Shown: one piece after another, positions 1-64,000 of the stretch
How the letters are laid out: each line of letters starts with the position of its first letter
How positions within the stretch are numbered: position 1 is the first letter of the stretch
Source: a virus
Lineage: Duplodnaviria > Caudoviricetes
Virus record (IMG/VR): IMGVR_UViG_2645727545_000002
Span: 1-64,000 of that record
DNA length: 64,000 nt
Direction: 5' to 3' (one strand)
Translations under genes and position numbers: made by a program
Notes under the pieces: generated by a model
What the model saw: the letters and a program-made list of their open reading frames with translations, nothing else
Database searches by the model: none
What the model was told of the DNA's origin: nothing

Positions 1-222
1 TTACATACTGTACCAGATAAAAAATGTACCCTGCCACAACGCTATAGGAAATATTTTTTAGAAATTCACTATGATGAATAAACCATTCAAATCCTGGCAA
101 TGCGATATATTACAGCAATAGCTCCCTGCAAAAATACTAAGCAATGTAAGAAATATAAATATACATCTATCTTTTGATACATTTCCTAAACCTTTTCTTA
201 AATTATCATATATACTACACAT
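1..222 (-). CDS. Partial hypothetical membrane protein (runs off left edge; outside the prophage)
   Basis: ATG at 220-222 with GAGGTG RBS; open frame MCSIYDNL...SYSVVAGYIFYLVQYV with two hydrophobic segments (hand-translated). Confidence 0.55.
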
Positions 223-257
223 CTTCACCTCTATAACATTTCATAAAACTCATATTA

Positions 258-281
258 TGCCGAATTTCGGCACAATAAAAA
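258..281. repeat. 24-bp palindrome-containing direct repeat, copy 1
   Basis: TGCCGAATTTCGGCACAATAAAAA; copy 2 at 663-686 differs at 2 positions. Confidence 0.8.
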
Positions 282-311
282 TAGGAGATACCTTTTGATA
301 TCTCCCATACA

Positions 312-655
312 CTACAGTGTCTCTTTTATTTTCAAAATCTCTTCTTCTGTTTTCCCTGTAATCTCACAAATTTCAGAAATCGGATAATTTTTCTTCAGCA
401 TAGAAATGACTGTTTTTCTACCCCTTTTTCCATGCCCTGCTCGATACCCTGTTCGATACCCTGTTCAACACCTTCTGCTTTCAAACGTTCCAATGCGGTA
501 CACATATTCGTCACCTCCATCGATTTTCCCATCTCAATCAGTTCTGTGGAACCTGCCATCTGACCAATCAAAGACAGAGCTTCTGAACTAATTCTCTTAT
601 CACTGTATTTTTCCCGGATCCCATCAAAATTTCCCGCAGACTCTCTTACCTCCAA
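312..655 (-). pseudogene. C-terminal fragment of an Rpn/PD-(D/E)XK transposase-like protein
   Basis: MCTALERLKAEGVEQGIEQGIEQGMEKG repeat tail; after a homopolymer shift it continues ...MLKKNYPISEICEITGKTEEEILKIKETL*; no nuclease domain. Confidence 0.6.
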
Positions 656-662
656 TAAGTTG

Positions 663-686
663 TGCCGAAATTCAGCACAATAAAAA
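663..686. repeat. 24-bp palindrome-containing direct repeat, copy 2
   Basis: TGCCGAAATTCAGCACAATAAAAA. Confidence 0.8.
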
Positions 687-725
687 GGACGAGCGAAAAA
701 CTTATGTTTTTCACACGCCCTTTTT
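682..725 (-). terminator. Probable intrinsic terminator
   Basis: Imperfect stem-loop flanked by A5/T5 tracts, downstream of the GGGtGRT 3' remnant. Confidence 0.45.
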
Positions 726-736
726 ATTATTTTACT

Positions 737-787
737 TGTACTAATCGACTTGTACTAATAGTGTACTAATAATGTACTAATGTACCA
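737..787. repeat. Tandem TGTACTAAT repeats (candidate integrase arm-type sites of a neighbouring element)
   Basis: Exact copies at 737, 751, 762, 773, plus TGTACCA at 781. Confidence 0.7.
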
Positions 788-848
788 CTTATCTATACAC
801 CCTTACACGTCCTTATACTCTTCAAAACCCGCGATTTTCCGCCGTTTC

Positions 849-926
849 TTAGAATTTTCCTTCTTTTGCTGATTCCTCAATCGCTACTGCAACAGCAACA
901 GTCATTCCAACCATCGGATTGTTACC
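849..926 (-). other. Stranded 3' end of a GGGtGRT-family gene; prophage attachment junction
   Basis: Encodes GNNPMVGMTVAVAVAIEESAKEGKF* with no upstream gene body; lies between repeat arrays and next to an excisionase. Family recognised from memory of this C-terminus. Confidence 0.65.
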
Positions 927-948
927 AATTACGAAATGATGGGCTTAA

Positions 949-1085
949 TTGTACCCATTTGTATCTATTTGTACCCAAGTTCCTATAAAACAAAGACTTA
1001 ACACAGATTGTATATATCTATTTGTATCTATTTGTATCTATAAATATTTATCATATTTATATTTTGGGACACAAAATGTACACAA
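949..1085. repeat. TTGTAYCYA repeats with 10-bp period (candidate integrase/Xis arm sites)
   Basis: TTGTACCCA at 949 and 969; TTGTATCTA at 959, 1022, 1032; related inverted copies near 1065-1085. Confidence 0.7.
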
Positions 1086-1105
1086 CCTGTATACCACTTA
1101 TAACG

Positions 1106-1288
1106 CTAATCATTATTCTGATATGATTCGTATTTTTCAAGGAACTTTTCAAGAGAAGATTTTCTAATTCTGAACGATTTAAATTTTAATACAGGAATCA
1201 TCCCCTTGTCAATAAGCTCATATACATAATTTTTGTTAACATGCAGTATACTTGCAACTTGAGCAACTGTATATACCATTTCTTCCAT
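1106..1288 (-). CDS. Excisionase-family (MerR-like HTH) protein
   Basis: YTVAQVASILHVNKNYVYELIDKGMIP...FRIRKSSLEKF; adjacent to the att junction. Confidence 0.85.
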   Translation of the reverse strand: MEEMVYTVAQVASILHVNKNYVYELIDKGMIPVLKFKSFRIRKSSLEKFLEKYESYQNND

Positions 1289-1314
1289 TATATTACACCA
1301 TCCTAAATTATTTA

Positions 1315-1497
1315 TTAAATCATATTTCCAACAAACACATTATAAAATTGTGCTGATAAACTATAAATAATTGCTACACTGAGTACAAAATACGGAATGT
1401 CATATTTGTCGATTGTATCACCTGTTGATTTAAACAGAGCATATACAGTCGCAATAGATAGAAGAAATAGAATGACATTCCCTAAAAACAAATTCAA
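1315..1497 (-). CDS. Small two-TM membrane protein
   Basis: 60 aa with two hydrophobic helices; co-oriented with neighbours. Confidence 0.6.
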   Translation of the reverse strand: MNLFLGNVILFLLSIATVYALFKSTGDTIDKYDIPYFVLSVAIIYSLSAQFYNVFVGNMI

Positions 1498-1510
1498 TCA
1501 TTATATCTAC

Positions 1511-2032
1511 CTACTTTCCTGTTGAACCAATCCCGCCAGTACGTTCCGCAGTAACTTCTTCTTCATCAGCAACACCAAATGGAACAAATACAGCCTGAAC
1601 AATTTTGTCGCCTGTTTTTAATTCAAGCATGTCGCCACCATTGTTCTTGATGCAGATAAAAATATGTCCTTCATTATCAGCATAGGCATAATCCGCATCC
1701 ACCACTGGAACAGTATTAGCGATCATCATTCCCTTCTTAATTCCAAGACTGCTACGCGGAAAGATAAGCATTACGTAATCTTCGTCCATTTCACATCTAA
1801 GACCAGTTGGGATTGTAATACTTTGATGTGGAGACAATTTAATATTGAATGGTGTACTAATATCATGGCCAGCACTAAATTTTGTACTACGTTTCGGAAT
1901 ATCGAGATTCTTATATTTCTCTGCTAAACATTCCATTTTGATTTTATCTAAATAAACATCTCCTAAAATTACTTCACAATCTTTCATGAACTGTTCAAAA
2001 CTTACCTTGGTAAACTTTGCTACTTTTCTCAT
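1511..2032 (-). CDS. dut: Trimeric dUTPase
   Basis: Motifs AGHD, PRSS, VVDADY, Q, RTGGIGSTG. Confidence 0.95.
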   Translation of the reverse strand: MRKVAKFTKVSFEQFMKDCEVILGDVYLDKIKMECLAEKYKNLDIPKRSTKFSAGHDISTPFNIKLSPHQSITIPTGLRCEMDEDYVMLIFPRSSLGIKKGMMIANTVPVVDADYAYADNEGHIFICIKNNGGDMLELKTGDKIVQAVFVPFGVADEEEVTAERTGGIGSTGK

Positions 2033-2035
2033 AAA

Positions 2036-2368
2036 TTAAATCACTCTCTTTCTAATAATTTTTTCTTTTACCATCTCATCCATAATGCCAGATAGTCTTG
2101 TGTATACTGTTCTATAGACATCGTTTTTCTCTTCATTTGTATATTCTCTGTCGTAAAATGCTGTATATAATGTATCATTACATACATCCATGACATCATA
2201 TCCAATATAGTTATCTAAAGATGAGACAAGAAAATCTGTGGCGATTACTGCCTTTGACTTGTTCTCATATAGAGGAAGAAACAACTTATAATTTAAGCCG
2301 CACTTCCTAAATCCAAAATTGATTAACTTATCATGTGTACATTGCCTATGTAATTTAAGCTGTTTCAT
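2036..2368 (-). CDS. Hypothetical phage protein
   Basis: 110-aa ORF with operonic packing. Confidence 0.65.
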   Translation of the reverse strand: MKQLKLHRQCTHDKLINFGFRKCGLNYKLFLPLYENKSKAVIATDFLVSSLDNYIGYDVMDVCNDTLYTAFYDREYTNEEKNDVYRTVYTRLSGIMDEMVKEKIIRKRVI

Positions 2369-2373
2369 AATCT

Positions 2374-3003
2374 TTACTCCTTTAATTTGTCTCGTAAAAA
2401 TTCTATATATTCATTCCATTTCCCTATGCTGTGGATATATTCTTTCCCCTTTAGACCTTTGGCAATCATGTCATTTTTGATATCTTCATAAGAATTCCTT
2501 TTAGTAGAGATACTTTTGACAAAATCATTTGTCATATGGCTTATGCCTAGAACTTCTTTTTGTGGTATATTTTTGATGATATTTTTATACATGCTAAAAT
2601 CTTCATCTGGAATAATGTACTTTGTTTTAGGCAGATTTTTACTACTAAAAGGGCTAATTCCAGAACCGTTTGTTTTTGGTTTTAATAGCGGAATTATTTT
2701 TTCAATATCTTTTGCATTAAATCTAAATAATACTTCCGAATCACTTTCTTCTATATCTGATACAATGTCTTGTCCATATAATTCTGTAAGTTTCTTCAGA
2801 ACGTTATGACCACGAATTAGTGATGGAATATACGCTTGTAATATTGATCTTCCATAATGGAAAACTTTATTACCATGCTGACAATCTATATAAACATCAA
2901 TGTCTTCTAATGTTCCATTCAGCTTTCTTCCATACTGATTATTTCGCAAGTCATACGGCGCTTTTAACCTATATGTGCCTTTATATCTCATCAAGTATGA
3001 CAA
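2374..3003 (-). CDS. Hypothetical phage protein
   Basis: 209-aa ORF with operonic packing. Confidence 0.7.
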   Translation of the reverse strand: MSYLMRYKGTYRLKAPYDLRNNQYGRKLNGTLEDIDVYIDCQHGNKVFHYGRSILQAYIPSLIRGHNVLKKLTELYGQDIVSDIEESDSEVLFRFNAKDIEKIIPLLKPKTNGSGISPFSSKNLPKTKYIIPDEDFSMYKNIIKNIPQKEVLGISHMTNDFVKSISTKRNSYEDIKNDMIAKGLKGKEYIHSIGKWNEYIEFLRDKLKE

Positions 3004-3133
3004 TTATTTATCACCGTCCTCTTCATCATAAAAATTATCTCTCTCATCTGATGCGACACACATAGAAATCGCAAACAAACTGGCAGCTACTCCAATAAAA
3101 AATCCAACCATAAATCCTATAAATACACCCATT

Positions 3134-3409
3134 TCAATACTCCTCATAAAATGTTTCTTCGCTTATTTTCTTTTTATTATTCGCCTCTGCGGCAAGAACT
3201 TTATCTAACGCTTGTTTGCGATCGTGGAACACAACCTCTCCAAAATCAGAATAACTAAATAAATAAGCATGTTTGTCTACTTTGTCACATCCAACAAAAT
3301 AATCTTCTTTTACTGTTCTGATTTTGAGTTGACATACATCGAATATGCCAACTCTAGGAATGATTCTTGCATAATACAGAACATCTTTTACATTTACTGA
3401 TTCTCCCAT
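3134..3409 (-). CDS. Hypothetical phage protein
   Basis: 91-aa ORF overlapping the nrdG stop. Confidence 0.6.
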   Translation of the reverse strand: MGESVNVKDVLYYARIIPRVGIFDVCQLKIRTVKEDYFVGCDKVDKHAYLFSYSDFGEVVFHDRKQALDKVLAAEANNKKKISEETFYEEY

Positions 3410-3943
3410 AGAACCACACTTCCTTGTTCTAATGTTCTTCTTATATCAATTACTCTTTGATTTGTGCTGCCAGCCCAGTGATAAGCAACATCTCGTTTGT
3501 CTTCTTCATATCTTCCGTCTACGAGAACATCACATTGCCTTACGATATCTTGTCGCATTTTTACAAGTTTATCTCGTTCTGGATTAAAATCGCCTGTAAC
3601 AACCGGATACATAATCTGTTCCCATGTGTATCCTGTATATAACCAGATTGTTTTTTCTGGATATGAAAGACGAATTTCATTAACCAAATTCAGAACGGAT
3701 TCAAGATTATTTTCATTCAAAGGATCACCACCAGTCAAAGTAATTCCAGAAATATAATCTTTTGATAGTTCATCGAATATTTCATTTTTAGCTTTTGTAT
3801 CAAATTTTAGCTCCATCATTCGGATCCCAAGTAATAGGATTCTGGCAATTTTTACAATGATGATTACAACCAGAACACCATAGGCAAACTCTGAGTCCAG
3901 TTCCATTTAACATATCAGCATGGGTTATATCATGATATTTCAA
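3394..3943 (-). CDS. nrdG: Anaerobic RNR activase (radical SAM); apparent frameshift near 3800
   Basis: Alternate frame gives MKYHDITHADMLNGTGLRVCLWCSGCNHHCKNCQN (CxxxCxxC); C-terminal TLTGGDP, WLYTGY, DVLVDG, GSTNQR. Confidence 0.92.
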
Positions 3944-3999
3944 ATTTAATTACCACCCTTTCTTTTGTGGGCTATCTTTTCAGACAACCCACAATAATT

Positions 4000-6437
4000 T
4001 TACATACTCTTTCTGTCTGCAATTTCAGCCATCTTTGCATCATTCAATCTTGTATCTCCATGAACTCTTGAATACGACAGATATCCATTCATTCTTTCAA
4101 TCTTTGTTAAATCGCTACTTCCACAATTCGGACAAATATCCATATTTAATTCTTCATGACCACAATTATTACAGTATGCGAGCGAAAGATTTACTCCTTC
4201 ATAAAATCCCATTGACATTGCACGTCTTACAAGTGTTTTAATTGCATCGTGATTATATCCAATCGGATATTTACAATATTGAATGCGTCCACCCTCAATA
4301 TAATTCCAAAATCTATGTTCTAAATCCTGTTTTTGAATCGGAGTAATATCTTCCCAAACACCACAATGAAAACTGTTGCTTACATATTCTCTATCTGATA
4401 CTCCTGGAATAATTCCATATTTCTTACGGAACTGTTTTACCTGAAGCCCGCAGAGATTTTCTGCCGGTGTACCATAAATTGCATACAACCAACCATCTTC
4501 TTTTTTGAATTCCTTAACCTTTGCATCGATATATTTTAGTGTTTCTAATGCGAATTCACCATCTTCTACAAGTGATTTTCCATTGTATAACTGCTGCAGT
4601 TCATTTAGTGCTGTAATTCCAAAGGATGCTGTCATAGGTTTTAAAAGTGGTTTGATCTTGTCTGATGGATTTAAATGTCCTCCTAGAAAACCTCCTTCGC
4701 AATACCCAAGCGGATTTGTGGATGCTTTCATCTCTCCCAAATAATCATAGGTTCTCTGATGCAACTTACGGATCATTTCCAAATAGTAATCAAGAACTTC
4801 ATAAAAATCTTTATTTTCTTGTCTTGCTTTTGCAAGAATCATAGGAAGATGCAATGATACTGCGCCAATATTGAATCTTGATACAAAGATTGGCTCATCA
4901 TTTTCATCTTTTGGCTCCATTCCTCCTCGTTCATACCAAGGAGAAAGAAATGCTCTACACGTATTAATCGATTGTCACCAATCGTACTGACTAACTTTTC
5001 CCTCTGAAGCGTCCTAATCTTCATCAACAGGCGGTATCTTTGGAAACAGTGCTTATCTCTGTTTCTACGACGTTACACTCATCACGTCTAGTCGATTGAC
5101 CTTATATATAAGGCACAGCTTCATCTATAGTGCAAACGATCTCTCTCCTATAGACCTATCTGTTAGCAATTCAAATGAATCACACCCACCAAGCAAGTGG
5201 TTTAATACCGTTTTACATGGGCTGATTTGCACTTACCCATAGGACTAATAACTTTTCCATATTTATGGTACATTTTAGACACTGTTGTATCTCCATCTAA
5301 ACTTAACCAATCAGGATACATTGTTTTCGCGGAAGTTTTAATACCTTCTTCGAATAAATCTTCGTTTACTTTTCCTTTTCCGTGTAATTCTTCTGTATAA
5401 AGGAATACAAGTTTTGGAAACAACACAGGCTTTTTATTGCCATCCTTTCCTTGTCCTTCTCTATGAACTCTGAGAAAAGTTTTTGAAGCCATTTTAGCGA
5501 ATGGATCTGTTCCCAACCCAAATGTAATGGTGATAAATGGATAATCTCCTCGGCTGGAAGAGACAGTATTAAACTTGTATTCAAGTCCCTGATAACCTTG
5601 TTCCATATCACGTTCTACTTTTTTCATAGCGTAGTCATTAGATTTCTGTTCAAAATCTGAATGTCTATAATCCAGTAAGTTATCTGCAATATCATAAAAT
5701 TCATGTTTATATTTTTCATAACTTTTTTTAGCATATGGTACTAATACTTCATCAATCTGAGGAAGTGTAAATCCACCATACTCTTGACTCGCAGCACTTA
5801 ATGTAATATCTCCGATTACATCAAATGCTGTATCTAGTGTTTTAGGCTCGTTATACCATACATTTCCCATTTCAAATCCACCACGCATTACTTCTGCGAC
5901 ATCAAAAAGGCAGCAGTTCATCGTATCTCTTCTTGCAGACATATCATGAATATAGATATACCCATCATTAACAGCTTGTCTTTCTTCTACTGTTAAGAAG
6001 AATTTCTTATATAGCTGTTTATTCAATTCATTTAATACAAGACTTCGCTTTGTAGATACGAGAGCACTATCAGTGTTACTGTTTTCCTTATCCCCGATGT
6101 ACATAATTTTCTGACTCTCTTCGTATACCGTATCCATCATATGTACAAAATCAAGTTTATAATTACGATATTGCTGATACTGATACCCTATTTTGGGAAA
6201 CAAATCACGAAGTGTTTTCTCTACAATATTATGAATAAAGCCTACAGGAACTTCATCATTTTCAAAATCTTCTTCATCAATCTCATTAATGACTCTGTTA
6301 CAAATCATTCCGTACTCATCTTGTGAAAATGTAAAATTTTCTCTCTGAGCAGATTTATTGATGGCATTAATAATCTTCTGCTCGTTATACTTTTCCAATG
6401 TTCCGTCCTTCTTAATTACTTTCATCAAATACATCAT
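4000..6437 (-). CDS. nrdD: Class III ribonucleotide reductase, two exons (6437-5235 and 4959-4000)
   Basis: N-terminal ATP cone, YIHD, NCC; spliced junction ISPMG|CRAFLSPW; C-terminal CxxC..CxxC and glycyl-radical loop RMNGYL. Confidence 0.95.
4960..5234 (-). ncRNA. Group I intron (275 nt, no homing endonuclease ORF)
   Basis: 5' exon ends in U (ATGGGT) pairing with IGS GCCCAT; R-like GGTCAATCGACTAG and S-like AAAAGTTAGTC form P7; terminal G; removal restores in-frame MGCR. Confidence 0.9.
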
Positions 6438-6443
6438 CCTTTC

Positions 6444-6761
6444 TTACTTCTGAGAACTATCTTTTGTTGTCTTCGTTGTAGGTCTGGTTCTTTTTGTTTT
6501 CTGCTCTATTGCATTATTCTCTTCTTTTGGTTCGTTTTCTTCATAATCTTCATCATCAGAATCAGACCATTCATGACTTTTATTGCTTCTAAACTCTTCC
6601 ATAGTCACATCTGTACCTTTGAATGCACGAATACATTTTGCAACACCTTCAAACAGTGACCAGATTGGAATCCACATTGTTGTCCCAATTGCAAAAATCA
6701 CTGTTCCAAGTTGATTAAAATCCATACTTACTTTACCTCCTAATAAATCCACTTCCTCCAT
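6444..6761 (-). CDS. Hypothetical membrane-anchored protein (likely start MDFNQ)
   Basis: One TM helix and an acidic tail. Confidence 0.55.
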   Translation of the reverse strand: MEEVDLLGGKVSMDFNQLGTVIFAIGTTMWIPIWSLFEGVAKCIRAFKGTDVTMEEFRSNKSHEWSDSDDEDYEENEPKEENNAIEQKTKRTRPTTKTTKDSSQK

Positions 6762-6924
6762 CTCTCACGTTTAAACATAAGTGAGAGATGTCATCGATGT
6801 TTCCATGTGTTTTCGTGTGTCCAATACTATCAATTACATATTCTTCTTCTCCTAATCTAACTGTGATGAAATCGTCAGGATACATTCCCAACTCTCTCAT
6901 CAACATGCCACTCGTTCTGATCAA
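6733..6924 (-). CDS. Hypothetical phage protein
   Basis: 63-aa ORF between gmk and the next gene. Confidence 0.55.
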   Translation of the reverse strand: MIRTSGMLMRELGMYPDDFITVRLGEEEYVIDSIGHTKTHGNIDDISHLCLNVRDGGSGFIRR

Positions 6925-6929
6925 TTTAT

Positions 6930-7484
6930 TTATTCTTCCTCTCTCGTTTTTAAGTATTTACAAATTTCATCTACTAGATCGCCAATATCCTTGTCTTTAT
7001 TATTGTAAAAAATTCTATCCGCTAGAAATTCAGCATCTTTAAAATCTTTGTTGTCTTGTTTAATTCTGCGATCAGCCTCTTCTTTCTTGTCTCCACGATT
7101 AGATAGTCTGCTTCTAATTGTTTTATTGTTTGCATATATATAAATAGCAACATGATCATCCAACTCATCTTTAATGTCTCTATATCCATCTGGAGTCAGA
7201 ATTACAATTGACTTATTGTCCACTCTTGATATTTCATCTAAAGGAGAACCATAATACCAAACACCTTCTACGGTGTCGTATTTCTTCCATTCCGCAAAAT
7301 ATCGTGTATTAATAAGTTGTTCAAACTCCTCTTCGGAAATAAAATTGTAATCAACTCCATCAATTTCACCTTTTCTTGCCGGTCTTGTTGTTGTCGTTAC
7401 AATTTTCTTGTATCCTTGCTTTGCAAGTTCATCAACAATCCTACTCTTTCCACTTGCTGTTTTACCGAAAATTATAATTGCCAT
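6930..7484 (-). CDS. gmk: Guanylate kinase-like NMP kinase
   Basis: GKTASGKS P-loop; TTRPARKGEIDGVDYNF signature. Confidence 0.9.
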   Translation of the reverse strand: MAIIIFGKTASGKSRIVDELAKQGYKKIVTTTTRPARKGEIDGVDYNFISEEEFEQLINTRYFAEWKKYDTVEGVWYYGSPLDEISRVDNKSIVILTPDGYRDIKDELDDHVAIYIYANNKTIRSRLSNRGDKKEEADRRIKQDNKDFKDAEFLADRIFYNNKDKDIGDLVDEICKYLKTREEE

Positions 7485-7486
7485 TA

Positions 7487-7684
7487 TTATGATTTCACCT
7501 CTGTATCTTCTATATTTAATGGTGTTTTATTAATAAACAATACTCGTCCATTATCATCAACACACATCGCTTTATATAAGGTAACTTTACACTCATGCTG
7601 TTCCGCGTCTACATATCTTTCACATGTATCTTTTACAGGACAATCATTTTCTTCATGTTTGCAATAATAAATAGTATCTGACAT
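7487..7684 (-). CDS. Small Cys-rich protein
   Basis: 65 aa with five Cys. Confidence 0.5.
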   Translation of the reverse strand: MSDTIYYCKHEENDCPVKDTCERYVDAEQHECKVTLYKAMCVDDNGRVLFINKTPLNIEDTEVKS

Positions 7685-7751
7685 TATTTGTTTCCTTTTC
7701 TGATATTCGTTTTGTCGCAGATTTGATTTTCAAATCCTTTAATGTATTCTT

Positions 7752-8303
7752 TTAATTCATCTTCAAAAGCAGCTTTTTGTTATACCCACATGAGAACATC
7801 TCTGGACACAGACCATTTCTATACACGCATTCTCTTACCATTCTGCTTGCTGCTTCCGGCTCAAACTTAACAATTTCATCTTTAATCATCTTAAATGCTT
7901 TCTGTGTTTCGTAACTAGCACAATTACATAGTCTTTTTCTCGCAACATTGATTAAAGCTTGAAAATTAAAGTAATATGTAGCACTCTGTAATGTATTTCT
8001 ATCAGGAACTTCATTATAGTTATTCCTGTCACTTCTGAGTGATGATACAAACGGAACAACCCCATTTGAATGACGCACTAAATGTCCATGTACAAATTGC
8101 GGCGCATCATAGATTTTTAAAATTACAAATCCAAGCCTGATTGGGGAATGTTCAGCCATAAGCAGTTTCAATTTCCAGTCGTGGTTTGGATAACCACCTT
8201 TATCCTTTCCAATAGTTGTCATTGTTGCATCCTTTATCTGCTGCCACATATCTTCAGCCCATTTGATTTCTACGCGCATTTTTGATAAATCGGGTTTATT
8301 CAT
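7752..8303 (-). CDS. thyX: ThyX-like flavin-dependent thymidylate synthase
   Basis: EHSP, HLVRH...S.R, NFQALI..RLC pattern; nucleotide-metabolism context; 3' end likely frameshifted. Confidence 0.7.
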   Translation of the reverse strand: MNKPDLSKMRVEIKWAEDMWQQIKDATMTTIGKDKGGYPNHDWKLKLLMAEHSPIRLGFVILKIYDAPQFVHGHLVRHSNGVVPFVSSLRSDRNNYNEVPDRNTLQSATYYFNFQALINVARKRLCNCASYETQKAFKMIKDEIVKFEPEAASRMVRECVYRNGLCPEMFSCGYNKKLLLKMN

Positions 8304-8306
8304 AAA

Positions 8307-8546
8307 TTATTCCTCCACAATCCATAGTTTCATATCTTCTTTGAATTTATTTTTTACATACTCGTCATCCGAATGAAGCACGACGACACATTCCTTTTCA
8401 AGACCAATACCCATAAGTCCAAGAATTGACTTAGCATCAATCTGGTATCTTCCACAAAGATAATCAATATCTTCCTCATATCCGTCACATACTGTTGCGA
8501 ATAGCATTGCATTTTTAACTGTATTTAATTTGATTTTAATTTCCAT
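8307..8546 (-). CDS. HPr-family protein lacking the His15 motif
   Basis: IDAKSILGLMGIG (Ser46 region) present; no GLHARP motif. Confidence 0.8.
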   Translation of the reverse strand: MEIKIKLNTVKNAMLFATVCDGYEEDIDYLCGRYQIDAKSILGLMGIGLEKECVVVLHSDDEYVKNKFKEDMKLWIVEE

Positions 8547-8570
8547 AAATTGAATTCCTTTCTCACAAAA

Positions 8571-8855
8571 TTATAAAAAACAAACTAAAGCAACTACATA
8601 GTGTAGAATCTGGTCTGTAACGTAGTTTATCTTGTTATATCTGGCTTTCAACGGATCAATAATCATATGAGCTACAAATATAAATCCAAGTTGCCATGTT
8701 AGTCCGAATACTATGTAGAACGGCAAAACATATAACGCGCAATGAACAAATAGATGATACCAATTCGTTCCTTTTGTTTTAGCAATAAAATCAACCTGTA
8801 AAACATAATCACCAACTAAATGGCATAATATAATTATTAAAATTGTTTCAAACAT
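8571..8855 (-). CDS. DUF3307-like membrane protein
   Basis: HLVGDYVLQ, HCALY, HMIID, DQILH motifs. Confidence 0.75.
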   Translation of the reverse strand: MFETILIIILCHLVGDYVLQVDFIAKTKGTNWYHLFVHCALYVLPFYIVFGLTWQLGFIFVAHMIIDPLKARYNKINYVTDQILHYVVALVCFL

Positions 8856-8869
8856 ATTTATAACTCCTC

Positions 8870-10834
8870 CTACATGCCTAACATTTCAATTAACTGATCT
8901 TCATTGATAATCTGAACACCAAGTTCTTTTGCTTTTTTATTTTTACTACTATTTGATTCAATATCGTTATTAATCAAAGCATATGTAGATTTCGTTACAG
9001 AGCTAGTCACTTTTCCACCTTGTTTTTCGATTTCTGATTTAATCTCATCTCGGTTTCTAAATCTAAAAACCTTCCCTGTTACAACGAATGATTTACCGTC
9101 TAATGAATTATCTGTATTTCTTTTTTCTTCTGTCTTAAATGTCATAAGCGAAGCAAGCTGTTCTGCAATACAGCTCACATCCTTAAACCATGAGTGGATA
9201 TTTTTATTTAATACATCTCCAAATCCATCTATCTGTGTAAAGTTATAACACCCAACACTTGCATCTCTAAAATCATCCCATGTGTTAAATACTTTTGCCA
9301 ACTCCCTTGATTGTGAAGTTCCGATTCCAGGAATACTCAATGAAGTAATAAACTTGTCCAATCTTACTGTTTTGCTATTTTCAATCGACTTTCTTAATTT
9401 ATTTACTGATTTCTTTCCAAATCCGCTCATTGTAGAAAGTCTGTCATAATGTTGCCCAAGATTATATACGTCTGTAATTTCTGTAATCCATCCAAGTTCA
9501 ATAAATTTCTTGATTGTTTCTTCGGACAATCCCGAAATATCCATTCCCTTTTTAGAAACAAAATGTGACACTCTTCCAAGTAATTTGCCTTTACAATGTG
9601 GATTAGTGCACATCAAAACCTCTGAATCATTTTCTTTTACAATCTGTGTTGATGATTCGCAGACAGGACACTGTGATGGAATCCGGATATAAGCTGATTC
9701 TCTGTCTTTTGCAGATAAGTTTTCTTTTACTTGTGGGATAATTTGATTTGCTTTATATACAATAATTGTATCTCCAATTTGTAAATCTAATTTAGTAAGA
9801 ATACTTACATTGTGAAGGCTGGCTCTTTCCACCATAGTCCCGTCAATTTCTACAGGATCGAAAATTGCTACAGGTGTTAATGAACCGATCTTGCCCATTG
9901 ACCATTCAATATTATTCAATACCGTTTCGACTTCTTCATCGTAAAATTTAAATGCAATAGAATGTTTAGGATGATGACCTGTCATTCCAAGTGACTCTCC
10001 GTATGTAATATCGTTGTACGTTGCCACTAAGCCATCAATCGGAAAGTTCCTTTCATTTGCCCGTCTCTGTAATTGTTCAATCACAATATTAATAAATTCT
10101 GCATTAGAATTTCCACGAATAGGCAGAAATGGTACTGTGTCAAATCCTAATTCTGCAGCATACTGTAATCTATTGATGAAACTATTTGATGCAACTTCTG
10201 TCGGTACTTTCCAAGCAATAAATTTAATATGTCTTTGTGATGCAATCTTACTATCTAACTGTCGCACAGATCCAGAAGCTAAATTCCTTGGATTCTTATA
10301 TTTCTTATCTTCCGATAAAGACTCATTAATTTTATTAAAGTCGTCATATGTAATAATAGCTTCTCCTTCGATTTCAAAATGTCCTTTATAATCAATCGTT
10401 AGTGGGATATTATCAAAGACTTTTGCATTATGAGTGATTAATTCCCCGACCTCTCCGTCTCCACGAGTTTCCGCCTGAACCAACTCTCCGTTTTCATATG
10501 TAAGAAGACATGTCAATCCATCCATTTTCAGACTTAAAATACAGTCTTTTTCTCCGGCAAATTTTACTAAATCATCAACAGATTTTGTTTTATCTAGCGA
10601 TAACATTGGATGAGAATGTTTAACTTTTTCAAGTTCTGATTTCACCACATATCCAACAGTTTGTGTTGGTGAATTTGCATACACAATACCCGTATCCTTT
10701 TCAAGTTCTGATAACTCATCGAATAATCTGTCATATGCTGCATCAGAAACAACTGGTCTTGCCTCGTTATAGTAAGAGTCTCTATATTCGTTTAATTGTT
10801 TTATAAGACGCTTAATTCTTATGAGTTTTTCCAT
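8870..10834 (-). CDS. ligA: NAD-dependent DNA ligase
   Basis: YY..SD..YD, MLSLDK, KMDG adenylation motif, TRGDG, Zn finger, HhH, C-terminal BRCT. Confidence 0.96.
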   Translation of the reverse strand: MEKLIRIKRLIKQLNEYRDSYYNEARPVVSDAAYDRLFDELSELEKDTGIVYANSPTQTVGYVVKSELEKVKHSHPMLSLDKTKSVDDLVKFAGEKDCILSLKMDGLTCLLTYENGELVQAETRGDGEVGELITHNAKVFDNIPLTIDYKGHFEIEGEAIITYDDFNKINESLSEDKKYKNPRNLASGSVRQLDSKIASQRHIKFIAWKVPTEVASNSFINRLQYAAELGFDTVPFLPIRGNSNAEFINIVIEQLQRRANERNFPIDGLVATYNDITYGESLGMTGHHPKHSIAFKFYDEEVETVLNNIEWSMGKIGSLTPVAIFDPVEIDGTMVERASLHNVSILTKLDLQIGDTIIVYKANQIIPQVKENLSAKDRESAYIRIPSQCPVCESSTQIVKENDSEVLMCTNPHCKGKLLGRVSHFVSKKGMDISGLSEETIKKFIELGWITEITDVYNLGQHYDRLSTMSGFGKKSVNKLRKSIENSKTVRLDKFITSLSIPGIGTSQSRELAKVFNTWDDFRDASVGCYNFTQIDGFGDVLNKNIHSWFKDVSCIAEQLASLMTFKTEEKRNTDNSLDGKSFVVTGKVFRFRNRDEIKSEIEKQGGKVTSSVTKSTYALINNDIESNSSKNKKAKELGVQIINEDQLIEMLGM

Positions 10835-11139
10835 TTAATCACTCCCTCTTCATCTTTTCTTCGTTCATAATCATTCAGTTTAAACTCTAATTTTGAACAA
10901 AATCCATTATCTGTTAATGTTTTAACTGTACATGCGATGTCATATCCTGTGTTAAATGTTTCCTCATACACGGCATATGATTTTCTTTCTCCACAAATAG
11001 TACATTCAGACACGGCAACAGCAACAATACGTTTGGAACTATCATAGTCAGTATCAATTTCGTAATATTTCCCAATTTCTTTATACTTATGACTACATTC
11101 GTTTTTATCTTGTGTGAGATTTTTTAAAAATTTAAACAT
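10819..11139 (-). CDS. Hypothetical Zn-binding protein
   Basis: CSH...CTICG. Confidence 0.55.
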   Translation of the reverse strand: MFKFLKNLTQDKNECSHKYKEIGKYYEIDTDYDSSKRIVAVAVSECTICGERKSYAVYEETFNTGYDIACTVKTLTDNGFCSKLEFKLNDYERRKDEEGVIKWKNS

Positions 11140-11972
11140 TCAATCATCCTTCGTTTTCTGAATTTTATATGCGTTTAATGTATTTTGCATTAATGCCAAT
11201 CTTGTGAGTAATCCTACCCCGCCGGGTACCGGTGTAACATATGTACCGCTCAGATATTCTTCAAATGAGCAACAATTTATATCACCACACAATTTATTGT
11301 CTTTAATTCTATTAATTCCGATATCTACAATAAGTTCACAATATTCAAAAAAATCTGAAAAATCAAAATAGTGCGGAATTCCAATTGCAGAAAAACATAA
11401 TCTGCATTTCTAGTGTAGTATTCTGTGCTCGGAGTCGTACTATTGCAGCATGTAACTGTTGCTCCTTTTTCGATTAGCATATTGGTCAATGGAAGCCCAA
11501 CAATTTTACTTCTTCCAAGAACGCAACAGTCCTTTCCTTTAAACTCGAAATTGTTATATTCCATCCAGTCAATGATTCCTTTTGGCGTACATGGTTTGAA
11601 ACAACTGTCTCTTCTAAATCCATCGACATCTTTTTCTGGAGGAATCAAATGTTGTAATCGATCTAAATCATATTTATCAGGAATTGGAAGTTGAATAATA
11701 ATTCCATCCGCATCAGAATTTACAATAACTTTAATAATACCTTCGACCTCCTTCTGTTCTGCTATATTGGAATGAATATTTACATGACGCATTTCTATTC
11801 CAATCTCATCACAATCTTTTTGTTTCCCTTTGATGTAAGAGTTTGATGCCTGATCATTGTCAATCTGTATTACAGCAAGCACAGGCTTTCTATTGAAATG
11901 TCGGATCTCTTCTTTTAATTCTTTCTTTTTAATCTCTACATAATCTTTGCACGATACAATATCTGTTCTCAT
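11140..11972 (-). CDS. folD: Methylene-THF dehydrogenase/cyclohydrolase; frameshift near 11395
   Basis: YIKGK, IQLP, KDVDG, PCTP, GRSKIVGLP; shifted frame continues VDIGIN..LCGD..TPVPGGVG. Confidence 0.92.
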
Positions 11973-12266
11973 TTTTTATTTCCTTTTCTCTCTGATTCTA
12001 CTTTGTCAACCACAATCCCAAGAAGCGTCTTCAAGCAATGGATATCTTCATTTAACAAGTCATTCTGTTCTTTTAATAGATCTCTATATTCAATATAAGT
12101 ATTTTTAACCTTTTATGTTTGATGCAATATTTATAATTTCAATAACTGCATATATTACAACCAGCATTGATAAAACTATTGCAATAATAATTTCTGAATT
12201 CATATCTTCATTCTCCTTTTGCTTTTGCTTTTTAATAACTTCTGCATAAACGTATTTCTTGATAAA

Positions 12267-14486
12267 TTAGCCTTTTTTCTTAATAGCTCTATTCACAGTT
12301 GTTGTATCTCCAAAATGAAAACATCTTTCTTTCATTCTTGTTAAACCTACATAAATTAGATTTGAATTTAACATATATGTATGTGCTGCAGGAGTGATCA
12401 GTAATACGACTTTAATACTGCTTCCTTGAGATTTGTGAATGGTAATACAATAGCCTAATCCACACATTTGCATTGCGCTTCTATCGTATTCTACTAACAC
12501 ATCATCAAATTCGATAATAACTTTATTTTGATCAATTTTTTTAATTTTCCCTGTCTCGCCATTCGCAATAAACGTTTCCTTCGGCATATCATCTGGAATA
12601 AAATCGTCTTCATAGAAAATTCGAGCATGATAATTATTAGTATTTTGTATGATGATGTCGTCTTTGTAATAAGTAATATCTCCAACCTTCATAAAATCTT
12701 GACTGCCATAATTTCTATTCGCTATTTTTTGTAATTGGTTATTAATTACAATCTGTCCATAATCGCCTTTCTTATAGGAAGTAAGAACTTGAATATCATC
12801 TACATTATATTTCCCACTCGAAAGCAATTTTTGATATAGAGCAATTAGATTTTTGACAATTGTGCTTGAACCAACATTTATAAAAGCATAATCTTTGTTG
12901 TCTCCAAAATATGTACATTGTTGATTAATATTATTAAGATATTGTTTACATTGTCTTACGTCTGTAGCTACTTTCATTAAACCACCTTCGCCGTATCTAA
13001 ATACTTTCGTAAGAGTAACAGTCGGAATCATTTTGGACTGCATAAAGTCATGAAGTAAATTCCCGCATGAAACAGACGGAAGCTGTGCGTTGTCTCCTAT
13101 CATTAGAAGTTTTGTGCGCTTGAAATCAATCGCATCTATAATATGTTTAAATAATCGCAAATCAACCATAGAAAACTCATCCACAATTAATACATCACAC
13201 ATCATCTTTTCTGCTTCGTTATATCCCCATTTGTCGGGTGGCATATATCCAAGACCTCTATGAATTGTACTTGCTTGTTCACCAGTATTTTCAGACAAAA
13301 CTTTTGCTGCTTTACCTGTTGGTGAAAATAACTCATATGACTTATTATTGTCTTTAAGCATTTGAATAACAGATTGTGTCGAAAATGTTTTACCAGTTCC
13401 TCCTGATCCATTTAGTATACAAATGTTATATTTGCAAATATAATCCAGTATTTTTATCTGCTCATTTGATAATTCGCATCCGTCATTTACAACTTTGTAT
13501 TTTTCTACATCAAAACTCCATTTTATATTACATTTCAGTCCTGTAATAATTGCATTTGCAATACATTGTTCTGTATCATATGTAGACTTCAAAGCTACGT
13601 TCATCGTATCCCTGTCATAAATGATACTTTCATGTTTGATGCAATCCACAAACAAATCTGAACATGCAGGGGTTAATTTCATACATTGATTTCTTAAATC
13701 AACAATATCCATCACAGTATGTCCGTTATTTTCATTCTCTTCTAACAAATACAACACACACGATAAACATCTTTGTTTACTTGTTTTCAAATCACAATTA
13801 AATTCTATTATTGGCTTCTCTCCGTTTTTAATACTTTCCAAAGACTCTCTTTCTAGTTCAAGCAAAATTGAATCTGCTGTTTTAAAACCAACTCTTGCCA
13901 ATCCACATAGGCATTTATATGGATCTTCTCTCATTTTCTTCCTAATCATTTGCACTGACGAATATTTTTCATGCAATTTTTTTACCATAGAAAGCGTCAG
14001 CATTCCTTGAAACTCCGTTACAATTTCTGCCAAACAAAAGTTTTCGACAATCTTATTTTTGATCACATCAAATGTATACTCTTTTATTCCAGGTGTTTTG
14101 TTTAAATCAATATCATCCAATCTGTTATTGATTACCCTATCCACAATATCTGGATAAACCTTGCATAAAACATCGGCTTGATTTTCTGTGAGAATTTCTC
14201 TTAAGAAAACATAAGTTTCTTCTGCGTTTGTTGGTCTATCTCTTTTAATGTTTGTTACCTTGTAACCGTATCCATATTTAGATAACTGCTCAACCGCAGC
14301 AACTTCATAATTTGACCCTACGCCAAGTTCATGCATTTCTCCTGTTAATGTTACATTTCCATATTTTGTGAACTTTATATCCGGATATTTATTTTTGTCA
14401 ACATCAACAGCGTAGATTTTGAAATCTCCACCGTCATATGTTTTTCTCACAACATAACATTTAAAATTAACTTCTTTTTTATCCAT
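12267..14486 (-). CDS. recD2: RecD2-like SF1 helicase
   Basis: GSGGTGKT, TIHR, VDEFSM, GDNAQL, TIHKSQGS, YVGLTR. Confidence 0.92.
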   Translation of the reverse strand: MDKKEVNFKCYVVRKTYDGGDFKIYAVDVDKNKYPDIKFTKYGNVTLTGEMHELGVGSNYEVAAVEQLSKYGYGYKVTNIKRDRPTNAEETYVFLREILTENQADVLCKVYPDIVDRVINNRLDDIDLNKTPGIKEYTFDVIKNKIVENFCLAEIVTEFQGMLTLSMVKKLHEKYSSVQMIRKKMREDPYKCLCGLARVGFKTADSILLELERESLESIKNGEKPIIEFNCDLKTSKQRCLSCVLYLLEENENNGHTVMDIVDLRNQCMKLTPACSDLFVDCIKHESIIYDRDTMNVALKSTYDTEQCIANAIITGLKCNIKWSFDVEKYKVVNDGCELSNEQIKILDYICKYNICILNGSGGTGKTFSTQSVIQMLKDNNKSYELFSPTGKAAKVLSENTGEQASTIHRGLGYMPPDKWGYNEAEKMMCDVLIVDEFSMVDLRLFKHIIDAIDFKRTKLLMIGDNAQLPSVSCGNLLHDFMQSKMIPTVTLTKVFRYGEGGLMKVATDVRQCKQYLNNINQQCTYFGDNKDYAFINVGSSTIVKNLIALYQKLLSSGKYNVDDIQVLTSYKKGDYGQIVINNQLQKIANRNYGSQDFMKVGDITYYKDDIIIQNTNNYHARIFYEDDFIPDDMPKETFIANGETGKIKKIDQNKVIIEFDDVLVEYDRSAMQMCGLGYCITIHKSQGSSIKVVLLITPAAHTYMLNSNLIYVGLTRMKERCFHFGDTTTVNRAIKKKG

Positions 14487-14495
14487 AATTTTTCA

Positions 14496-17400
14496 TCACC
14501 TAATCACCTCATATTCTGTAAGGATATCTTCTAGTTCATCTGTCGCCTCCCACTTACCTTCAGCATTCGGTCGTTTCTTAAATTCTTGCGAGAATTCATT
14601 TATTTTTAGAACAGACCATTGACCAAATGGATTTTCTTTGAAGATCTTACCTTGTTTAATTCTGGTTTTAACTTCTTTCCCTGTTCTAATCTGTCTTGCT
14701 GTAATATATGGTTTTGTTGTATCTTTGTAAGTTTTAAAATCTGTAACCATATAATAAAGCGGAGAAACATTTTCATTGGTATATACGATATACTCAAGAT
14801 ATTCTTTCTCAAATTTCATAGATTCAATAATACCCATTTTTTATTCTCTACGTGACTACAAAGTTCTTCTATTAAACCTACATTATCTATATCCTTATAT
14901 AATGAAGCCGTTTCTTTACCAGAGTATTTTTTCATCAAAAACTCTGTTAGTCCCAATGAATCTAATTTCTTTTTACTGATTTGTTTACATTTTGAAAACT
15001 TTTCATAGATATCAATAACATTTAATAGATATTTATTACCACCAAATTCACTAAAGAAATTTAGACCAGTAAGGATTGTAAGCTGTTTAGAATTGACTGA
15101 TGTTTTCTTCTTAATGTCGTCCAACACTTCTACGAAGCTGTTATATTTATTTTTACTACCAAGTTCATATAATTCTGTGGCTATTTTTTCGTTACAATAT
15201 TTAATAGATGAAATAGACTTATATATTGTGTTTGTTTCTTTATCTGACGTATATTCATTCTTTGATTTTCCGAATTTAATACTCTCTAATGTAATACCAA
15301 AATAATCTAATTCAGCAATAATACGGCTAGTTTTTTCATTATCTGATCTGTATTCATTCAACACTGTTTCAAAATACTCTAATGGATGATGTGATTTTGC
15401 TTCAGCACCATATAGACTATCGTATGCTACTGATACTGCATGTGAAGCATTAAAGCTGTATCTAGCCGCATCATCTACTACTTGCCAAACTTCATCAAAT
15501 CCTTTTTCTGTTCCTAGATTCTTTTTATATCCATGCAACAATTCTTGTCTTAACTCTTCTTTTGCATCATCTGTAAATTTTTTCTTACTAATCTTTTTAA
15601 TGATGTCATATGTATGATCCTCTTTCATGCCGCACCATACTAAAAATGCCATAATAGATTCTTGGTACAACATAAAATGATAACTCGGTGCCAATATTTC
15701 ATCGATTTCTTTTACACCCGTAGTATATTTTTTTCTATTTAGAAATGTATTTACCAAGCTTGCAAACCCAGGTCTAATTGCAGCTACAAAAGCACTCATT
15801 TCTGCATCTGTTTTTGGTTTATATTTTTTAACATTGACGTGGAAATCTCTGTATCAGCTTGATTTAATGTTGATGTCATACCATCTTCATATAATTTCCA
15901 TGTATTTTCATCTATTTTATTTAATAGTTCACGAATATTAGGAATTGGTTGTTTAATTCTTTTATAAAAATTTGAAATTATACGCCATACTGTTACAGTA
16001 AGGTAATCGTTTTTAAGATATTTCCATACATCAGATGTATATCCATCAATGCATGCACATAATTCTCCACCAATCTTAATTAAACCTAATTCTCTAGATA
16101 AAGGTTTATTTGACAAAACAAAACTGCACGGACTTGGTGAAATACTTTCAATTGTACCAATATACTTCTGTGATTCTTCAATAATATTTTTCCATTTCTT
16201 ATCCTCCCTATATGCATCAATATTTTTAGCGACTTCGTTATACTCATGCATTGGAAATTCATATGCTCTACAAAGATTTCTAAATGCTGATGATTCCTTC
16301 ATAGTACCTAGTGCATACATATAGTAAACACCATCATCACCTAATAATTCTTTTGAGGCTTTAATTGGTGCATCAACCTGTGCCCAATTCTGATCTATAT
16401 CTGGTAAAGATCTTGTTTCTAAAATTCTAGCAGTACTCATGAACCTAGTTGGATATAATGGTACGGGTGCTGCAAATCTATCAATTTCAGTAAATCCAAG
16501 CAACTTATTAATATAGAAAGAAACTGCTGATCCCCTACCTGTTCTTGATAAAACTCCACCATATTTTCTCTTCGCAAGATCTACCATTTTTTCATTAAAC
16601 AAAAAATAGTCAGACATTTTAGTATCTTTTATTATTTTATATTCATATGCAATTCCTTTTTTATACTCTTCCCATCTTGATTTATCAACATTTACCTTTT
16701 CATTATCCCATTTACTACATATATGCTTTGCAAGTTCCTTATCTTTTTCTTCTTGTGTATATCCTGGATAAATAGTTGGCATTTTAATTTCCTTGTCAAA
16801 ATATAAATTTTCACATTCATCAAAAATTAGTGTATTTTGTAATGCTTCTTCAATTTGCCAATCTGATAAGATCCCTTGTTTTTTATATCGCTCTACAATT
16901 GTGTCATAATCAGGAAAATCAAGAATAAAACTATCTTCATCACCATAGTTCATTCCTTTACCTTTTAAAAAATTTAGTCTGTCTTTTGACTGTTCCGGAT
17001 AAATATAGTGACTATCATTTGCATGTATTAACTTTAAGCCATAATGTTGTTTCAACAACAGCATATTTTTATTATGACTAGTCTGTATATCATATTGATG
17101 ATTTTGCACTTCTAAATAAAAATTTTTATTAAAATGTCCATATATAGTTTCAAACATAACTTTCATATCATTGCCTGGTCTCAATATTCCGCCCACACAA
17201 GCTGAAGTTACAATGAAGTTGTTTGGATTTAATCTTTTAATTAACTCTATATCAATCCTTGGTTTGTAATAAAAACCTGTTTTATTACTTTCCGACATAA
17301 TTTCATTTAATTCATAAAATCCATCTTGATTTTTTGCTACAATTACAATATGATAATTTGAATTATCTTTTTCTTTTCTATCTTTTACCATATATAATTC

Positions 17401-17606
17401 CGCAGCATATATCATTTTCAAATTATTTTTTTTACATAAATCATACGCCTCTAAATATTTTCCAGTCCATCCATGTTGAGTCGTAAAATAGTTTTTACAG
17501 CCTAATTCTAAACTTCTAGAAATATAATCTGTATTTTTACAACACAATCTAATGTTGTAATATTACTTTCATGACAATGTTTATGATAATTTTCGTATCT
17601 CTTCAT
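14496..17606 (-). CDS. dnaE: DNA polymerase III alpha (PHP plus catalytic core), split by apparent homopolymer frameshifts
   Basis: Start MKRYENYHKHCHES; NDSHY, GRGS, LPDID, YQE, YSFNASH; track ORFs 15796-17547, 14816-15799 and 14496-14837 join at A runs. Confidence 0.9.
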
Positions 17607-18702
17607 ATTTTCGTTCCATTCTTACTTAATAAGTTGCTAATTACAAGATTGTTTACATTTTTTTCACATAACTTTAATGTATATGGGATTCTTATTAAAT
17701 CAATTTTGTGTTGCTTTAAAAGTTTGTCTTTTAATTTATCTCTAGCACAAGAGTCAATAAAATCTTGTTCTGTTCTATGAAAACTTGTATACATCTTGTA
17801 ATGTTGTATTCCATCGTATTCAATTGCTAAATTAAATTTATCTATATAGAAATCAACATATAGATTTTTTTGAGTTTTTATCATTTTTAACCAACTCCAT
17901 GTTTTTTCAGATTCAATATTTTCATCTCCGAATAATAAATATAATATACGTCTTAAAAGATTAGCTTTTACGCTCAAAGAATCTGAAAACAAATTTTCTT
18001 TATTAAGTAATTTACATAGTTCTTCTTTATCTTTTATATAATATTTCAATGCCTGATAAGTAAAGTCACATTCCTCATCTATCAGTGTTTTATTTATGCA
18101 TCCATATTTTTCATACACATTATTTAATTGCCTTAACATTTCATCAAATCCATAATCATGTGCAGTATATGGCAAATCCATTTCTTTCATCAGTCCTTTC
18201 CATGAACCAAATAATCGCTCAATGGTAGATTGTGAATATTTGCCATCGCGTCTGTAAACAGTACTACTAACTTTTTTGTCTTTAAATATTTCTAAAACGT
18301 CATCTTTAATATCTTTTTCGTAACATTCTTATACATATTAATAGGCAAATTAAGAGTTTCTAATGCTTTATTAAAAGATCCATCAAAATGATATTTAACG
18401 CAGGTAACAGAATATTTACCGTACTTCTTATAGCTTTCTGTACTTAAATATTGATACTCATTAAATACCCTCAATAAATCTTGAACAACATCCTTATGAT
18501 CAACTCTTTGGTGGAATGTAAATGGTATATTCAATTCCTTACATATCTTTTGTAGTCCTCCATGCTTATTTAAACAATAATCACTTATTTCTATATTAGA
18601 TTCTTCCTTTAGAATTATCTTGTTCATTTTTTCGCATTTCTTATATACTCTAATAATCTCGTTGTACAACTCTTCTTTAGTTGGTACATAATTCTTCCCC
18701 AC
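17603..18702 (-). CDS. Free-standing homing endonuclease-like protein (helical repeats plus Vsr/DUF559-like nuclease); frameshifted
   Basis: Repeats of the KYS...FxGSF/WxxAL type; C-terminal VDFYI..LAIEYDGIQHY..D..K...LIRIPY. Confidence 0.7.
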
Positions 18703-18717
18703 TTACTCACCCCAGTT

Positions 18718-19930
18718 CTATAAATCATTTAACCAAGACATATCGTCTTCATCCAATAATTCTCCTTGAACATTAGATATGGCATCTTCACCAACACCTG
18801 CAAAAATATTATCCTGCTGCTCTTTCTTGGCATTTAGCTTGTCTAAATATTTTTTATATGGCAGATGTACATTCGGAGAGTAAGCACATAATGTAGAAAA
18901 ATAATAGCTTTGCTTTTTTACTTGGTCATCTGAATCCCAAAACTCTTTTTCTGCTTTTAATAAATTGCCATCTTTCAGTTTCTTATATTTATCCTCCTTC
19001 TCTTCAATTTCAGAAATTGTTTCGATAATATCTGTTGTCCATTTATTCAAAAGTTCCTCTGTGATTGGAACTGTCACAATACAATCATTCATTCTATACT
19101 TTTCTTGTACATCTTTTGGAAGACATTTAATATCATTTGTCTGCATAAGAAGATCAAGATATTCCAACTGATTTTCCTCGTATCCACATTTTTTTAGCCA
19201 CATCTTCACGCTTGTTTGCAATTTCATGCCAATCTGATTTCTTTCAATTTCTCTCGTTGTCCATTTCCCATTTGCTTGCTGACAATCAATTGAAACATAT
19301 TTTAGAAAATCCCATGAGATGCGAATTTTATCCATCGGAATTCCCATTTGGTTCAATGCAATTGCATACACAATCAACTGCCCGCATTCATTTTCTGCTT
19401 TTTTGCCTTTATAAATAGAACTTGTTTTCCAATCTAATATATGAAAATTGCCATCTTTATCCTTATAAACAGCATCAATATATCCTTGAAATACATTTTC
19501 TCCAATTTTAGCTGTTACAAATCTTTCTATTTCCATATGCTGTTCAAACATCTTATGGTGGTTAAAGAAATGTTTTAGACATTCATAATATTTTTGTTTA
19601 ACGCTCTCATTTTTCTTTTTCGTCGTTTCTGTCAAATTTTAAATCAGCCACTTCTGCTGTCAGCCAAGAATCTTCGAATTTTTCATCCATCTCTTCATAT
19701 TTAATATGTCCTAAATACAAATCTTCCATAATCTCATGTGCCATTCCTCCGGTAACTACATAGATACAGTCATCCCTATCTTCGGGTACATGTTTTATAT
19801 ATTTAAGAAAGTATTCATATGGAGATGTGTGATATGTATTAAATTTAGACCAACTCCATAATCGATCAGTCTTGTAATAAGACATAATTTCATTTAATTC
19901 TTCTTTAGTTTTTCGTCCTATAATAAACAC
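18718..19930 (-). CDS. PD-(D/E)XK RecB-like exonuclease (two track ORFs joined)
   Basis: WSWSK..G..HE; FQGYIDAV..ILDWKTS..QL.VY. Confidence 0.85.
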
Positions 19931-21009
19931 CTACTTTCGTAATGCTTTTAAATATTCTTTATGTTCACGTTCGTCATACGTTACTCTATATTTCATCATG
20001 AATTCATATATCTGGTTTCGTGCATCTACTGGTGAGTCTTTGTCACCTATGATTCCCCATTTGTCATACATATAGCTAACTTTCCTAATATGATAAAATT
20101 TCTCACAGCAATGTCTTACATGGTTAATATCAATATCTTTATCAAAGCAGATAATAACTTCTTTATTTAGACCTATTAGTATCCTTGCCTGTTCATCTGA
20201 TATTTCATGTCCAGAAACAGCAACACATGTAGAATCACAAAGGCTGTCTCTCTTTAATACAGATTTTCACTTTCTACAACCACAACATAATCTGATTTTT
20301 CAATCGACTCTCTATTCTCATATAGACCATACAAATTAATCTGTTTTGGATATCCTGGTGTAATGTAATATTTTTGATATCAAATAGATCATAGTTTTCA
20401 ACCGTTGTTCTCATGTTGTATCCCATTAATTCTCCTGTAAGCCAGTATCTTAGTGGAATAACATTTCTTTTATACTTATAACTATATCCAAGTTTAAATT
20501 TTTTTACTGTCCATGGCATGACACCTTCCTTGTACCAATCAATGTGTACATAAGGAACAAAAGCGTCTAGTTCTTTTTCGTCATGCACTTCAAAATCTAA
20601 AACATTTATTTTTTTTCGTCTCGTTTTAACTCTTTTGAATATTTTGAAGTGGATCAATTTTTTCTTTTCTTCTCTTCTTTTTTAAATGACAATCTTAGTC
20701 CTAAAATCTTATGTAGGATTTTCACAGCTTCCCACGTAGTAGAATCTTTATGTTTTGCTGACAAGTTATACTGAACGAGTGTAATAATGTCTGATCTGTC
20801 ATCAAAAAATTTTCTCTTGTATAATTCACAACATTTAAATATTCATTATTCCGTACAATTACACATGATTTATTATCACCATCTACATTCCCACATGAGT
20901 AATATTCTTTGTTTTGATGGTAAACAATGTGATGACATCCAATTTCTTGAAGTACATATTCAATCTTATTTTCTTTATATATATAAGTTTTTAGTTCGCC
21001 AATCGTCAC
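19931..21009 (-). CDS. DNA primase (DnaG-like), fragmented by frameshifts
   Basis: Follows the helicase; NVIPLR, LYGL, TOPRIM-like VVESEKS and ICFDKD in shifted frames. Confidence 0.75.
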
Positions 21010-21029
21010 AACACTGTTTACCGCCTTTC

Positions 21030-22529
21030 TTAAAAGTCTACTGGAACATTTGTAATCCCAACTTCTTTAATAATATTTCTTGACATATCATGTTCAATCA
21101 CCACCTGATACCTATTTGCAGAACCTTCACGGTTTTTGATGATAAATAGAATCTGATAATGTTTATCTTTATCTAACTTTACTGGAATTTTCGTCTTTCC
21201 ATTTTTACCCTCTAACTTATATACTTTTAACTCCCTTTTTTCTCCTGTATATTCATCATCGTATAAATCACGAATCATAATACATGTTGAAGCAACATCA
21301 ATAATATTCTTAGACATTCCAATATTATCTTGCGTGTAATATCTTTGTTTTACACTTCCCTTTGCTAACTGAAATGTAATAAGAATATGTAGATTTTTTG
21401 CCTCTGGTTTAATAACGTCATTGATTTTTACCATATTTTGCTGCATTTCAAGCCATGCTTTATCACTTACATTTCCTGCATCTAATTTAAATGTATCCAA
21501 CAAAAAATACTTAACTCCCATACTTGAGTATTTCTTTATGGTTTTTATAGCATTTTCTGTTTTGTATTGCTGAAACGGAAGAATTGTTATGATATGATTG
21601 TCCGTTTGTTCTTTTAGCCAATCTGCTGCTTTATACAAGATTTCCTTTGTTTCCTTCTCAAAATGACCATCTCTTACGACATGCTTTTGTAAATCATCTT
21701 TGATAATATTATTTGCTGCGAATACTAGAAGCTCTCTTTGCCATTTTTCTAAACCATCCTCGTTGACAATGATTACGATTCTTTCTTTCTCTTTTATTGC
21801 AGTTGGAATAACTGCATTTCGAGCAAATGTTGATTTACCAACATTACTCAACCCTCCAACCAAAGTAATACTACCAAGATATTGTCCACCGGTTTCTTTT
21901 GTAATGATCTCCATATTGTTATATGGAAGACCGACTGCATACCCCTCGTCCAATTTCTCAATCAACTCATATATTCCGTCACAAATGTCGTAGCTTTTTA
22001 CATCGTAATCAATATTAGAGAAAATATCGTTGATCTGAGCTTCCCACTCATTGTAAATTTCTTCCGCAGTCATATCGCAGTAATCACTTAATCTGTCGTT
22101 TACCGCACATCGCATTTTTGCTAATTTGATTACACTATTCCATTTACGAAGCTCGTCAATATATCCATAAAGATTTTCTGATTTTACATATCCACCTGCT
22201 GCTTCAATAGTTTCATATCCGCCATACTCATCATATTTTTCTCTTAATTTTGGATGTTTTTCAAGATACAAACCAACCGTAATTTCATCCAACGTTTTCT
22301 TCTTTTCTACCTTTATAATGTCATCAGCAATTGTCCAGTATACTCTCCAAACGTTATTACCAAATTCCTCTAAATGTAAATTTGTTTCATAAATCAAATC
22401 TGAATTCTTATATAAAATCGCAACAATATTTGCCTCATCAGCTTCCTTGTATTGATTCACCTGTTTAATAGTTTCGATTAACTCTTTTTCAAATGGTGTT
22501 AGTTTTTTTACATTTGATTTTGTCCCCAT
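21030..22529 (-). CDS. dnaB: Replicative DnaB-like helicase
   Basis: GLSNVGKS Walker A, FLLD, TFQL, IKNREG. Confidence 0.88.
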   Translation of the reverse strand: MGTKSNVKKLTPFEKELIETIKQVNQYKEADEANIVAILYKNSDLIYETNLHLEEFGNNVWRVYWTIADDIIKVEKKKTLDEITVGLYLEKHPKLREKYDEYGGYETIEAAGGYVKSENLYGYIDELRKWNSVIKLAKMRCAVNDRLSDYCDMTAEEIYNEWEAQINDIFSNIDYDVKSYDICDGIYELIEKLDEGYAVGLPYNNMEIITKETGGQYLGSITLVGGLSNVGKSTFARNAVIPTAIKEKERIVIIVNEDGLEKWQRELLVFAANNIIKDDLQKHVVRDGHFEKETKEILYKAADWLKEQTDNHIITILPFQQYKTENAIKTIKKYSSMGVKYFLLDTFKLDAGNVSDKAWLEMQQNMVKINDVIKPEAKNLHILITFQLAKGSVKQRYYTQDNIGMSKNIIDVASTCIMIRDLYDDEYTGEKRELKVYKLEGKNGKTKIPVKLDKDKHYQILFIIKNREGSANRYQVVIEHDMSRNIIKEVGITNVPVDF

Positions 22530-22544
22530 TAGTTAATATGCTCC

Positions 22545-23018
22545 TCACCATAAGTTTTTTAATTTATCGTTTTTTAATTCCTTAGTTTTTGTTTGGTAAT
22601 GAGCTGCTTTATGTGTCAGAATATTTGTATCCATAGTTTTAACTTTTTCTTCGTTACGTTCTTTTCTCTTAACCATCTCATAAACATCGTTTATGTTATT
22701 TCTTACAATTGCACAAATATAATTAATTTTCTGTGTTTCTGACTCAAATGTTTTTCCAGATAATGCAGCCAATATTTTTGGTCTGCATATCTGGAATGTA
22801 TATAAAATGATTTTGTATGGATACTCAGCCTGACTTTTGATTTTTTTATTTTCGATAAATTTACCGGTTCTAATACCTTTCAGTTTAGTACAAATAAAAC
22901 TGGACAAACTCTGATTGTCGTCATAAAATAGAATTTCTTTTTTTACATATCTGTATAGTTCATCCCATTCTTGCTTTTCAACATCTGTCATCTTCACTGA
23001 TTCAGGCTTTACTCTCAT
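22545..23018 (-). CDS. Conserved replication-region protein (possible helicase-loader partner)
   Basis: 157-aa ORF between the AAA ATPase and the helicase. Confidence 0.6.
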   Translation of the reverse strand: MRVKPESVKMTDVEKQEWDELYRYVKKEILFYDDNQSLSSFICTKLKGIRTGKFIENKKIKSQAEYPYKIILYTFQICRPKILAALSGKTFESETQKINYICAIVRNNINDVYEMVKRKERNEEKVKTMDTNILTHKAAHYQTKTKELKNDKLKNLW

Positions 23019-23033
23019 TACATCACCATCCTA

Positions 23034-24147
23034 TTAAGCAATAATTTTCAATGCCTGTTCCGCAATTGATAAATCGTCAATTAAAGTTGGGTTCGCATAT
23101 CCATTTTCTTTTGAAAATTCAAGCAATGGTTTAATTGCTTCCATATTCCCCTTATTGTCTTTGATAAAATCTTTAATCTGATCAATCACAGACTCAATTT
23201 TTTTCTCTTCTTTCTTTTCTGCCTCTTTTTTAGCCAGTTCTTTTCATTTCTTCTGCCTCCTTTGCAGCCTGTTCTTTTTCAGATTCTTCAAATGATTTAC
23301 CTGATTTAGCTTGTTCTGCTTTGATAGCATCTGTAATTGCCTGGATAAACTGATGTGGATCAAGATCGATTTCGCTTACAATTTCTGGAAATCTGCATTT
23401 ACTATCAAGATTATAATTATCTGATCTGAATGCAATTTTACGTGCCTCTTTTGAAACAACGTTCCTTGTAATTTCTTTTCCTTTAATATCTTTTCTACCA
23501 AGTTTTTCTGTTACAATATCTCTGTCAATATATGCAACACCAAAAATATCTAATTTTGTTTTGATTGCATTAAAATATCTTTGTGGCATATTTGCTGTAA
23601 TAACCTGATATGTTTGTCCTGTAATTGGATCTTCCACGTCTTTTGTTTTTGTATGTACAATTACAATGAATGAAATTCCAACATCTTTTAAAGACCAAAT
23701 TCTGTCTAATACCATTTCAATACAGGCATCAAGACCTTTCCCAAATCCGCCATTTACACTGTTAATTGTTTTGGTTCGTTTGTCCGGATTTGATCGATTC
23801 CACTGTGCAATCGTTTCTTCCTCTCCAATTGTAAATAATTCATCTAATGTATCGAAAACAATCACTTTCAAATCTTTGTAATCTGTTGTTCTATTGTCAA
23901 TAATGTCATCAAGAACTTCATCTAACTTCTCCCAGTCCGCACATTCTTCACTCACAATTCCATCAATACAATCATGTCCACTTTCTTTCCCGATATCCAA
24001 CATTAAATATCCGTCTTCTCCAACAAGTTCCTCACATACATTTTTAATAAGAGTAGTTTTACCGATACCAGATAATCCTGCCAGTCCAATGTTGTAAGCT
24101 AATGGATCAATTTTCACTTCTTTTTTCTTTCCAAATTTTCTTGCCAT
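23034..24147 (-). CDS. AAA ATPase (Sak4/AAA_24-like); 3' frameshift
   Basis: GLSGIGKT, VFDT, H, KCR; shifted frame extends to a stop at 23034. Confidence 0.8.
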
Positions 24148-24193
24148 ATATTCTATCCTCCAAATTATTCAATGTATTTGTGTTTTATTTGCT

Positions 24194-24225
24194 GTCTACG
24201 CAGTCTTGTGCTGCGTAGACTTTTT
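24194..24225. terminator. Perfect 10-bp hairpin; U-tract only on the plus strand
   Basis: GTCTACGCAG-TCTTGTG-CTGCGTAGAC followed by TTTTT. Confidence 0.55.
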
Positions 24226-24232
24226 AATGCTT

Positions 24233-25421
24233 TTATCCAAGTGCATCAAGCCATGACATATCATTTGGATTTTCTGCAACATCCTCAGATTCGTCTTCGA
24301 CGTAAACATCACTATTTTCATCTTCTGATTCTTCTTCATACATAAAATCAAGAATCAAATCATCTTCGTCGTACTTCTGTTCAAACTTCTGGAGGACTGG
24401 AGTTTTTGTCCCATCTTTTCCCTCAACATTTTTAATCTGTGGTCTTCTAATAACCATTCTCCTTTCTCTTCCTGAATTAACAGTACATTTCTGAAGAGCT
24501 TCTTCTAAAGTGAATACACCAATCTCAATAAGAGTTTTGATGTCGTCTGGAATATCATCTTCTGTTGCTGTGACTACTGCTCCGCCTTCAATCAAATCTC
24601 CTTCAAATGTAATTTCTGTAACTCCCTTTTTCACTTTTAAAAAGTTTTTCGATTACTTTCTGTGACATCTCCGGTTTAGTTAAATCGAGTTCATATTCAA
24701 ATGCTTTATCATATGGAATATTGCATCTAACTTCTTTTCCTTTATACTCTTTTACATAATCGAGAATCTTTGCATAGATTGGCAAAATTCCTGTTGATTT
24801 GTCTGGCTTGCCAACACTATCTCTTGTAAGCAACATTGTCTGTGTAAAGTTTGCATGATACTTACTTCTATCATCTACTTTGGAAAGCACAAGACTTGAA
24901 ATTTCTTTTTTTACCTGCACACTGCCTTCGTATGAAGAATATTTAAGCTGTCCTTTTACATTAACAACCATTCCATTCTCAAGATTTTCATTGATATAAG
25001 CGATCATGTCATATGGTGTTAAGAATTTTTTGTAAAACACCTTTTCATTTTTATCCTTTTCAAGACCGACAGTCATAAAGCATAAATCTCCGACAGACTC
25101 CAAGATTTTTTCATCAAACCTGTCATCCCAATCAATAGTAAATCTGTTTTCAAAATCATCCTTGCCATCTGCGTCTTTACCATGTACATAAACAACATTG
25201 TCTCGTTCTGCACCATATCCGCCCATCAATTCGGCATAAACTGTTCCGCATACATCTCCGCAATCAACACCAAGATTTAATGAATTGTAAACCCAATCTG
25301 ATTTCTCAGAATGTTCGTCCAATTTGTATGTATAATCAGCATTAATTTTTGCCTCTCCAACCAGTACAAATGAATTTGACCATCCTTTTTTTTCTAAAAC
25401 TGCTTTTTCTTTTCTTGCCAT
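24233..25421 (-). CDS. Putative single-stranded DNA-binding protein (two track ORFs joined)
   Basis: Start MARKEK after AAGGAG; OB-like segments (VNVKGQL); acidic tail ending DMSWLDALG; precedes the AAA/helicase genes. Confidence 0.6.
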
Positions 25422-25635
25422 ATAATAAAATCTCCTTTTGTATGTATATTTATATATGTGAACGACCGCACTGCAGCCGGAACATAGAGTTACTAATATG
25501 TAAATTTCTATGTAAAACCCAAAAATGGGTGCACTTAAGAAACTGTCGCACTTCCACGACAAATTTTTAAATTATTCAATTCTATAATTTGAATTTATAG
25601 AAACTAATGATTTGCAATTTTATACAAGAACTATC

Positions 25636-25872
25636 TTAATAACTTGATAACTCTCTCAGATCTGAAACTGTTAAATCAGTCACATAGAAGAATTCAGTGT
25701 GTGATCCAAAATCTATTTTTAATTTATTATTCTCTATATATAATCTCTGATAATATGTTTTGAATCCCATATCTTCTAGTACTTTATGTATATCTCTCCA
25801 AAGCTCTAGCTTATTTCTTGGATGAGATATCACTTCTATCTCATTATTCTCCATTTGAAATTCCAGTTTCAT
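25636..25872 (-). CDS. Hypothetical phage protein
   Basis: Likely start MKLEFQ within track ORF 25636-25965. Confidence 0.55.
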   Translation of the reverse strand: MKLEFQMENNEIEVISHPRNKLELWRDIHKVLEDMGFKTYYQRLYIENNKLKIDFGSHTEFFYVTDLTVSDLRELSSY

Positions 25873-25971
25873 TCGATTTTCACCCCCAACAAACGTAGCA
25901 ACCATGCGGGTTCGCGAAAAGCAAATTTTTTGAATTTTCAAATTGTTGCACCTCTTATTCGCCATTTTATT

Positions 25972-26301
25972 CTAATTCACTCCTGTCAATTCTTTGTCCA
26001 CACTTCGGACAAAAATCATAATCATCGTAATCAATCTCGTAATGTTCATTACAGTTTGGACAGATCCAAGTGTCCCATATAAATGTTCCATCTGGAGCAT
26101 ACCCGTCTCCTTCGATATTTGGTTTCTTCGCTGTGTCACGGATTCCAATTCATGTATATGTTCTGTTGTAATCCCAGGCATGACTCTGACAAAACGAATA
26201 ATGTCTAACAATGTCCCATAATTTTTTGGTGCATTGTCGTCATCTTTAAAACTGTACAAAAGATTCAATACATCTTCTTTTTTAATTAACTCATTCACCA
26301 T
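25972..26301 (-). CDS. Hypothetical phage protein, probably Zn-ribbon (frameshifted)
   Basis: Shifted frame contains WICPNC...FCPKCG. Confidence 0.5.
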   Translation of the reverse strand: MVNELIKKEDVLNLLYSFKDDDNAPKNYGTLLDIIRFVRVMPGITTEHIHELESVTQRRNQISKETGMLQMEHLYGTLGSVQTVMNITRLITMIMIFVRSVDKELTGVN

Positions 26302-26355
26302 TTCTTATTCTCCACAATCAGCTTTTCTAATTCTGTTCTATATAATCTATCCATA

Positions 26356-26736
26356 TTACACATTCTCTCTTTCTGGTAGATTTGCAATCTGTCTTGCTAA
26401 TTTTGCCTGTTCTTTCCAGTCTAATTCATCAAAACATAACATGTATAATCCTTTACAATCTTTTTCTTTATATTGATCAAGACACATATAATCTCCAGCC
26501 TCACTCTCCCATTCAATAGGACAAAATTCACAAACGCAGTTTGTGTATTCACAACAAAAACAATTGTTTTCTATGTCGTCAAACCCTTCCCTATCACAAT
26601 ATTCTATTTTTAAATCTTCGATATCTTGATATTCTTTTTCTTCTTCAATTCTATCTGCAATCCAGTTCCACATTTTTCTGTGTTCTGAAATTGCTTCTTC
26701 TCTTGTCAACTCCATATTTTTTATTCTCCATATCAC
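26356..26736 (-). CDS. Cys-rich hypothetical phage protein
   Basis: CFCCEY..C..CP motif. Confidence 0.6.
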   Translation of the reverse strand: MIWRIKNMELTREEAISEHRKMWNWIADRIEEEKEYQDIEDLKIEYCDREGFDDIENNCFCCEYTNCVCEFCPIEWESEAGDYMCLDQYKEKDCKGLYMLCFDELDWKEQAKLARQIANLPERENV

Positions 26737-27638
26737 GACAATTCATCAAGAAATCTTGCAAGTTTATAAACATCAAATTTTGATCCTGCTGCTTTTGGAT
26801 GACCACCGCCTCCATATTTCTTTGCAATCATATCCATGTCAACATCATCTTTGATAGTTCTATAAGAAACTGAACGTGTACTCATATTTACAATTGCAAT
26901 ATAATCAAGCTCTCTATTCAATTTACATAATTCATTACCTAATTCACTGATATATTTATCTGCAAAAACAACACCATACATATATTCTCCATTGCACTTA
27001 ACAATAATTGTCTTATCTTTTTCTTTGATATATTTTTCAATTTCATTCCTATTAAATGACAACATCAAACTTGACTCTTGGTCAAAATGAGGAAATCTGC
27101 CAGATTCAATACATCTAATACACCACGTTTCAAATTTTTCTCTTCCATATAAATACAACAAGTCATTTACATCTTTTGAAACGAGTCCGTCCTTACCAAG
27201 TGTTGACCATCTCCATGTGTCGTAATCTGTTACAATTCTTACAAAATCACTTACATCCACATCTAAATATTTATGGTCAATCAGATATTTACTAAATAAT
27301 TCTGTACCGCTTGTCATAAGACCTGTATCATTATTCTCTGTTTCAACAGTACACCAATCATATTTATTGAGTTCTAATGCTGTTTTGTGATGATCAAATA
27401 ATTTGAAATTATTTTTATATTCTCTATCAATCTCAGAAGCCAAATCATCCTTAATACTGATGTCTGTAATAAAACATGTATCATGTCCTTTGTCTATTTT
27501 AGAAATATATTTTCTTACAAGTACATCTACTTCATCATAATTACAATATGTAATGTCTACATTTTCACCGAATGTCAATCGCGCCAAAATCGCACAACCT
27601 ATTCCATCTAAATCCCGGTGTGTGAATAATTTAATCAA
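26733..27638 (-). CDS. DHH/DHHA1 phosphoesterase
   Basis: HRDLDG, TD, DHH, GGGHPKAAG. Confidence 0.92.
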   Translation of the reverse strand: MIKLFTHRDLDGIGCAILARLTFGENVDITYCNYDEVDVLVRKYISKIDKGHDTCFITDISIKDDLASEIDREYKNNFKLFDHHKTALELNKYDWCTVETENNDTGLMTSGTELFSKYLIDHKYLDVDVSDFVRIVTDYDTWRWSTLGKDGLVSKDVNDLLYLYGREKFETWCIRCIESGRFPHFDQESSLMLSFNRNEIEKYIKEKDKTIIVKCNGEYMYGVVFADKYISELGNELCKLNRELDYIAIVNMSTRSVSYRTIKDDVDMDMIAKKYGGGGHPKAAGSKFDVYKLARFLDELS

Positions 27639-28977
27639 TTACATTCTCCTTTCAATTGCTACTTCTAATAATTTTTCTTTTTTATTAGGACATTCTTCAT
27701 CAATTACTAATCGTAATAATTCATTTAGTGTATTGCCTAATTCTTTGTTTTCTTTATAACCAATACTCATTAAATCGTTGCCATTGACAGCTAAATCTTT
27801 AAGTGTAAAACATGTTTCTTCTCGTAGAACTTCTTCAAGAATTTGTTTAATATTATTAACTTTGTTAATCCTATACTGCTCATAAGATTCTTTCTGCCCT
27901 AAAATATCTGCTTTCCTAACTTCCAATAGTCTTCTAAACTGTTCTACTCCAATCTTATTGATCCATCTTCTCACATATTTTTTACCAACCTCAAAGGTTG
28001 CATCATGGTAATACACCAATTCAACCACATTATTTCTTGTCTCATTGTCAAATTTGAGACGTTTCATAATATTGTCTGTAATGTCTGCACTAACTTTTCC
28101 ATGTCCTTTAAAGTGTCTAATACCGTCTTCGCCATCTTGAAATGAATGAGGTTTTCCAATATCATGAAAGAAAACCGCCAATCTAACAACCAAATTATCG
28201 GATTTACAATGTTCAATTGAATGTACTGTATGACTGTAAACATCATAATCGTGATATGGGTTATTCTGTTGGAATTCAAACATATCTTTTAATTCCGGTA
28301 TAAACAATGCAAACACATCTTTATATAAAACCATTTCTACACAGAAATCTCTTGATGCGGCGATTTTGCAAAACTCACTATTTATTCTCTCAATCGAAAT
28401 ATTCTTCAAATTTTTGTATTGTTTATTGATTTCATAACTTGTTTCCGGGGTCATCACAAATTCAAGTTGAGAAGCAAAACGAATTGCTCTCAAGATCCTT
28501 AAAGCATCTTCTCCGAATCTATCTTTTGCAGAACCTACACATTGAATTTTTTATATTCAATATCTTCTAATCCCCCAAATGGATCAATTAATCCTTCGTC
28601 ATCATTATATGCCATTGCATTGATTGTGAAATCACGTCTCTTTAAATCTTCAATTAAACTACTTGTGAAAATTACTGAATCAGGTCTACGACTATCAGAA
28701 TATTTTCCATCAATACGAAATGTTGTTAATTCATATGATTCTCCTTTTACCACAACAGTTATAGTTCCGTGTTTTTAAGCCAGTTTCAATTACTTTTTTA
28801 TCCTTAAAAAATCTCCAGCATTTCGTCTGGTGTTGCAGATGTACAAATATCCCAATCGTGAATTTGTCTTCCAATGATGCTATCTCTTACACAACCACCT
28901 ACCACATAAGCGGAATTTCCGTGATTTTGAAGTGTATGAATCAACTCATTTGCATCAGACGGAATATTTATTTTCAT
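27639..28977 (-). CDS. cca: CCA-adding/poly(A)-family tRNA nucleotidyltransferase with HD domain (frameshifted pieces joined)
   Basis: [44 protein letters not shown]. Confidence 0.88.
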
Positions 28978-29918
28978 TCAATTTTACCTCCATATTTGGT
29001 ACTTCCATAAACTTTGATAGTAGCCCTTCATGATAAAATACTTTATCGTTTTCAGTGATTTCTTCTCTATTAAACTTTCTCAACACAAATGGCAATGTAT
29101 AATTGTTTAAGCATTTAAATTCATATTCTCTTTCAATAATATTTCTAACTATTTCCTTATAATATCCATCTGTACCAGTAATTTTGTGTAAGTAAAACAA
29201 TTCAATCCTGAATGGAATATTAAAACGTACGTTAACTGCCATTTCTAATATTTTTTGTTTATTTATACAGTCTTTATATTTTTCCATATCAATAACAATT
29301 TCATCATTAGAGAAAAACGCAATATCACTAGCGGAATATCCTAATTCATCAATAAGAACTTCTAGCACAAGATCCATCAAATATTTTTCATAAGTTACTT
29401 GTCTTCTCGGATTACAGTTTCCCAAAATGACCTGTCTAATATATTTGCTGTTTACGATATGTTTATTCTCCGTATATCTTTCAATAAATTCTTCCCATGT
29501 ATCAGCATTGCTAAAAATACTTTTATCATAAAATTTCAATGCTGAAAAATTTGCTTTTCTCATATCAATACTAATAAACAGTTTCCCGACATTTGATGGT
29601 TTATAAATATCTTTGCTTGGAAGATCTTTATATTTTACTGAATATTTTCCCATATCTTCTTCATTAAATCTGTTGTAACCATCTGACAATTTTATATCGT
29701 TTATTGCAGCATCCTTTACTCGATTATATTCTTCAAGATAATCTTGCTCACACTTATATTTCTCTAATTCTCTCACGAAAATGTTCCATTTATCCAATGT
29801 GTTATAATAGCTATCATATAATTGGAGTCTATCTGTAAAATACGGTTCCTTAAATAATCGCAATGGAATATTACAATCTTTACAGAAACGTTCTTTTTAA
29901 TTTTTCAGAAACTTCCAT
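28955..29918 (-). CDS. Conserved hypothetical protein, possible palm-type polymerase fold
   Basis: True start MEVSEK at 29918 (frameshift); motifs SIDMRKANF and SNDEIV. Confidence 0.6.
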
Positions 29919-30965
29919 TAAATATCTCCTTTCACAATTCGTTCATTTATATACATTTTGAACTCTTCAATTCTCTTGTAGTCCGGCACATCTGGCAACG
30001 AAGTATTTTCTTTGGCATAATCAAAACGTTTTTCATACTCATTTAGCAAATCATAAAATTCAGAAGTTGGCTGTCTATTACTATCTAAGTATTCTCCGTT
30101 TCGTATACTCATAAGTAAATTATGTTCTTTATCTCGATAAGTGATAATTTCTTCTTTTTCAAGAATGTCAATACACATCATGTATAATCTGATCAAATGA
30201 GCCATATGCTTTCCAAGTTTGTCCTTGTTCATTGCTTTTTCGTTTTCGCCTACCAATTTTGTTATAACTACTTACAATAGCTTTCATCTCGTTCCACATA
30301 CCAGTCCAATCTCTTAGTGGATAATGCTTTAAATCAAGATCCATAAAAATTTCAGTGTCATAGCCTTCCTGTACTGCTTTATCTGTATAAAGATTGAGTG
30401 ATCCATCATTCATTGGGAAGTAACGGTTTTTAAAGTCATAGCTTGCATTATTGATTGATTTTAAAATGTACTCTTCATTTTGTGCTTGTCCAACTAATCT
30501 AGCAGCTTTGTTTTCCATACGTCGTAATTGGCTTGATGCGTATCCTGCAAAAGAATTAATACAAATCTTGGATAAGAACATTTTTCTATTATTTAATAAT
30601 TCTCTCCCAACATCAGACAAATATAAATAATGCTCAGGTTTGCATCCTAAAATTTCAATAGTGTTAGGATTGTTTGATTTTAGTAATTGTAAAATTTTAT
30701 TGAATGAATAAACTGTCGTATCTGTATCAATCTCTACAACCTGTTCAAAGTCTTTTCCGAGAAGGATTTCTTCTTTGTTGTTTAAAGCAACTCCTCTTAA
30801 ATCAATATCACTAACATATTCTTTTGTATTGACATCCATTCCATATGCGTGACTACCGCCAAGCGTAAGTAAAATAGTATTGCTACCTAAGTGTTTATTC
30901 TCTTTTAAAAAATCATATTCTTTTTGTTTTACTGCTTCTTTAATTTCCCATAGATTCATATTCAA
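29918..30965 (-). CDS. Pol-beta superfamily nucleotidyltransferase (Nuc-transf/RlaP-like; two ORFs joined)
   Basis: GGSHAYG..SDIDLRG, NPNTIE, GYA, KHMAHLIRL, IRNG. Confidence 0.85.
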
Positions 30966-30982
30966 CCTCTTTTATAATGAAA

Positions 30983-31408
30983 CTAAATTTTCAATTTCTT
31001 CACTTCATCTAACGTAATCTCTACCTTATCTCCTGATTGCAAATCAATAATAAAATTACAATATACAGGATCGTCATCTGTAGTATTTTCTCGACTCATG
31101 ACAATAATAACATCTTTATTTTTTGTTCTTTTAACATCATATATTTTTTGTAAAAACGGTACTGAAATTTCATACTCTAAATTATCCAAATAAATGTAAT
31201 ATAACTCATCCAAAGCATAGTCATTGAGACTGACACAAGATCTATTTTTCCTTACGTAATTTACTTTTCCGTCCCTTGCATTTTTCATAATTCTTTCTAT
31301 GCGTTCTATACGATTTAAATAATTATTTTGAGTATCTTGTATTTGTTCTAATCTCTTGTACTTCTCTTCCAACTCTTTAAATCTTTTTCTGCTAATCCAC
31401 ATAATCAA
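30983..31408 (-). CDS. Hypothetical phage protein
   Basis: 141-aa ORF with RBS. Confidence 0.6.
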   Translation of the reverse strand: MIMWISRKRFKELEEKYKRLEQIQDTQNNYLNRIERIERIMKNARDGKVNYVRKNRSCVSLNDYALDELYYIYLDNLEYEISVPFLQKIYDVKRTKNKDVIIVMSRENTTDDDPVYCNFIIDLQSGDKVEITLDEVKKLKI

Positions 31409-31456
31409 TCCTCAACTCCAAAATAATATTTCTTTAAACGTTCTTCTCCAATATGT

Positions 31457-31909
31457 TTAATTTGCTTGTTCCCCTATTTCTTTTGATGTAAAATAAATAT
31501 CATTTCTCTTGTAAGAACCTGCATCTATAAAATATATGTTTCCATAATAATAGGAATAGCACATACACCATTTTTCTTGATCCTTATCTTTCCAATCAAT
31601 TTCATACTCATTATTTTCTTCTGAAAATCGACGCAATTCTGTTTTTACTTTTATTCTTTCTAATTCAAGTTCTGCTTCTTCTTTAGTTTTAAAGCAGTTA
31701 CCAATTTTATAGAATTCACTATCAATTCTATCATCGTACCATTCGCTATTCATAATTCCACCGCAGTCATTTATATAAAAATATTTTCTCCCATAATTCG
31801 GCTTCCAAAGATTTCTTTTAGATCCATTGGATTTCTTTATCAAGTTCATCAATTGTTTTCTTTCTTCCTCTGAAAGATTTTCCATATTTACTGTAATATG
31901 ATTCTCCAT
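31457..31909 (-). CDS. Hypothetical phage protein
   Basis: WKP..YFYI...GNCFKTKEEA motif common in Firmicute phages. Confidence 0.65.
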   Translation of the reverse strand: MENHITVNMENLSEEERKQLMNLIKKSNGSKRNLWKPNYGRKYFYINDCGGIMNSEWYDDRIDSEFYKIGNCFKTKEEAELELERIKVKTELRRFSEENNEYEIDWKDKDQEKWCMCYSYYYGNIYFIDAGSYKRNDIYFTSKEIGEQAN

Positions 31910-31915
31910 AAATAC

Positions 31916-32443
31916 CTACTCCTCTTCGTTTAAATCAATTTTTACATTCTTCCATTTCTTGTAAGCATCCAAATATAATTCATTTTTATCACCATTATAT
32001 GTAAGCTCGTAATACATTCCATCAGAAATATTTGTACTTAATAATGCTTTATGATTCTGTAGCGTTTTGCAATACCACACAAGATAGACATCTTCCTGTG
32101 TAATAAGTACGTTGTCTGTTTTATCAGCATTTTCATTGAAATAATTCACTACGTTTTCTTTGCATAAAGCAATAAATTTTTCACTACTCATAATCTTATT
32201 CTCCTTTTTTCTTTCTAAATTTCTTACAATTTCTCTTGTGTCTTCTAATATCTTCTTTAATTTTAAATAAGATTCATTTGGAGCATATTCTTCAGGATGA
32301 TCTCTTGTAAACGATACACATTTACCATTAGCCTTATCTTCTACAATTAAGAATTCACCTTTATTTTTAATAGCTTCAAACTGTTCATGCCAAACCTTTA
32401 CATGTCTTACATTACTAAAATCTAACCCTGATGGTACTGACAT
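31916..32443 (-). CDS. Hypothetical protein with C-terminal DUF6275-like domain
   Basis: VWYCKTLQNHKALLST..DGMYYELTYNGDKNELYLDAYKK. Confidence 0.65.
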   Translation of the reverse strand: MSVPSGLDFSNVRHVKVWHEQFEAIKNKGEFLIVEDKANGKCVSFTRDHPEEYAPNESYLKLKKILEDTREIVRNLERKKENKIMSSEKFIALCKENVVNYFNENADKTDNVLITQEDVYLVWYCKTLQNHKALLSTNISDGMYYELTYNGDKNELYLDAYKKWKNVKIDLNEEE

Positions 32444-32611
32444 ATTATTTACCTCCTACGAAACGAAAGTTTCATCTTAATATTTTTCTAAATACTGCAT
32501 ATAGCGGTGACACCATATGCAGCTAAATTTATTTACGTTTTCTTCCAAAAAAGAACCCAATGCAAGTTGCCATTACGATACACACAATAAATACCCATAT
32601 ATTTAATACAA

Positions 32612-33364
32612 TCATTTATTACCTCTTTTTCTTTTCATTTCTTCAATTGTTTGTCTTGCATTTCGTTCTCTCTCGCTTGCTTCAAGTCTCATGTCTTGAG
32701 CTTGTACACTGGAGTCAAAAGCAATTCTACTTCCTTCTGCTCTTCGCCTCGTTTTCTTGGCTCCTTCTCTGACTCTCTCTAGCATTCTTTCACTCTCATT
32801 ATTCATATTCATACTGTCCATACTTTGATGGAGTTCAATAATCTGACTATCTGCTTCCATCTGGAATAAAACCTGTTCTTTTTCCTCTTTTAATTTCTGA
32901 AGATCTGAACTTGCCTGATTCCTAATTTCTTCCTGATGCATTTTAGCTTGTTTCATTTCTTCTATCGTATCTTTTAATACCTTGATTTTGTTCTCTACTG
33001 TTTCTTTTTTCATAGCATATTGCATTGCAGAATTTTCATCATTATTATCTAAACATGCGTTAATTTCTTTTGTGATACGCATAATTTCTTTATTCGCATT
33101 GTATAAATCCTTTTCTGCGCTGTCTAATCTTCCAGAAATCTCCGCATATGTTGTAGATGCTTTATTATAAAACTCTTCTTTATCACGAATAGCTGCATTG
33201 TAATAATCTTTTGCCCCTTCTGGAGTAGACGCATCTTGTCTCATTACTTCGTCTGTTCTTCCTTTTAATTTCACTCTTAATTGTTTTCCAAACGAAGAAT
33301 TTAAGAAAATAACGACTAAAATAACAACGATTGCAACCAATACAATAAACATAAAATTTGTCAT
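32612..33364 (-). CDS. PspA/IM30-like coiled-coil protein with N-terminal TM
   Basis: TM helix followed by a long heptad-rich region; next to terD genes. Confidence 0.7.
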   Translation of the reverse strand: MTNFMFIVLVAIVVILVVIFLNSSFGKQLRVKLKGRTDEVMRQDASTPEGAKDYYNAAIRDKEEFYNKASTTYAEISGRLDSAEKDLYNANKEIMRITKEINACLDNNDENSAMQYAMKKETVENKIKVLKDTIEEMKQAKMHQEEIRNQASSDLQKLKEEKEQVLFQMEADSQIIELHQSMDSMNMNNESERMLERVREGAKKTRRRAEGSRIAFDSSVQAQDMRLEASERERNARQTIEEMKRKRGNK

Positions 33365-33376
33365 ATACTTATTCTC

Positions 33377-33957
33377 CTATTCAACATCAATTCCGTATGT
33401 GCGACATAACGCTTCAAGCCCACCGTTATAACCACTTCCAACTGCTTTAAACTTCCATTCATTGTTGCGTCTATAAATTTCTCCAACAACAATCGCTGTC
33501 TCAGTAGAAAATCCTCGCTCAAATCATATCTTAATAGCTGTTCTCCTGTTTCTTCGTCTAATACTCTGATGTACGCATTTTCTACCATTCCAAAATTTTG
33601 TAACCTGTTGTTTGCATCATAAATTGTTACCGCAACGGATATTTTTTCACTATTATTCGGCAAATTCTGAAGATTTACTTTAATTACCTCATCATCACCT
33701 TCTCCATCGCCAGTTCTGTTGTCACCTGTATGGATGACACTTTTGGTTGCGTTTGAAAGGTTTCCATAAAACACAAAGTCCTTGTCATTACCAACTTTTC
33801 CGTTTGCGCCTGTAATAAATATAGACGCATCTAAATCGAAATCAGATTCTCCATCATAATGATTTGTATCCCATCCAAGTCCAATAAGAAGTTTATGTAA
33901 TGATGGTCGATCTTTTGTTAGATCTACTCTTTGTCCCTTCTCAAGATTAACAGACAT
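33377..33957 (-). CDS. TerD-family protein 3 (3' frameshift)
   Basis: [37 protein letters not shown] in the shifted frame. Confidence 0.9.
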
Positions 33958-33974
33958 TTCTCGCACCTCATTTC

Positions 33975-34546
33975 TTATCTGTAATTTTCTGTTAATTCGC
34001 TAATACTTTTATCTGTAGTTCCTGTTCCAATAGCATTGAATTTCCACTCATTATTCTTCTTATACAATTCTCCAAAAATCATTGCAGTTTTACCAGCGTA
34101 ATTATCGGACAAATTGTATCTACAAATTTCATTTTTGCTAGACTGATCTACAATTCTAATAAATGCATTTTTAATCATCCCAAAATCTTGTTTTCTTGCA
34201 TTACATGCATAGATGTTAACTACAAATACAATTTTACCAACATTTTCTGGAATATTTTTAAGTCAACTGTAATCTGTTCATCATCTCCGTCACCATTTCC
34301 TGTCAAGTTGTCTCCATGATGTAAAATGCAACCATCACTTGACCGGCGTGATCCGTAATAAACAACATCCATATATTTATCTTCGTTGCTTAAAACAATT
34401 GCTGAAGCATCACAATCAATATCATGTGTTCTACCAAACAATCCTTTTTTCGCCGCATCCCAACCAAGACCCACAACTACTTTCTCAAGACCATTTACTT
34501 CTTTTGATAAACTGATTTTCTGACCTTTTACTAAATTTACCGACAT
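33975..34546 (-). CDS. TerD/TerZ-family protein 2 (two ORFs joined)
   Basis: [31 protein letters not shown]. Confidence 0.88.
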
Positions 34547-34577
34547 ATTCTTATTCTCCTTTTTAATTCTTTTTCTT

Positions 34578-35162
34578 TTATACATTCAATCCAAAGTTCT
34601 TTGCAATAGCTACAAATCCATCATTATATCCGCATCCAATTGCGTTAAATTTCCACTCTCCATTTTTACGATATAGCTCCCCAGCAACGATACCTGTTTC
34701 AAGAGAGAAATCTTCATCTAATTCATACTTAAATAGTTCTTCATTTGTATCAGCATCATATGCTCTAATATATGAATTGGACACCATCCCAAAATTCTGA
34801 AGCCTATCTTCGGCGTTATAAATTGCTGCAGCAAAACTGATTTTTTCAATATTCGATGGAATCTTATTCAACTCTACTTTCATTGTTTCGTCATCGCCAG
34901 CTCCTTCGCCGGTTCTGTTGTCACCAGAATATACAACTGCTCCACTTAGATGACATGGCTGGTTATAGAAAATAAAGTCCTGTTCACCAGTTACTTTACC
35001 GTTTACATCTGTTAAAAATGCAGATACGTCAAGATCAAATGGTGCATTCCCATCATATTTGTTCGTATCCCATCCTAAACCAAATACAACCTTTTTCAAT
35101 CCGTCATTTCCTTTTGTTAAATCAACTTTCTGACCCTTTACTAAACTAATTGACATATTCAT
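34578..35162 (-). CDS. TerD-family protein 1
   Basis: [38 protein letters not shown]. Confidence 0.92.
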
Positions 35163-35172
35163 GTTCTCCTTT

Positions 35173-37773
35173 TTAATTATTTGTTTTTGTAACTGCTTTT
35201 CTTACTAAATCAACTGGTATTACCATAAACGCAAGAACTACAATAATTAACCAATGATTGAAATCTAACGGTGTTACCTTAATCAATTCACCTGCAAAAT
35301 TGCAAAGTACTACTGTAATCATAAAAATGCTAATTGCGATATATCCAAATAATTTATTTTTTCTAATTCCTTTTAATAGATTGAAACTATCTGTTCTAAT
35401 ATTAAATCCGTTAAACACTGCCATAAAACATAACAATGCGAATCTCGCAGTCATTGCCTCTACATCTGTTGAAAACATTTTAGAAATAGGACTAAGAATG
35501 ATTACTCCATATAATGCAATAAAAGATATTGTACTAACTGCAATTCGTGTTTTGGCTCCCCTTATAAATAATCCGGAACCTTTTTTAATTGGCTCTTCAT
35601 ACATGTATTCTTCTTTTGGTGGCTCTCCTCCAAAAGAAAGTGAATTCAACGAATCCATAATAATATTTACAATAAGAATCTGTACCGATGCTAGTAATGA
35701 TCCAACTGCTACAATCGGATACAACACACTCAAAATAAGTAAAGAAATGTTGATCGGTAACTGGAACTCTAAAAACATCATAATGTTGTGCATAAATGTT
35801 CTTCCTAGTTCTACCGCTTTTACAACTGAAGCAAAATTATCGTCTGTAAGCACAATGTCTGACGCTTCTTTTGCAACATCGCTTCCTGTTTGCATTCCAA
35901 ATCCAACATCAGAACGTTTTAATGCTGGCGAGTCATTTACCCCGTCTCCTGTCATCGCAACAGATCTACCAATCTCTTGAGCTAAAGTAACAAGTCTCAA
36001 TTTTGTATTCGGAGAGCATCTTGAAATTACTCTCAATGATGGGATAATTTCTTTGACATCTTCATCACTCATATTTTCGAATTCATCATTTGTGAGAGCT
36101 ACATCACCATCTTTGTAAATTCCGCATTCTTTTGCTACCGCAATTGCAGTTTCAATACAATCTCCTGTAATCTCAATAACTTGAATACCAGCTTTATGTG
36201 CAATATTCACTGCGTCTGGAACCTCGTCCCTAACAGGATCAACGACTCCAATAATACCAAGTAATGACATATCTTCCGGTAGTTTATTCTCTTCTAACTT
36301 TTCATTTTTAGAAGACAACGCAATACATCTCATAGATTTCGTTGTCATTTCTCTAAGTTTATTCTGAATCGCTTCTTTGTCCTTAGATGTAAAAGATTTT
36401 CTATTTCCTTCCTCATCAATCATAAATGAACACTTTTCAATAATTCTCTCAGGTGCTCCTTTATAATATGTAAGGTTGTCCTTTGTAGTAAACGCTGAAT
36501 ATTTATTACTACTGCTAAACACTTGCTTGTCCAACATTTGAATATTCTTATTAATATTTTTGTATTCATCTGAATTAACTAAGGACATCATGGCTCTATC
36601 GATTGAATTTCCACCAGTGATCATCCCATCTTTGTCAAATGTAGAACTGTTGTTCAAAACAATGTTGTTTTTCATTTCATTCCACAATTTTGAATTCATA
36701 TCAATTTCTTTTGTATTTGAGCCAATAATTGTCTTTGGAGTCATAACACCTGTTGTCAATGTTCCCGTCTTATCTGTACAAATAATGTCAACATATGCTA
36801 ATTCAGGAATTTTACCTGGATTCTTGGCAAGGATATTGAACTTCTCCATTGTTTTTACGTTCTGTTTGGTAACAAGTTTTACAATTAATGGAAGTCCTTC
36901 CGGAACTGCAGCAACAACAATGGTTAATGCAACTGAAAAATTCTGTGCAAATTTCTGAATTAAATTGAAAATGTCATCCGAAAAATATTTTGAAACACCA
37001 ACTTCCATAATTCCAGAAACGGTAAGAACAATAAACGTAATTGATGCTGCAATCGTTCCCCACTTAGAAATAAAGCCACTTAAATTATCTAACGCAATAT
37101 CAAGAGCTGTTTTAGGAGCCTCTAGTGTTTGCATTTTTACCAATGTATCTCCATTGACTGTATTTACACCAACATCTGTGACAATCATTTTTCCTTCGCC
37201 GGACATCACGGTTGTTCCTGCAAACAAACAATTCTGATTTGTATACGCATCTGTCGATGTTGTTTTCTTATGAATATATCCATCAATCGGCGTTTTCTTA
37301 CACTCTTTTGTTTCTCCATTAATTGCAGCATTGTTAACTGAAATTTTACCTTCCATAAGATATCCATCTGCAAAAATCTCTTGTCCCATTCCTACACAAA
37401 CAACATCTCCCACAACCAATTCATCTTTATTGATTGTTTGCAATTGACCATTTCGTATTACATCACAATGCCTAATAGATGTTTTTGCTCTTAATTCTGC
37501 TGCTGATTTTTGTACACCCAACCCTGTCTTAACCGCGATACAAGTTACAATTGCAAGAACAAAGATAATCATAAGCGGTTCAGATAATTCCATTACACCT
37601 AAAAACCCCAACACCATTTGCAACATGGCAATTGCAATTAAAATCATAGTGATTTTTTCACATAGAGCATCTTTTGCAAAATGATACCATTTTTTTAATT
37701 TCGGTTCTGGTAATTTATTAGAACCGTACTTTTCTCTGTTTTCAACAACCTGTTCATTTGTTAATCCATTCAT
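35173..37773 (-). CDS. P-type II (Ca2+, PMCA-like) ATPase
   Basis: [39 protein letters not shown]; ~10 TM; actuator motif reads NGE instead of TGE. Confidence 0.93.
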
Positions 37774-37774
37774 A

Positions 37775-38325
37775 TTACTCTCCTTTTGCTCCTTTTTCTT
37801 TATGTAAATCACCAATCTCTTTCATGGCGCGTACATACGCTTCTTTCTGAATATTAATTGCTCTTTCACGTTTTTTCTTATCTCTTTTCACTTTTCGCTT
37901 ATGAGCATGTCTCTTTTTCATTGCTTCTTCATGTTTCTCATTCTCTGCTTCAACAAGCTTTCTATCATGTTCTTTTATTGCCTTATCGACCATCTTTACA
38001 TATTTCTTTTGATAAGAAAGTTCTGTTGCCATATGCTCAATTCCTTCTAAAGTATATTTGTCTTTATACATGTTTTTGATAAAGCAACGAATAAACCTCG
38101 CCGCAAATCAAAAGTGTCCTTATCATCGCAAACAACTTTCTCCTGTGTGTTATCACTAAAATCAACTCTAATTACTTTATTTGGAAATAAAATTTCAAAA
38201 CTAGAAATTTCAATGTTATTATTATCTTCGTATACAGATGATTTAGAAATTTCTAATCCAATTCCACTGCACATCTCCTTACATAGATCATAAGCCGTCT
38301 TTACTTTATAAAAATCTTCCTTCAT
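37775..38325 (-). CDS. Hypothetical phage protein (two ORFs probably joined)
   Basis: Track ORFs 38047-38325 and 37775-38071 overlap at an A run. Confidence 0.55.
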
Positions 38326-38411
38326 TCTTCTATCCTTTCTATTCTATCTGTTTTATAATCTCTATAACAATATGAGTCAAAAAATAATAAAGCCTTCACA
38401 GACTTAAATAT

Positions 38412-38835
38412 TTATTCTATTACATATCCCACTAATTTGCCGCGACACCATGTTTCAATATTGTCTACATCGGTTAGACTCAGTGGTTCATCAATCAGAG
38501 CTACTTCGTATCTATGACCTTTTAAATGTTTACTTCCTACTACGATTGCTTTTTGGTTTCCGCTTTTTAAAATATTGAGGTACATATTTCGGCACATACT
38601 CTTCTATAAACCTCTTACACATATTATTTTTGACAAATACAGGAATATCATATTTCGCTGATAGTCTAGCCACTGAAACAGACTTACCAATTCCACGATC
38701 ATATTTCGTTGTATAATTCACCAAACTACCTTTTTTGTTTTTTAGCACCTGATTCAAGTGGTGTTTCAATTTCAAATATGTAGATTCATATTTTAACCGA
38801 TATGATAAATAGCTGCATAACTTATATAATTTCAT
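38412..38835 (-). CDS. Hypothetical protein with P-loop-like RGIGKS (frameshifted)
   Basis: RGIGKS in the first ORF, LIDE in the second. Confidence 0.45.
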
Positions 38836-39223
38836 CTTCGTTTAATTCCTCTTCTTTATTCAACTTTTTCTTCACACCAATGTTTGCTATTTTATAAAGA
38901 ATGTCATATATCCATCCAAAAATATTATCCTTTTTACTACTCAATTTGTTAGAGATATAAATTACAAAAACTATTATTGGAGCTAGATAGCCAGTTGCAA
39001 AACATACAAGTGTCCAATCTGTGTAATCAAAGAATTTTTTTAAATACTTTTTATTATATTCCGTTTTTCTTAAATAACTAAAAATTAAAAATAGCAAAGT
39101 AAGAAATCCAACCAAAAGCCATAATAAAAAGAATCTAATAACCTCTTCGAAATCATTTTTCGAGATATTACTTAATATAATCAACTCATCTTTCCCCTTT
39201 CTCTTACTGTAATATAAAACCAA
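38822..39223 (-). CDS. Hypothetical membrane protein
   Basis: Two hydrophobic helices. Confidence 0.5.
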   Translation of the reverse strand: MVLYYSKRKGKDELIILSNISKNDFEEVIRFFLLWLLVGFLTLLFLIFSYLRKTEYNKKYLKKFFDYTDWTLVCFATGYLAPIIVFVIYISNKLSSKKDNIFGWIYDILYKIANIGVKKKLNKEEELNEDEII

Positions 39224-39227
39224 GAAT

Positions 39228-39470
39228 TTATCTTACAATAATAAATGATTCTCCATTTTGGTTCATAGCACTGATACTATGTTTTCCTTTTAATAACCGC
39301 ATGATACTAGCAACTTCTTTTTCACATTCATGGCACAAATCTTTTTGCTTAGAATTAGGTGTTACATTTTGAAAAGATCCAACGGATAATTCCGGTAATA
39401 CATAATTAGGTGTATGTTCACACTCTTTACCACATAGATCACAATAATATTTTTCTTCAACTTTTTTCAT
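39228..39470 (-). CDS. Small Zn-finger protein
   Basis: CDLCG...LCHEC. Confidence 0.6.
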   Translation of the reverse strand: MKKVEEKYYCDLCGKECEHTPNYVLPELSVGSFQNVTPNSKQKDLCHECEKEVASIMRLLKGKHSISAMNQNGESFIIVR

Positions 39471-39473
39471 GAT

Positions 39474-39674
39474 TTAATTCTCCATTTCTTCAAGTATTCC
39501 TCTTATCTCTTTATTTTGTTCTTGTCTTAATTTTGATTTGAACATTCTTCGGTTTTTCTTTTTCATTTTAGACCATCCATTATGATTATTCGCCCAACAT
39601 GCATACTGTTTGCTAAACCACGACTGACCATATTCTGAAAACTGTCTTCGAGAGACTTCATTCGACTTCTTCAT
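39474..39674 (-). CDS. Small basic protein
   Basis: 66 aa, RBS GAGGTG. Confidence 0.55.
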   Translation of the reverse strand: MKKSNEVSRRQFSEYGQSWFSKQYACWANNHNGWSKMKKKNRRMFKSKLRQEQNKEIRGILEEMEN

Positions 39675-39683
39675 TTATTCACC

Positions 39684-40436
39684 TCAGATCTCAATATAAT
39701 TCCATCTTTTATTACCTTCATATTTCCATTGAATTTGTCCTTGGTAAATTCTTGTCTCGATATTCTCTACATTTTCCATACCTAGGATAAATTCTCTATA
39801 AGCATCAATATCTCTTTCTGATAAATCATGAATCGCTTTAAAAATATCTAAATTCTTACAAATATGCTCTACTGACCATTCATAATCCGTTAGAGATAAT
39901 TGTCTTTCAAACTCTTTCACATTATCATCTACTTCAGATTTTGCTTCTTCATATGTAAAATAGACTTTATCAGGACGAATTGAAACATGATCAATATGAT
40001 GCTGCCACATAGGATATTTCTTTACAATTCTATATCCTTCCTTAGTTATTTCTGCTTCAATAACTCCATGGAAAATTGTACAGTCCTTTACCAAATATCC
40101 AAAATCATATCCTTTCTTAATCATTTCTGGTTTCTTGAAATCGATAAGAAATGAAATTTCTTCGTCTGTTAAACCAGAATGTGTAATTTCAAATAACCTA
40201 GTATCATATGTCCAACCTTTTGGAAGTTTCTTGTATTTTGTTTCGCTCTCAAACTCATCAATTGGGATTCCATTTACTAATCTTCTTTCCCTTGCAGTTA
40301 AATAATCAATCACAACCGCATCAGAAAACTGCTCATCTACCATTCCATATTTTACTGTATATCTTCCATTCCCCTCACTGTGACACCAATAAACAATGTC
40401 TCCATTTTTAAATCTTTTCTCAAATCCCTGTTTCAT
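39684..40436 (-). CDS. Hypothetical phage protein
   Basis: 250-aa ORF with RBS. Confidence 0.7.
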   Translation of the reverse strand: MKQGFEKRFKNGDIVYWCHSEGNGRYTVKYGMVDEQFSDAVVIDYLTARERRLVNGIPIDEFESETKYKKLPKGWTYDTRLFEITHSGLTDEEISFLIDFKKPEMIKKGYDFGYLVKDCTIFHGVIEAEITKEGYRIVKKYPMWQHHIDHVSIRPDKVYFTYEEAKSEVDDNVKEFERQLSLTDYEWSVEHICKNLDIFKAIHDLSERDIDAYREFILGMENVENIETRIYQGQIQWKYEGNKRWNYIEI

Positions 40437-40768
40437 ATTTCACCTACTTTCTAAGAAACCTATACGGATCTCCAATTCCACATAACTTTACAATCTCAAT
40501 AGCAATATTAACTGGAATATAAACAGTTTCATCCATTGAATTATCTCCGCAAATATATTTTCCATTTAATGCTGCGTATAATCGTAATTGCTCAATAACC
40601 ATATCCATGTCAAAAGCTACCGGCTGCTCTTGATTCCGCTTTCATTTCATCAAGTTCTTCTTCTGATAGCTCGTAAAACACCTTAGAACTAACAATATTT
40701 TTCTCTATCTTTTTCAAAACAAAAATTACCTCAACATACTATTTGAAAATTGTATTTTATCAGTCATA

Positions 40769-41322
40769 TTATTCTTCTTTCAGTTTACTAATCTGTTCTT
40801 CCAATTCTTTAATCTGCATCTGTTTTCTTCTGGTGGCATAATTTTTTAAAAACTTATCATATGTGTTTTTATAATGAGCATATGCCTCATCTCCATTATC
40901 CACTGAATAATACAATGCGTGATTCAACACGTCTTCGTATTTAGGTTTTACATTATGTAGCTCTTTATAAAACTCTTCAAAATATTCAACATCATAATAA
41001 TCACCAAAAATATAACCTCCAGTTCGGAAAGATATTTTTAATAATTCTTCCTCGTCAATATCACCATAATTTGTAATATTTTTAAATCTGAAAATTCCTA
41101 TTCCATATTCAATTTCTGTAAAACCTTTATACGCCATAACATTTTTATCAATGTTCCATTTTTGTATTTATATGCAATACTCAATAGCTTCTTCGTTAGA
41201 GCATATAATTCTGACAAGTCACTGTTATACATCCCTTTATCAAATCCATTTTCTTCTAGAATCTGCCGTACTTCTATCAGTGCGTCTAATACTTTTAAAT
41301 ACTCTTCTTTGTAACTTTTCAT
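40769..41322 (-). CDS. Hypothetical phage protein (two ORFs probably joined)
   Basis: MKSYKEEY start after GAGGTG; overlapping track ORFs. Confidence 0.5.
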
Positions 41323-41525
41323 TTTATTTTTCACCTCATAAAACAGACAATTCATTCTTTATACTTTTATCAAAATTGCCATCCAATAAGGAAAGCAATT
41401 GTCACCTGAGATACCATAATAGCCACATGAGCATGATTTTAACTCATATCCATATTCTAAAAATGATCTCACTTTTCGTTCATAATCTTCTTGACAGTCC
41501 GTATTTATTGTTATAACATCCATAT

Positions 41526-42252
41526 TTATATTCCTATTCTTTCTTTCGCTATTTCAAAATACTTCTCATCTTTTTCAATGCCTATAAATCTTCTATTTAA
41601 ATTCTTACAAGCTAATCCAGTTGTACCGGAACCAATACAACTATCCAAAACCAAATCTCCTTCATTAGTATAAGTTTTAATCAATTCTTCTATCAATGCC
41701 AATGGTTTTTGCGTTGGATGTAAAGCTGATTTTTGAACATCCTTTGCAAATTTCCATACAGATCTCGGATATCTTTCTGTGCTATCGTATGTAGTTAGTC
41801 CATGTTCTCCATAATCTGTTGTATTCTTACATCCAACCTTATGTTCTGCTTTACTCACTTTTCTAACATGTCCAGTTGTTTTTGAGGATTGTATACAGGA
41901 GGTTTTTATAAAAAATACAAATATCTTCATGACTTCTTAAAGGCATTTTCTTAGCATTTAGAAACCCTGTTGGTTGTGTCTTCTCCCAAATCAAATTGTA
42001 TCTCCACATTTGTTTGTTACTCATCATCAGTTCTGCAGTAAACATGCCATTTGCAAATAAGATAATTGCAGCATTGTCTTTTGCAATTCTTTTATACTGT
42101 TCCCACAATGGTTCAAATGGGATAATTACATCCCATTTGTTTCTGGAAGTTTGTTGGTATGGAAGATCTGTAACAATGCAATCTACTGATTTATCAGAAA
42201 TGTTATTCATTAGTTCAAGGCAATCTCCACATTGTAAACTAATGCTACTCAT
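41526..42252 (-). CDS. N6A/N4C DNA methyltransferase, beta class (two ORFs joined)
   Basis: GDCLE, DLPY, IWEK, HPTQKP, VLDSCIGSGTT. Confidence 0.92.
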
Positions 42253-43002
42253 GGGAAACACTGCCATTCCATTTGAATAATTTTTCTGTGGCTTTAACTC
42301 TTTTGTTATTGTCTATCGTTCTATTAACTTCCTGTTCCCAAATACATTCAAAATCTTGCGGTGCGTTTTGTTCGCTGATAAGAACAATATTTTTCTTGCT
42401 TAATTTTCTACACCATTTCCAAAATTCATCATGATTAAAATTCTTACTTATACCATATTGTTTTACATTTTGATATGGTGGATCACAGTAAAACAAAGTA
42501 TTTTCATATTCTACTCCATTAACATACCAAAAATTATAATCATAATTAATAAATGAAATGTTTTTAATATCATCTCTCTGTGCTAATAAATTTCTCTTTG
42601 CTTCATCATAATAATTTCTTGTTATACCTGATTTTGTATCTACTAATCCTGCATATCCACCATCAAAAAACCTTCCATTATAACTCGCCAAAAACCCTAT
42701 AGCTCCAATATACCAATCTTCAAACTTCTATCTCTTTTATTGAAACTGTTTCTTACTTCTGAATAGTGTTCTTTTGTAACAAACTCTGGAAGTGAATCAA
42801 TCTTATCAAGATTATCAAATAGAGCAATAAGGTATTTGTGTTTGTCAGCAGCAATTTTATGATTACACTTAATTTTATCTATAACATTTAATCCACCGCA
42901 AAACGGCTCTATGTAATACTCAATATTGTTTTCATCTATATATTTCTGAATAATCGGAACAATGTATTTAGCTATTCGAGATTTACTTCCCATATATTTC
43001 AA
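42245..43002 (-). CDS. Dam-like (D12) adenine methyltransferase (two ORFs joined)
   Basis: YMGSKSR, EPFCGG, YCDPPY. Confidence 0.9.
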
Positions 43003-43074
43003 TTTTTTTCACCAGAAAGGTGACATGTCCTTAGTAGCTACCCTAACTTTTATCCTTTCTGATTTAATTTCTAT

Positions 43075-43500
43075 TTAATAATTTTCTTGGTCGATATATT
43101 TGAACATTTCTGTTGCACCATCAAAAACAATTTTTACCAAATAATTTATGCCGTTCACATATAAGTATTTATAAGAAAGAGCATCGTTATTTTCTATTCT
43201 ACATTTAATTCCAAAAGATTTTACCCATAGTTCCCATTTCCTTAAATCTGTCATATTTTTAATATCCGTCAATGTTTCAAAATTTCTACAAAGTTTCATA
43301 ACATTCCATCCGTCGCTAAACTCTCTTAATGTATATTTTTCAGACAAATCATGATACTCAAGCCATTCTGAAACTGATTCTCTAAGACCATCTTCATTAA
43401 TTTCATATGCTCCTCCTTTATCAGAACCATGTACAATAGCTTCTCGTATAATACTGTTAATCAATTTAATCTCTTTTTCTTCATTAAATTCGACGCTCAT
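43075..43500 (-). CDS. Hypothetical phage protein
   Basis: 141-aa ORF. Confidence 0.6.
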   Translation of the reverse strand: MSVEFNEEKEIKLINSIIREAIVHGSDKGGAYEINEDGLRESVSEWLEYHDLSEKYTLREFSDGWNVMKLCRNFETLTDIKNMTDLRKWELWVKSFGIKCRIENNDALSYKYLYVNGINYLVKIVFDGATEMFKYIDQENY

Positions 43501-43503
43501 TTC

Positions 43504-43794
43504 TTATTCTCCTTCATACTTGTCCGGTAATTCCATCCAAGCAATCACTTTACTAATTACTTTCATTTTTCTGCCGCCTGTTCCATATGCAAACCAATAA
43601 ACTTCATTTTTCCATTCCTTGTTCGCGTACATTTCTTTTCTACAATATGCTACAAACCGCTCACCTCGTTTGGTTTGAATTAGAACTTCTTTACTTTTAT
43701 ATATAGAACTGAAATTGGTTGTTGAAATTTCTTCCAATTTAGGTAACCCAACTTTTTTAATTGAAATCCAGTTTTCATTTGATAATTCACTCAT
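43504..43794 (-). CDS. DUF551-like phage protein
   Basis: WIS..LP ... VIAWMELP. Confidence 0.65.
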   Translation of the reverse strand: MSELSNENWISIKKVGLPKLEEISTTNFSSIYKSKEVLIQTKRGERFVAYCRKEMYANKEWKNEVYWFAYGTGGRKMKVISKVIAWMELPDKYEGE

Positions 43795-43957
43795 TTATTT
43801 TCTCCATATCTTTTTTGTGCTTTTTCTTTCTTTTCGTTTCCATGCATATCTCATACCGGTAGCAATCTTCACACTCCCCTGGATAAGGAGAATATTCGTC
43901 ATATTTTTCTTCATTAAAATATCCACAATCAGGATATATTTTCATTTCCGCTCACCC

Positions 43958-44488
43958 CTACAACACTTCAGTAAGAATCCTGAAGTCTTTAAATGTATTG
44001 TCTTCTATGGTTACTTCAACCGGCTTGTTAATAAGTTCTGATACGTAATTCACTTTTGCGTCTTTCAAAATCTGATGCACATTTCTCACCGAGTCTGCAA
44101 TTATGCTTTTTTGATCTATATTTTCGTCATTTTCATAATCAATAAATACTGTATATTTTCCTCCATCTTCGACCATTTTACATCCGATAGAAAAACCAAG
44201 TTGTAACCCAATTTGTTTTGAATAATCCTTTAAAATTCCATATTCTGCAAAAATAATTTTTCCTAGTTGTTTAGTTGTCTTTATAAGACTTTCAAACATT
44301 TCATCAGTCCAAAACCAGCCATTATCTTCTTCTATAAAATAACTTTGATCTTTAGCATATATTTCTTTAATTGTTACAACTTGTCCGCATAAAGTACACA
44401 TTTCGTCAACGACCTGAGTCGTACCATATTTAGTATCTGTTCTTAGGTCTGTACGTATTTTAACTTTATCACCAACTTTATATTTCAT
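43958..44488 (-). CDS. Hypothetical phage protein with SH3-like N-terminus
   Basis: MKYKVGDKV...WTDEMF. Confidence 0.6.
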   Translation of the reverse strand: MKYKVGDKVKIRTDLRTDTKYGTTQVVDEMCTLCGQVVTIKEIYAKDQSYFIEEDNGWFWTDEMFESLIKTTKQLGKIIFAEYGILKDYSKQIGLQLGFSIGCKMVEDGGKYTVFIDYENDENIDQKSIIADSVRNVHQILKDAKVNYVSELINKPVEVTIEDNTFKDFRILTEVL

Positions 44489-44687
44489 TTACCGCACCTC
44501 TTTTCATTAATATTTTGTATCCTGGACAACTATTTTTCCCACAATCGTAGTTGTCTTTTTTTAATACCCAGCATTTGCATGTCTTTTTTAGTTTTGCTCC
44601 ACATGCAATACAAAAATTATCTTCTTCCTTTATTTTCGTATTTCCACATTTATGACATTTCATCTTGTTCTCCTTCTTATTCTTCAA
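44478..44687 (-). CDS. Zn-ribbon protein
   Basis: CHKCG...FCIACG. Confidence 0.55.
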   Translation of the reverse strand: MKNKKENKMKCHKCGNTKIKEEDNFCIACGAKLKKTCKCWVLKKDNYDCGKNSCPGYKILMKRGAVNEI

Positions 44688-45510
44688 ATTCTGTTTCTTC
44701 AGTCACTGTCGAATTATCACAAATTGTTACTACTGTATTTTCATTTGGGATGATGAATACTTCTTCATCACCTAGTTTCCAAAATGAAATTTGTTTACCT
44801 TTTCCGTGTAATAATTCACCATCCCATTCAAGAACATCTGTCGATAATTTAACTTCTCCAGGAAGAAGTGTAATCAATTTTGCTCTCTTTCCTATATAAT
44901 CAATATTCTCCACTATCTGTTCAATTTCCGGATAGATTTCACATACTTTTCTATATATGTCAGGCATAAGTCTTTTTAGTTGATCACAAAACTTTGGAAC
45001 ATATTCTTTCTGATAAGAAGAAATTACTCCACCCATGAGCGCATATGGTTTATATTTAATAAGCTCTACAATGAAGTCAGGTGTAAAATCATCTTTTTTA
45101 ATCATGTCATCATCTACAAAGAAATCACTATTTCGAATTGGATTATTATATCCATTAAGATGCGGTAATCCAAGAAAAACATAATCTCCAATTTCACATA
45201 CAAAATTTAATGATTTTAACGCATATTCAACATCTCCGTATTTTTCCTTATATTCACTTACTAAATATCCGCATTTACGTGCTGCTTTTGTAAAACCTTC
45301 TTTCTTTTCAATTGTGCCGTAAGGACAACTATGTCTCCAAATCCCATTCAGCATCACGCATTTCTTTTTCTTATATGCATTACAATTTTCGCAATTGCTA
45401 CACTTATAAACTGAAACACGTTCTCTGTCACTTTTCCCAGATTTAAAAATGCTGGTTCTCGGATCATAATATGCAAAGTTAATTGGCTTGTACTCTCCTA
45501 TAATAATCAC
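44677..45510 (-). CDS. Hypothetical phage protein with Cys cluster
   Basis: 277-aa ORF. Confidence 0.7.
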   Translation of the reverse strand: MIIIGEYKPINFAYYDPRTSIFKSGKSDRERVSVYKCSNCENCNAYKKKKCVMLNGIWRHSCPYGTIEKKEGFTKAARKCGYLVSEYKEKYGDVEYALKSLNFVCEIGDYVFLGLPHLNGYNNPIRNSDFFVDDDMIKKDDFTPDFIVELIKYKPYALMGGVISSYQKEYVPKFCDQLKRLMPDIYRKVCEIYPEIEQIVENIDYIGKRAKLITLLPGEVKLSTDVLEWDGELLHGKGKQISFWKLGDEEVFIIPNENTVVTICDNSTVTEETEFEE

Positions 45511-45674
45511 TCCCTATCTATATTTAATTTTCTCAATTTGGAAATCAATGCTTGACTAAACATGTAAAGATATGTAATATAATAAATGCATTGGATTCCA
45601 AATTATTCAATGTATTTGTGTTTATAGACACACATCGAAGTTTGGTCGCGGAGATGTGTGTCTTTTTTATTCAT

Positions 45675-46001
45675 TCATTTTTTATGTTTCATTATGTATC
45701 TTCTTCTGGTTGTTTCTCTCAATGCATGTCCACCATGTAATCTTCTGTAGTTATTTGTGATTCCATATAATGCCCAAAAGAGTTTCTTCCTATTTAAATA
45801 TGTAAGTTCACATGTAAAATGTGGTGTTTTAGAAATATCAAGCTTACCAGTAGGTTCCCGCTCATTAACATCCTTGCTTTCGCCCAATGTCGATACTTCT
45901 GCATTTTCTATATTTATCTTCTTTCCAGTTTTAAGATCTACAAAGCTTGCATTTTGAATTCCACGTATTTCAAAACCACTCATAAATTTATTCTCTTTCA
46001 T
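45675..46001 (-). CDS. Hypothetical phage protein
   Basis: 108-aa ORF. Confidence 0.55.
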   Translation of the reverse strand: MKENKFMSGFEIRGIQNASFVDLKTGKKINIENAEVSTLGESKDVNEREPTGKLDISKTPHFTCELTYLNRKKLFWALYGITNNYRRLHGGHALRETTRRRYIMKHKK

Positions 46002-46587
46002 TATTTAAAATTTCTTTCAATGTTACTGGTGTATAATTCCACAACATACACCCTACATTTTTTGCTACGCACTTAATTTCATATTCACTGTTTAGTTTTT
46101 TGATATACTCTTGATAATAATCTTCTTCTATAGAATTATGTACATGTCCATATAAGTGAACAGACCACACTTTATGCTCTTTTCCATTTCTTCTGTAATG
46201 ATGCTGATGATTCCAAAAAGCCAATGGAAAGTGAGACATTACGACATGATGCTCTTTTCCGTCAATCATATCTTTCGCTTCTTTATAATTTGCTATTTCT
46301 ACAAATAACTGTTTATATCTTTGATCTGTTGCTTTATCGTGATTGCCAAGAATTAGATGTTTATTACCACGCAATGTACTAACAAGTTTAATCGCATCTT
46401 CGTTTTCCTTCCATGCCAAATCTCCTAAAATATACACATGATCCGCATTTGTAACTTTTGAATTCCAATTTTCCTTAATCACTTTATGCATTTCTTCCAA
46501 TGTATCAAATGGTCTATTGTCAAAATTAGAACCTTCATTCGTCACATTCTTATGGAATAAATGTAAATCACTAATATAATAATTCAC
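45988..46587 (-). CDS. Calcineurin-like metallophosphoesterase
   Basis: SDLH, LGD, GNHD, HFP, GHVH. Confidence 0.92.
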   Translation of the reverse strand: MNYYISDLHLFHKNVTNEGSNFDNRPFDTLEEMHKVIKENWNSKVTNADHVYILGDLAWKENEDAIKLVSTLRGNKHLILGNHDKATDQRYKQLFVEIANYKEAKDMIDGKEHHVVMSHFPLAFWNHQHHYRRNGKEHKVWSVHLYGHVHNSIEEDYYQEYIKKLNSEYEIKCVAKNVGCMLWNYTPVTLKEILNNERE

Positions 46588-46597
46588 TTTTTCACCT

Positions 46598-46942
46598 CTA
46601 TTCTTCTTGAAATTTCAATGTTCTTCCAACAAACCGTTTTAGTCGTTCATTGATGTCTTCAGAAAAACATCTACTCTTAGATATTACATCATCATAAATA
46701 CAACATTCAGTAATTACATTTTCGTCGTCAAACTGAATGCATCCAATTGTTGATCTTGGCATACGAATCGCTATTGTATTATTGCACCAGCTTCTGCAGT
46801 CATATATGTAACATCTAAAATAATGATTAAACTTACCATAATTTTTCCTAATGTATTCATCCAGATATTCCGTAATTTCGCACCAGTATTCTACATCAAT
46901 TATATTCGGCTCTCTTTTACTTAAAACAATTACATTCATCAT
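46598..46942 (-). CDS. Hypothetical phage protein
   Basis: 114-aa ORF. Confidence 0.55.
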   Translation of the reverse strand: MMNVIVLSKREPNIIDVEYWCEITEYLDEYIRKNYGKFNHYFRCYIYDCRSWCNNTIAIRMPRSTIGCIQFDDENVITECCIYDDVISKSRCFSEDINERLKRFVGRTLKFQEE

Positions 46943-47365
46943 TCCATTTCCTCATTTGTAAATGTAATCAAGTAATCATTTTGCATACATCTCTTGCCAC
47001 AATTACAATGTTTATCTCATTATTATCTTTGCAATACAAGATTCTGCTATCTTTTCTGCAGATCTTAGCAGTTTTATCAATAACATATCTGATCACGTCG
47101 TCAACTCTTTCCTGAGACATATCCCAATTTCCTTCAAATATGGTTCCTGCCAACAATTTTGATACAATCCATAGCAACAATAGCTCCATTCAGCCATACA
47201 CGAATGCTTGTATTGCTTTAGTAATTTATGTAATGTATTTTTTGATAAATGCTTAAACTCATAGTCACGATTAAAATCCTTTGAATACTGATCTTTTGCA
47301 TGTAAAAGTAGTTTATACCTGTCTTTTTTCTTCATTATTTCTCCTTTTGAAATCACAGTTTCATA

Positions 47366-47848
47366 TTAAAAATATAATTTTGGAATATGTTTATATTCTT
47401 TAACAACATCTGCATATCCTAAATCAGATAACAATTTTAATAGTGTATTATCCGCATATTCATGATAATTTATTGATCTACATTCTTTTAATATCTCCAC
47501 ATATTTATCAGATAACCCCTGTACAAAAGTAGACTTTTTATTTTTACTAAAATGCTCTGTTTCATAATCAAAAATCCATTCCCCAATTTCGGTAATGTCA
47601 TTGTATGAATAAAATCCTAAATAGTCTGCGGCATATTGTAAATCAGACAACTCTTCTTCTGAATGAAGAATAATTTTTTCACAATTATTATATGTATCTT
47701 CATCCATTAGATCTGTCATTTTTTCTCCGTCTTTATTGTACGCTTCAATTGTTTGAAGATGTGGATGTTTCAACTCAAATTCATGATGTTCGCATTCATA
47801 CTCATCTTCAAACTGTTTTCCATCGTCTGCAATATATACTGTTCTCAT
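47366..47848 (-). CDS. Hypothetical phage protein
   Basis: YIADDGKQFEDEYEC N-terminal motif. Confidence 0.65.
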   Translation of the reverse strand: MRTVYIADDGKQFEDEYECEHHEFELKHPHLQTIEAYNKDGEKMTDLMDEDTYNNCEKIILHSEEELSDLQYAADYLGFYSYNDITEIGEWIFDYETEHFSKNKKSTFVQGLSDKYVEILKECRSINYHEYADNTLLKLLSDLGYADVVKEYKHIPKLYF

Positions 47849-47880
47849 ATTTAATCTACTCCATTATTTTATTTTTGTTA

Positions 47881-48636
47881 TCAACTTTTATCACTCTCGT
47901 GTTTAAAACTAAACGACGGCATCATTTGCAATTTAAACAAATTCTTTTCGTGCATCTGGTCAATTTTCTTCTTTAATTGTTTATCATCAATTAGACCTGT
48001 TCTGATATATTTATCGAGAACTTCATATGTAAATCCTAAATTATCTTCATCTGTTTTATCGCAAAGACCGTCTGATGGAATTTTCTCAATGAACTCTTTC
48101 GGAAGTCCAAGTGCATATCCGACTTCTTTAACTTCTGTAACAGTCAGATTAGACAATGGGCTGAAATCACCAACACTATCTCCCCATCTCGTACTATATC
48201 CAATCCAATCTTCAGATAAATTACATGTATTTGCAACTCTTCCATTTACAGTCTGAGACACGGCATACAATGTAGCCATTCTAACTCGCGCTGGTAGATT
48301 GATAGAAGACTGTTTGCTCCAGTGATCATTTAATTCGGGCTTCACTTCATGCTTAATATCACGCACTGCATTAAAAATATTTACTTCAATACTTTCAATT
48401 CCGAGATGACTAACAACTTTCTTCGCGACGTCAATATCCTTTTGTTCCCCGTTTGGCATAAGAACACCCAATACTCTTTCTTTTCCTAGAGCTTCAACGC
48501 AGAGTGCAGCAACAATCGTCGAATCCTTCCCTCCTGAAATACCAACAACTGCTTTACATCCACGACCATTCTCTTTAAAGAATTTTTGAATCCATTCAAT
48601 AATTGCAGTTTTAACTTCATTTGCATTAAAATTCAT
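47881..48636 (-). CDS. nadE: NH3-dependent NAD+ synthetase
   Basis: GISGGKDS, N..AR.RM, TCNLSE..GYST.WGD, PSDGL, DE; no glutaminase domain. Confidence 0.95.
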   Translation of the reverse strand: MNFNANEVKTAIIEWIQKFFKENGRGCKAVVGISGGKDSTIVAALCVEALGKERVLGVLMPNGEQKDIDVAKKVVSHLGIESIEVNIFNAVRDIKHEVKPELNDHWSKQSSINLPARVRMATLYAVSQTVNGRVANTCNLSEDWIGYSTRWGDSVGDFSPLSNLTVTEVKEVGYALGLPKEFIEKIPSDGLCDKTDEDNLGFTYEVLDKYIRTGLIDDKQLKKKIDQMHEKNLFKLQMMPSFSFKHESDKS

Positions 48637-48637
48637 T

Positions 48638-49155
48638 TCAATCTCGCCTCTCTTTCCCTAATCTCCATAATTCCACATCACAGTTTGAAAAAATTTCTTC
48701 AATCATTTTATAAACATCATCCCCAATTTGCGCCACCACGACAGCATCCAATTTTATATGGCATTGCAATTTTATTTCCATAATGACCATTCTTTAGGAA
48801 TGTCAAAATCTTCAATGATTGCATGCATTTCCTTAATGCATTAATATTTGTGTACTGTTTACCATCATATCCATAATTGTTTTGGGCGAACATGTTACAT
48901 ATAAATTGTTCGCTCTGAGGAATTATAATGCTACCAGTGTCATAACCATTCCATCTGCTATTAATAGGAACAACTTGAATTTTTCCAATCATTTCTTCTG
49001 AACATACTTTTATGTACTCATTATATACATTTGGATATTTCTTCTTAATCTGAAGTGCAACTCCTGATCCCATTTTTCTTTTGACAGTTTACCTGGTGCG
49101 CGATGATTCGAGCATCTGATTGGAACAAATCTCCATTGATAATTTTTATAGGCAT
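48638..49155 (-). CDS. Macrodomain protein (Poa1/DarG-like; frameshifted ends)
   Basis: GDLF..IAHQVNC..MGSGVA; AMPYKIGCCRGGANW. Confidence 0.88.
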
Positions 49156-50644
49156 TAAAATTCACCTCCATGTAGTCTGTCTCTGATTTCTTTTAACGAT
49201 TGTTCTTTTAATAACTCTCCGTCTTTAAATACCGGAATTAACATATTCACGCGTTTTTCATAATCAGCAGCCTGTTCCCATGTAAGCTCGTCCTCATAAT
49301 AAATGCTTCCATCGCATCGGTATATACTCTACAACATCCTTTCTGGGATTTCTTAAATCCTCCATCTTTTGGATTTTTAAAAATTGGGAATGGCTTGCCG
49401 TCAATTTCACAATATGTTGCTTTAATACATGAACTGAAAGTATCTCTTGTAAATGGTTTTAAAAATCCATCTTCTTCGATGCACTGAAATGAAAACGATC
49501 CAACGCCTAACGCCACATTTGAACATGCAAATCCGTTTTCCATGAGAATTTTGTAAATTTCTTCACATCTTTGTACTGTAATTGAATCACCATAAATTGC
49601 TTTTACATGTGGATCAAGCACTTTATACCCCTTGCTATTAACTGTTCCGCCGAATTCTTCCCATAATTTAAATACAGTTTTTGTTACAACTTCTACACAA
49701 TCTCCAGAATCTCCGCGCATTAACATGCATCCGTTATGATTCATAATTTCTGTTTTTAACTGAGGAAGAATATTATCGATGATATTCCAATAATCATAAG
49801 AGTCAAGAACTGCTGAAAAACTTGTGTTTGGATAGATTTCGGTAAGTAATCTTCTTAATAATGTAATCTCATCTCCATCGACTGCATAATTACTACACAT
49901 TACGGAATGCTCTGTACTAGGACTCCCATATGCAACAGATTCTTTTGTACAATCACAAAAATAATTCTTCTCAAGATAAGGAATAGTTGGAACGGTTGCC
50001 GTATTTAAAAATGATAAGCACCACCCAGCTCCTGCTTTTACCGCTGATTCTAAACACTCTTCTCCCCGGAAGTCAAATGCACCAAGGGCTTTTGATCTTG
50101 GAATATTATCTTCACAAGTTAAATCATAATAGTGATTAACAATTCCACGGTATGTCATTCCTACTGTTGCTGCCAACATTGGATGCCACATTTCTGCTGA
50201 GATAAGACTTTCTAAACTCTGAGGCAACCATGCAAAATCTTTATGTGTATTTGTAATACCAAACATAGGCACATGCATTGGAACAATTGTACCTTCTGGC
50301 AATGCAACAATCTCAATTGGCAAATATCCCAATTTATGTAGACTCTCAATCTTGTCAATTTTATACGCATCTTTCCCAAGTGATGCATCCATAATTCTTT
50401 TATATTCATAAATAATTTCTTCAAAAGGCTTATCAAAGAACTCTTCATTGAAATAATCAATCAGATACGTTTTAATAAACCCCTGTAATCCAAACATTAC
50501 TACTTTATCCCATCGTTTTACACGACTCATTCTAGGAGTAAAATAGGAAACTGATTTTGTAATATTTTTAGGCAGCATTTCTGCATGAACCGCTTTATAA
50601 AAGTCAATTAATAACATTGGACTTGTCTTATTCGTCATATTCAA
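49155..50644 (-). CDS. NAMPT/NadV-fold phosphoribosyltransferase (possibly Namat-like and nicotinate-preferring)
   Basis: DFYK, F..RG, EHS, DSYD, RGDSG, GD, RDT, FKNP, KKSQKG; FLNTATV in place of FKGTDTV; 3' frameshift. Confidence 0.9.
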
Positions 50645-51443
50645 ATACCTCTACTTTCTCATGTTCTTTTGTAAAAATACTATTTGTCGTGAACACTCTG
50701 TCTATCAATCCACTACTCAATACTTCTCCTTCGAGAATTGTATTTTCACAATGAGATACATATAGATAAATTTCTTTTGCACCAAGTTCTTTTAGCTTCT
50801 TTGAACTATGATAGAATGTACCACCACGACTTGAAATATCGTCTACAATTAAAATCTTTCTGTCTTTTATTAATTCTGTCATACCTGAAACATCTAACCC
50901 TTTAATTTCTCCTGTTTCCCAGTCACGCTTTTTAATGCCAAAAACATATGGAAGATCAAACATTGTAGAATAACGTTTCATAGCTCCTTCATCCGGAAAG
51001 AACATTGTAAGATTATTTGTGCCACCGATGTATTTGCTTTCGATTGCTTCCCACACATACTTGTCCGGATGCTTAATTACGATTTTATCAATAAGAGCTT
51101 CGCTTACAGATGAATGTGGATCTAATACTGTTACAGAATCAAAATTCAGCCAATTAATAACTTCTGCAAAATACTTTAATGTAAATACATCTTCTGTTGT
51201 TTTAACACGATCTTGACGACTGTTTGGAATATATGGCATATTCAAGTACAAATTTGTAATACCGTGAGAATTAAGATGTTTGACAATATAAATCAATGTC
51301 ACCAATTCTTCATTATCCTCAAACAACCAGGTAATAGTTGCTTCTCTGTAATTTTTAAAATCATAAGGAACATCCTCTTTGAGCAAGAGAGTTCCATCTG
51401 GAAACTTCTTTACATTTAATACCTCTCCATTAATTTTTATCAT
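50628..51443 (-). CDS. PRPP synthetase-like protein (Prs/Adps)
   Basis: FPDG, PYIPNSRQDR, DPHS, PDEGA, KKR, VDDISSRGGTF, SH. Confidence 0.9.
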   Translation of the reverse strand: MIKINGEVLNVKKFPDGTLLLKEDVPYDFKNYREATITWLFEDNEELVTLIYIVKHLNSHGITNLYLNMPYIPNSRQDRVKTTEDVFTLKYFAEVINWLNFDSVTVLDPHSSVSEALIDKIVIKHPDKYVWEAIESKYIGGTNNLTMFFPDEGAMKRYSTMFDLPYVFGIKKRDWETGEIKGLDVSGMTELIKDRKILIVDDISSRGGTFYHSSKKLKELGAKEIYLYVSHCENTILEGEVLSSGLIDRVFTTNSIFTKEHEKVEVFEYDE

Positions 51444-51974
51444 AAGAATTTTCTCCAATCACATTAATCTGGCAAGATTTCATTACTTCTAATGCAGCTC
51501 TATGCTTTTCAGGAGCGACACCAGCACAGCACGACGCATCAACTGTAATTTCCATTTCTGGCACCCATGCTTTAATTAACAGAGCATTCGACACTACACA
51601 AATATCAGTACATACACCAACAAGTTCAACGCTATCATAATCATTACTAGAAAAACCACCCTGGATACATTCTGCAAGGTAATTACTTCCAAATCTATCT
51701 TTATTAATTACGTGTTTTGCGTAAGATTTTAATTCATCTACAATTTCCCATCCATTTGTTCCAATAATACAATGCTCTACAGGCAATTTTTTACCTTCCT
51801 GTGTATCTAAATAATCGTCCCAATGTGTATCTTTTGTAAAGAAAACTGCGTCCCCATTTTTTAAATATTCCTCAACTTTACATTTCACATTCGGAACAAT
51901 CTCCAGGGCTTCTTTTGTTCCGAGACTTCCTGTAACAAAATCATTTTGCATATCTACTACAACTAAAACTTCAT
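51430..51974 (-). CDS. pncA: Nicotinamidase (isochorismatase family)
   Basis: VVDMQNDF, DTH, HC..GT.G, K, GVCTDICV; NAD-cluster context; 5' frameshift. Confidence 0.85.
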
Positions 51975-51979
51975 ATACA

Positions 51980-52261
51980 CTATTCTCCTTCTATTAATTC
52001 TAAACACTCTTTCAGAAAATTTCTCACTCTATCATGTCCATTTTCGCAATATATACCTGTATAACATACCGGCTTATTCCAGAACGCCATCCATGCTCTT
52101 TTAAATCTTCCAATAACTCCTTTAAAATCTCCACCACAATATGAATCCTCAAAAGAGATTTCAAAATCAGTTGAATTTTTCATTGTATACTTAGAAAATA
52201 CAACTGATTCTGCATTATCGTCACATCTAATTGTGACTGTTTTTACATTGTCTTTCTTCAT
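51980..52261 (-). CDS. Hypothetical phage protein
   Basis: 93-aa ORF at the head of the NAD operon. Confidence 0.6.
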   Translation of the reverse strand: MKKDNVKTVTIRCDDNAESVVFSKYTMKNSTDFEISFEDSYCGGDFKGVIGRFKRAWMAFWNKPVCYTGIYCENGHDRVRNFLKECLELIEGE

Positions 52262-52484
52262 ATATTAGTTCTCTCTTTCTACGTTTGAAATTCTGCTTTC
52301 ATTATTTAACTAAGTTATCAATATTTACAGAAAATCCATCAAACTTTCCTGTTAATAAATATTTCTTTGTATCAAAAACATTATTTTCTTTTCTGATAGC
52401 CCCATAGAAACACCATTATCTATCAATGATTTTCTCAATAAATCCAGAACAATTTGCAACTGCTCTTTTGTATCTTCTGACATG

Positions 52485-52940
52485 TTATTCCTTTCTCATA
52501 GGTTCTGGTAGTGGCTGCCATGCTACAACCTTTTCATACCCCAATTCATCATTTGTTTTAAACACCGTATCAACGAATCCTAAACTTGTCGAATCGTAAA
52601 TATCATGCCAAAATCCAAATCCATATTCACTATCATACTGGCAGAACATCGGCAAATCCTCTTCGTGATTTTCGACAATACACATATAGAATCTCATATC
52701 ATCATCTTCCGGCAATTTCTCGCTTACCGGAATCCAACCGTCATTTTTCTTCCCATCTTCATATCCTTGCATATAAAATTTTCTTCGGCTGCATTCTCTG
52801 CACTTCGGAACATCGCCCATATGAGAACGGATAATGTCTTTTGCCCAACCAACACTTACATAATCATCACACATTCCGAATGATTTAAACTCTATCGCAT
52901 GATCTTCAATCTCTTCCAAGATCTTCTCTAGTACGTTCAT
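52485..52940 (-). CDS. DUF551-like phage protein
   Basis: WIPVSEKLPE...VVAWQPLPEP. Confidence 0.8.
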   Translation of the reverse strand: MNVLEKILEEIEDHAIEFKSFGMCDDYVSVGWAKDIIRSHMGDVPKCRECSRRKFYMQGYEDGKKNDGWIPVSEKLPEDDDMRFYMCIVENHEEDLPMFCQYDSEYGFGFWHDIYDSTSLGFVDTVFKTNDELGYEKVVAWQPLPEPMRKE

Positions 52941-53128
52941 TCCACATTCTCCTTATCTGCATACTTCTCCACAATATCTACTGCACAAGTCAGCCCATAA
53001 AGATAGCTTTCCAGCTCTTCTGCTGTTTTGCTCGCTCCATGTCTTTTCTTTTCTTCCTTCAGTGTTTCGTAGGCGTCATTTTTCATGGATTCGATTTCTT
53101 CCACGATTTTCTCTAATGCGTTCATCAC
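52937..53128 (-). CDS. Hypothetical phage protein
   Basis: 63 aa; N-terminus similar to the next gene. Confidence 0.6.
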   Translation of the reverse strand: MMNALEKIVEEIESMKNDAYETLKEEKKRHGASKTAEELESYLYGLTCAVDIVEKYADKENVE

Positions 53129-53580
53129 TCCACCTCCAACAGCTCTGGATTGTCAAAAATGTTTCCGTTAACTTCCGTTCTATTTGGATTCCGATTATAT
53201 TTAAAAACATCGTTATTGGTGCATTTTTTATTTCCTCGTCCACATACTGCCCATGATCCCCTCCATTCGCTCCAAAACACAGCACCTGCACGATATTTTA
53301 TCTCTTCGCCATCTTTTAAAAACGGACTTCCATCATAGTCATAGCTATATCTAAGAATATCATTCTCCCAGATCTTCTTACCATTCTTGTCGGTAAGTCC
53401 TGTGTATTGGCAGAGGGTGTCAGGATCAATCAAGTCATTAAATATATTAGTTCCGTTACAAATCAGATGTTTTATCGGCTTGCCATCTTCTGTTAGTGGA
53501 TTGGTAATATATACGTACTGACCTTCTACCCATTCACCGTTATCTTTTCTCTTTGCTTTAAAAAGGATTTCTCTACTCAT
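53125..53580 (-). CDS. YopX-family protein
   Basis: REILFKAK, QYTGL.DKNGKKIWENDI, GNIFDNPELL. Confidence 0.92.
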   Translation of the reverse strand: MSREILFKAKRKDNGEWVEGQYVYITNPLTEDGKPIKHLICNGTNIFNDLIDPDTLCQYTGLTDKNGKKIWENDILRYSYDYDGSPFLKDGEEIKYRAGAVFWSEWRGSWAVCGRGNKKCTNNDVFKYNRNPNRTEVNGNIFDNPELLEVE

Positions 53581-53736
53581 CTTCCTTTCCTCTGTTCTGT
53601 CGCATCTGCTCTATGTAAATATTTGTGGCGCATCTTACAATCTCTGATTTCACTCCATCGTAAACAGTTCCTTGTATAAAATGTTTGTCACACGATCTTT
53701 TAATCATGTATAGGATATCTTCAAATGCCTGTTCTT

Positions 53737-53925
53737 TCATTCTTCCACTCTCCTATTCCACATTCCCCTAGCCGTAGCTTCTAAAGCACAATTTCGTGTT
53801 GCAACTCCGCATTCTTTGCAGTACACAAAAGTTGATATAACTTTTCCATCAAATCCGTAATTGATTTTCAGCATTGCTTCTCCACCACAAAATGGGCATT
53901 TCTTTAATTCTTCCATGTTACTCAC
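53737..53925 (-). CDS. Lar-family restriction alleviation protein
   Basis: LKKCPFCGG...C..CG...WNRR. Confidence 0.8.
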   Translation of the reverse strand: MSNMEELKKCPFCGGEAMLKINYGFDGKVISTFVYCKECGVATRNCALEATARGMWNRRVEE

Positions 53926-54259
53926 TCCAATCTAATCTCTGTCCACAATGATTGCAGCAATCAGAATCCCAATAACAAAACATTTCTATATCTGCCATAT
54001 TTCCAAACAGTCTTTTGCATCTAGGACACGACGCTTGTCCATTCCAGTTTTCTACTTTTTTCGGCAACTGCTTTTCCAGTGCTTTGATTGCTGTTTCATA
54101 CAACCCAATTGCCAAATCCAATGTTTCATTATGTACAGGATTGCAATATTCATCGTATTCTTTTTGTGCATCTAATGTGCGAATTTTTCTTTGCAGAAAC
54201 TCTATCGCTTCTTTAACTTTCTTTTCGTCCACTTTCTGCACCCTTTCTAACCCTAACAA
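53918..54259 (-). CDS. Zn-ribbon phage protein
   Basis: ALEKQLPKK..CPRC...C.HCGQRLDW. Confidence 0.7.
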   Translation of the reverse strand: MLGLERVQKVDEKKVKEAIEFLQRKIRTLDAQKEYDEYCNPVHNETLDLAIGLYETAIKALEKQLPKKVENWNGQASCPRCKRLFGNMADIEMFCYWDSDCCNHCGQRLDWSE

Positions 54260-54410
54260 CCTCTTTGTCTGTCTCTTTTACTACTCTTCCACTTGCACAT
54301 TTCACACATTTTATTCTCCAACCGCCATTGTGTCTTTCAAAGTGTCCAAATCCAGGTTCTATCCATTGACCACAACAATAACAACGCCCTGCATATTTAT
54401 TTCTTGCCAT
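54213..54410 (-). CDS. Small Zn-finger protein
   Basis: RNKYAGRCYCCG...C..C. Confidence 0.6.
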   Translation of the reverse strand: MARNKYAGRCYCCGQWIEPGFGHFERHNGGWRIKCVKCASGRVVKETDKEVVRVRKGAESGRKES

Positions 54411-54476
54411 CTTCCATCACCAAAATCCCTTCATCAATCAAATTATTTACTGTTTTCAACAAGTCTTCCTGTACTT

Positions 54477-54794
54477 TTAAATCATTTTCGTGCTCGATAT
54501 CTTCAGATCTAAAAACTTGTTAAATTTATAAGTACTCATTCCTCCCAAACAATTACAATAAACACGAATTCTACTATTGTAATATGGCTTATCATATATA
54601 CCTATCCAAAACTCGTTATCAGTGCCGTACTGTATATCTTTATCAGTCCCAACCGTTCCACTAATACACCATGCATTGATAACATTATTTCTCCAAAATA
54701 AAGGTTCCTTAATTTGGGACTCATCACCAACTTTGAGTTTTTTAATTTTCTTCATTGTTAAGTTGTATTTATTTTCTACTTTAGTTTTCCTCAT
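54477..54794 (-). CDS. Hypothetical phage protein (3' frameshift likely)
   Basis: 105-aa ORF. Confidence 0.55.
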   Translation of the reverse strand: MRKTKVENKYNLTMKKIKKLKVGDESQIKEPLFWRNNVINAWCISGTVGTDKDIQYGTDNEFWIGIYDKPYYNSRIRVYCNCLGGMSTYKFNKFLDLKISSTKMI

Positions 54795-54941
54795 TGCTTT
54801 TCCCTATTCGTAGGTTTCCCACCTAACAAATTTCCGTCTTCGTCTCTGTCATATTTCCATATCAAATAATCACACCAATTATCATTGTTAAAATCGCTCA
54901 TGTTGTAAAACGGATCTGGATTATCTATAACATATTCTTTT

Positions 54942-55343
54942 TCAAATTCCTTTAATTTTCACATTTACATCATCTACAATGATTCTTTTCGATAATCTAC
55001 AAATCCACTTCACAAATTCTTTAAAAGTTTCTTCAAACCATCTATCGCGCAATGCAGCGTCTACTACGAGGATATATTCATCTTGCATTTGTAACGATCC
55101 TCGTTTTCGACTTCTGTCTCCAAATCTATCTCTTAAGTTATTTGTTCTCTCAAGAAATTCGTCAGAAAAACTTGAACAATTATGTCCTCTTTTTTGAATC
55201 ACATATACTTCCATATCTCTTTCTGACCCTGTTACGACAGGAAGATGATCGAGTACGGTTTCAAGAATATATCTCTTTTCATGTTGTGTCCTACCTAGAG
55301 GAGAAACAACAATTGTTCCATGTACATATGTCCAACTGCTCAT
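54942..55343 (-). CDS. Hypothetical phage protein (3' frameshift likely)
   Basis: 133-aa ORF, RBS GAGG. Confidence 0.6.
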   Translation of the reverse strand: MSSWTYVHGTIVVSPLGRTQHEKRYILETVLDHLPVVTGSERDMEVYVIQKRGHNCSSFSDEFLERTNNLRDRFGDRSRKRGSLQMQDEYILVVDAALRDRWFEETFKEFVKWICRLSKRIIVDDVNVKIKGI

Positions 55344-55590
55344 TTGATTTACCTCTTTTAATATTAATCACATCGGTATTTACAATCTTATATCACATGC
55401 AGCTCACAAACATTTTCAAATAGCGACAAATGAAATAGTTTGTTGAATCAACGTTTACAGTTTCTAAATATTTGATTTACTTTAGGTGATATTTGATTAT
55501 AAACACCAATGAAAAATCATATGCAGAACTTTATGTATCTTATTTTATTGGAGTCATGAAACATGTATAGGAAATTGTTCCGCATATGAA

Positions 55591-55661
55591 TTATGGATAA
55601 AGGATTTGAACCTTTTCTAATGCGTCACGCTTCATCGTGCTACCAGTTACACTAATCCACA
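55591..55661 (-). ncRNA. tRNA-like RNA or pseudo-tRNA with aberrant anticodon arm
   Basis: Acceptor TGTGGAT/ATCCATA; D arm GTGT-AACTGGTA-GCAC; T arm AAAGG-TTCAAAT-CCTTT; no canonical 5-bp stem/7-nt loop anticodon arm. Confidence 0.6.
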
Positions 55662-55817
55662 ACTTTTAGGATGGAAAATAGGTCATCACCACTTAAGAGA
55701 CATGTTTACACCATAAAAATTTTATTATTAAGGAAATTAAAACAAATATGAATATCAAAAAATTAACAAGAAAAGACTATGCAGCAAAGATGAATCTTAA
55801 ATTAGTAATGACCTAAA

Positions 55818-55889
55818 TGGATCATTCGGGACTTGAACCCGAACCGATCGGTTATGAGCCGATTGCGCTCACCATTGCGCCAATGATCC
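55818..55889 (-). tRNA. tRNA with CAT anticodon, most likely tRNA-Ile2; no encoded CCA
   Basis: GGATCAT/ATGATCC acceptor, GCGC D stem, ATCGG-CTCATAA-CCGAT, TCGGG-TTCAAGT-CCCGA; lacks the initiator GGG/CCC stem. Confidence 0.9.
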
Positions 55890-55921
55890 TTATTCTGTGC
55901 CACTCGTAGCAGCACAAATTT

Positions 55922-56104
55922 TTAATTGAAACTTCTATAAAAATCTCCTGTTTTATCAATGCTCCTACAAACCATAGATTCGATTTCTCGTTTCATTTCT
56001 TCGCCACATTCCGGACACATATGTCCTTCTCCAACGTATTCCTTCATCGACATCGTAATAACTTCTTTGTGTCCACATTTTGGACATTGAAATGGATATT
56101 TCAT
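55922..56104 (-). CDS. FmdB-like Zn-ribbon protein
   Basis: Y.F.CPKCG...CPECG. Confidence 0.7.
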   Translation of the reverse strand: MKYPFQCPKCGHKEVITMSMKEYVGEGHMCPECGEEMKREIESMVCRSIDKTGDFYRSFN

Positions 56105-56109
56105 ATTAT

Positions 56110-56562
56110 TTATTTCTCCTTTTCACTCTCAAGTTCTTTTAATTGTTTCACAAGCTCTCCCAAAGTTTCGTTATCTGAATACTGTTTTACCATATTTTCA
56201 TAATACTCAATGTTTTTCCTTTTTGAGATTTCCTTATCAATTTTCTTTTTAATTTTACGTTTGAGTTTTTCGATATTATTAATACGCTCTTCCTCTTTAT
56301 GTCTTTTGGCATATGCATCCATATTCACAACACCAACAACCTGCGCAGTAGGCTTCTTACCGTATTCTTCTAAAGATACTATATCTTTTACTTCTCCCAA
56401 TACTCTTCTTTCTTTTCCACATGCATTAACAACCACAAGTGTATTTTTAAAATTTGCTGTTCTGAGTAACTCAAACTCTTCCTTATATAAAGCAAAACCA
56501 TAATCTTTATTGTTCCAATCTTCTAACAAGTTTACAATTGCTACTAAATCATATCCTGTCAT
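56110..56562 (-). CDS. Hypothetical phage protein
   Basis: 150 aa with coiled-coil C-terminus. Confidence 0.65.
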   Translation of the reverse strand: MTGYDLVAIVNLLEDWNNKDYGFALYKEEFELLRTANFKNTLVVVNACGKERRVLGEVKDIVSLEEYGKKPTAQVVGVVNMDAYAKRHKEEERINNIEKLKRKIKKKIDKEISKRKNIEYYENMVKQYSDNETLGELVKQLKELESEKEK

Positions 56563-56577
56563 TGTTTATTTCTCCTT

Positions 56578-57210
56578 TTATTTTAATAATGCTTTGTCAA
56601 TAATTTGAAAGTTAGCTCTATGTATATACAATGCTTTTCCATCAATCATTAGCTTTGTCATTTTAGGTAGATCATTCGGAATCTCCCAATATACTTCTTC
56701 TCCTGAGTATGCTGTAATAGGTTGTCCAAGCTGTGATTTAATAACGACCACCCGCGACTTCCCAAACATATTTTTGTATTTATTTACAAACTCAGCAACG
56801 AATGTATTATCAGAAAATGAACCATCTGTCATACTTTTAATTCTCTCTTCGATAAAATCAACTTCGCTATTTAGTCCATCCTGTACAAAAATACAAGTAT
56901 CTCCGCAACTTTCAATTTCTTTACCGTCAATTGTAATTGTAATTACAGATGATAAATCATAATTAGTGGATATAGATCCATCACTGCTGTAACTCGTAGT
57001 CTCCACTTTGATCCCAGAAATATTGATTTTGTCTCCTGATGTTTCTAGCACCTTTGAACCATAATTATCATATGTATTAATACGATATCCATTTCCAATC
57101 AATGAACCTTTGATATCGTTAAATTCCGATTCCAACATTGCACATCCAGATAGAGCTGTAATAAAGCAACTCATTGTTACTATAGTTACAATTTTCTTAA
57201 TTTTTCTCAT
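56578..57210 (-). CDS. Lipoprotein (DUF5052-like)
   Basis: Basic N-terminus, hydrophobic core, lipobox LSGC. Confidence 0.7.
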   Translation of the reverse strand: MRKIKKIVTIVTMSCFITALSGCAMLESEFNDIKGSLIGNGYRINTYDNYGSKVLETSGDKINISGIKVETTSYSSDGSISTNYDLSSVITITIDGKEIESCGDTCIFVQDGLNSEVDFIEERIKSMTDGSFSDNTFVAEFVNKYKNMFGKSRVVVIKSQLGQPITAYSGEEVYWEIPNDLPKMTKLMIDGKALYIHRANFQIIDKALLK

Positions 57211-57308
57211 TCATCTATTCTCCTTCAAATTTTTATATGCCATATATAGTATTTAAACAAGTTGCAAACTACTATATATTGTGCTAAATTCCGAATGAAA
57301 TCGAGATT

Positions 57309-58348
57309 TTAACTTGATAATATCTCATCTATCATCTTATCCATCTCATATGTAAATTTGACACAATTACCATGTGAAATATGATTCTTCCAAGATTCAT
57401 AAGATTCTAGGAATTTTCCTTTTGATAACTTATTCTCTTTTACCATCTTTGCCATTTTTCGATATTTTCTTTTTCGCTTTTTCTCTTTTTTTCATTTGTA
57501 AGTTTTCTAATTACTTTTCCATCTTTTGTGACATATGTATGAAAACCACAAAATTTAATTCCGTTTTTAAAAGGTATAATCTGAGTTTTGCCGTTCAATT
57601 CAAGATTTAGTGTGTTTACAAAATCTTCTATTGCACACAAACAATATTTTGCATATTGCTTTGATTCCACAATTAAATAGAAATCATCCATGTATCTTCC
57701 ATAATATTTGACACCCAACTCTCCAGTTATAAAATGATCAAAACCAGACAAATATAATAAAGCAAATACCTGACTAACTTGATTTCCAAGAGGCAAGCCA
57801 TTTCCGCTTGTGCTATCAATAAATTTTTCACATAACCAGTACGTATCTGGATTAGATATAAAATATAAAACAATATCTTTCAGAATATTATGATCAATAT
57901 TATAGAAAAATTTTTTAATATCACCTTTAATAATCCAACAATCATATCCGTATTTCTGATATGCTAAATACATTTGATATTTCAGACAATCCAAACCAAA
58001 CAATGTTCCTTTTCCTATTTGTCCGGCATAATTCGTATATATAAATTCATTACTTAAAATAGGAAGAAGCACATTATCACATAAACTGTGCTGCACAATT
58101 TTGTCTTTAAAACTTCCTGCTTCTATAATTCTCTCTTTCGGTTCATATACTTTAAATCTGTTATATCTATCTACTTCATATTGCTTTGATTCTAAAAGTT
58201 TCTTAATTTGATAAATTCCATCAAGAGCAGATAATTCAAATTTAATTCTACTTTTCGTAAAACCTTTGCCACTTTTTGAATCTCTGTATGCTTTATATAA
58301 ATTTTCAAAATCAATAATCTTATCAAAAACTGTGCTATCTTTTATCAT
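57309..58348 (-). CDS. DGR reverse transcriptase (3' frameshift near 57470-57490)
   Basis: EPKERII, GKGT, KGDIKKFF, GLPLGNQVSQ, RYMDD, FCG; shifted frame continues to SWKNHISHGN...EILSS*. Confidence 0.95.
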
Positions 58349-58465
58349 GATATATTTTACCTTTGTATTTATCCTGTCTAGTAAAAGACAGGAAAGGTTG
58401 TTTGCTCTTTTGATATCGGGACTCTAATTTCAGCGTTTCTCTTACTTTATTTCGTCTTCCGACCC

Positions 58466-58549
58466 AAAACGGACGAACTCCATAATCGTTCCAATTGCAA
58501 TCGTTGTAGTTCACGTTACCATTACTGTTAACAATCTGAACATAGGAAG
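58466..58549 (-). repeat. DGR template repeat (TR), 84 bp
   Basis: AAC/AAT-rich copy of the VR, between avd and RT. Confidence 0.95.
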
Positions 58550-58574
58550 TCATATAGCAAACAACCGTTAAGAA

Positions 58575-58928
58575 TCATCTTGTTTTATCTTTGTTTCTCC
58601 AGGCTATTGTCATATATTTAATATCACATATCTTCTTCTGCCAATGTTCAACTGTATCAGATCCTATAAGATTTAGATTCATTGACAATTCAACATAACA
58701 AGATAATTTATCACATGAAGAAATAGATCTAGTTTGCAAATCTAATCTCTTCTGTTTTTCTGCATTTATTTGTATTCTATTTGCGCTCATCAGGAAATCA
58801 TATATATTCATACATTCATTCTGAATTCTTTCTATAAGCGTTTTGTATTTTGCCGGATATCTCTTTTTATTCGCTGTCACGGAATATGTATATTGCATTA
58901 AGTCGATAGCTTTTGTAATAACTTCCAT
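58575..58928 (-). CDS. avd: DGR accessory protein (Avd-like four-helix bundle)
   Basis: 117-aa basic helical protein (YP..Y..L..RI, AN, W) between target and TR; ATG at 58928 after GGAGTG. Confidence 0.85.
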   Translation of the reverse strand: MEVITKAIDLMQYTYSVTANKKRYPAKYKTLIERIQNECMNIYDFLMSANRIQINAEKQKRLDLQTRSISSCDKLSCYVELSMNLNLIGSDTVEHWQKKICDIKYMTIAWRNKDKTR

Positions 58929-58973
58929 ATAAATCACTCCAATCTTGCTGAGTTTTGCTCTTCGAATACTTAC

Positions 58974-58995
58974 GAACAACGCTTACGCATTGTTC
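58974..58995 (-). promoter_or_regulatory. Hairpin downstream of the VR (candidate DGR target-recognition element)
   Basis: GAACAATGC-GTAA-GCGTTGTTC: 9-bp stem with one G-T pair, 4-nt loop. Confidence 0.6.
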
Positions 58996-59037
58996 TGTCT
59001 TCATCTCCACAAAACGTTATCGACAAGATAAACAGAT

Positions 59038-59802
59038 TTAAGATTCGGTGATAAAAAACGGACGAACCCCAAAATCGTCCCAACTGCAAACGCTGCAGTC
59101 CACGTCACCACTACTGCCAACAAACTGAACATAGGAAGAATCTTTTCTTGATTTCGTCTGATTTGGAGTTGACAGCCAGTGTGGATAATTGATTAGTGGA
59201 AGTTTTTCACCACATTTTCTGAATAAATCAAAAGTCGGAATAGACAATACATCATCTTTTACAACACCATAATCATTAAATCCATCCATACTAAGCAAGT
59301 TATTTTCAACTGGAGTAATACTATTTCCATATTTACATTTAATGTCTTTTGCAAGCTTGCACTCTTTAAGATATTTTCTTACAGAAGATTCTGCGTAATT
59401 ATTATTGCTGCCAAAACTCATCCTCGTAAGAACTCCATACATAAAATGATATATCTTTCCATCCATTCGAATGTTTGTCCAATAATATCCAAATTCCTCT
59501 TTAAAGTGCTTGTTCATAAAATCTTTAACGGATTCTCTAAATTCATCTTCATATCTCTCTGGATCGTTACTATACCATTCTGGTACAATATCCTGATCGA
59601 CTTTATAAGTCCACTTTGAAATATCAGAAGTGATAACATATTTCTCTGGCGGAATTAATTCTGCTCTCACAAATTTCTTAGAAGCATTAAATTCATTATC
59701 TTCTATATCCAATTTTTCAAGCAAACTTGAATGACTTTCATTCTCTAAGGGTGCAAGTTCCACCCTATTCTTAAAAATAATTCCACTTTTAAACTCACAC
59801 AT
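59038..59802 (-). CDS. DGR target protein, C-terminal CLec/DUF6273-like domain
   Basis: NNYAESSVR..L, WLSTP, C-terminal VR ending GVRPF. Confidence 0.9.
   Translation of the reverse strand: MCEFKSGIIFKNRVELAPLENESHSSLLEKLDIEDNEFNASKKFVRAELIPPEKYVITSDISKWTYKVDQDIVPEWYSNDPERYEDEFRESVKDFMNKHFKEEFGYYWTNIRMDGKIYHFMYGVLTRMSFGSNNNYAESSVRKYLKECKLAKDIKCKYGNSITPVENNLLSMDGFNDYGVVKDDVLSIPTFDLFRKCGEKLPLINYPHWLSTPNQTKSRKDSSYVQFVGSSGDVDCSVCSWDDFGVRPFFITES
59055..59138 (-). repeat. DGR variable repeat (VR), 84 bp
   Basis: 13 differences from the TR, all at TR adenines. Confidence 0.95.
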
Positions 59803-59825
59803 AATTTATTTCTCCTTTTCCTTAT

Positions 59826-60419
59826 TTAGACAATTTCAATTTCTTCTCCAATCAGTTCTTCTAACTTTTCGCGCATTTCTTCCACTGTCATTTTCTTTGG
59901 TTCTTTGCGCTCCCAGATGAGTTCGAGGTTATCATCATCCATAATATGTTCGAAGTTTCTTTCATTTTTAATCTTATACACTCTGATGATGCTAAGTTGG
60001 CTTTTTGCATATCCTTGTGTTAAGTCATTCTCGTAGGCTTCGAGTCTATGGCTCCCCTCTTCTCCAATTAGCATATTTCCAACCACCATTCTCTTTCCAT
60101 AGTCCTTGCATCTGTATTCCACCACCATTCCGTCTTTTAGATCTGACTTTGTAAATTCTTTCTGCATGTAATCACTCCATTCCAGGATTTTATACCCTTT
60201 GCTTTTATAGTACTGATACGGCGAAAACTCTCCTCTGATATAGCACATTTCTTCTTCGCAGAATTTGTAATTTGTCTCTTTCAGGTAGCTTTCGCCTGAA
60301 CACCACTTCATTCCTTGCTTATGCATTTTTTCGCAAAAGTCTTTCGCTTCCTCTTCTGTCTTGCAGTGTACTGCAATCTTATTGTCTGTATCCTTAAATT
60401 CGTCCCAGTTAAATCTCAT
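59826..60419 (-). CDS. Hypothetical phage protein
   Basis: 197 aa; VHCKTEEEA, KSDLKDGMVV and WER motifs of Firmicute phage proteins. Confidence 0.7.
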   Translation of the reverse strand: MRFNWDEFKDTDNKIAVHCKTEEEAKDFCEKMHKQGMKWCSGESYLKETNYKFCEEEMCYIRGEFSPYQYYKSKGYKILEWSDYMQKEFTKSDLKDGMVVEYRCKDYGKRMVVGNMLIGEEGSHRLEAYENDLTQGYAKSQLSIIRVYKIKNERNFEHIMDDDNLELIWERKEPKKMTVEEMREKLEELIGEEIEIV

Positions 60420-60610
60420 CTTTTTTTACCTCATTCTTCCTCTTTTATATATTTTGCTACAAACATCAATGCCCCAACTCCTAATACAAACCCGTAGAAA
60501 AATGCCTCTTCTCCAAGTTCATATAATCTGGCACCGGCTAAACAGGATGTAATCAACCCACCAATTGACATTATGTTCCAAAAAGTTTTCTCCATATGTA
60601 ATTCACCACC

Positions 60611-62074
60611 TTATCCTACAAGTTCATACTTGTTCCTTAAAAATTCACCAATATCATTTACCATGTATGTATAATTTTCTTTTTGATCTTTAATATATGT
60701 AGAATTTCTGTTAAAGAAACTTACCATCCACTCCGGAATTTCTAAATCTATGTTTGTTTCAAAGCTGTACGCAACAACAGCAAGTAAAGAATTCATGTTT
60801 TCAGGTTCAAGAAGTTTCGATGAGTTATCAACCTCTACTGTCCAGTCATCTAACTGAATTTTATATAATTCGATGTCTTCATCAATCACATCTTCTTTAA
60901 CATTTTCTTTGATAAATTCAAGAGCGTTCTGGTCTGAAGAAGCATTATCTATTACATTATTCTCTCCCACTTCGACAAGACATTCTTCATCTTCTTTAAT
61001 ATGTAAATACTCTTTCATGAGAGCAGTTAAGATGTTAATTTTCTCTTTTAAAATAGCCTTACCTTTTGTATGACGATCCTCATTTAATTTGTCAAATGTT
61101 ACTCCATTTACATCTTTTTTATATAAAGACTTTTCAAATTCTTCTACAAAATCCTTAAACTTAATATCATCTAATCCAAATTTAGCAAACTCTTTAAACA
61201 CAGGGATCCAAACAATAACATTTTTTGGCACAAACACTTCTGTGAAATTATCTTTGCACACAGATTCAATCCTGCTAAAATATTCATTTACAGTATCAAA
61301 GTGTTCTTCCGTTGCGTTCTCATTTAGATATTTGCTCATGTTCTTTATTGCACTTTTCCAGTTATCAAAGAAAAACGTTGTCATGACAGATTCACATACA
61401 AGTCTTTCTCTAATACCTTTCGATTGCTGCTTACCGGAACAAGACATACAATTTTTAAAGAATTTATTTTTCTCAGATATTGTCCTTATTTTTCTTGCAT
61501 GTAAATCAATATAAGTAAATGCTTTCTGAGATGTATTCATTCCCAAATGATTGTTGTATCTTCTCACCAATTTACTAATCTGTGACATCGTACAATGCTG
61601 ATGTATTGTAATGTCAATCTGATAATCATCAAACATTTTTTTCAATTCTGGCGGTAACATTTCATATGTTTTTCTTCTCAAATCATATTCAACAGATTCC
61701 CAAATAACTTTTCCGTATTCATCTTTACAGATTTTATTATTTTCATCTTTCTTTTTTCTCTGATATTGGATAATCGGATCTTCTAAAGTAGCTGTAATTT
61801 TATAGTTTTCATGCTTAAATTTAACCAACGCAGAACTTCTTTGCATTCCATCAACAATGTATTGCTGCACAACGTCTTCGTCCAAATCTTCTTCTCCTAA
61901 GATAATTGGTGGAATATAATCATCAGTTAATACAGTTTTGATTAACTCATTCACCATTCCATTTTCCCAACAAAACAGTCTTTGAACGTCCTGATTATCA
62001 CTAATATCTTCTTCCACAATCTTCTCTAAATAAGAATCTAGCGATAATGTCTTTTTTCTAATTTTCTTTGCCAT
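60611..62074 (-). CDS. DUF262/ParB-like domain protein
   Basis: QR.F.W, IPPIIL, IVDGMQR. Confidence 0.75.
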   Translation of the reverse strand: MAKKIRKKTLSLDSYLEKIVEEDISDNQDVQRLFCWENGMVNELIKTVLTDDYIPPIILGEEDLDEDVVQQYIVDGMQRSSALVKFKHENYKITATLEDPIIQYQRKKKDENNKICKDEYGKVIWESVEYDLRRKTYEMLPPELKKMFDDYQIDITIHQHCTMSQISKLVRRYNNHLGMNTSQKAFTYIDLHARKIRTISEKNKFFKNCMSCSGKQQSKGIRERLVCESVMTTFFFDNWKSAIKNMSKYLNENATEEHFDTVNEYFSRIESVCKDNFTEVFVPKNVIVWIPVFKEFAKFGLDDIKFKDFVEEFEKSLYKKDVNGVTFDKLNEDRHTKGKAILKEKINILTALMKEYLHIKEDEECLVEVGENNVIDNASSDQNALEFIKENVKEDVIDEDIELYKIQLDDWTVEVDNSSKLLEPENMNSLLAVVAYSFETNIDLEIPEWMVSFFNRNSTYIKDQKENYTYMVNDIGEFLRNKYELVG

Positions 62075-62094
62075 GATTATATTCCTCCAATTTT

Positions 62095-62720
62095 TTATTC
62101 GCACAATAACACTTTTACATTTTCATAAAGACGCATAGTCCCAAGTATATTGTCTTTATATTCTCTTTCTGTTATGTTTAATTCTTCAATAATTTCATCT
62201 TGAGTGTATCCATCGCATATGAGATCGACCGCCTTTTGTTGCTTATAAGATAAATTGCTCTTATACATTTCAATTTTATCTGTTGTGGGGTGAAGTCTAT
62301 TTATAATTTCCCCTTCTAAATTAAATCCAGAAGAAATGCCTTCTTCCAACGTGTAATCTTCATCTGGATCAACTTTCATATGTATGGATATATCTGGAAT
62401 AACTATAGGATTTCCGTCCTTATCTCTCATAATTTTTCCTTTACTATCTGTTACAAGATTACATCTTTTAAACCTTATACAATCTCTTTTCCACGTTTCT
62501 TTTCTTCTTACAAGGTTTCCATAGAAATATGTACTAAATTTACAGTTTTTCGACTCATCATATGTATCCATACTCTTCAGAAGAATATCGACAGCTTTAT
62601 CATAATAATCATCCAATACATTTTCGGGATATTTGTTTTGGAAATGATTTTGTCGCATATTTTACGAATTTTTTTCATATCATTTCCGATATAGTCTTCG
62701 AGAATTTTATTCTTGTCCAT
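62095..62720 (-). CDS. Phage sigma-70-like factor (5' frameshift)
   Basis: YDESKNCKFSTYF (region 2) and LSYKQQ...GYTQDEI (region 4); true start MDKNKIL at 62720. Confidence 0.7.
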
Positions 62721-62741
62721 CTTTATGACCTCTTATACAAA

Positions 62742-62879
62742 ATATTTAGATATCTATTTTTTATATTCGCTTTTATGAATACAACATACACCACATCTGA
62801 ATATTTGTCAATAAATATATTCACATATCTGAATATTCCTCCATTGACATATGAATATATAATGTTATAATCTAAATAT
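62742..62879. promoter_or_regulatory. Divergent promoters with repeated operator-like sites
   Basis: Plus: TTGACA (62844), 16-nt spacer, TGnTATAAT (TATAAT at 62866). Minus: TTGACA (62811-62806), 17-nt spacer, TATGTT. Palindromes ATATTCA-N6-TGAATAT. Confidence 0.7.
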
Positions 62880-62892
62880 TAGGAGGTGTAAT

Positions 62893-63099
62893 ATGTTTTC
62901 ATACAAACCTTTGCTGAAGCTGCTTATTGATAACGACTTAAGCAAAACTCAATTTCGTTTAGAAACCGGAATAAGTATGGCTACATTAGCCAAGATTGGT
63001 AAAGATGAATATATTTCTATGTCCACTCTTGACACCATTTGCAAATATTTCGATTGTAAAATTGAGGATGTAGTCAAATTTATCAATGATGATAAGTAG
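62893..63099 (+). CDS. XRE/Cro-C1 HTH regulator
   Basis: SYKPL..LL...ISMATLAKIGK..IS..TL..IC..F.C.I.D; AGGAGG RBS; only convincing plus-strand gene. Confidence 0.9.
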   Translation: MFSYKPLLKLLIDNDLSKTQFRLETGISMATLAKIGKDEYISMSTLDTICKYFDCKIEDVVKFINDDK

Positions 63100-63125
63100 T
63101 TTCATACAACCTGATTCTATTATTA

Positions 63126-63818
63126 CTATGAATCAGGTTGTAATTCATCAAAGAAATCATCGTCTTCAATGATTCTTATCTCAAATCTTCTAGTACCAAG
63201 ACGATTAAAAGTCTTTTCAATATTCTTAATCCCAATCGTACATTTTGTATTGTCCAGGACAGATTGAATAATTACCAACTCATCTTTAATCTGTCTTCGT
63301 TTTTCAAGAATTTCTTTTTCCAACTTATATAATTTGTATCCATCACAACCTGACTTCCATTTTTCTAATTCAATCTGATGCATACAGTTTGACAATTCAC
63401 GATCAACATTTGCCAATTTTTTATGTAATACTGCTCTTCTTCTCGTAGCGTCTTCCACAAATTCGCTACACTGTCTTGATTTTTCGATCCACTGTACAAC
63501 CTCGTCGCACGGTATGTACGAATCTTTTCTTATGTATTTCTTCTCTTCTGATTGCACATTATCTGTTTTTGTTTTGTTCTGAGGAACTTCCTGTTCAGAT
63601 TGTGGAACAGGTTTTACTTTAAAATGAAAGTTCTTCAATACTTTTGGAAGATTCTTTAGAATATTATCCGCCTTGTCCTTTTCAAATACTTGAGCGTTGC
63701 GTTTAGAACAAGTTACAGGAGAACCATCAGAACTTAACCTAATGTACAATTTGTCGTTCGTCACGACATAATTCATTTCAACCACCCTTTCTTTTTTACT
63801 TTTCATTGCGTTATTCAC
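63126..63818 (-). CDS. Hypothetical coiled-coil phage protein
   Basis: 230 aa; HQIE...GY..Y....RR..KDE motif. Confidence 0.7.
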   Translation of the reverse strand: MNNAMKSKKERVVEMNYVVTNDKLYIRLSSDGSPVTCSKRNAQVFEKDKADNILKNLPKVLKNFHFKVKPVPQSEQEVPQNKTKTDNVQSEEKKYIRKDSYIPCDEVVQWIEKSRQCSEFVEDATRRRAVLHKKLANVDRELSNCMHQIELEKWKSGCDGYKLYKLEKEILEKRRQIKDELVIIQSVLDNTKCTIGIKNIEKTFNRLGTRRFEIRIIEDDDFFDELQPDS

Positions 63819-63941
63819 TGTTTATTTCACTCCTATTTAAAAAATTGCATCAGAAATAAACGTTTAGAAACTTGTCCACACGAATAAAAAGTAAATTTCA
63901 ATATTCAGTTTTCCAATATTTGGAATTTTTAGCTGATACGC

Positions 63942-63970
63942 TTGACTACTTTGAAAAAAATATGTATTAT
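63942..63970 (+). promoter_or_regulatory. Candidate sigma-A promoter pointing out of the window
   Basis: TTGACT, 17-nt spacer, TATTAT. Confidence 0.45.
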
Positions 63971-64000
63971 ACTAGTAGGGATAGCGCAAGCTGTTCTTAG

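Follow-up and report, generated by a model that had tools for sequence, protein, structure and literature searches.

Five adjacent phage genes (positions 47881-51974, minus strand, of the window, the whole 64,000-nucleotide stretch analyzed here) probably rebuild NAD+ from ADP-ribose (ADPR) by way of nicotinic acid, at a probability of about two in three on the sequence comparisons described below. The setting would be a host defense NADase that splits NAD+ into ADPR and nicotinamide. The PncA-like nicotinamidase would convert nicotinamide to nicotinate and NH3, the Adps orthologue would pyrophosphorylate ADPR to ADPR-PP, and the Namat-like transferase, in which Ala takes the place of the amide-binding Asp and Ser that of a neighboring Ala, would join nicotinate and ADPR-PP directly into NaAD, which NadE would then amidate to NAD+. 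The macrodomain protein may act as an optional accessory that turns ADPR-1''-phosphate into ADPR. Because NaAD would be formed directly in the transferase step, no NaMN adenylyltransferase would be needed. A somewhat broader proposal is also favored, if a little less strongly, namely that a natural Namat-like clade catalyzes the undescribed formation of NaAD and PPi from ADPR-PP and nicotinate, that it makes up with PncA, Adps, and NadE a four-enzyme 'deamidated NARP1' widespread in gut phages, and that transferase positions 215 and 242 form an amide/acid switch. We know of no enzyme that makes NaAD from ADPR-PP.

NAD+ depletion is among the commonest bacterial antiphage strategies, and to our knowledge only three phage routes of NAD+ restoration have been described (NARP1, 2, and 3). 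If correct, the route through nicotinate would be a fourth, with a logic of its own, and would involve a new enzyme reaction; it would also account for the nicotinamidase and NadE genes of some phages, which would be senseless beside a nicotinamide-using Namat. What is observed directly is which genes are present, which residues have changed, how these changes covary with gene content, and that no adenylyltransferase was found; the substrates and products of the Adps and Namat steps and the counter-defense role are what we infer. It may further be speculated that NadE reuses the NH3 and that NaAD, as a possibly poorer NADase substrate, serves as a resistant pool. Equally speculative reasons for a passage through nicotinate are that nicotinate, and not nicotinamide, is what remains in hosts with active PncA, or that nicotinate, being charged, is retained in the cell.

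The original prediction described tightly coupled pncA, prs-like, NAMPT-fold, macrodomain, and NH3-dependent nadE genes, and profile matches locate all five in this interval. The coupling is borne out by overlapping or abutting reading frames, since pncA overlaps the prs-like gene, the latter overlaps the transferase gene, and a TAATG is common to the transferase stop and the macrodomain start. A promoter and terminator scan of the region gave counts at chance level and was uninformative as to operon boundaries. The whole contig, from a large gut phage, measures 136,328 bp and is 81% complete (CheckV). A search for protein homologues, which covered near-identical proteins only, returned a 98%-identical homologue named from [Ruminococcus] gnavus, a hint as to the host. 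The region has no megablast match among cultured phages.

The prs-like gene (50628-51458, minus strand; listed reading frame of 276 aa, with the ATG at 51443 as the likely true start) is by homology an Adps orthologue, predicted to make ADPR-PP from ADPR and ATP. Its product is 43% identical to the validated Adps of SPbetaL1 (E 1e-57), conserves Lys162, and matches phrog_619 (E 1e-69). In the HMM check it falls below every NCBIfam PRPS cut-off, including that of TIGR01251 (99 bits vs. a cut-off of 113), and its best PRPS match in the PDB reaches only 59 bits, in agreement with the claim that it is of Adps rather than Prs type. SPbetaL1 Adps itself pyrophosphorylates ADPR, and an assay for Prs activity yielded no product with it. 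The PDB search returned no match to the ICP1-type Adps structure, and the Adps-specific residues from the paper on that structure were dropped as a discriminator. Because most of these residues are also conserved in PRPS, the assignment relies on orthology to SPbetaL1 Adps. Among 129 typed phage loci surveyed for neighbors within 6 kb (90 of the variant type seen here and 39 of the canonical Asp-type), an Adps-like gene is found in 89 of the 90 variant loci.

The macrodomain (48638-49155, minus strand; intact form of 171 aa) matches PF01661 in its intact copy from an otherwise identical contig, L002 (E 2e-6), as well as the phrog_335 'phosphatase' family (E 4e-20). Its nearest PDB entries are the DarG macrodomain, TARG1, and Poa1p (6LFQ), and a phage FADO protein that bears the annotation 'ADP-ribose 1''-phosphate phosphatase related' shares 42% identity with it. 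Adpp, a NARP1 accessory, is a macrodomain phosphatase that yields ADPR from ADPR-1''-phosphate (bioRxiv 10.64898/2026.01.28.702374). The suggestion that the macrodomain may release ADPR is therefore in keeping with the family match, and an Adpp-like phosphatase is the predicted function. Macrodomains of this phosphatase type occur in 25 of the 90 variant loci vs. 5 of the 39 canonical ones. In some relatives the macrodomain's place is taken by a 138-aa HAD-like protein.

The transferase (49155-50644, minus strand; phrog_448, E 8e-147; intact form of about 494 aa) is a predicted nicotinate ADP-ribose transferase. It is 45% identical to SPbetaL1 Namat (alignment to 9W5X), and the claim that the NAMPT-fold protein is of Namat type agrees with its scores, which are 384 bits to SPbetaL1 Namat (PDB 9W5W/9W5X) vs. 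about 145 bits to true NAMPTs. It also groups with Namat-type representatives in a tree that contains no true NAMPT outgroup. The kept core comprises Asp13, Tyr15, Phe189, Arg192, His245, Arg306, Asp308, Gly360, Asp361, and the Thr-Arg-Asp motif (SPbetaL1 numbering). In SPbetaL1 Namat, adenine selectivity is set by a clamp of Arg40, Phe392, and Tyr396. Arg40 and the aromatic residue at 392, both lacking in NAMPTs (PMC12774641), are conserved here as Arg41 and Phe384 (window numbering), while a Cys (Cys388) stands at the position of Tyr396 and precedes a nine-residue insert. Given this replacement and insert, adenine recognition may differ between variant and canonical Namat.

The donor is the point on which the best placed, though unlikely, alternative differs. 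It supposes a PRPP-based booster of the Preiss-Handler pathway, in which PncA provides nicotinate, the Prs-like enzyme PRPP, the NAMPT-fold enzyme NaMN, host NadD NaAD, and phage NadE the last step. SPbetaL1 Namat can also take PRPP in vitro, so NaMN may be formed as well; the variant clade has lost the adenine-clamp Tyr396; the family bears the NCBIfam name 'nicotinate phosphoribosyltransferase'; and the pocket switch and gene linkage described below would fit nicotinate use with any donor. This reading must nevertheless accommodate a Prs-like gene that is orthologous to Adps and scores below the PRPS cut-offs, the blank result of SPbetaL1 Adps in a Prs-type assay, and the retention of Arg40 and the aromatic at 392. 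It would also leave the ADPR-1''-phosphate phosphatase macrodomains of 25 of the 90 modules without purpose, and would rely on host NadD. The known Preiss-Handler pathway (PncA, PncB, NadD, NadE) likewise begins with the deamidation of nicotinamide and ends with the amidation of NaAD by NadE. However, no PncB-family enzyme or NadD is found here; the sole PRTase present is of NAMPT/Namat type rather than a PncB-type NAPRTase, and Adps and the Namat-type transferase replace the two middle steps.

As sequenced, the window copy has three of its five genes broken by four single-base homopolymer indels relative to L002. At 51971, in codon 2 of pncA, an A-run is one base short and yields ATG AAG TTT TAG; owing to this frameshift, the listed pncA reading frame restarts at an internal Met and lacks the catalytic Asp. 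A C-run that is one base short at 49320 leaves the last ~50 residues of the transferase in another frame, and the macrodomain is split over three frames by an extra A in an A-run (49077) and an extra G in a G-run (48724). Were these four frameshifts real, the operon would be a decaying remnant in this phage, with pncA, the transferase C-terminus, and the macrodomain as pseudogenes. The breaks are indeed present in the window, but such decay is quite improbable, as every indel is located in a homopolymer and the window differs from L002 across 8.4 kb (44.2-52.7 kb) by seven homopolymer indels and only two substitutions, a pattern typical of read or assembly error, with some of the indels falling outside the five genes. 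L002, 75 further IMG/VR loci, and independent assemblies from Logan and ENA carry all five genes without a break. Because the near-identical contig and hundreds of contigs and assemblies carry intact copies, the frameshifts are most likely sequencing errors, and the five genes are probably unbroken in the phage itself.

The preference of the proposed route for nicotinate is suggested by the base pocket. Asp215 of SPbetaL1 Namat hydrogen-bonds nicotinamide, and D215A causes an 8-fold loss of activity. The equivalent residue of human NAMPT, Asp219, sets substrate specificity, which is switched by D219S (Khan et al., 2006, cited in PMC7096376 and PMC4919578). The pocket of the window protein consists of Ala216, Ser243, Trp208, Gly188, and Asn214 (window numbering), with Ala216 in place of Asp215 and Ser in place of the neighboring Ala242. 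Position 215 is Ala or Ser in 88 of 88 typed variant loci. Across the 150 nearest cluster representatives (50% identity), about one third of which are variant, the pairs Asp/Ala and (Ala or Ser)/Ser at 215/242 are almost perfectly exclusive. The two transferase types are told apart best by columns 215, 187, 242, 213, 239, and 240; of these, 215 and 242 make contact in the nicotinamide pocket of SPbetaL1 Namat, and 187 and 213 match His191 and Gly217 of the human tunnel. According to the same sources on human NAMPT, it is this Asp that defines amide specificity. The natural variants seen here have Ala or Ser at that position; D219S, by contrast, was engineered as a single change in an enzyme that uses PRPP, whereas here the whole pocket is remodeled in a natural clade. 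The two-residue rule (Asp/Ala vs. Ala-or-Ser/Ser) could serve to annotate proteins now labeled 'nicotinamide/nicotinate phosphoribosyltransferase'.

The pocket changes track gene content. The co-occurrence survey that had been proposed finds pncA and nadE together in 82 of the 90 variant loci, and either gene in none of the 39 Asp-type loci (within 6 kb). Most of the other eight variant loci are cut by contig ends; among the eight are a full-length locus without nadE (L050) and one without pncA (L121). On the side of sequence, the reading of nicotinate rather than nicotinamide as substrate is upheld by this covariation of Asp215 to Ala/Ser and Ala242 to Ser with pncA and nadE. The four-gene set is found again, differently ordered, in deep lineages and in phage Phass-1 (genetic code 15). 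Since the variant transferases all fall in one clade, the link to pncA and nadE represents one origin that was kept rather than repeated independent gains. An ordinary NARP1, forming NAD+ from nicotinamide and ADPR-PP beside unrelated salvage genes pncA and nadE that feed host pathways, would account for the Adps and Namat homology, and NARP1 operons often include accessory genes. It is very improbable, given that the nicotinamide-binding Asp is missing from all pncA/nadE-linked transferases and present in all unlinked ones, that D215A impairs the canonical reaction 8-fold, and that a nicotinamidase would destroy its substrate.

The first and last enzymes of the proposed nicotinate route are predicted to be a nicotinamidase and an NAD+ synthetase. 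The nicotinamidase gene (51430-51974, minus strand; intact form of 181 aa) belongs to the isochorismatase family, with PF00857 matches of E 2e-23 (window copy) and 2e-27 (intact L002 protein); the NCBIfam PncA equivalog model gives 25 bits, below its cut-off of 174. Aligned to Pyrococcus horikoshii PncA (1ILW/1IM5), the intact protein conserves the positions of Asp10, Lys94, and Cys133, which we take to be the catalytic triad, and of Asp52, His54, and His71, presumably the metal ligands. NadE (47881-48636, minus strand) is intact and matches PF02540 (E 4e-54) and TIGR00552 (180 bits vs. a cut-off of 63.65). Its 251 aa form one domain, and the lack of a glutaminase domain marks it as the NH3 type, predicted to form NAD+ from NaAD, NH3, and ATP. 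Such an enzyme would have nothing to do if no deamidated nucleotide were formed.

The claim that a NadD/NadM/NadR adenylyltransferase is missing stands for the window and was extended beyond it: a search of the whole 81%-complete contig found neither a PF01467 adenylyltransferase nor a Nudix domain, and the four nearest relatives, of which one is 98% complete, likewise yielded no PF01467 adenylyltransferase. A sub-lineage (L009, L012) has a weak NMNAT-like reading frame 75 kb from the module. The best PDB matches of NadE are NH3-dependent NAD+ synthetases, led by P. horikoshii NadE (2E18, 138 bits). A Francisella-type route, in which nicotinate becomes NaMN, NadE acts as an NMN synthetase, and a host adenylyltransferase completes NAD+, draws on the second-best match (3FIU, 98.6 bits, presumably the Francisella tularensis enzyme) and can be set aside as extremely improbable in view of the better match to 2E18, the lack of any NMNAT found in the phage, and the Adps and macrodomain arguments, which count here too. 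Every step of the original prediction that sequence could test agreed with it, while its chemistry is what we infer.

Among known systems, the closest is NARP1 (Adps and Namat; SPbetaL1, Bas63; bioRxiv 10.1101/2024.02.11.579819; PMC12774641; PMC13586617), which shares adjacent Adps and Namat-type genes (43 and 45% identity), the catalytic core with Arg40 and the aromatic at 392, and independence of an adenylyltransferase. The variant differs at Asp215 and Ala242, in further changes at His187, Gly213, Ser239, and His207, in the replacement of Tyr396 followed by an insert of 9-30 residues, and in its nicotinamidase and NadE (82/90 loci vs. 0/39 canonical). NARP1-AP (NARP1 with Adpp; bioRxiv 10.64898/2026.01.28.702374) similarly has a macrodomain of the Poa1p/TARG1/DarG clade inside the operon, as do 25 of 90 related loci; here, however, it accompanies a nicotinate-type transferase, and the likeness is one of family rather than of direct comparison with the Adpp of Vibrio phage Gary. 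NARP2 (Nampt and Nmnat, vibriophage KVP40) and NARP3 (PnuC and NadR; PMC13464706) are also phage-encoded means of NAD+ restoration, but they need an adenylyltransferase, none being found in this phage, and use PRPP or nicotinamide riboside. Identity with NARP3 was rejected on its composition of PnuC and NadR. A literature search on NARP1 variants with nicotinamidase, NadE, or NaAD found no description of the proposed pathway. The Phass-1 genome paper lists a nicotinamidase and does not discuss the module, and a paper on NAD in jumbo phages reports conventional pncB-nadD-nadE clusters only.

Long homologues (P0152, P0160, P0254, and others) showed no Rosetta-stone fusions to PncA or Adps, their extra length being HNH/LAGLIDADG insertions or unannotated sequence. 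The variant is abundant in human-gut assemblies and very scarce in cultured-phage databases, where NadE appears in 31 of 50,697 records; this scarcity may explain the absence of the variant from earlier surveys. One bacterial-looking contig carries the module beside an NrtR-type regulator.

The five genes predicted at 47881-51974 are all present in the window, on the minus strand, by Pfam, PHROG and NCBIfam matches: an isochorismatase-family (PncA-like) protein (PF00857), a Prs-like protein (phrog_619), a NAMPT-fold protein (phrog_448; Pfam PF18127 and PF04095), a macrodomain protein, and a single-domain NadE (PF02540) that scores above the TIGR00552 cut-off. The gene junctions are tight, with adjacent genes overlapping or abutting, and the transferase ends and the macrodomain begins within a single TAATG. 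The source contig, whose initial 64 kb make up the window, is a 136,328-bp IMG/VR virus contig that is 81% complete (CheckV) with ends classed as linear; in the window, GC content is ~32% and every gene lies on the minus strand. Upstream of the operon are a gene for a DUF551 protein (52485-52940) and a tRNA-Met gene with a CAT anticodon (55818-55889). The ORFs flanking the operon, of 93 aa (51980-52261) and 160 aa (47366-47848), have no family match and are confined to the closest relatives.

The NAMPT-fold protein is Namat-like, as predicted, scoring 384 bits against PDB 9W5W/9W5X but ~145 bits against genuine NAMPTs; the depositors' paper identifies these structures as SPbetaL1 Namat (PMC12774641). 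The nicotinamide pocket of that enzyme comprises Phe189, Arg192, Asp215, Ala242, Arg306, Asp13′, and Tyr15′, with Asp215 hydrogen-bonded to nicotinamide, and the D215A change leads to 8-fold less NAD+ formation (PMC12774641). The human equivalent, Asp219, is a substrate-specificity determinant, with D219S listed as a switch (PMC7096376, PMC4919578). The window transferase differs from the NARP1 enzyme in having Ala at position 215 (SFLNTATVP vs. SFTGTDTIP in SPbetaL1) and Ser in place of Ala242, whereas the remaining nicotinamide, ribose and phosphate contacts are the same. Among the best 150 cluster representatives at 50% identity, drawn from 1.8 billion proteins, 51 have Ala, Ser or Val at 215, all but one with Ser242, and 99 have Asp or Glu, all but two with Ala242. 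A scan of alignment columns found that 215, 187, 242, 213, 239, and 240 best separate the two types. Since 215 and 242 are pocket contacts, and the human counterparts of 187 and 213 are His191 and Gly217, both in the tunnel next to the nicotinamide site, the divergence centers on the part of the enzyme that binds the base.

Gene content follows pocket type in the co-occurrence survey that the original prediction had proposed, which covered loci fetched with the window protein (76) or SPbetaL1 Namat (52) and scanned with HMMs from the first set. Both pncA and nadE occur in 82 of 90 loci with Ala/Ser at 215, whereas neither was found within 6 kb in any of the 39 loci with Asp/Glu. Contig ends cut six of the eight exceptions and the transferase is truncated in one; among full-length exceptions, one lacks nadE and one lacks pncA. 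The variant transferases form a single clade, which indicates one retained origin rather than repeated convergence. This clade is deep and its gene order varies: most loci have pncA-adps-transferase-nadE, L134 has transferase-X-nadE-adps, and L107 has pncA downstream of nadE. Early-branching lineages, including phage Phass-1 (genetic code 15), combine the canonical clamp helix with Ala/Ser215 and Ser242, and already possess the full gene set where the contig is long enough; on the short contig L132, adps and transferase alone are visible. The Phass-1 transferase itself has His207, Ala215, Ser242, and the canonical helix. The annotation of its module (L135, OQ749652.1) labels the genes one by one, as a nicotinamidase, a ribose-phosphate pyrophosphokinase, a nicotinamide phosphoribosyltransferase and two hypothetical proteins, and NadE is among the latter two.

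The Prs-like protein shares 43% identity (E 1e-57) with SPbetaL1 Adps and keeps its essential Lys162. It scores at most 59 bits against true PRPS structures and falls under the cut-off of every NCBIfam PRPS model, a profile that agrees with the Adps-type activity originally proposed. For SPbetaL1 Adps, ADPR pyrophosphorylation has been shown, and a Prs-activity assay gave no product. The main rival is a PRPP-based route via NaMN and host NadD, to which two points lend weight: the window's transferase clade has another residue in place of Tyr396, with a conserved insert after it, and Namat is able to use PRPP in vitro. Four points instead favor ADPR-PP as the probable donor and make the PRPP route unlikely, namely Adps orthology, an Adps-like gene in 89/90 variant loci, the retained Arg40 and aromatic residue at 392 that NAMPTs lack, and a macrodomain embedded in 25/90 variant loci.

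The module macrodomain falls in the Poa1p/TARG1/DarG clade and matches phage proteins annotated as ADP-ribose 1′′-phosphate phosphatase. The same family, as Adpp, has been shown to supply ADPR to NARP1 (bioRxiv 10.64898/2026.01.28.702374); this family match fits the suggested role as an ADPR source, with ADPR-1′′-P to ADPR as the predicted reaction. In 14 relatives, Phass-1 and one distant lineage, a 138-139 aa protein lies between transferase and nadE (L010:7482-7889; L135:5582-6001; L134:2399-2818). These proteins show 34-40% mutual identity, carry a DFDDT motif resembling HAD motif I, and have viral 'HAD-like/hydrolase' clusters as Atlas neighbors; they may be a non-homologous replacement for the macrodomain phosphatase. 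In the Ser215 sub-clade, the same gap (L117:7439-8890) holds a HAD-like ORF (DVDGV motif), the RNA 2′-phosphotransferase Tpt1/KptA (PF01885, E 3e-48), and a macrodomain.

On alignment with P. horikoshii PncA, the intact PncA-like protein matches at Asp10, Lys94, Cys133, Asp52, His54, and His71, which we take to be the catalytic triad and metal site, and scores under the NCBIfam PncA equivalog threshold. NadE resembles compact NH3-dependent synthetases. The reported lack of an adenylyltransferase in the window extends further: neither the source contig nor four of its closest relatives, one of them 98% complete, yielded a PF01467 domain, and none was found in Phass-1 or in two additional complete relatives. 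A weak NMNAT-like ORF, under all family cut-offs, occurs about 75 kb from the module in the sub-lineage of L009 and L012, where it adjoins a tyrosine recombinase (L136:1480-2073 and L137; 197 aa; 54 bits against a cut-off of 127 for archaeal NMN adenylyltransferase); the window's own lineage lacks this ORF.

Together, Adps orthology, the Namat-like transferase, its switched pocket, the pncA/nadE linkage and the lack of PF01467 make the mechanism first proposed the best-supported reading of the sequences, with a probability of roughly two in three. PncA would convert nicotinamide to nicotinate, Adps would convert ADPR (released first from ADPR-1′′-P where the macrodomain is present) to ADPR-PP, the variant transferase would join ADPR-PP and nicotinate into NaAD, and NadE would yield NAD+. 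This implies a variant of NARP1 with an enzyme activity not previously described; no description of the module or reaction was found in the literature searched. NadE occurs in 31 of 50,697 cultured-phage records, a rarity that may explain the absence of the module from earlier surveys.

In the window copy, the macrodomain is split across three frames, the reading frame of the transferase changes before its C-terminal ~50 residues, and the pncA ORF as listed begins at an internal Met. Genuine decay of the module in this one phage is improbable, and we attribute the breaks to errors in sequencing or assembly: between 44.2 and 52.7 kb the window differs from the near-identical locus L002, on another IMG/VR contig, by seven single-base homopolymer indels, four of them inside module genes (51971, 49320, 49077, and 48724), and two substitutions, being otherwise identical, and the genes are intact in L002, 75 other loci, and independent Logan and ENA assemblies. 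Intact sequences were taken from L002; across these sources the lengths are 181 (PncA-like), 271-276 (Prs-like), 494 (transferase), 171 (macrodomain), and 251 aa (NadE). Further such indels at 52378, 47138, 46982, and 54515 indicate that homopolymer errors probably affect the whole window, and thus other short or split ORFs may be artifacts. Roughly 1.2 kb of the window (about 44923-46119) is absent from L002.

Many Namat-type genes are enlarged to 550-1100 aa by insertions, either N-terminal or close to residue 320, with LAGLIDADG or HNH endonuclease domains (L072 and L073, ORF 5884-8481; P0122, P0138, P0160, and P0203), which look like inteins or homing-endonuclease invasions. On the bacterial-looking contig L131 (L131:128-4614), an NrtR-type winged-helix regulator precedes adps-pncA-transferase-nadE, the transferase being of the variant type, with a chemoreceptor gene alongside, which suggests a chromosomal, possibly ADPR-regulated version. 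A close relative carries a possible diversity-generating retroelement ~6 kb upstream of its module, in the form of a reverse transcriptase (RVT_1) gene beside a faint bAvd-like gene (L138:1280-2897).

Follow-up and report, generated by a model that had tools for sequence, protein, structure and literature searches.

A diversity-generating retroelement with two targets in a phage of gut Lachnospiraceae

The window analysed here comprises bases 1-64000 of a 136,328-bp virus record. Near one end of it, on the minus strand, lie the parts of a diversity-generating retroelement (DGR) in the order target gene, hairpin, avd, template repeat (TR) and reverse transcriptase (RT). This order was given in an earlier note on the same DNA, and each part was found where the note had placed it. 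Target gene 1 (59038-59802) is a 254-aa ORF whose variable repeat, VR1 (59055-59138), encodes residues 222-250. VR1 runs into an IMH-like 3′ recognition region (59024-59067), which has GTTCGTCCGTTTT in common with TR followed by an ATCT-containing stretch that is confined to the target. The hairpin downstream of VR1 (58974-58995) is formed by GAACAATGC and GCGTTGTTC around a GTAA loop. There follow avd, the accessory variability determinant (58575-58934, 119 aa), TR (58466-58549, 84 nt with 23 adenines) and a conserved 117-nt spacer, Sp (58349-58465), the RNA of which is structured. RT begins at 58348. Its frame-0 part (57440-58348) has 302 codons, about the first 290 of them authentic, and its C-terminal part (57309-57491) is in the −1 frame, the two being joined by an A-rich tract (57465-57491) that has two extra A's compared with 14 relatives. 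The element had been called complete, which is right in that no part is missing, although this record has a break in the RT ORF.

The ungapped 84-nt alignment of TR with VR1 described earlier was reproduced. Its 13 mismatches are all at TR adenines (10 A>G, 3 A>T), for which the hypergeometric probability, with 23 A's among 84 positions, is 1.8e-9, and 12 of the 13 changes are at first or second codon positions. The peptide readings quoted for the two repeats are correct, and both repeats do finish with GTTCGTCCGTTTT and diverge thereafter. TR has 7 AAY codons, and its mutagenesis at A can yield no stop codon; 15 of its 16 adenine-bearing codons, including the 7 AAY, are rewritten. The sequence space open to such mutagenesis is computed to be ~7e13 DNA variants or ~1.1e13 peptide variants. 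A third copy of TR, VR2, is outside the window at 77623-77706 of the full record, 18.5 kb away, where it forms the 3′ end of the gene for a 213-aa paralogue of target 1 (36% identity). Here, too, all mismatches with TR (14 of 14) are at TR adenines, and the set of altered positions differs from that of VR1.

The RT has the DGR-type motifs that had been reported for it (LGNQVSQ and YMDD) and matches RVT_1 with E 4.7e-14. Its closest solved relative is the 328-aa RT 8ub7_A (E 3.7e-33), which we take to be the BPP-1 bRT from the bRT-Avd-RNA cryo-EM series. Retron and group II RTs match at 2e-9 or weaker, some 24 orders of magnitude behind. Avd matches Pfam bAvd (E 4.1e-5) and NCBIfam DivGenRetAVD (E 1.1e-8), in both cases under the curated cut-off, and 12 of 13 orthologues from relatives match DivGenRetAVD, the best with E 9e-13. 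A search of the PDB with a profile of the Avd orthologues failed to recover bAvd, and the single Avd sequence gave only noise there. For the spacer RNA, RNAalifold on 13 relatives gave 25 pairs, of which 14 have compensatory changes. One predicted helix pairs the 3′ end of TR with a segment of the spacer and has one-sided changes only, while a hairpin nested in CCTTT...AAAGG overlaps the ribosome-binding site of RT. [An Rfam search of the window returned only two tRNAs; neither the spacer nor the gap inside nrdD had a match.]

The element is a genuine DGR, and one clearly active in its phage lineage. Its assignment follows from the DGR-clade RT, the Avd, the A-specific differences between TR and VR, the position of VR at the tip of a lectin domain, the asymmetric IMH-like 3′ end and the downstream hairpin. 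There are 534 related loci among the viral contigs scanned, including a close set of 21 records in which the cassette is 96-99.9% identical to that of the window outside VR.

The problem suspected in the 3′ frame of RT is real. Frame 0 ends at 57440 after its 302 codons, and the last 60 codons (57312-57491) are in the −1 frame. The two extra A's are 14 nt apart: one extends A4 to A5 near 57482 and the other A3 to A4 near 57468. At 99% identity, the 14 relatives have an intact RT of 345 aa, to which the detached tail is 100% identical over its last 48 residues, from MAKM on. The more distant relatives (60-87% identity) all have a single-frame RT of 344-345 aa. Elsewhere in the record there are single-base homopolymer indels at 11395, 19616, 20263 and 20373, which split at least three other ORFs that are intact in 2 to 5 relatives, and the matches of several of its replication genes cover the profiles only in part. 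Since the record has other homopolymer frameshifts, in essential genes, assembly error in the form of two homopolymer miscalls is the likeliest cause of the RT break and, as far as can be judged from sequence, a probable one. For annotation, it is best to regard the breaks in RT and in several other genes of this record as homopolymer errors unless reads show them to be real. In any case a broken RT frame bears on the activity of this copy and not on what the element is.

The frameshift could instead be real, in which case the DGR would have been inactivated recently and VR1 and VR2 would be frozen fossils of its earlier activity. The sequence as given does have two insertions that truncate RT before the thumb region, and natural loss of RT is known in the lineage: in six relatives (L021-L026) the 3′ end of RT is replaced by a TnpB-type gene, and in another (L005) the A-tract has lost one base, a lesion different from the one seen here. 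A T for C at TR position 83 is also unique to this record, all 21 close relatives having C. However, the VRs have no non-adenine changes and the RT tail has no further mutations, so that any such inactivation would be very recent, and homopolymer frameshifts in essential genes fit an error-prone assembly and not a viable phage. Real inactivation is therefore considered unlikely.

Far less probable is the synthesis of full-length RT by programmed −1 ribosomal frameshifting, or by transcriptional slippage, at A AAA AAG. This canonical X XXY YYZ heptamer is present in frame 0 at 57485-57491, directly after the −1-frame stop and ahead of the 0-frame stop, and a −1 slip on it would yield a 346-aa RT. 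Dependence of a DGR RT on frameshifting has been proposed once, for the three-frame RT of Quimbyvirus (PMC8008677). Against this, the two-frame layout is not conserved, RT being single-frame in the 14 relatives at 99% identity and in all those at 60-87%. The heptamer is missing from L020 and from the more distant relatives, and the break consists of two separate single-A insertions and is not an evolved overlap. On comparison with 80 relatives, programmed −1 frameshifting of the dnaX or IS type was rejected: the heptamer is there, but every relative apart from L005, with its different lesion, has RT in one frame.

TR is identical among the 21 close relatives. VR1, on the other hand, has 19 distinct alleles among 22 records; 331 of its 335 differences from TR are at TR adenines, and all 23 A columns vary compared with 3 of the 61 non-A columns. 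Exactly one TR, one VR1 and one VR2 were found in each of the five relatives examined for them. The six VR2 alleles all differ from one another, and 92 of their 93 differences from TR are at TR adenines, which for the 28 alleles of both repeats makes 423 of 428. This is the population signature of mutagenic retrohoming on both targets, as seen between records of the lineage. The evidence of past activity claimed earlier was thus sound but understated, since relatives reveal an invariant TR beside hypervariable VR1 and VR2. That the similarity of TR and VR might be due to ordinary paralogy or to gene conversion between repeated gene fragments, for which nothing speaks beyond the existence of three 84-nt repeats, is almost certainly wrong and is refuted by the adenine-only, one-directional pattern: across 28 alleles the differences are confined to the adenines of a single copy, and that copy, TR, which has avd on one side and a DGR-clade RT on the other, is non-coding in its context and is invariant. 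Taken as a whole, the reading of the locus as a DGR cassette with two-target mutagenic retrohoming in a Lachnospiraceae phage, its RT most likely broken by homopolymer miscalls, is held with high confidence. The element provides a clean natural example of one invariant template with two targets, for which many sequenced alleles are to hand.

At their 3′ ends the repeats share a GC-rich sequence, GTTCGTCCGTT(TT), after which the target-only stretch begins, whereas TR continues with the unrelated GGGTCGGAAG. The target-only stretch has three ATCT repeats ~8 nt apart and is present after both VR1 and VR2, though not after TR. It is invariant across relatives (columns T14 C15 T16, A20-T23 and A28-T31), and it is kept as DNA: target 1 stops within it and target 2 reads through it.

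The VR1 hairpin, with a 9-bp stem that includes one G-T pair and with its GTAA loop, starts 62 nt past the end of the TR-VR homology as scored in relatives (..CCGTT). VR2 also has a hairpin at +62, with an 8-bp stem of GGAACAGC and GCTGTTCC around TTTTT. At 75% RT identity, relatives keep this offset but have stems unrelated to these (L027, GGCGCTGC; L028, GGCGTAGGGA; L029, GGCATGGC; L032, GGAATGC). The MAFFT alignment lost the stem register, and the hairpins were judged instead by their position and by shuffle counts. For seven perfect stems, shuffles of the single sequences match the observed stem in 1-8% of trials, and the argument for the hairpin accordingly comes from the offset that independent stems have in common. 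Hairpins of published phage DGRs have 7-10-bp stems and GRNA loops and are 4-34 bp from VR (PMC3240598). Those described here differ in being ~60 nt from the end of homology, and not all of their loops (GTAA, TTTTT, GTA, AAAA) fit the GRNA consensus.

A scheme for the working of the element can be proposed from these features. The cassette target1-avd-TR-spacer-RT would be transcribed within the leftward block of DNA-metabolism and accessory genes in which it lies. By analogy with BPP-1, RT and Avd would bind the structured TR-spacer RNA, and TR would be copied into cDNA with random bases inserted opposite its adenines. The cDNA would then replace either VR1, beside the cassette, or VR2, 18.5 kb away. 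Homing may be guided by the shared GC-rich 3′ end, by the target-only stretch with its ATCT repeats and by the hairpin ~60 nt downstream. Two paralogues, both small and soluble, would in this way have the exposed tip of their C-type lectin fold rewritten. The element could serve as a test case for how a remote VR is found, given the ATCT-repeat stretch and the fixed-offset hairpin, and for the role of a conserved spacer RNA.

Target 1 consists of an N-terminal domain (residues 1-99) and a C-type lectin (DUF6273-like) domain (residues 100-254). Its AF2 model has a pLDDT of 87.4, and in that model residues 100-254 are predicted to adopt a C-type lectin fold of the DUF6273 type. The best structural match of this part is 9qa6_A, the N-domain of a Thomasclavelia IgA peptidase, with Z 12.9, which is consistent with the DUF6273 assignment. 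Against DUF6273 (PF19789) the targets score under the cut-off of 23.5, with 14.6 bits for target 1 and 19.4 bits (E 0.001) for target 2, while their homologues P0046 (26.4 bits) and P0085 (29.3 bits) pass it. Dozens of animal C-type lectin domains also match residues 100-254, as do the C-terminal domain of Legionella Lcl (8q4e, Z 8.6) and the DGR variable protein TvpA of Treponema denticola (2y3c, Z 7.5). These last two have the same variable-domain fold as the target, at 12-13% sequence identity to it, but are proteins of the cell surface that carry secretion signals. No signal peptide or transmembrane segment is present in either target, and the maximum KD19 hydrophobicity of target 1 is 0.54.

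The N-terminal domain of target 1 has a near-invariant Cys2 and belongs to a large family of 1,654 clusters at 50% identity. In nearly all of its 150 best matches it starts at residue 1 or close to it, and the C-terminal parts that follow it are varied and unannotated. An ESM Atlas search with it gave scores of at most 0.87, and these only to fragments of the same family. The best Z in a wide VIA-align search was 5.0, which is within noise, so that the search gave no clear fold match, and ten longer members of the family had no Pfam matches.

The carrier is a roughly 165-kb SPbeta-like temperate phage of gut Lachnospiraceae. Its relatives reach 160-166 kb, one of them being classed as a provirus. 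Homologues of RT and target at 72-77% identity are present in Lachnospiraceae genomes, among them those of Lachnospiraceae bacterium 6_1_37FAA and A4, Roseburia sp. and Eubacterium plexicaudatum ASF492. [Close relatives are present as lysogens in Lachnospiraceae culture collections.] The GenBank phage collection yielded no match to the cassette in a distant blastn search. Selective transfer of the DGR cassette was considered and rejected: the whole accessory arm is a mosaic, with blocks of ~100% identity and patches of 64-84%.

The cassette and both targets are within one long leftward block that extends from about 83 kb to 1.5 kb. Also encoded in this block are a ligase, an exonuclease V/helicase, a DNA polymerase, a DnaB-type helicase, NrdD, a sliding-clamp-like protein and many proteins without assignment. 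None of the 20 larger ORFs scanned has a structural family as its best PHROGs match, in a record that is 81% complete and may be missing its structural module. The sole structural PHROGs match of any kind is a secondary one, to the terminase large subunit, on a Sak4-like ORF. A speculative and rather improbable reading is that the two DGR targets are early products with a role inside the infected cell. If it were right, the targets would be hypervariable lectin-fold binders directed against host defence proteins, or against other intracellular or competitor-phage ligands, and not against cell-surface receptors. The conserved 100-residue N-terminal module might then be a common adaptor that couples the binders to an effector or partner. 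The element is a possible test case for the ligands of non-structural DGR targets in gut phages.

Several known systems are similar. The DGR of BPP-1 (mtd-avd-TR-brt) resembles the one described here in gene order, in A-specific transfer from TR to VR and in the position of VR at the C-terminal tip of a lectin fold. The resemblance extends to a 3′ end that is GC-rich and common to both repeats, with sequence confined to the target after it (IMH versus IMH*), and to a hairpin downstream of VR (PMC3240598), as well as to a structured spacer between TR and RT and to an RT with I/LGxxxSQ and YMDD (bioRxiv 10.1101/2023.10.23.563531). Unlike BPP-1, the present element has two targets, one of them 18.5 kb away, and these are small, soluble proteins encoded among DNA-metabolism and accessory genes instead of a tail-fibre tip protein. 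Its TR is 84 nt compared with 134, its Avd is very divergent, and its hairpin, ~60 nt from the end of homology, has variable loops.

DGRs are common in gut phages (PMC8144416), and a DGR in such a phage with two DUF6273 targets, one of them remote and non-structural, is of a kind already published. In the Faecalibacterium Toutatisvirus (FP_Toutatis), one TR serves two DUF6273 targets, the second of which is 17,480 nt from TR (bioRxiv 10.1101/2024.10.15.618418), and the gut phages nd4 and nd12 likewise have one TR and two DUF6273 targets (Baykov et al. 2023, PMC10743442). These, too, are phages of gut Firmicutes in which one TR serves two C-type-lectin-like targets with VR at the end of the domain, and their small, single-domain 'target 2' proteins resemble both targets here. 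One of their targets, though, has Ig-like domains (tentaclin or Hoc-like) and lies beside the tail genes, whereas neither target here has such domains. Target 1 differs further in its uncharacterised 100-residue N-terminal domain, and both genes are in the replication/accessory arm. [VR2 outside the window, the record-specific nature of the RT break and the published precedent for two-target gut-phage DGRs did not figure in the earlier note.] Modest novelties are that both targets appear to be non-structural and that one has an uncharacterised N-terminal module, together with the fixed +62 hairpin with its ATCT-repeat stretch and the covarying spacer RNA.

The DGR of Quimbyvirus has a distal second VR near defence or counter-defence genes and an RT that extends over three frames (Benler et al. 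2021, PMC8008677). Four induced gut prophages likewise have a distal second VR close to genes for defence or counter-defence (PMC12629997). The present element is like both in having its second, distal VR in what appears to be a non-structural gene. They differ from it in that Quimbyvirus and the double-VR prophages are phages of Bacteroidota with one target still in the tail module, and the frame break seen here is not common to relatives and is probably an error.

In six near-identical related loci from viral contigs (L021-L026), a TnpB-type gene substitutes for the 3′ end of the reverse transcriptase (RT) gene, the replacement beginning at locus position 4745, which is RT nucleotide 744. 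The TnpB-type gene, which matches OrfB_IS605 (E 3.9e-13) and a Cas12f1-like TNB domain (E 8.8e-21), is itself divided between two ORFs, and the remaining part of the RT was not found in the next 4 kb. Several different alleles of the variable repeat of target 1 (VR1) are still present in these records. One of the six, L025, has the same VR1 allele (locus positions 3211–3294), one non-adenine change included, as the related locus L005. The RT lesions of the two differ, being a one-base loss in L005 and the TnpB replacement in L025. VR1 has apparently not been rewritten in either since their divergence.

In the window there are single-base indels at 11395, 19616, 20263 and 20373, all in T-rich homopolymer runs. 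Since the ORFs that they split are unbroken in 2 to 5 relatives, systematic homopolymer errors in this record are suggested. The gene for NrdD (anaerobic ribonucleotide reductase; 4000–6437, minus strand) is also in two ORFs, covering profile positions 3–395 and 401–711 of 718 with a gap of ~280 nt between them. Candidate causes are an intron, an intein remnant or error; an Rfam search at the gathering threshold did not find a group I intron for this split. At position 83 of the template repeat (TR; window 58467, minus strand) this record has ..CCGTTTT, whereas 21 of 21 close relatives have ..CCGTTCT. The variant, which makes TR/VR identity two bases longer in this record, could be a genuine change or an error.

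The accessory arm around the retroelement is mosaic. Comparison of 53500–62350 with the related loci L007 and L017 gives blocks of ~100% identity alternating with patches of 64–84% (for example 59.95–60.6 kb and 55.3–56.6 kb); replication genes of these two have only 80–87% identity. Directly downstream of the RT is a DUF5052 lipoprotein gene (56578–57210, minus strand; E 7e-76, lipobox LSGC), in a slot whose content varies among relatives. Two tRNA genes (55591–55661 and 55818–55889, minus strand) are situated in the arm 1.5 kb downstream of the retroelement.

With 1,654 clusters at 50% identity, the family defined by the N-terminal domain of target 1 (residues 1–99; 59506–59802, minus strand) is large; Cys at position 2 of the domain is near-invariant. 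In nearly all of the 150 best hits the domain begins with residue 1 or close to it; these proteins are 70–445 aa long and their C-termini vary. Ten longer members of the family had no Pfam matches, and no PDB structure clearly resembled the predicted fold of the domain (best Z 5.0).

In more distant relatives (L049-L084; phage contigs, mostly ~40–60 kb, with RT ~60% identical), one TR serves two neighbouring targets, each of ~200 aa with a coiled-coil-like N-terminus. These loci lack the stem-loop that starts 62 nt after the end of TR-VR homology, and avd begins shortly past VR.

Follow-up and report, generated by a model that had tools for sequence, protein, structure and literature searches.

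Phage DGRs have been regarded almost wholly as a means of switching tropism through changes in tail proteins, and surveys of gut viromes have recently tied them to host range via adsorption. In the DGR of Bordetella phage BPP-1 (Mtd, Avd, TR, and bRT), the elements are arranged in the order target, avd, TR, and RT, differences between TR and VR are adenine-specific, and VR lies at the C-terminal end of a C-type lectin (CLec) fold and is followed by a hairpin; the target, Mtd, is the receptor-binding protein of the tail-fibre tip and is encoded together with the tail genes. The two-target DGRs of gut Firmicutes phages (nd4/nd12 with tentaclin and tgt2, PMC10743442; Toutatisvirus, bioRxiv 10.1101/2024.10.15.618418) already provide examples of DUF6273 CLec targets, of dual targets, and of remote VRs. 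In these systems, two VRs depend on a single TR, both are in DUF6273/CLec domains and one is about 17-18 kb away, and some relatives retain the targets after loss of the DGR. These targets have Ig-like anchor domains or lie beside tail genes and have been read as virion proteins, and in tentaclin itself the VR-bearing CLec domain is N-terminal, with Ig-like domains and a C-terminal anchor motif after it (PMC10743442). In four gut prophages, a second VR was found near counter-defence genes, while their primary target is still a tail protein (Nature 2025, PMC12629997). Intracellular targets have also been proposed for cellular DGRs of cyanobacteria (PMC7517822); these targets are reportedly chromosomal and carry kinase or signalling domains.

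Here we analyzed a DGR in a window of 64,000 nt (the whole stretch of DNA examined, i.e., positions 1 to 64,000 of a linear IMG/VR virus record of 136,328 bp that is 81% complete according to CheckV). It shares with BPP-1 the gene order, the adenine-specific differences between TR and VR, the position of VR at the C-terminal end of a CLec fold, and the hairpin after VR. Unlike in BPP-1, its targets are encoded in the non-structural arm of the genome, the tail module lacks a VR, and the N-terminal part of the main target is an unrelated 100-aa module. The presence of one TR and two VRs, one of which is remote and both of which lie in DUF6273/CLec domains, as well as the existence of relatives that keep the targets after losing the DGR, resembles the tentaclin and Toutatisvirus systems. 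In contrast to tentaclin, however, the first target has its CLec domain and VR at the C-terminus, and lacks an Ig-like domain in both the AF2 model and Pfam searches, and both targets occur in an early/replication context. Unlike in the prophages of PMC12629997, neither target appears to be structural and the N-terminal domain of the first one is tied to early operons. The idea that a cytoplasmic CLec domain is diversified while a functional domain of the same protein stays constant is shared with the cyanobacterial DGRs (PMC7517822), although the protein described here is phage-borne and its N-terminal domain is uncharacterised. In the literature, we found no phage DGR reported to have non-structural targets exclusively. 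Considering the non-structural arm in which the targets are located, the VR-free tail module, the conserved order with sigma factor-like and DUF262 genes, and the occurrence of the N-terminal domain in early operons, we regard it as somewhat probable that both targets are non-virion, intracellular hypervariable binders.

A DGR cassette with one TR and two VRs

The minus strand of the window contains a complete DGR consisting of target 1, avd, TR, and RT. Target 1 (59038-59802, minus strand) encodes a soluble, acidic protein of 254 aa, and VR1 (59055-59138, minus strand), the 84-nt repeat partner of TR, is located within this ORF. TR (58466-58549, minus strand; 84 nt with 23 adenines) follows the gene of the Avd accessory protein (58575-58979, minus strand; phrog_3206 "Avd protein of DGR", 5e-18), whose true start is probably the ATG at 58928, as the profile match starts only at residue 18. 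The DGR reverse transcriptase of 302 aa (57440-58348, minus strand; RVT_1, 4.7e-14; generic RT model of PADLOC, 2e-35) lies 118 nt from TR. On the coding strand, VR1 differs from TR at 13 of 84 positions, and all 13 are TR adenines (the chance that 13 differences all hit the 23 adenines is ~2e-9), which, together with the adjoining Avd and RT genes, bears out the original prediction that the ORF at 59038-59802 is a DGR target. Judging from these features, the cassette is a predicted working DGR of the BPP-1 type (target, avd, TR, and RT).

At 28 IMG/VR loci the target is 83-97% identical, and 22 of them retain avd, TR, and RT with identical spacing. VR and TR differ at 11-23 sites in each of these 22 related cassettes, 10-22 of these sites being TR adenines; TRs are near-identical and VRs have diverged at adenine sites, a pattern indicative of recent or ongoing diversification among the VRs of these relatives. 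The target 1 and target 2 families each fall into hundreds of clusters at 90% identity. Attention had previously been drawn to a CxxC motif created by the current state of VR1. VR1 does encode CSVC at the place where TR encodes YNDC: next to an invariant Cys, a TR adenine has changed so that TAC reads TGC. The motif is indeed absent from TR. However, CxxC is read in 13 of 27 related VRs, implying that it is a routine outcome of diversification and nothing unusual, and it was rejected as a special feature.

A search for more VR copies in the rest of the prophage had been proposed along with the original prediction. TR BLAST against the whole 136,328-bp contig revealed VR2 (contig 77623-77706; L001 13623-13706), which lies outside the window, 18.5 kb upstream of VR1, at the 3' end of the ORF of target 2 (contig 77585-78226, minus strand; L001 13585-14226; 213 aa). 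All 14 differences between VR2 and TR are at adenines (P about 3e-10), and VR1 and VR2 carry different substitutions. Target 2, for which at least 406 close relatives were found, consists of a DUF6273/CLec domain and a short N-terminal extension without any anchor domain; it is 33% identical to target 1 over 129 residues, with the CLec domain alone in common. Its neighbors are small accessory genes, and a split sliding clamp-like gene is nearby (contig 75098-76266; L001 11098-12266), whose 82-aa and 327-aa ORFs appear by eye to be one frameshift-broken DnaN-like sliding clamp.

An element of ~33 nt on the 3' side of VR1, which extends across the stop codon (59014-59046, minus strand), is also present on the 3' side of VR2 and absent after TR, and is a candidate homing (IMH-side) element. 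In addition, a G+C-rich hairpin of 9 bp is found in the sequence ~60 nt after VR1 (58974-58995, minus strand), and VR2 has a comparable 8-bp G+C hairpin ~60 nt downstream, whereas TR lacks one. The shared element and the hairpin after both VRs would fit two functional homing sites.

Domain architecture of the target 1 protein

The family founded on target 1 has at least 877 members, almost all of them 253-258 aa in length. The protein has a pI of 5.2, and its hydropathy profile reveals no signal peptide, hydrophobic N-terminal stretch, or TM segment. Considering that the N-terminus is not hydrophobic and that the top Kyte-Doolittle window of 19 residues reaches only 0.54, neither a signal peptide nor a membrane helix is expected, which agrees with what had been predicted for this 254-aa protein. 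Both targets are Cys-rich (six and nine Cys residues).

The AF2 model of target 1, based on an alignment of 38 sequences, is one compact globule (pLDDT 94.4, pTM 0.87), and neither the model nor Pfam revealed an Ig-like domain, fibre repeat, or collar domain, consistent with the previously noted lack of fibre/Ig repeats. The globule contains a small alpha/beta module, here referred to as the N-domain (residues 1-102; 59497-59802, minus strand), and a CLec-fold (DUF6273-like) domain (residues 100-254; 59038-59505, minus strand) with VR at its C-terminal end. Using VIA, the closest solved folds to residues 100-254 were the N-terminal DUF6273 domain of 9qa6 (Z 13.6, 150 residues aligned, rmsd 2.7) and the DGR target TvpA of Treponema denticola (2y3c, Z 7.9), followed by many C-type lectins. 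9qa6 is the IgA peptidase of Thomasclavelia ramosa, and its N-terminal domain is called DUF6273 in PMC12402451. Unlike TvpA (a lipoprotein) and 9qa6 (a sortase substrate), both of which are exported surface proteins (PMC12402451), target 1 has no export signal. Matches of the CLec part in BFVD are DUF6273 phage proteins; against Pfam DUF6273 (PF19789), target 1 scores 14.6 bits versus a cut-off of 23.5, and its homologues P0046 and P0085 pass the cut-off with 26-29 bits. The modelled residues 100-254 are thus predicted to be a C-type lectin fold with VR on the C-terminal strands, and the AF2 and VIA results confirm the earlier division of the protein into an N-terminal domain of ~100 aa and a CLec/DUF6273-like domain.

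Full-length homologues of target 1 were absent from GenBank phage records, where only N-domain matches were found, and GTDB species genomes yielded a single match (48%) in a Roseburia MAG. Sequence searches of PDB with the family profile and with P0171 gave no match.

Location of the targets relative to virion genes

The large ORFs of the window encode DNA ligase, RecD-like helicase, DNA polymerase, DnaB, NrdD, an ATPase, and NAMPT, i.e., replication and nucleotide metabolism genes. No structural gene was found among them, as had been stated for this window. Beyond it, a plus-strand arm that starts at about 90 kb contains helicase, exonuclease, integrase, anti-repressor, and fragmented terminase-like ORFs.

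The virion genes could be located in G001, a related provirus of 165,997 bp (99% complete) that is co-linear with our contig and reaches about 25 kb past its right end. G001 encodes TerL (516 aa, 43.2-44.7 kb; phrog_2, 2.7e-13), a tape measure protein (11.7-17.5 kb; 1914 aa plus a 404-aa piece), an Ig-domain tail protein, and a minor tail protein of 1796 aa (2.6-8.0 kb). Target 1, TR, and VR2 of this provirus are found at 94.1-94.9 kb, 95.4 kb, and 77.7 kb, respectively, and the late genes are located 50-90 kb away from target 1 on the opposite strand. In near-complete relatives, target 1 is 77-92 kb from the tail genes and 50 kb from TerL, again on the other strand; thus, unlike Mtd-like virion receptor-binding proteins, it is neither in nor beside the tail module. 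TR-like matches in G001 and G003 (95% complete) are limited to TR, VR1, and VR2, implying that no gene of the virion module is a DGR target in this lineage. Both targets belong to the leftward, non-structural arm, where their neighbors are regulatory, replication, and small accessory genes.

TerL of G001 and that of SPbeta-group Bacillus phages share 44% identity across 96% of the G001 protein, which marks the phage as SPbeta-like. The size class also fits, as the relatives are 160-166 kb, and we take the genome to be that of an SPbeta-like temperate phage of roughly 165 kb. A host in Lachnospiraceae is suggested by short DNA matches to R. gnavus phages, a Lachnospiraceae source name, and the Roseburia MAG mentioned above.

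Conserved gene order and putative promoters upstream of target 1

As noted in the original prediction, target 1 is located downstream of a sigma factor-like gene and a DUF262 gene. All three are on the same strand. The sigma factor-like protein (62095-62658, minus strand; phrog_351, 2.5e-7) is encoded by the first gene of the unit, which overlaps by 10 nt with the gene of a DUF262/GmrSD_N-like protein (60611-62104, minus strand; NsnA-like in PADLOC, 3.7e-10). Directly upstream of target 1 is the gene of a 197-aa protein (59826-60419, minus strand), which is variable or absent among relatives. Genes between 62658 and 57440 are co-directional and tightly packed, and no intrinsic terminator was predicted between these positions.

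A sigma-70-type promoter-like site (62783-62811, minus strand) faces the row from the sigma factor-like gene to RT, and a divergent promoter (TTGACA-16-TGxTATAAT, with an extended TG) and a 68-aa gene are found at 62844-63099 on the plus strand; these promoter calls are consensus matches (10/12 and 12/12, respectively), and in this AT-rich region such matches are no commoner than in shuffled sequences. The 68-aa protein, which is 100% conserved in relatives that have the gene, looks from its sequence like a small XRE-type HTH regulator, and the divergent promoter region (62783-63099) looks like a local switch that may control the unit from the sigma factor-like gene to the DGR. A terminator-like hairpin (62978-62992, minus strand) also lies within this region.

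The order of sigma factor-like gene, DUF262 gene, (small genes), target, avd, and RT is also present in phages of 145-216 kb whose targets are 45-54% identical (L117 and L120-L123). At six loci with enough downstream sequence (L024, L031-L033, L118, and L119), the target is present and avd and RT are gone, and the relative G002 has both VR genes and no TR. Retention of the targets in these relatives suggests that the target has a standing function of its own.

Directly after RT, a gene of the window (56578-57210) encodes a DUF5052 protein (7e-76) whose signal is of the lipoprotein type (…LSGC). Few relatives (L024, L025, and L033) have this gene, and in most it is replaced, giving it the look of exchangeable cargo. 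A single tRNA-Met (CAT) gene (55818-55889, minus strand) is found in the window downstream of the DGR unit.

Parts of the stretch occur in 18 RNA runs, all as assembled contigs; as contigs of 147 kb are present, DNA carry-over is likely in the metatranscriptomes. RNA runs of isolates come from relatives that lack the DGR stretch or do not cover it, and their contigs do cover the sigma factor-like and DUF262 genes.

The N-domain in early regions of unrelated phages

Folded alone with 57 sequences, the N-domain (residues 1-102) gave a pLDDT of 93.8. A search of its fold in PDB yielded no convincing match (best Foldseek E-value, 0.88), RNase PH-like subdomains, the best VIA wide result (Z 4.8), were also unconvincing and were rejected, and scores in the protein-atlas comparison were 0.87 or lower. 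No report of the N-domain family was found in the literature.

Searching 1.8 billion representatives exhaustively with HMMER returned 781 hits, which include full-length relatives, CLec-only matches, and many proteins that align to residues 1-100 only. The latter are 140-390 aa in length, and their C-terminal part consists of nonapeptide repeats (xNSxVxxMx) and not of a CLec domain; Pfam gave no match for ten N-domain proteins with other C-terminal parts. Retrieval by alignment of the N-domain/repeat proteins provided 80 loci, mostly phage contigs of 30-47 kb. Members of this family (P0156, P0171, and others; loci L034-L088, e.g., L037 8001-8867) occur in temperate phages of 30-47 kb, directly after the repressor/cro (or Ant) switch. 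Their repeats possibly form a beta-helix, and many contigs end inside the repeats.

The N-domain gene is located in the early/replication region in every context examined. In L037, the order is endolysin, serine integrase (minus strand), Sie-like gene (minus strand), repressor (minus strand), an 86-aa ORF (plus strand), and the N-domain gene (plus strand), followed by Erf-like and DnaD-like genes, a layout common to 16 further loci. The N-domain gene comes after a CI-like repressor (minus strand) and an Ant anti-repressor (plus strand) and before Erf in L065, is flanked by helicase and primase in L073, and by tyrosine integrase and a Sak-like annealing protein in L077. In the complete, annotated genome of Dulem virus 35, it is located between the repressor pair and replication helicases. 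These five small temperate phages are 40-45 kb and have compact structural modules. Across the five unrelated phage backbones, gene position identifies the N-domain protein as the product of an early-region, lytic-strand gene.

Based on these comparisons, the N-domain is predicted to be a mobile module with two alternative C-terminal partners, either CLec or nonapeptide repeats, and it seems that the large phages kept the N-domain but exchanged its repeat partner for a CLec domain that the DGR can address. Domain-swap logic has been described for tail proteins (PMC12636319), and the same logic would operate here on an early protein. We name the N-domain as a new early-gene family with two alternative binding modules.

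Possible roles of the diversified targets

We infer that the targets are expressed early, act in the cytoplasm, and meet a variable intracellular ligand. According to established knowledge of DGRs, RT would introduce errors at adenines as it copies TR RNA, and the VRs would be replaced by the cDNA, an outcome visible in the sequences analyzed here. The DGR would in this way diversify two small, soluble, non-virion proteins of the CLec fold, and a phage or prophage population would come to contain cytoplasmic CLec proteins with differing binding surfaces. Inside the cell, the variable surface may bind a partner that itself varies, a host immunity or takeover target being the most plausible one, and the constant N-domain may provide a fixed activity or docking function. 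Binding inside the cell instead of tropism switching had been suggested from the anatomy of the protein; the anatomical points all hold and the comparative context points the same way, which gives this interpretation partial support. The emphasis on CxxC as something unusual does not hold.

It is also possible, albeit tentatively, that the system represents antibody-like counter-defence, in which DGR-made cytoplasmic CLec binders neutralise or redirect variable host immunity proteins and thereby adapt the phage inside the cell. With similar caution, one of these binders might owe its constant part to a conserved effector or adaptor domain of early genes, which other phages couple to a repeat domain. 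That the target binds host defence proteins is a guess, and the lack of any defence-profile match in PADLOC for target 1, target 2, and P0156 counts against it.

It seems rather unlikely that target 1 is a virion accessory receptor-binding or decoration protein encoded apart from the structural module, with an N-domain that docks on the tail or head and a DGR that switches tropism or adhesion. This explanation has precedents, as all phage DGR targets with demonstrated function are receptor-binding virion proteins, with BPP-1 Mtd and the Hoc-like and tentaclin targets as analogues, and remote second targets are known in phages whose targets are thought to be structural. A constant N-terminal module joined to a swappable C-terminal binding domain is the classic build of a receptor-binding protein, and as the N-domain has no known fold, its structure would allow a virion-docking role. 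Large phages scatter some virion or decoration genes outside the main module, and position alone does not fix timing. DUF6273 targets of gut phages have also been read as virion receptor-binding proteins (PMC10743442; bioRxiv 10.1101/2024.10.15.618418; PMC12636319). However, the distance of 50-90 kb between the target 1 gene and the virion module, together with the opposite strand, and the synteny with sigma factor-like and DUF262 genes across deep divergence argue against a virion protein, and the position of the N-domain between cro/Ant and recombination/replication genes in five small temperate phages would be unexpected for a tail protein. Moreover, target 1 lacks any Ig-like, fibre, or collar domain, and target 2 any anchor domain.

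A prophage-expressed intracellular sensor that protects the lysogen, in which the CLec domain recognises proteins of superinfecting phages, the N-domain is the effector, and DUF262 belongs to the same defence island, appears improbable. The sigma factor-like gene at the head of the unit is typical of a lytic cascade, although the separate divergent promoter pair and the HTH-like gene could allow control apart from it and the sigma/DUF262 stretch is covered by RNA contigs of isolates. The small phages carry the N-domain gene on the lytic (cro/Ant) strand and not on the repressor strand, even if a Sie-like gene is near it in one of them (L037). The DUF262 neighbor matches the candidate defence component NsnA (3.7e-10), whereas target 1, target 2, and the N-domain protein P0156 have no match to any defence family in PADLOC. 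Cellular DGRs are reportedly linked by one study to intracellular conflict systems. A link of cellular DGRs to anti-phage defence is also stated in PMC12629997. Finally, a soluble protein freed at lysis that acts outside the cell, e.g., by coating host or neighbor cell surfaces, mucus, or decoys, is very improbable, for although the CLec fold is typically extracellular, the high Cys content would also fit extracellular life, and a virion anchor is absent, the protein has no secretion signal, its N-domain is common to early-operon proteins, and a freed protein would be diluted and bring only weak selection on the phage that encodes it.

If the targets are indeed non-virion intracellular binders, hypermutation would also serve interactions after entry in a widespread lineage of large gut phages (at least 877 and 406 relatives of the two targets, respectively), and the targets would offer a natural scaffold for evolving intracellular binders.

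Broken and split genes

TerL and the next large gene are broken into ORFs of 150-375 aa in the present contig (114.3-119.7 kb; L003 10356-15658), with an endonuclease gene between the terminase pieces. The same two genes are intact in G001 (L116 1477-4728), where the second encodes 561 aa without family match and is possibly the portal; frameshifts, sequencing errors, or an intron are therefore likely behind the broken genes. Stop-codon recoding was considered as a cause of the many short ORFs and rejected, as no code gave a clear gain and the TerL and portal-like genes are intact in G001. We also considered the motif RGWGAATAA as a YonO-type late promoter in the plus-strand arm (contig 90046-132666; 11 plus-strand and 24 minus-strand copies) and rejected it, as plus-strand copies are mostly located 5-12 nt before ATG, like a Shine-Dalgarno sequence plus spacer. 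In G001, the 404-aa and 1914-aa parts of the tape measure (L114 11731-17475 and L115 2395-7122) have an HNH/homing endonuclease gene in between. Within the window, DNA polymerase (14816-17547) is present as two abutting ORFs of 583 and 327 aa with a 4-nt overlap and NrdD (4000-6437) as two ORFs about 280 nt apart, and both pairs could be split genes, introns, or frameshifts.
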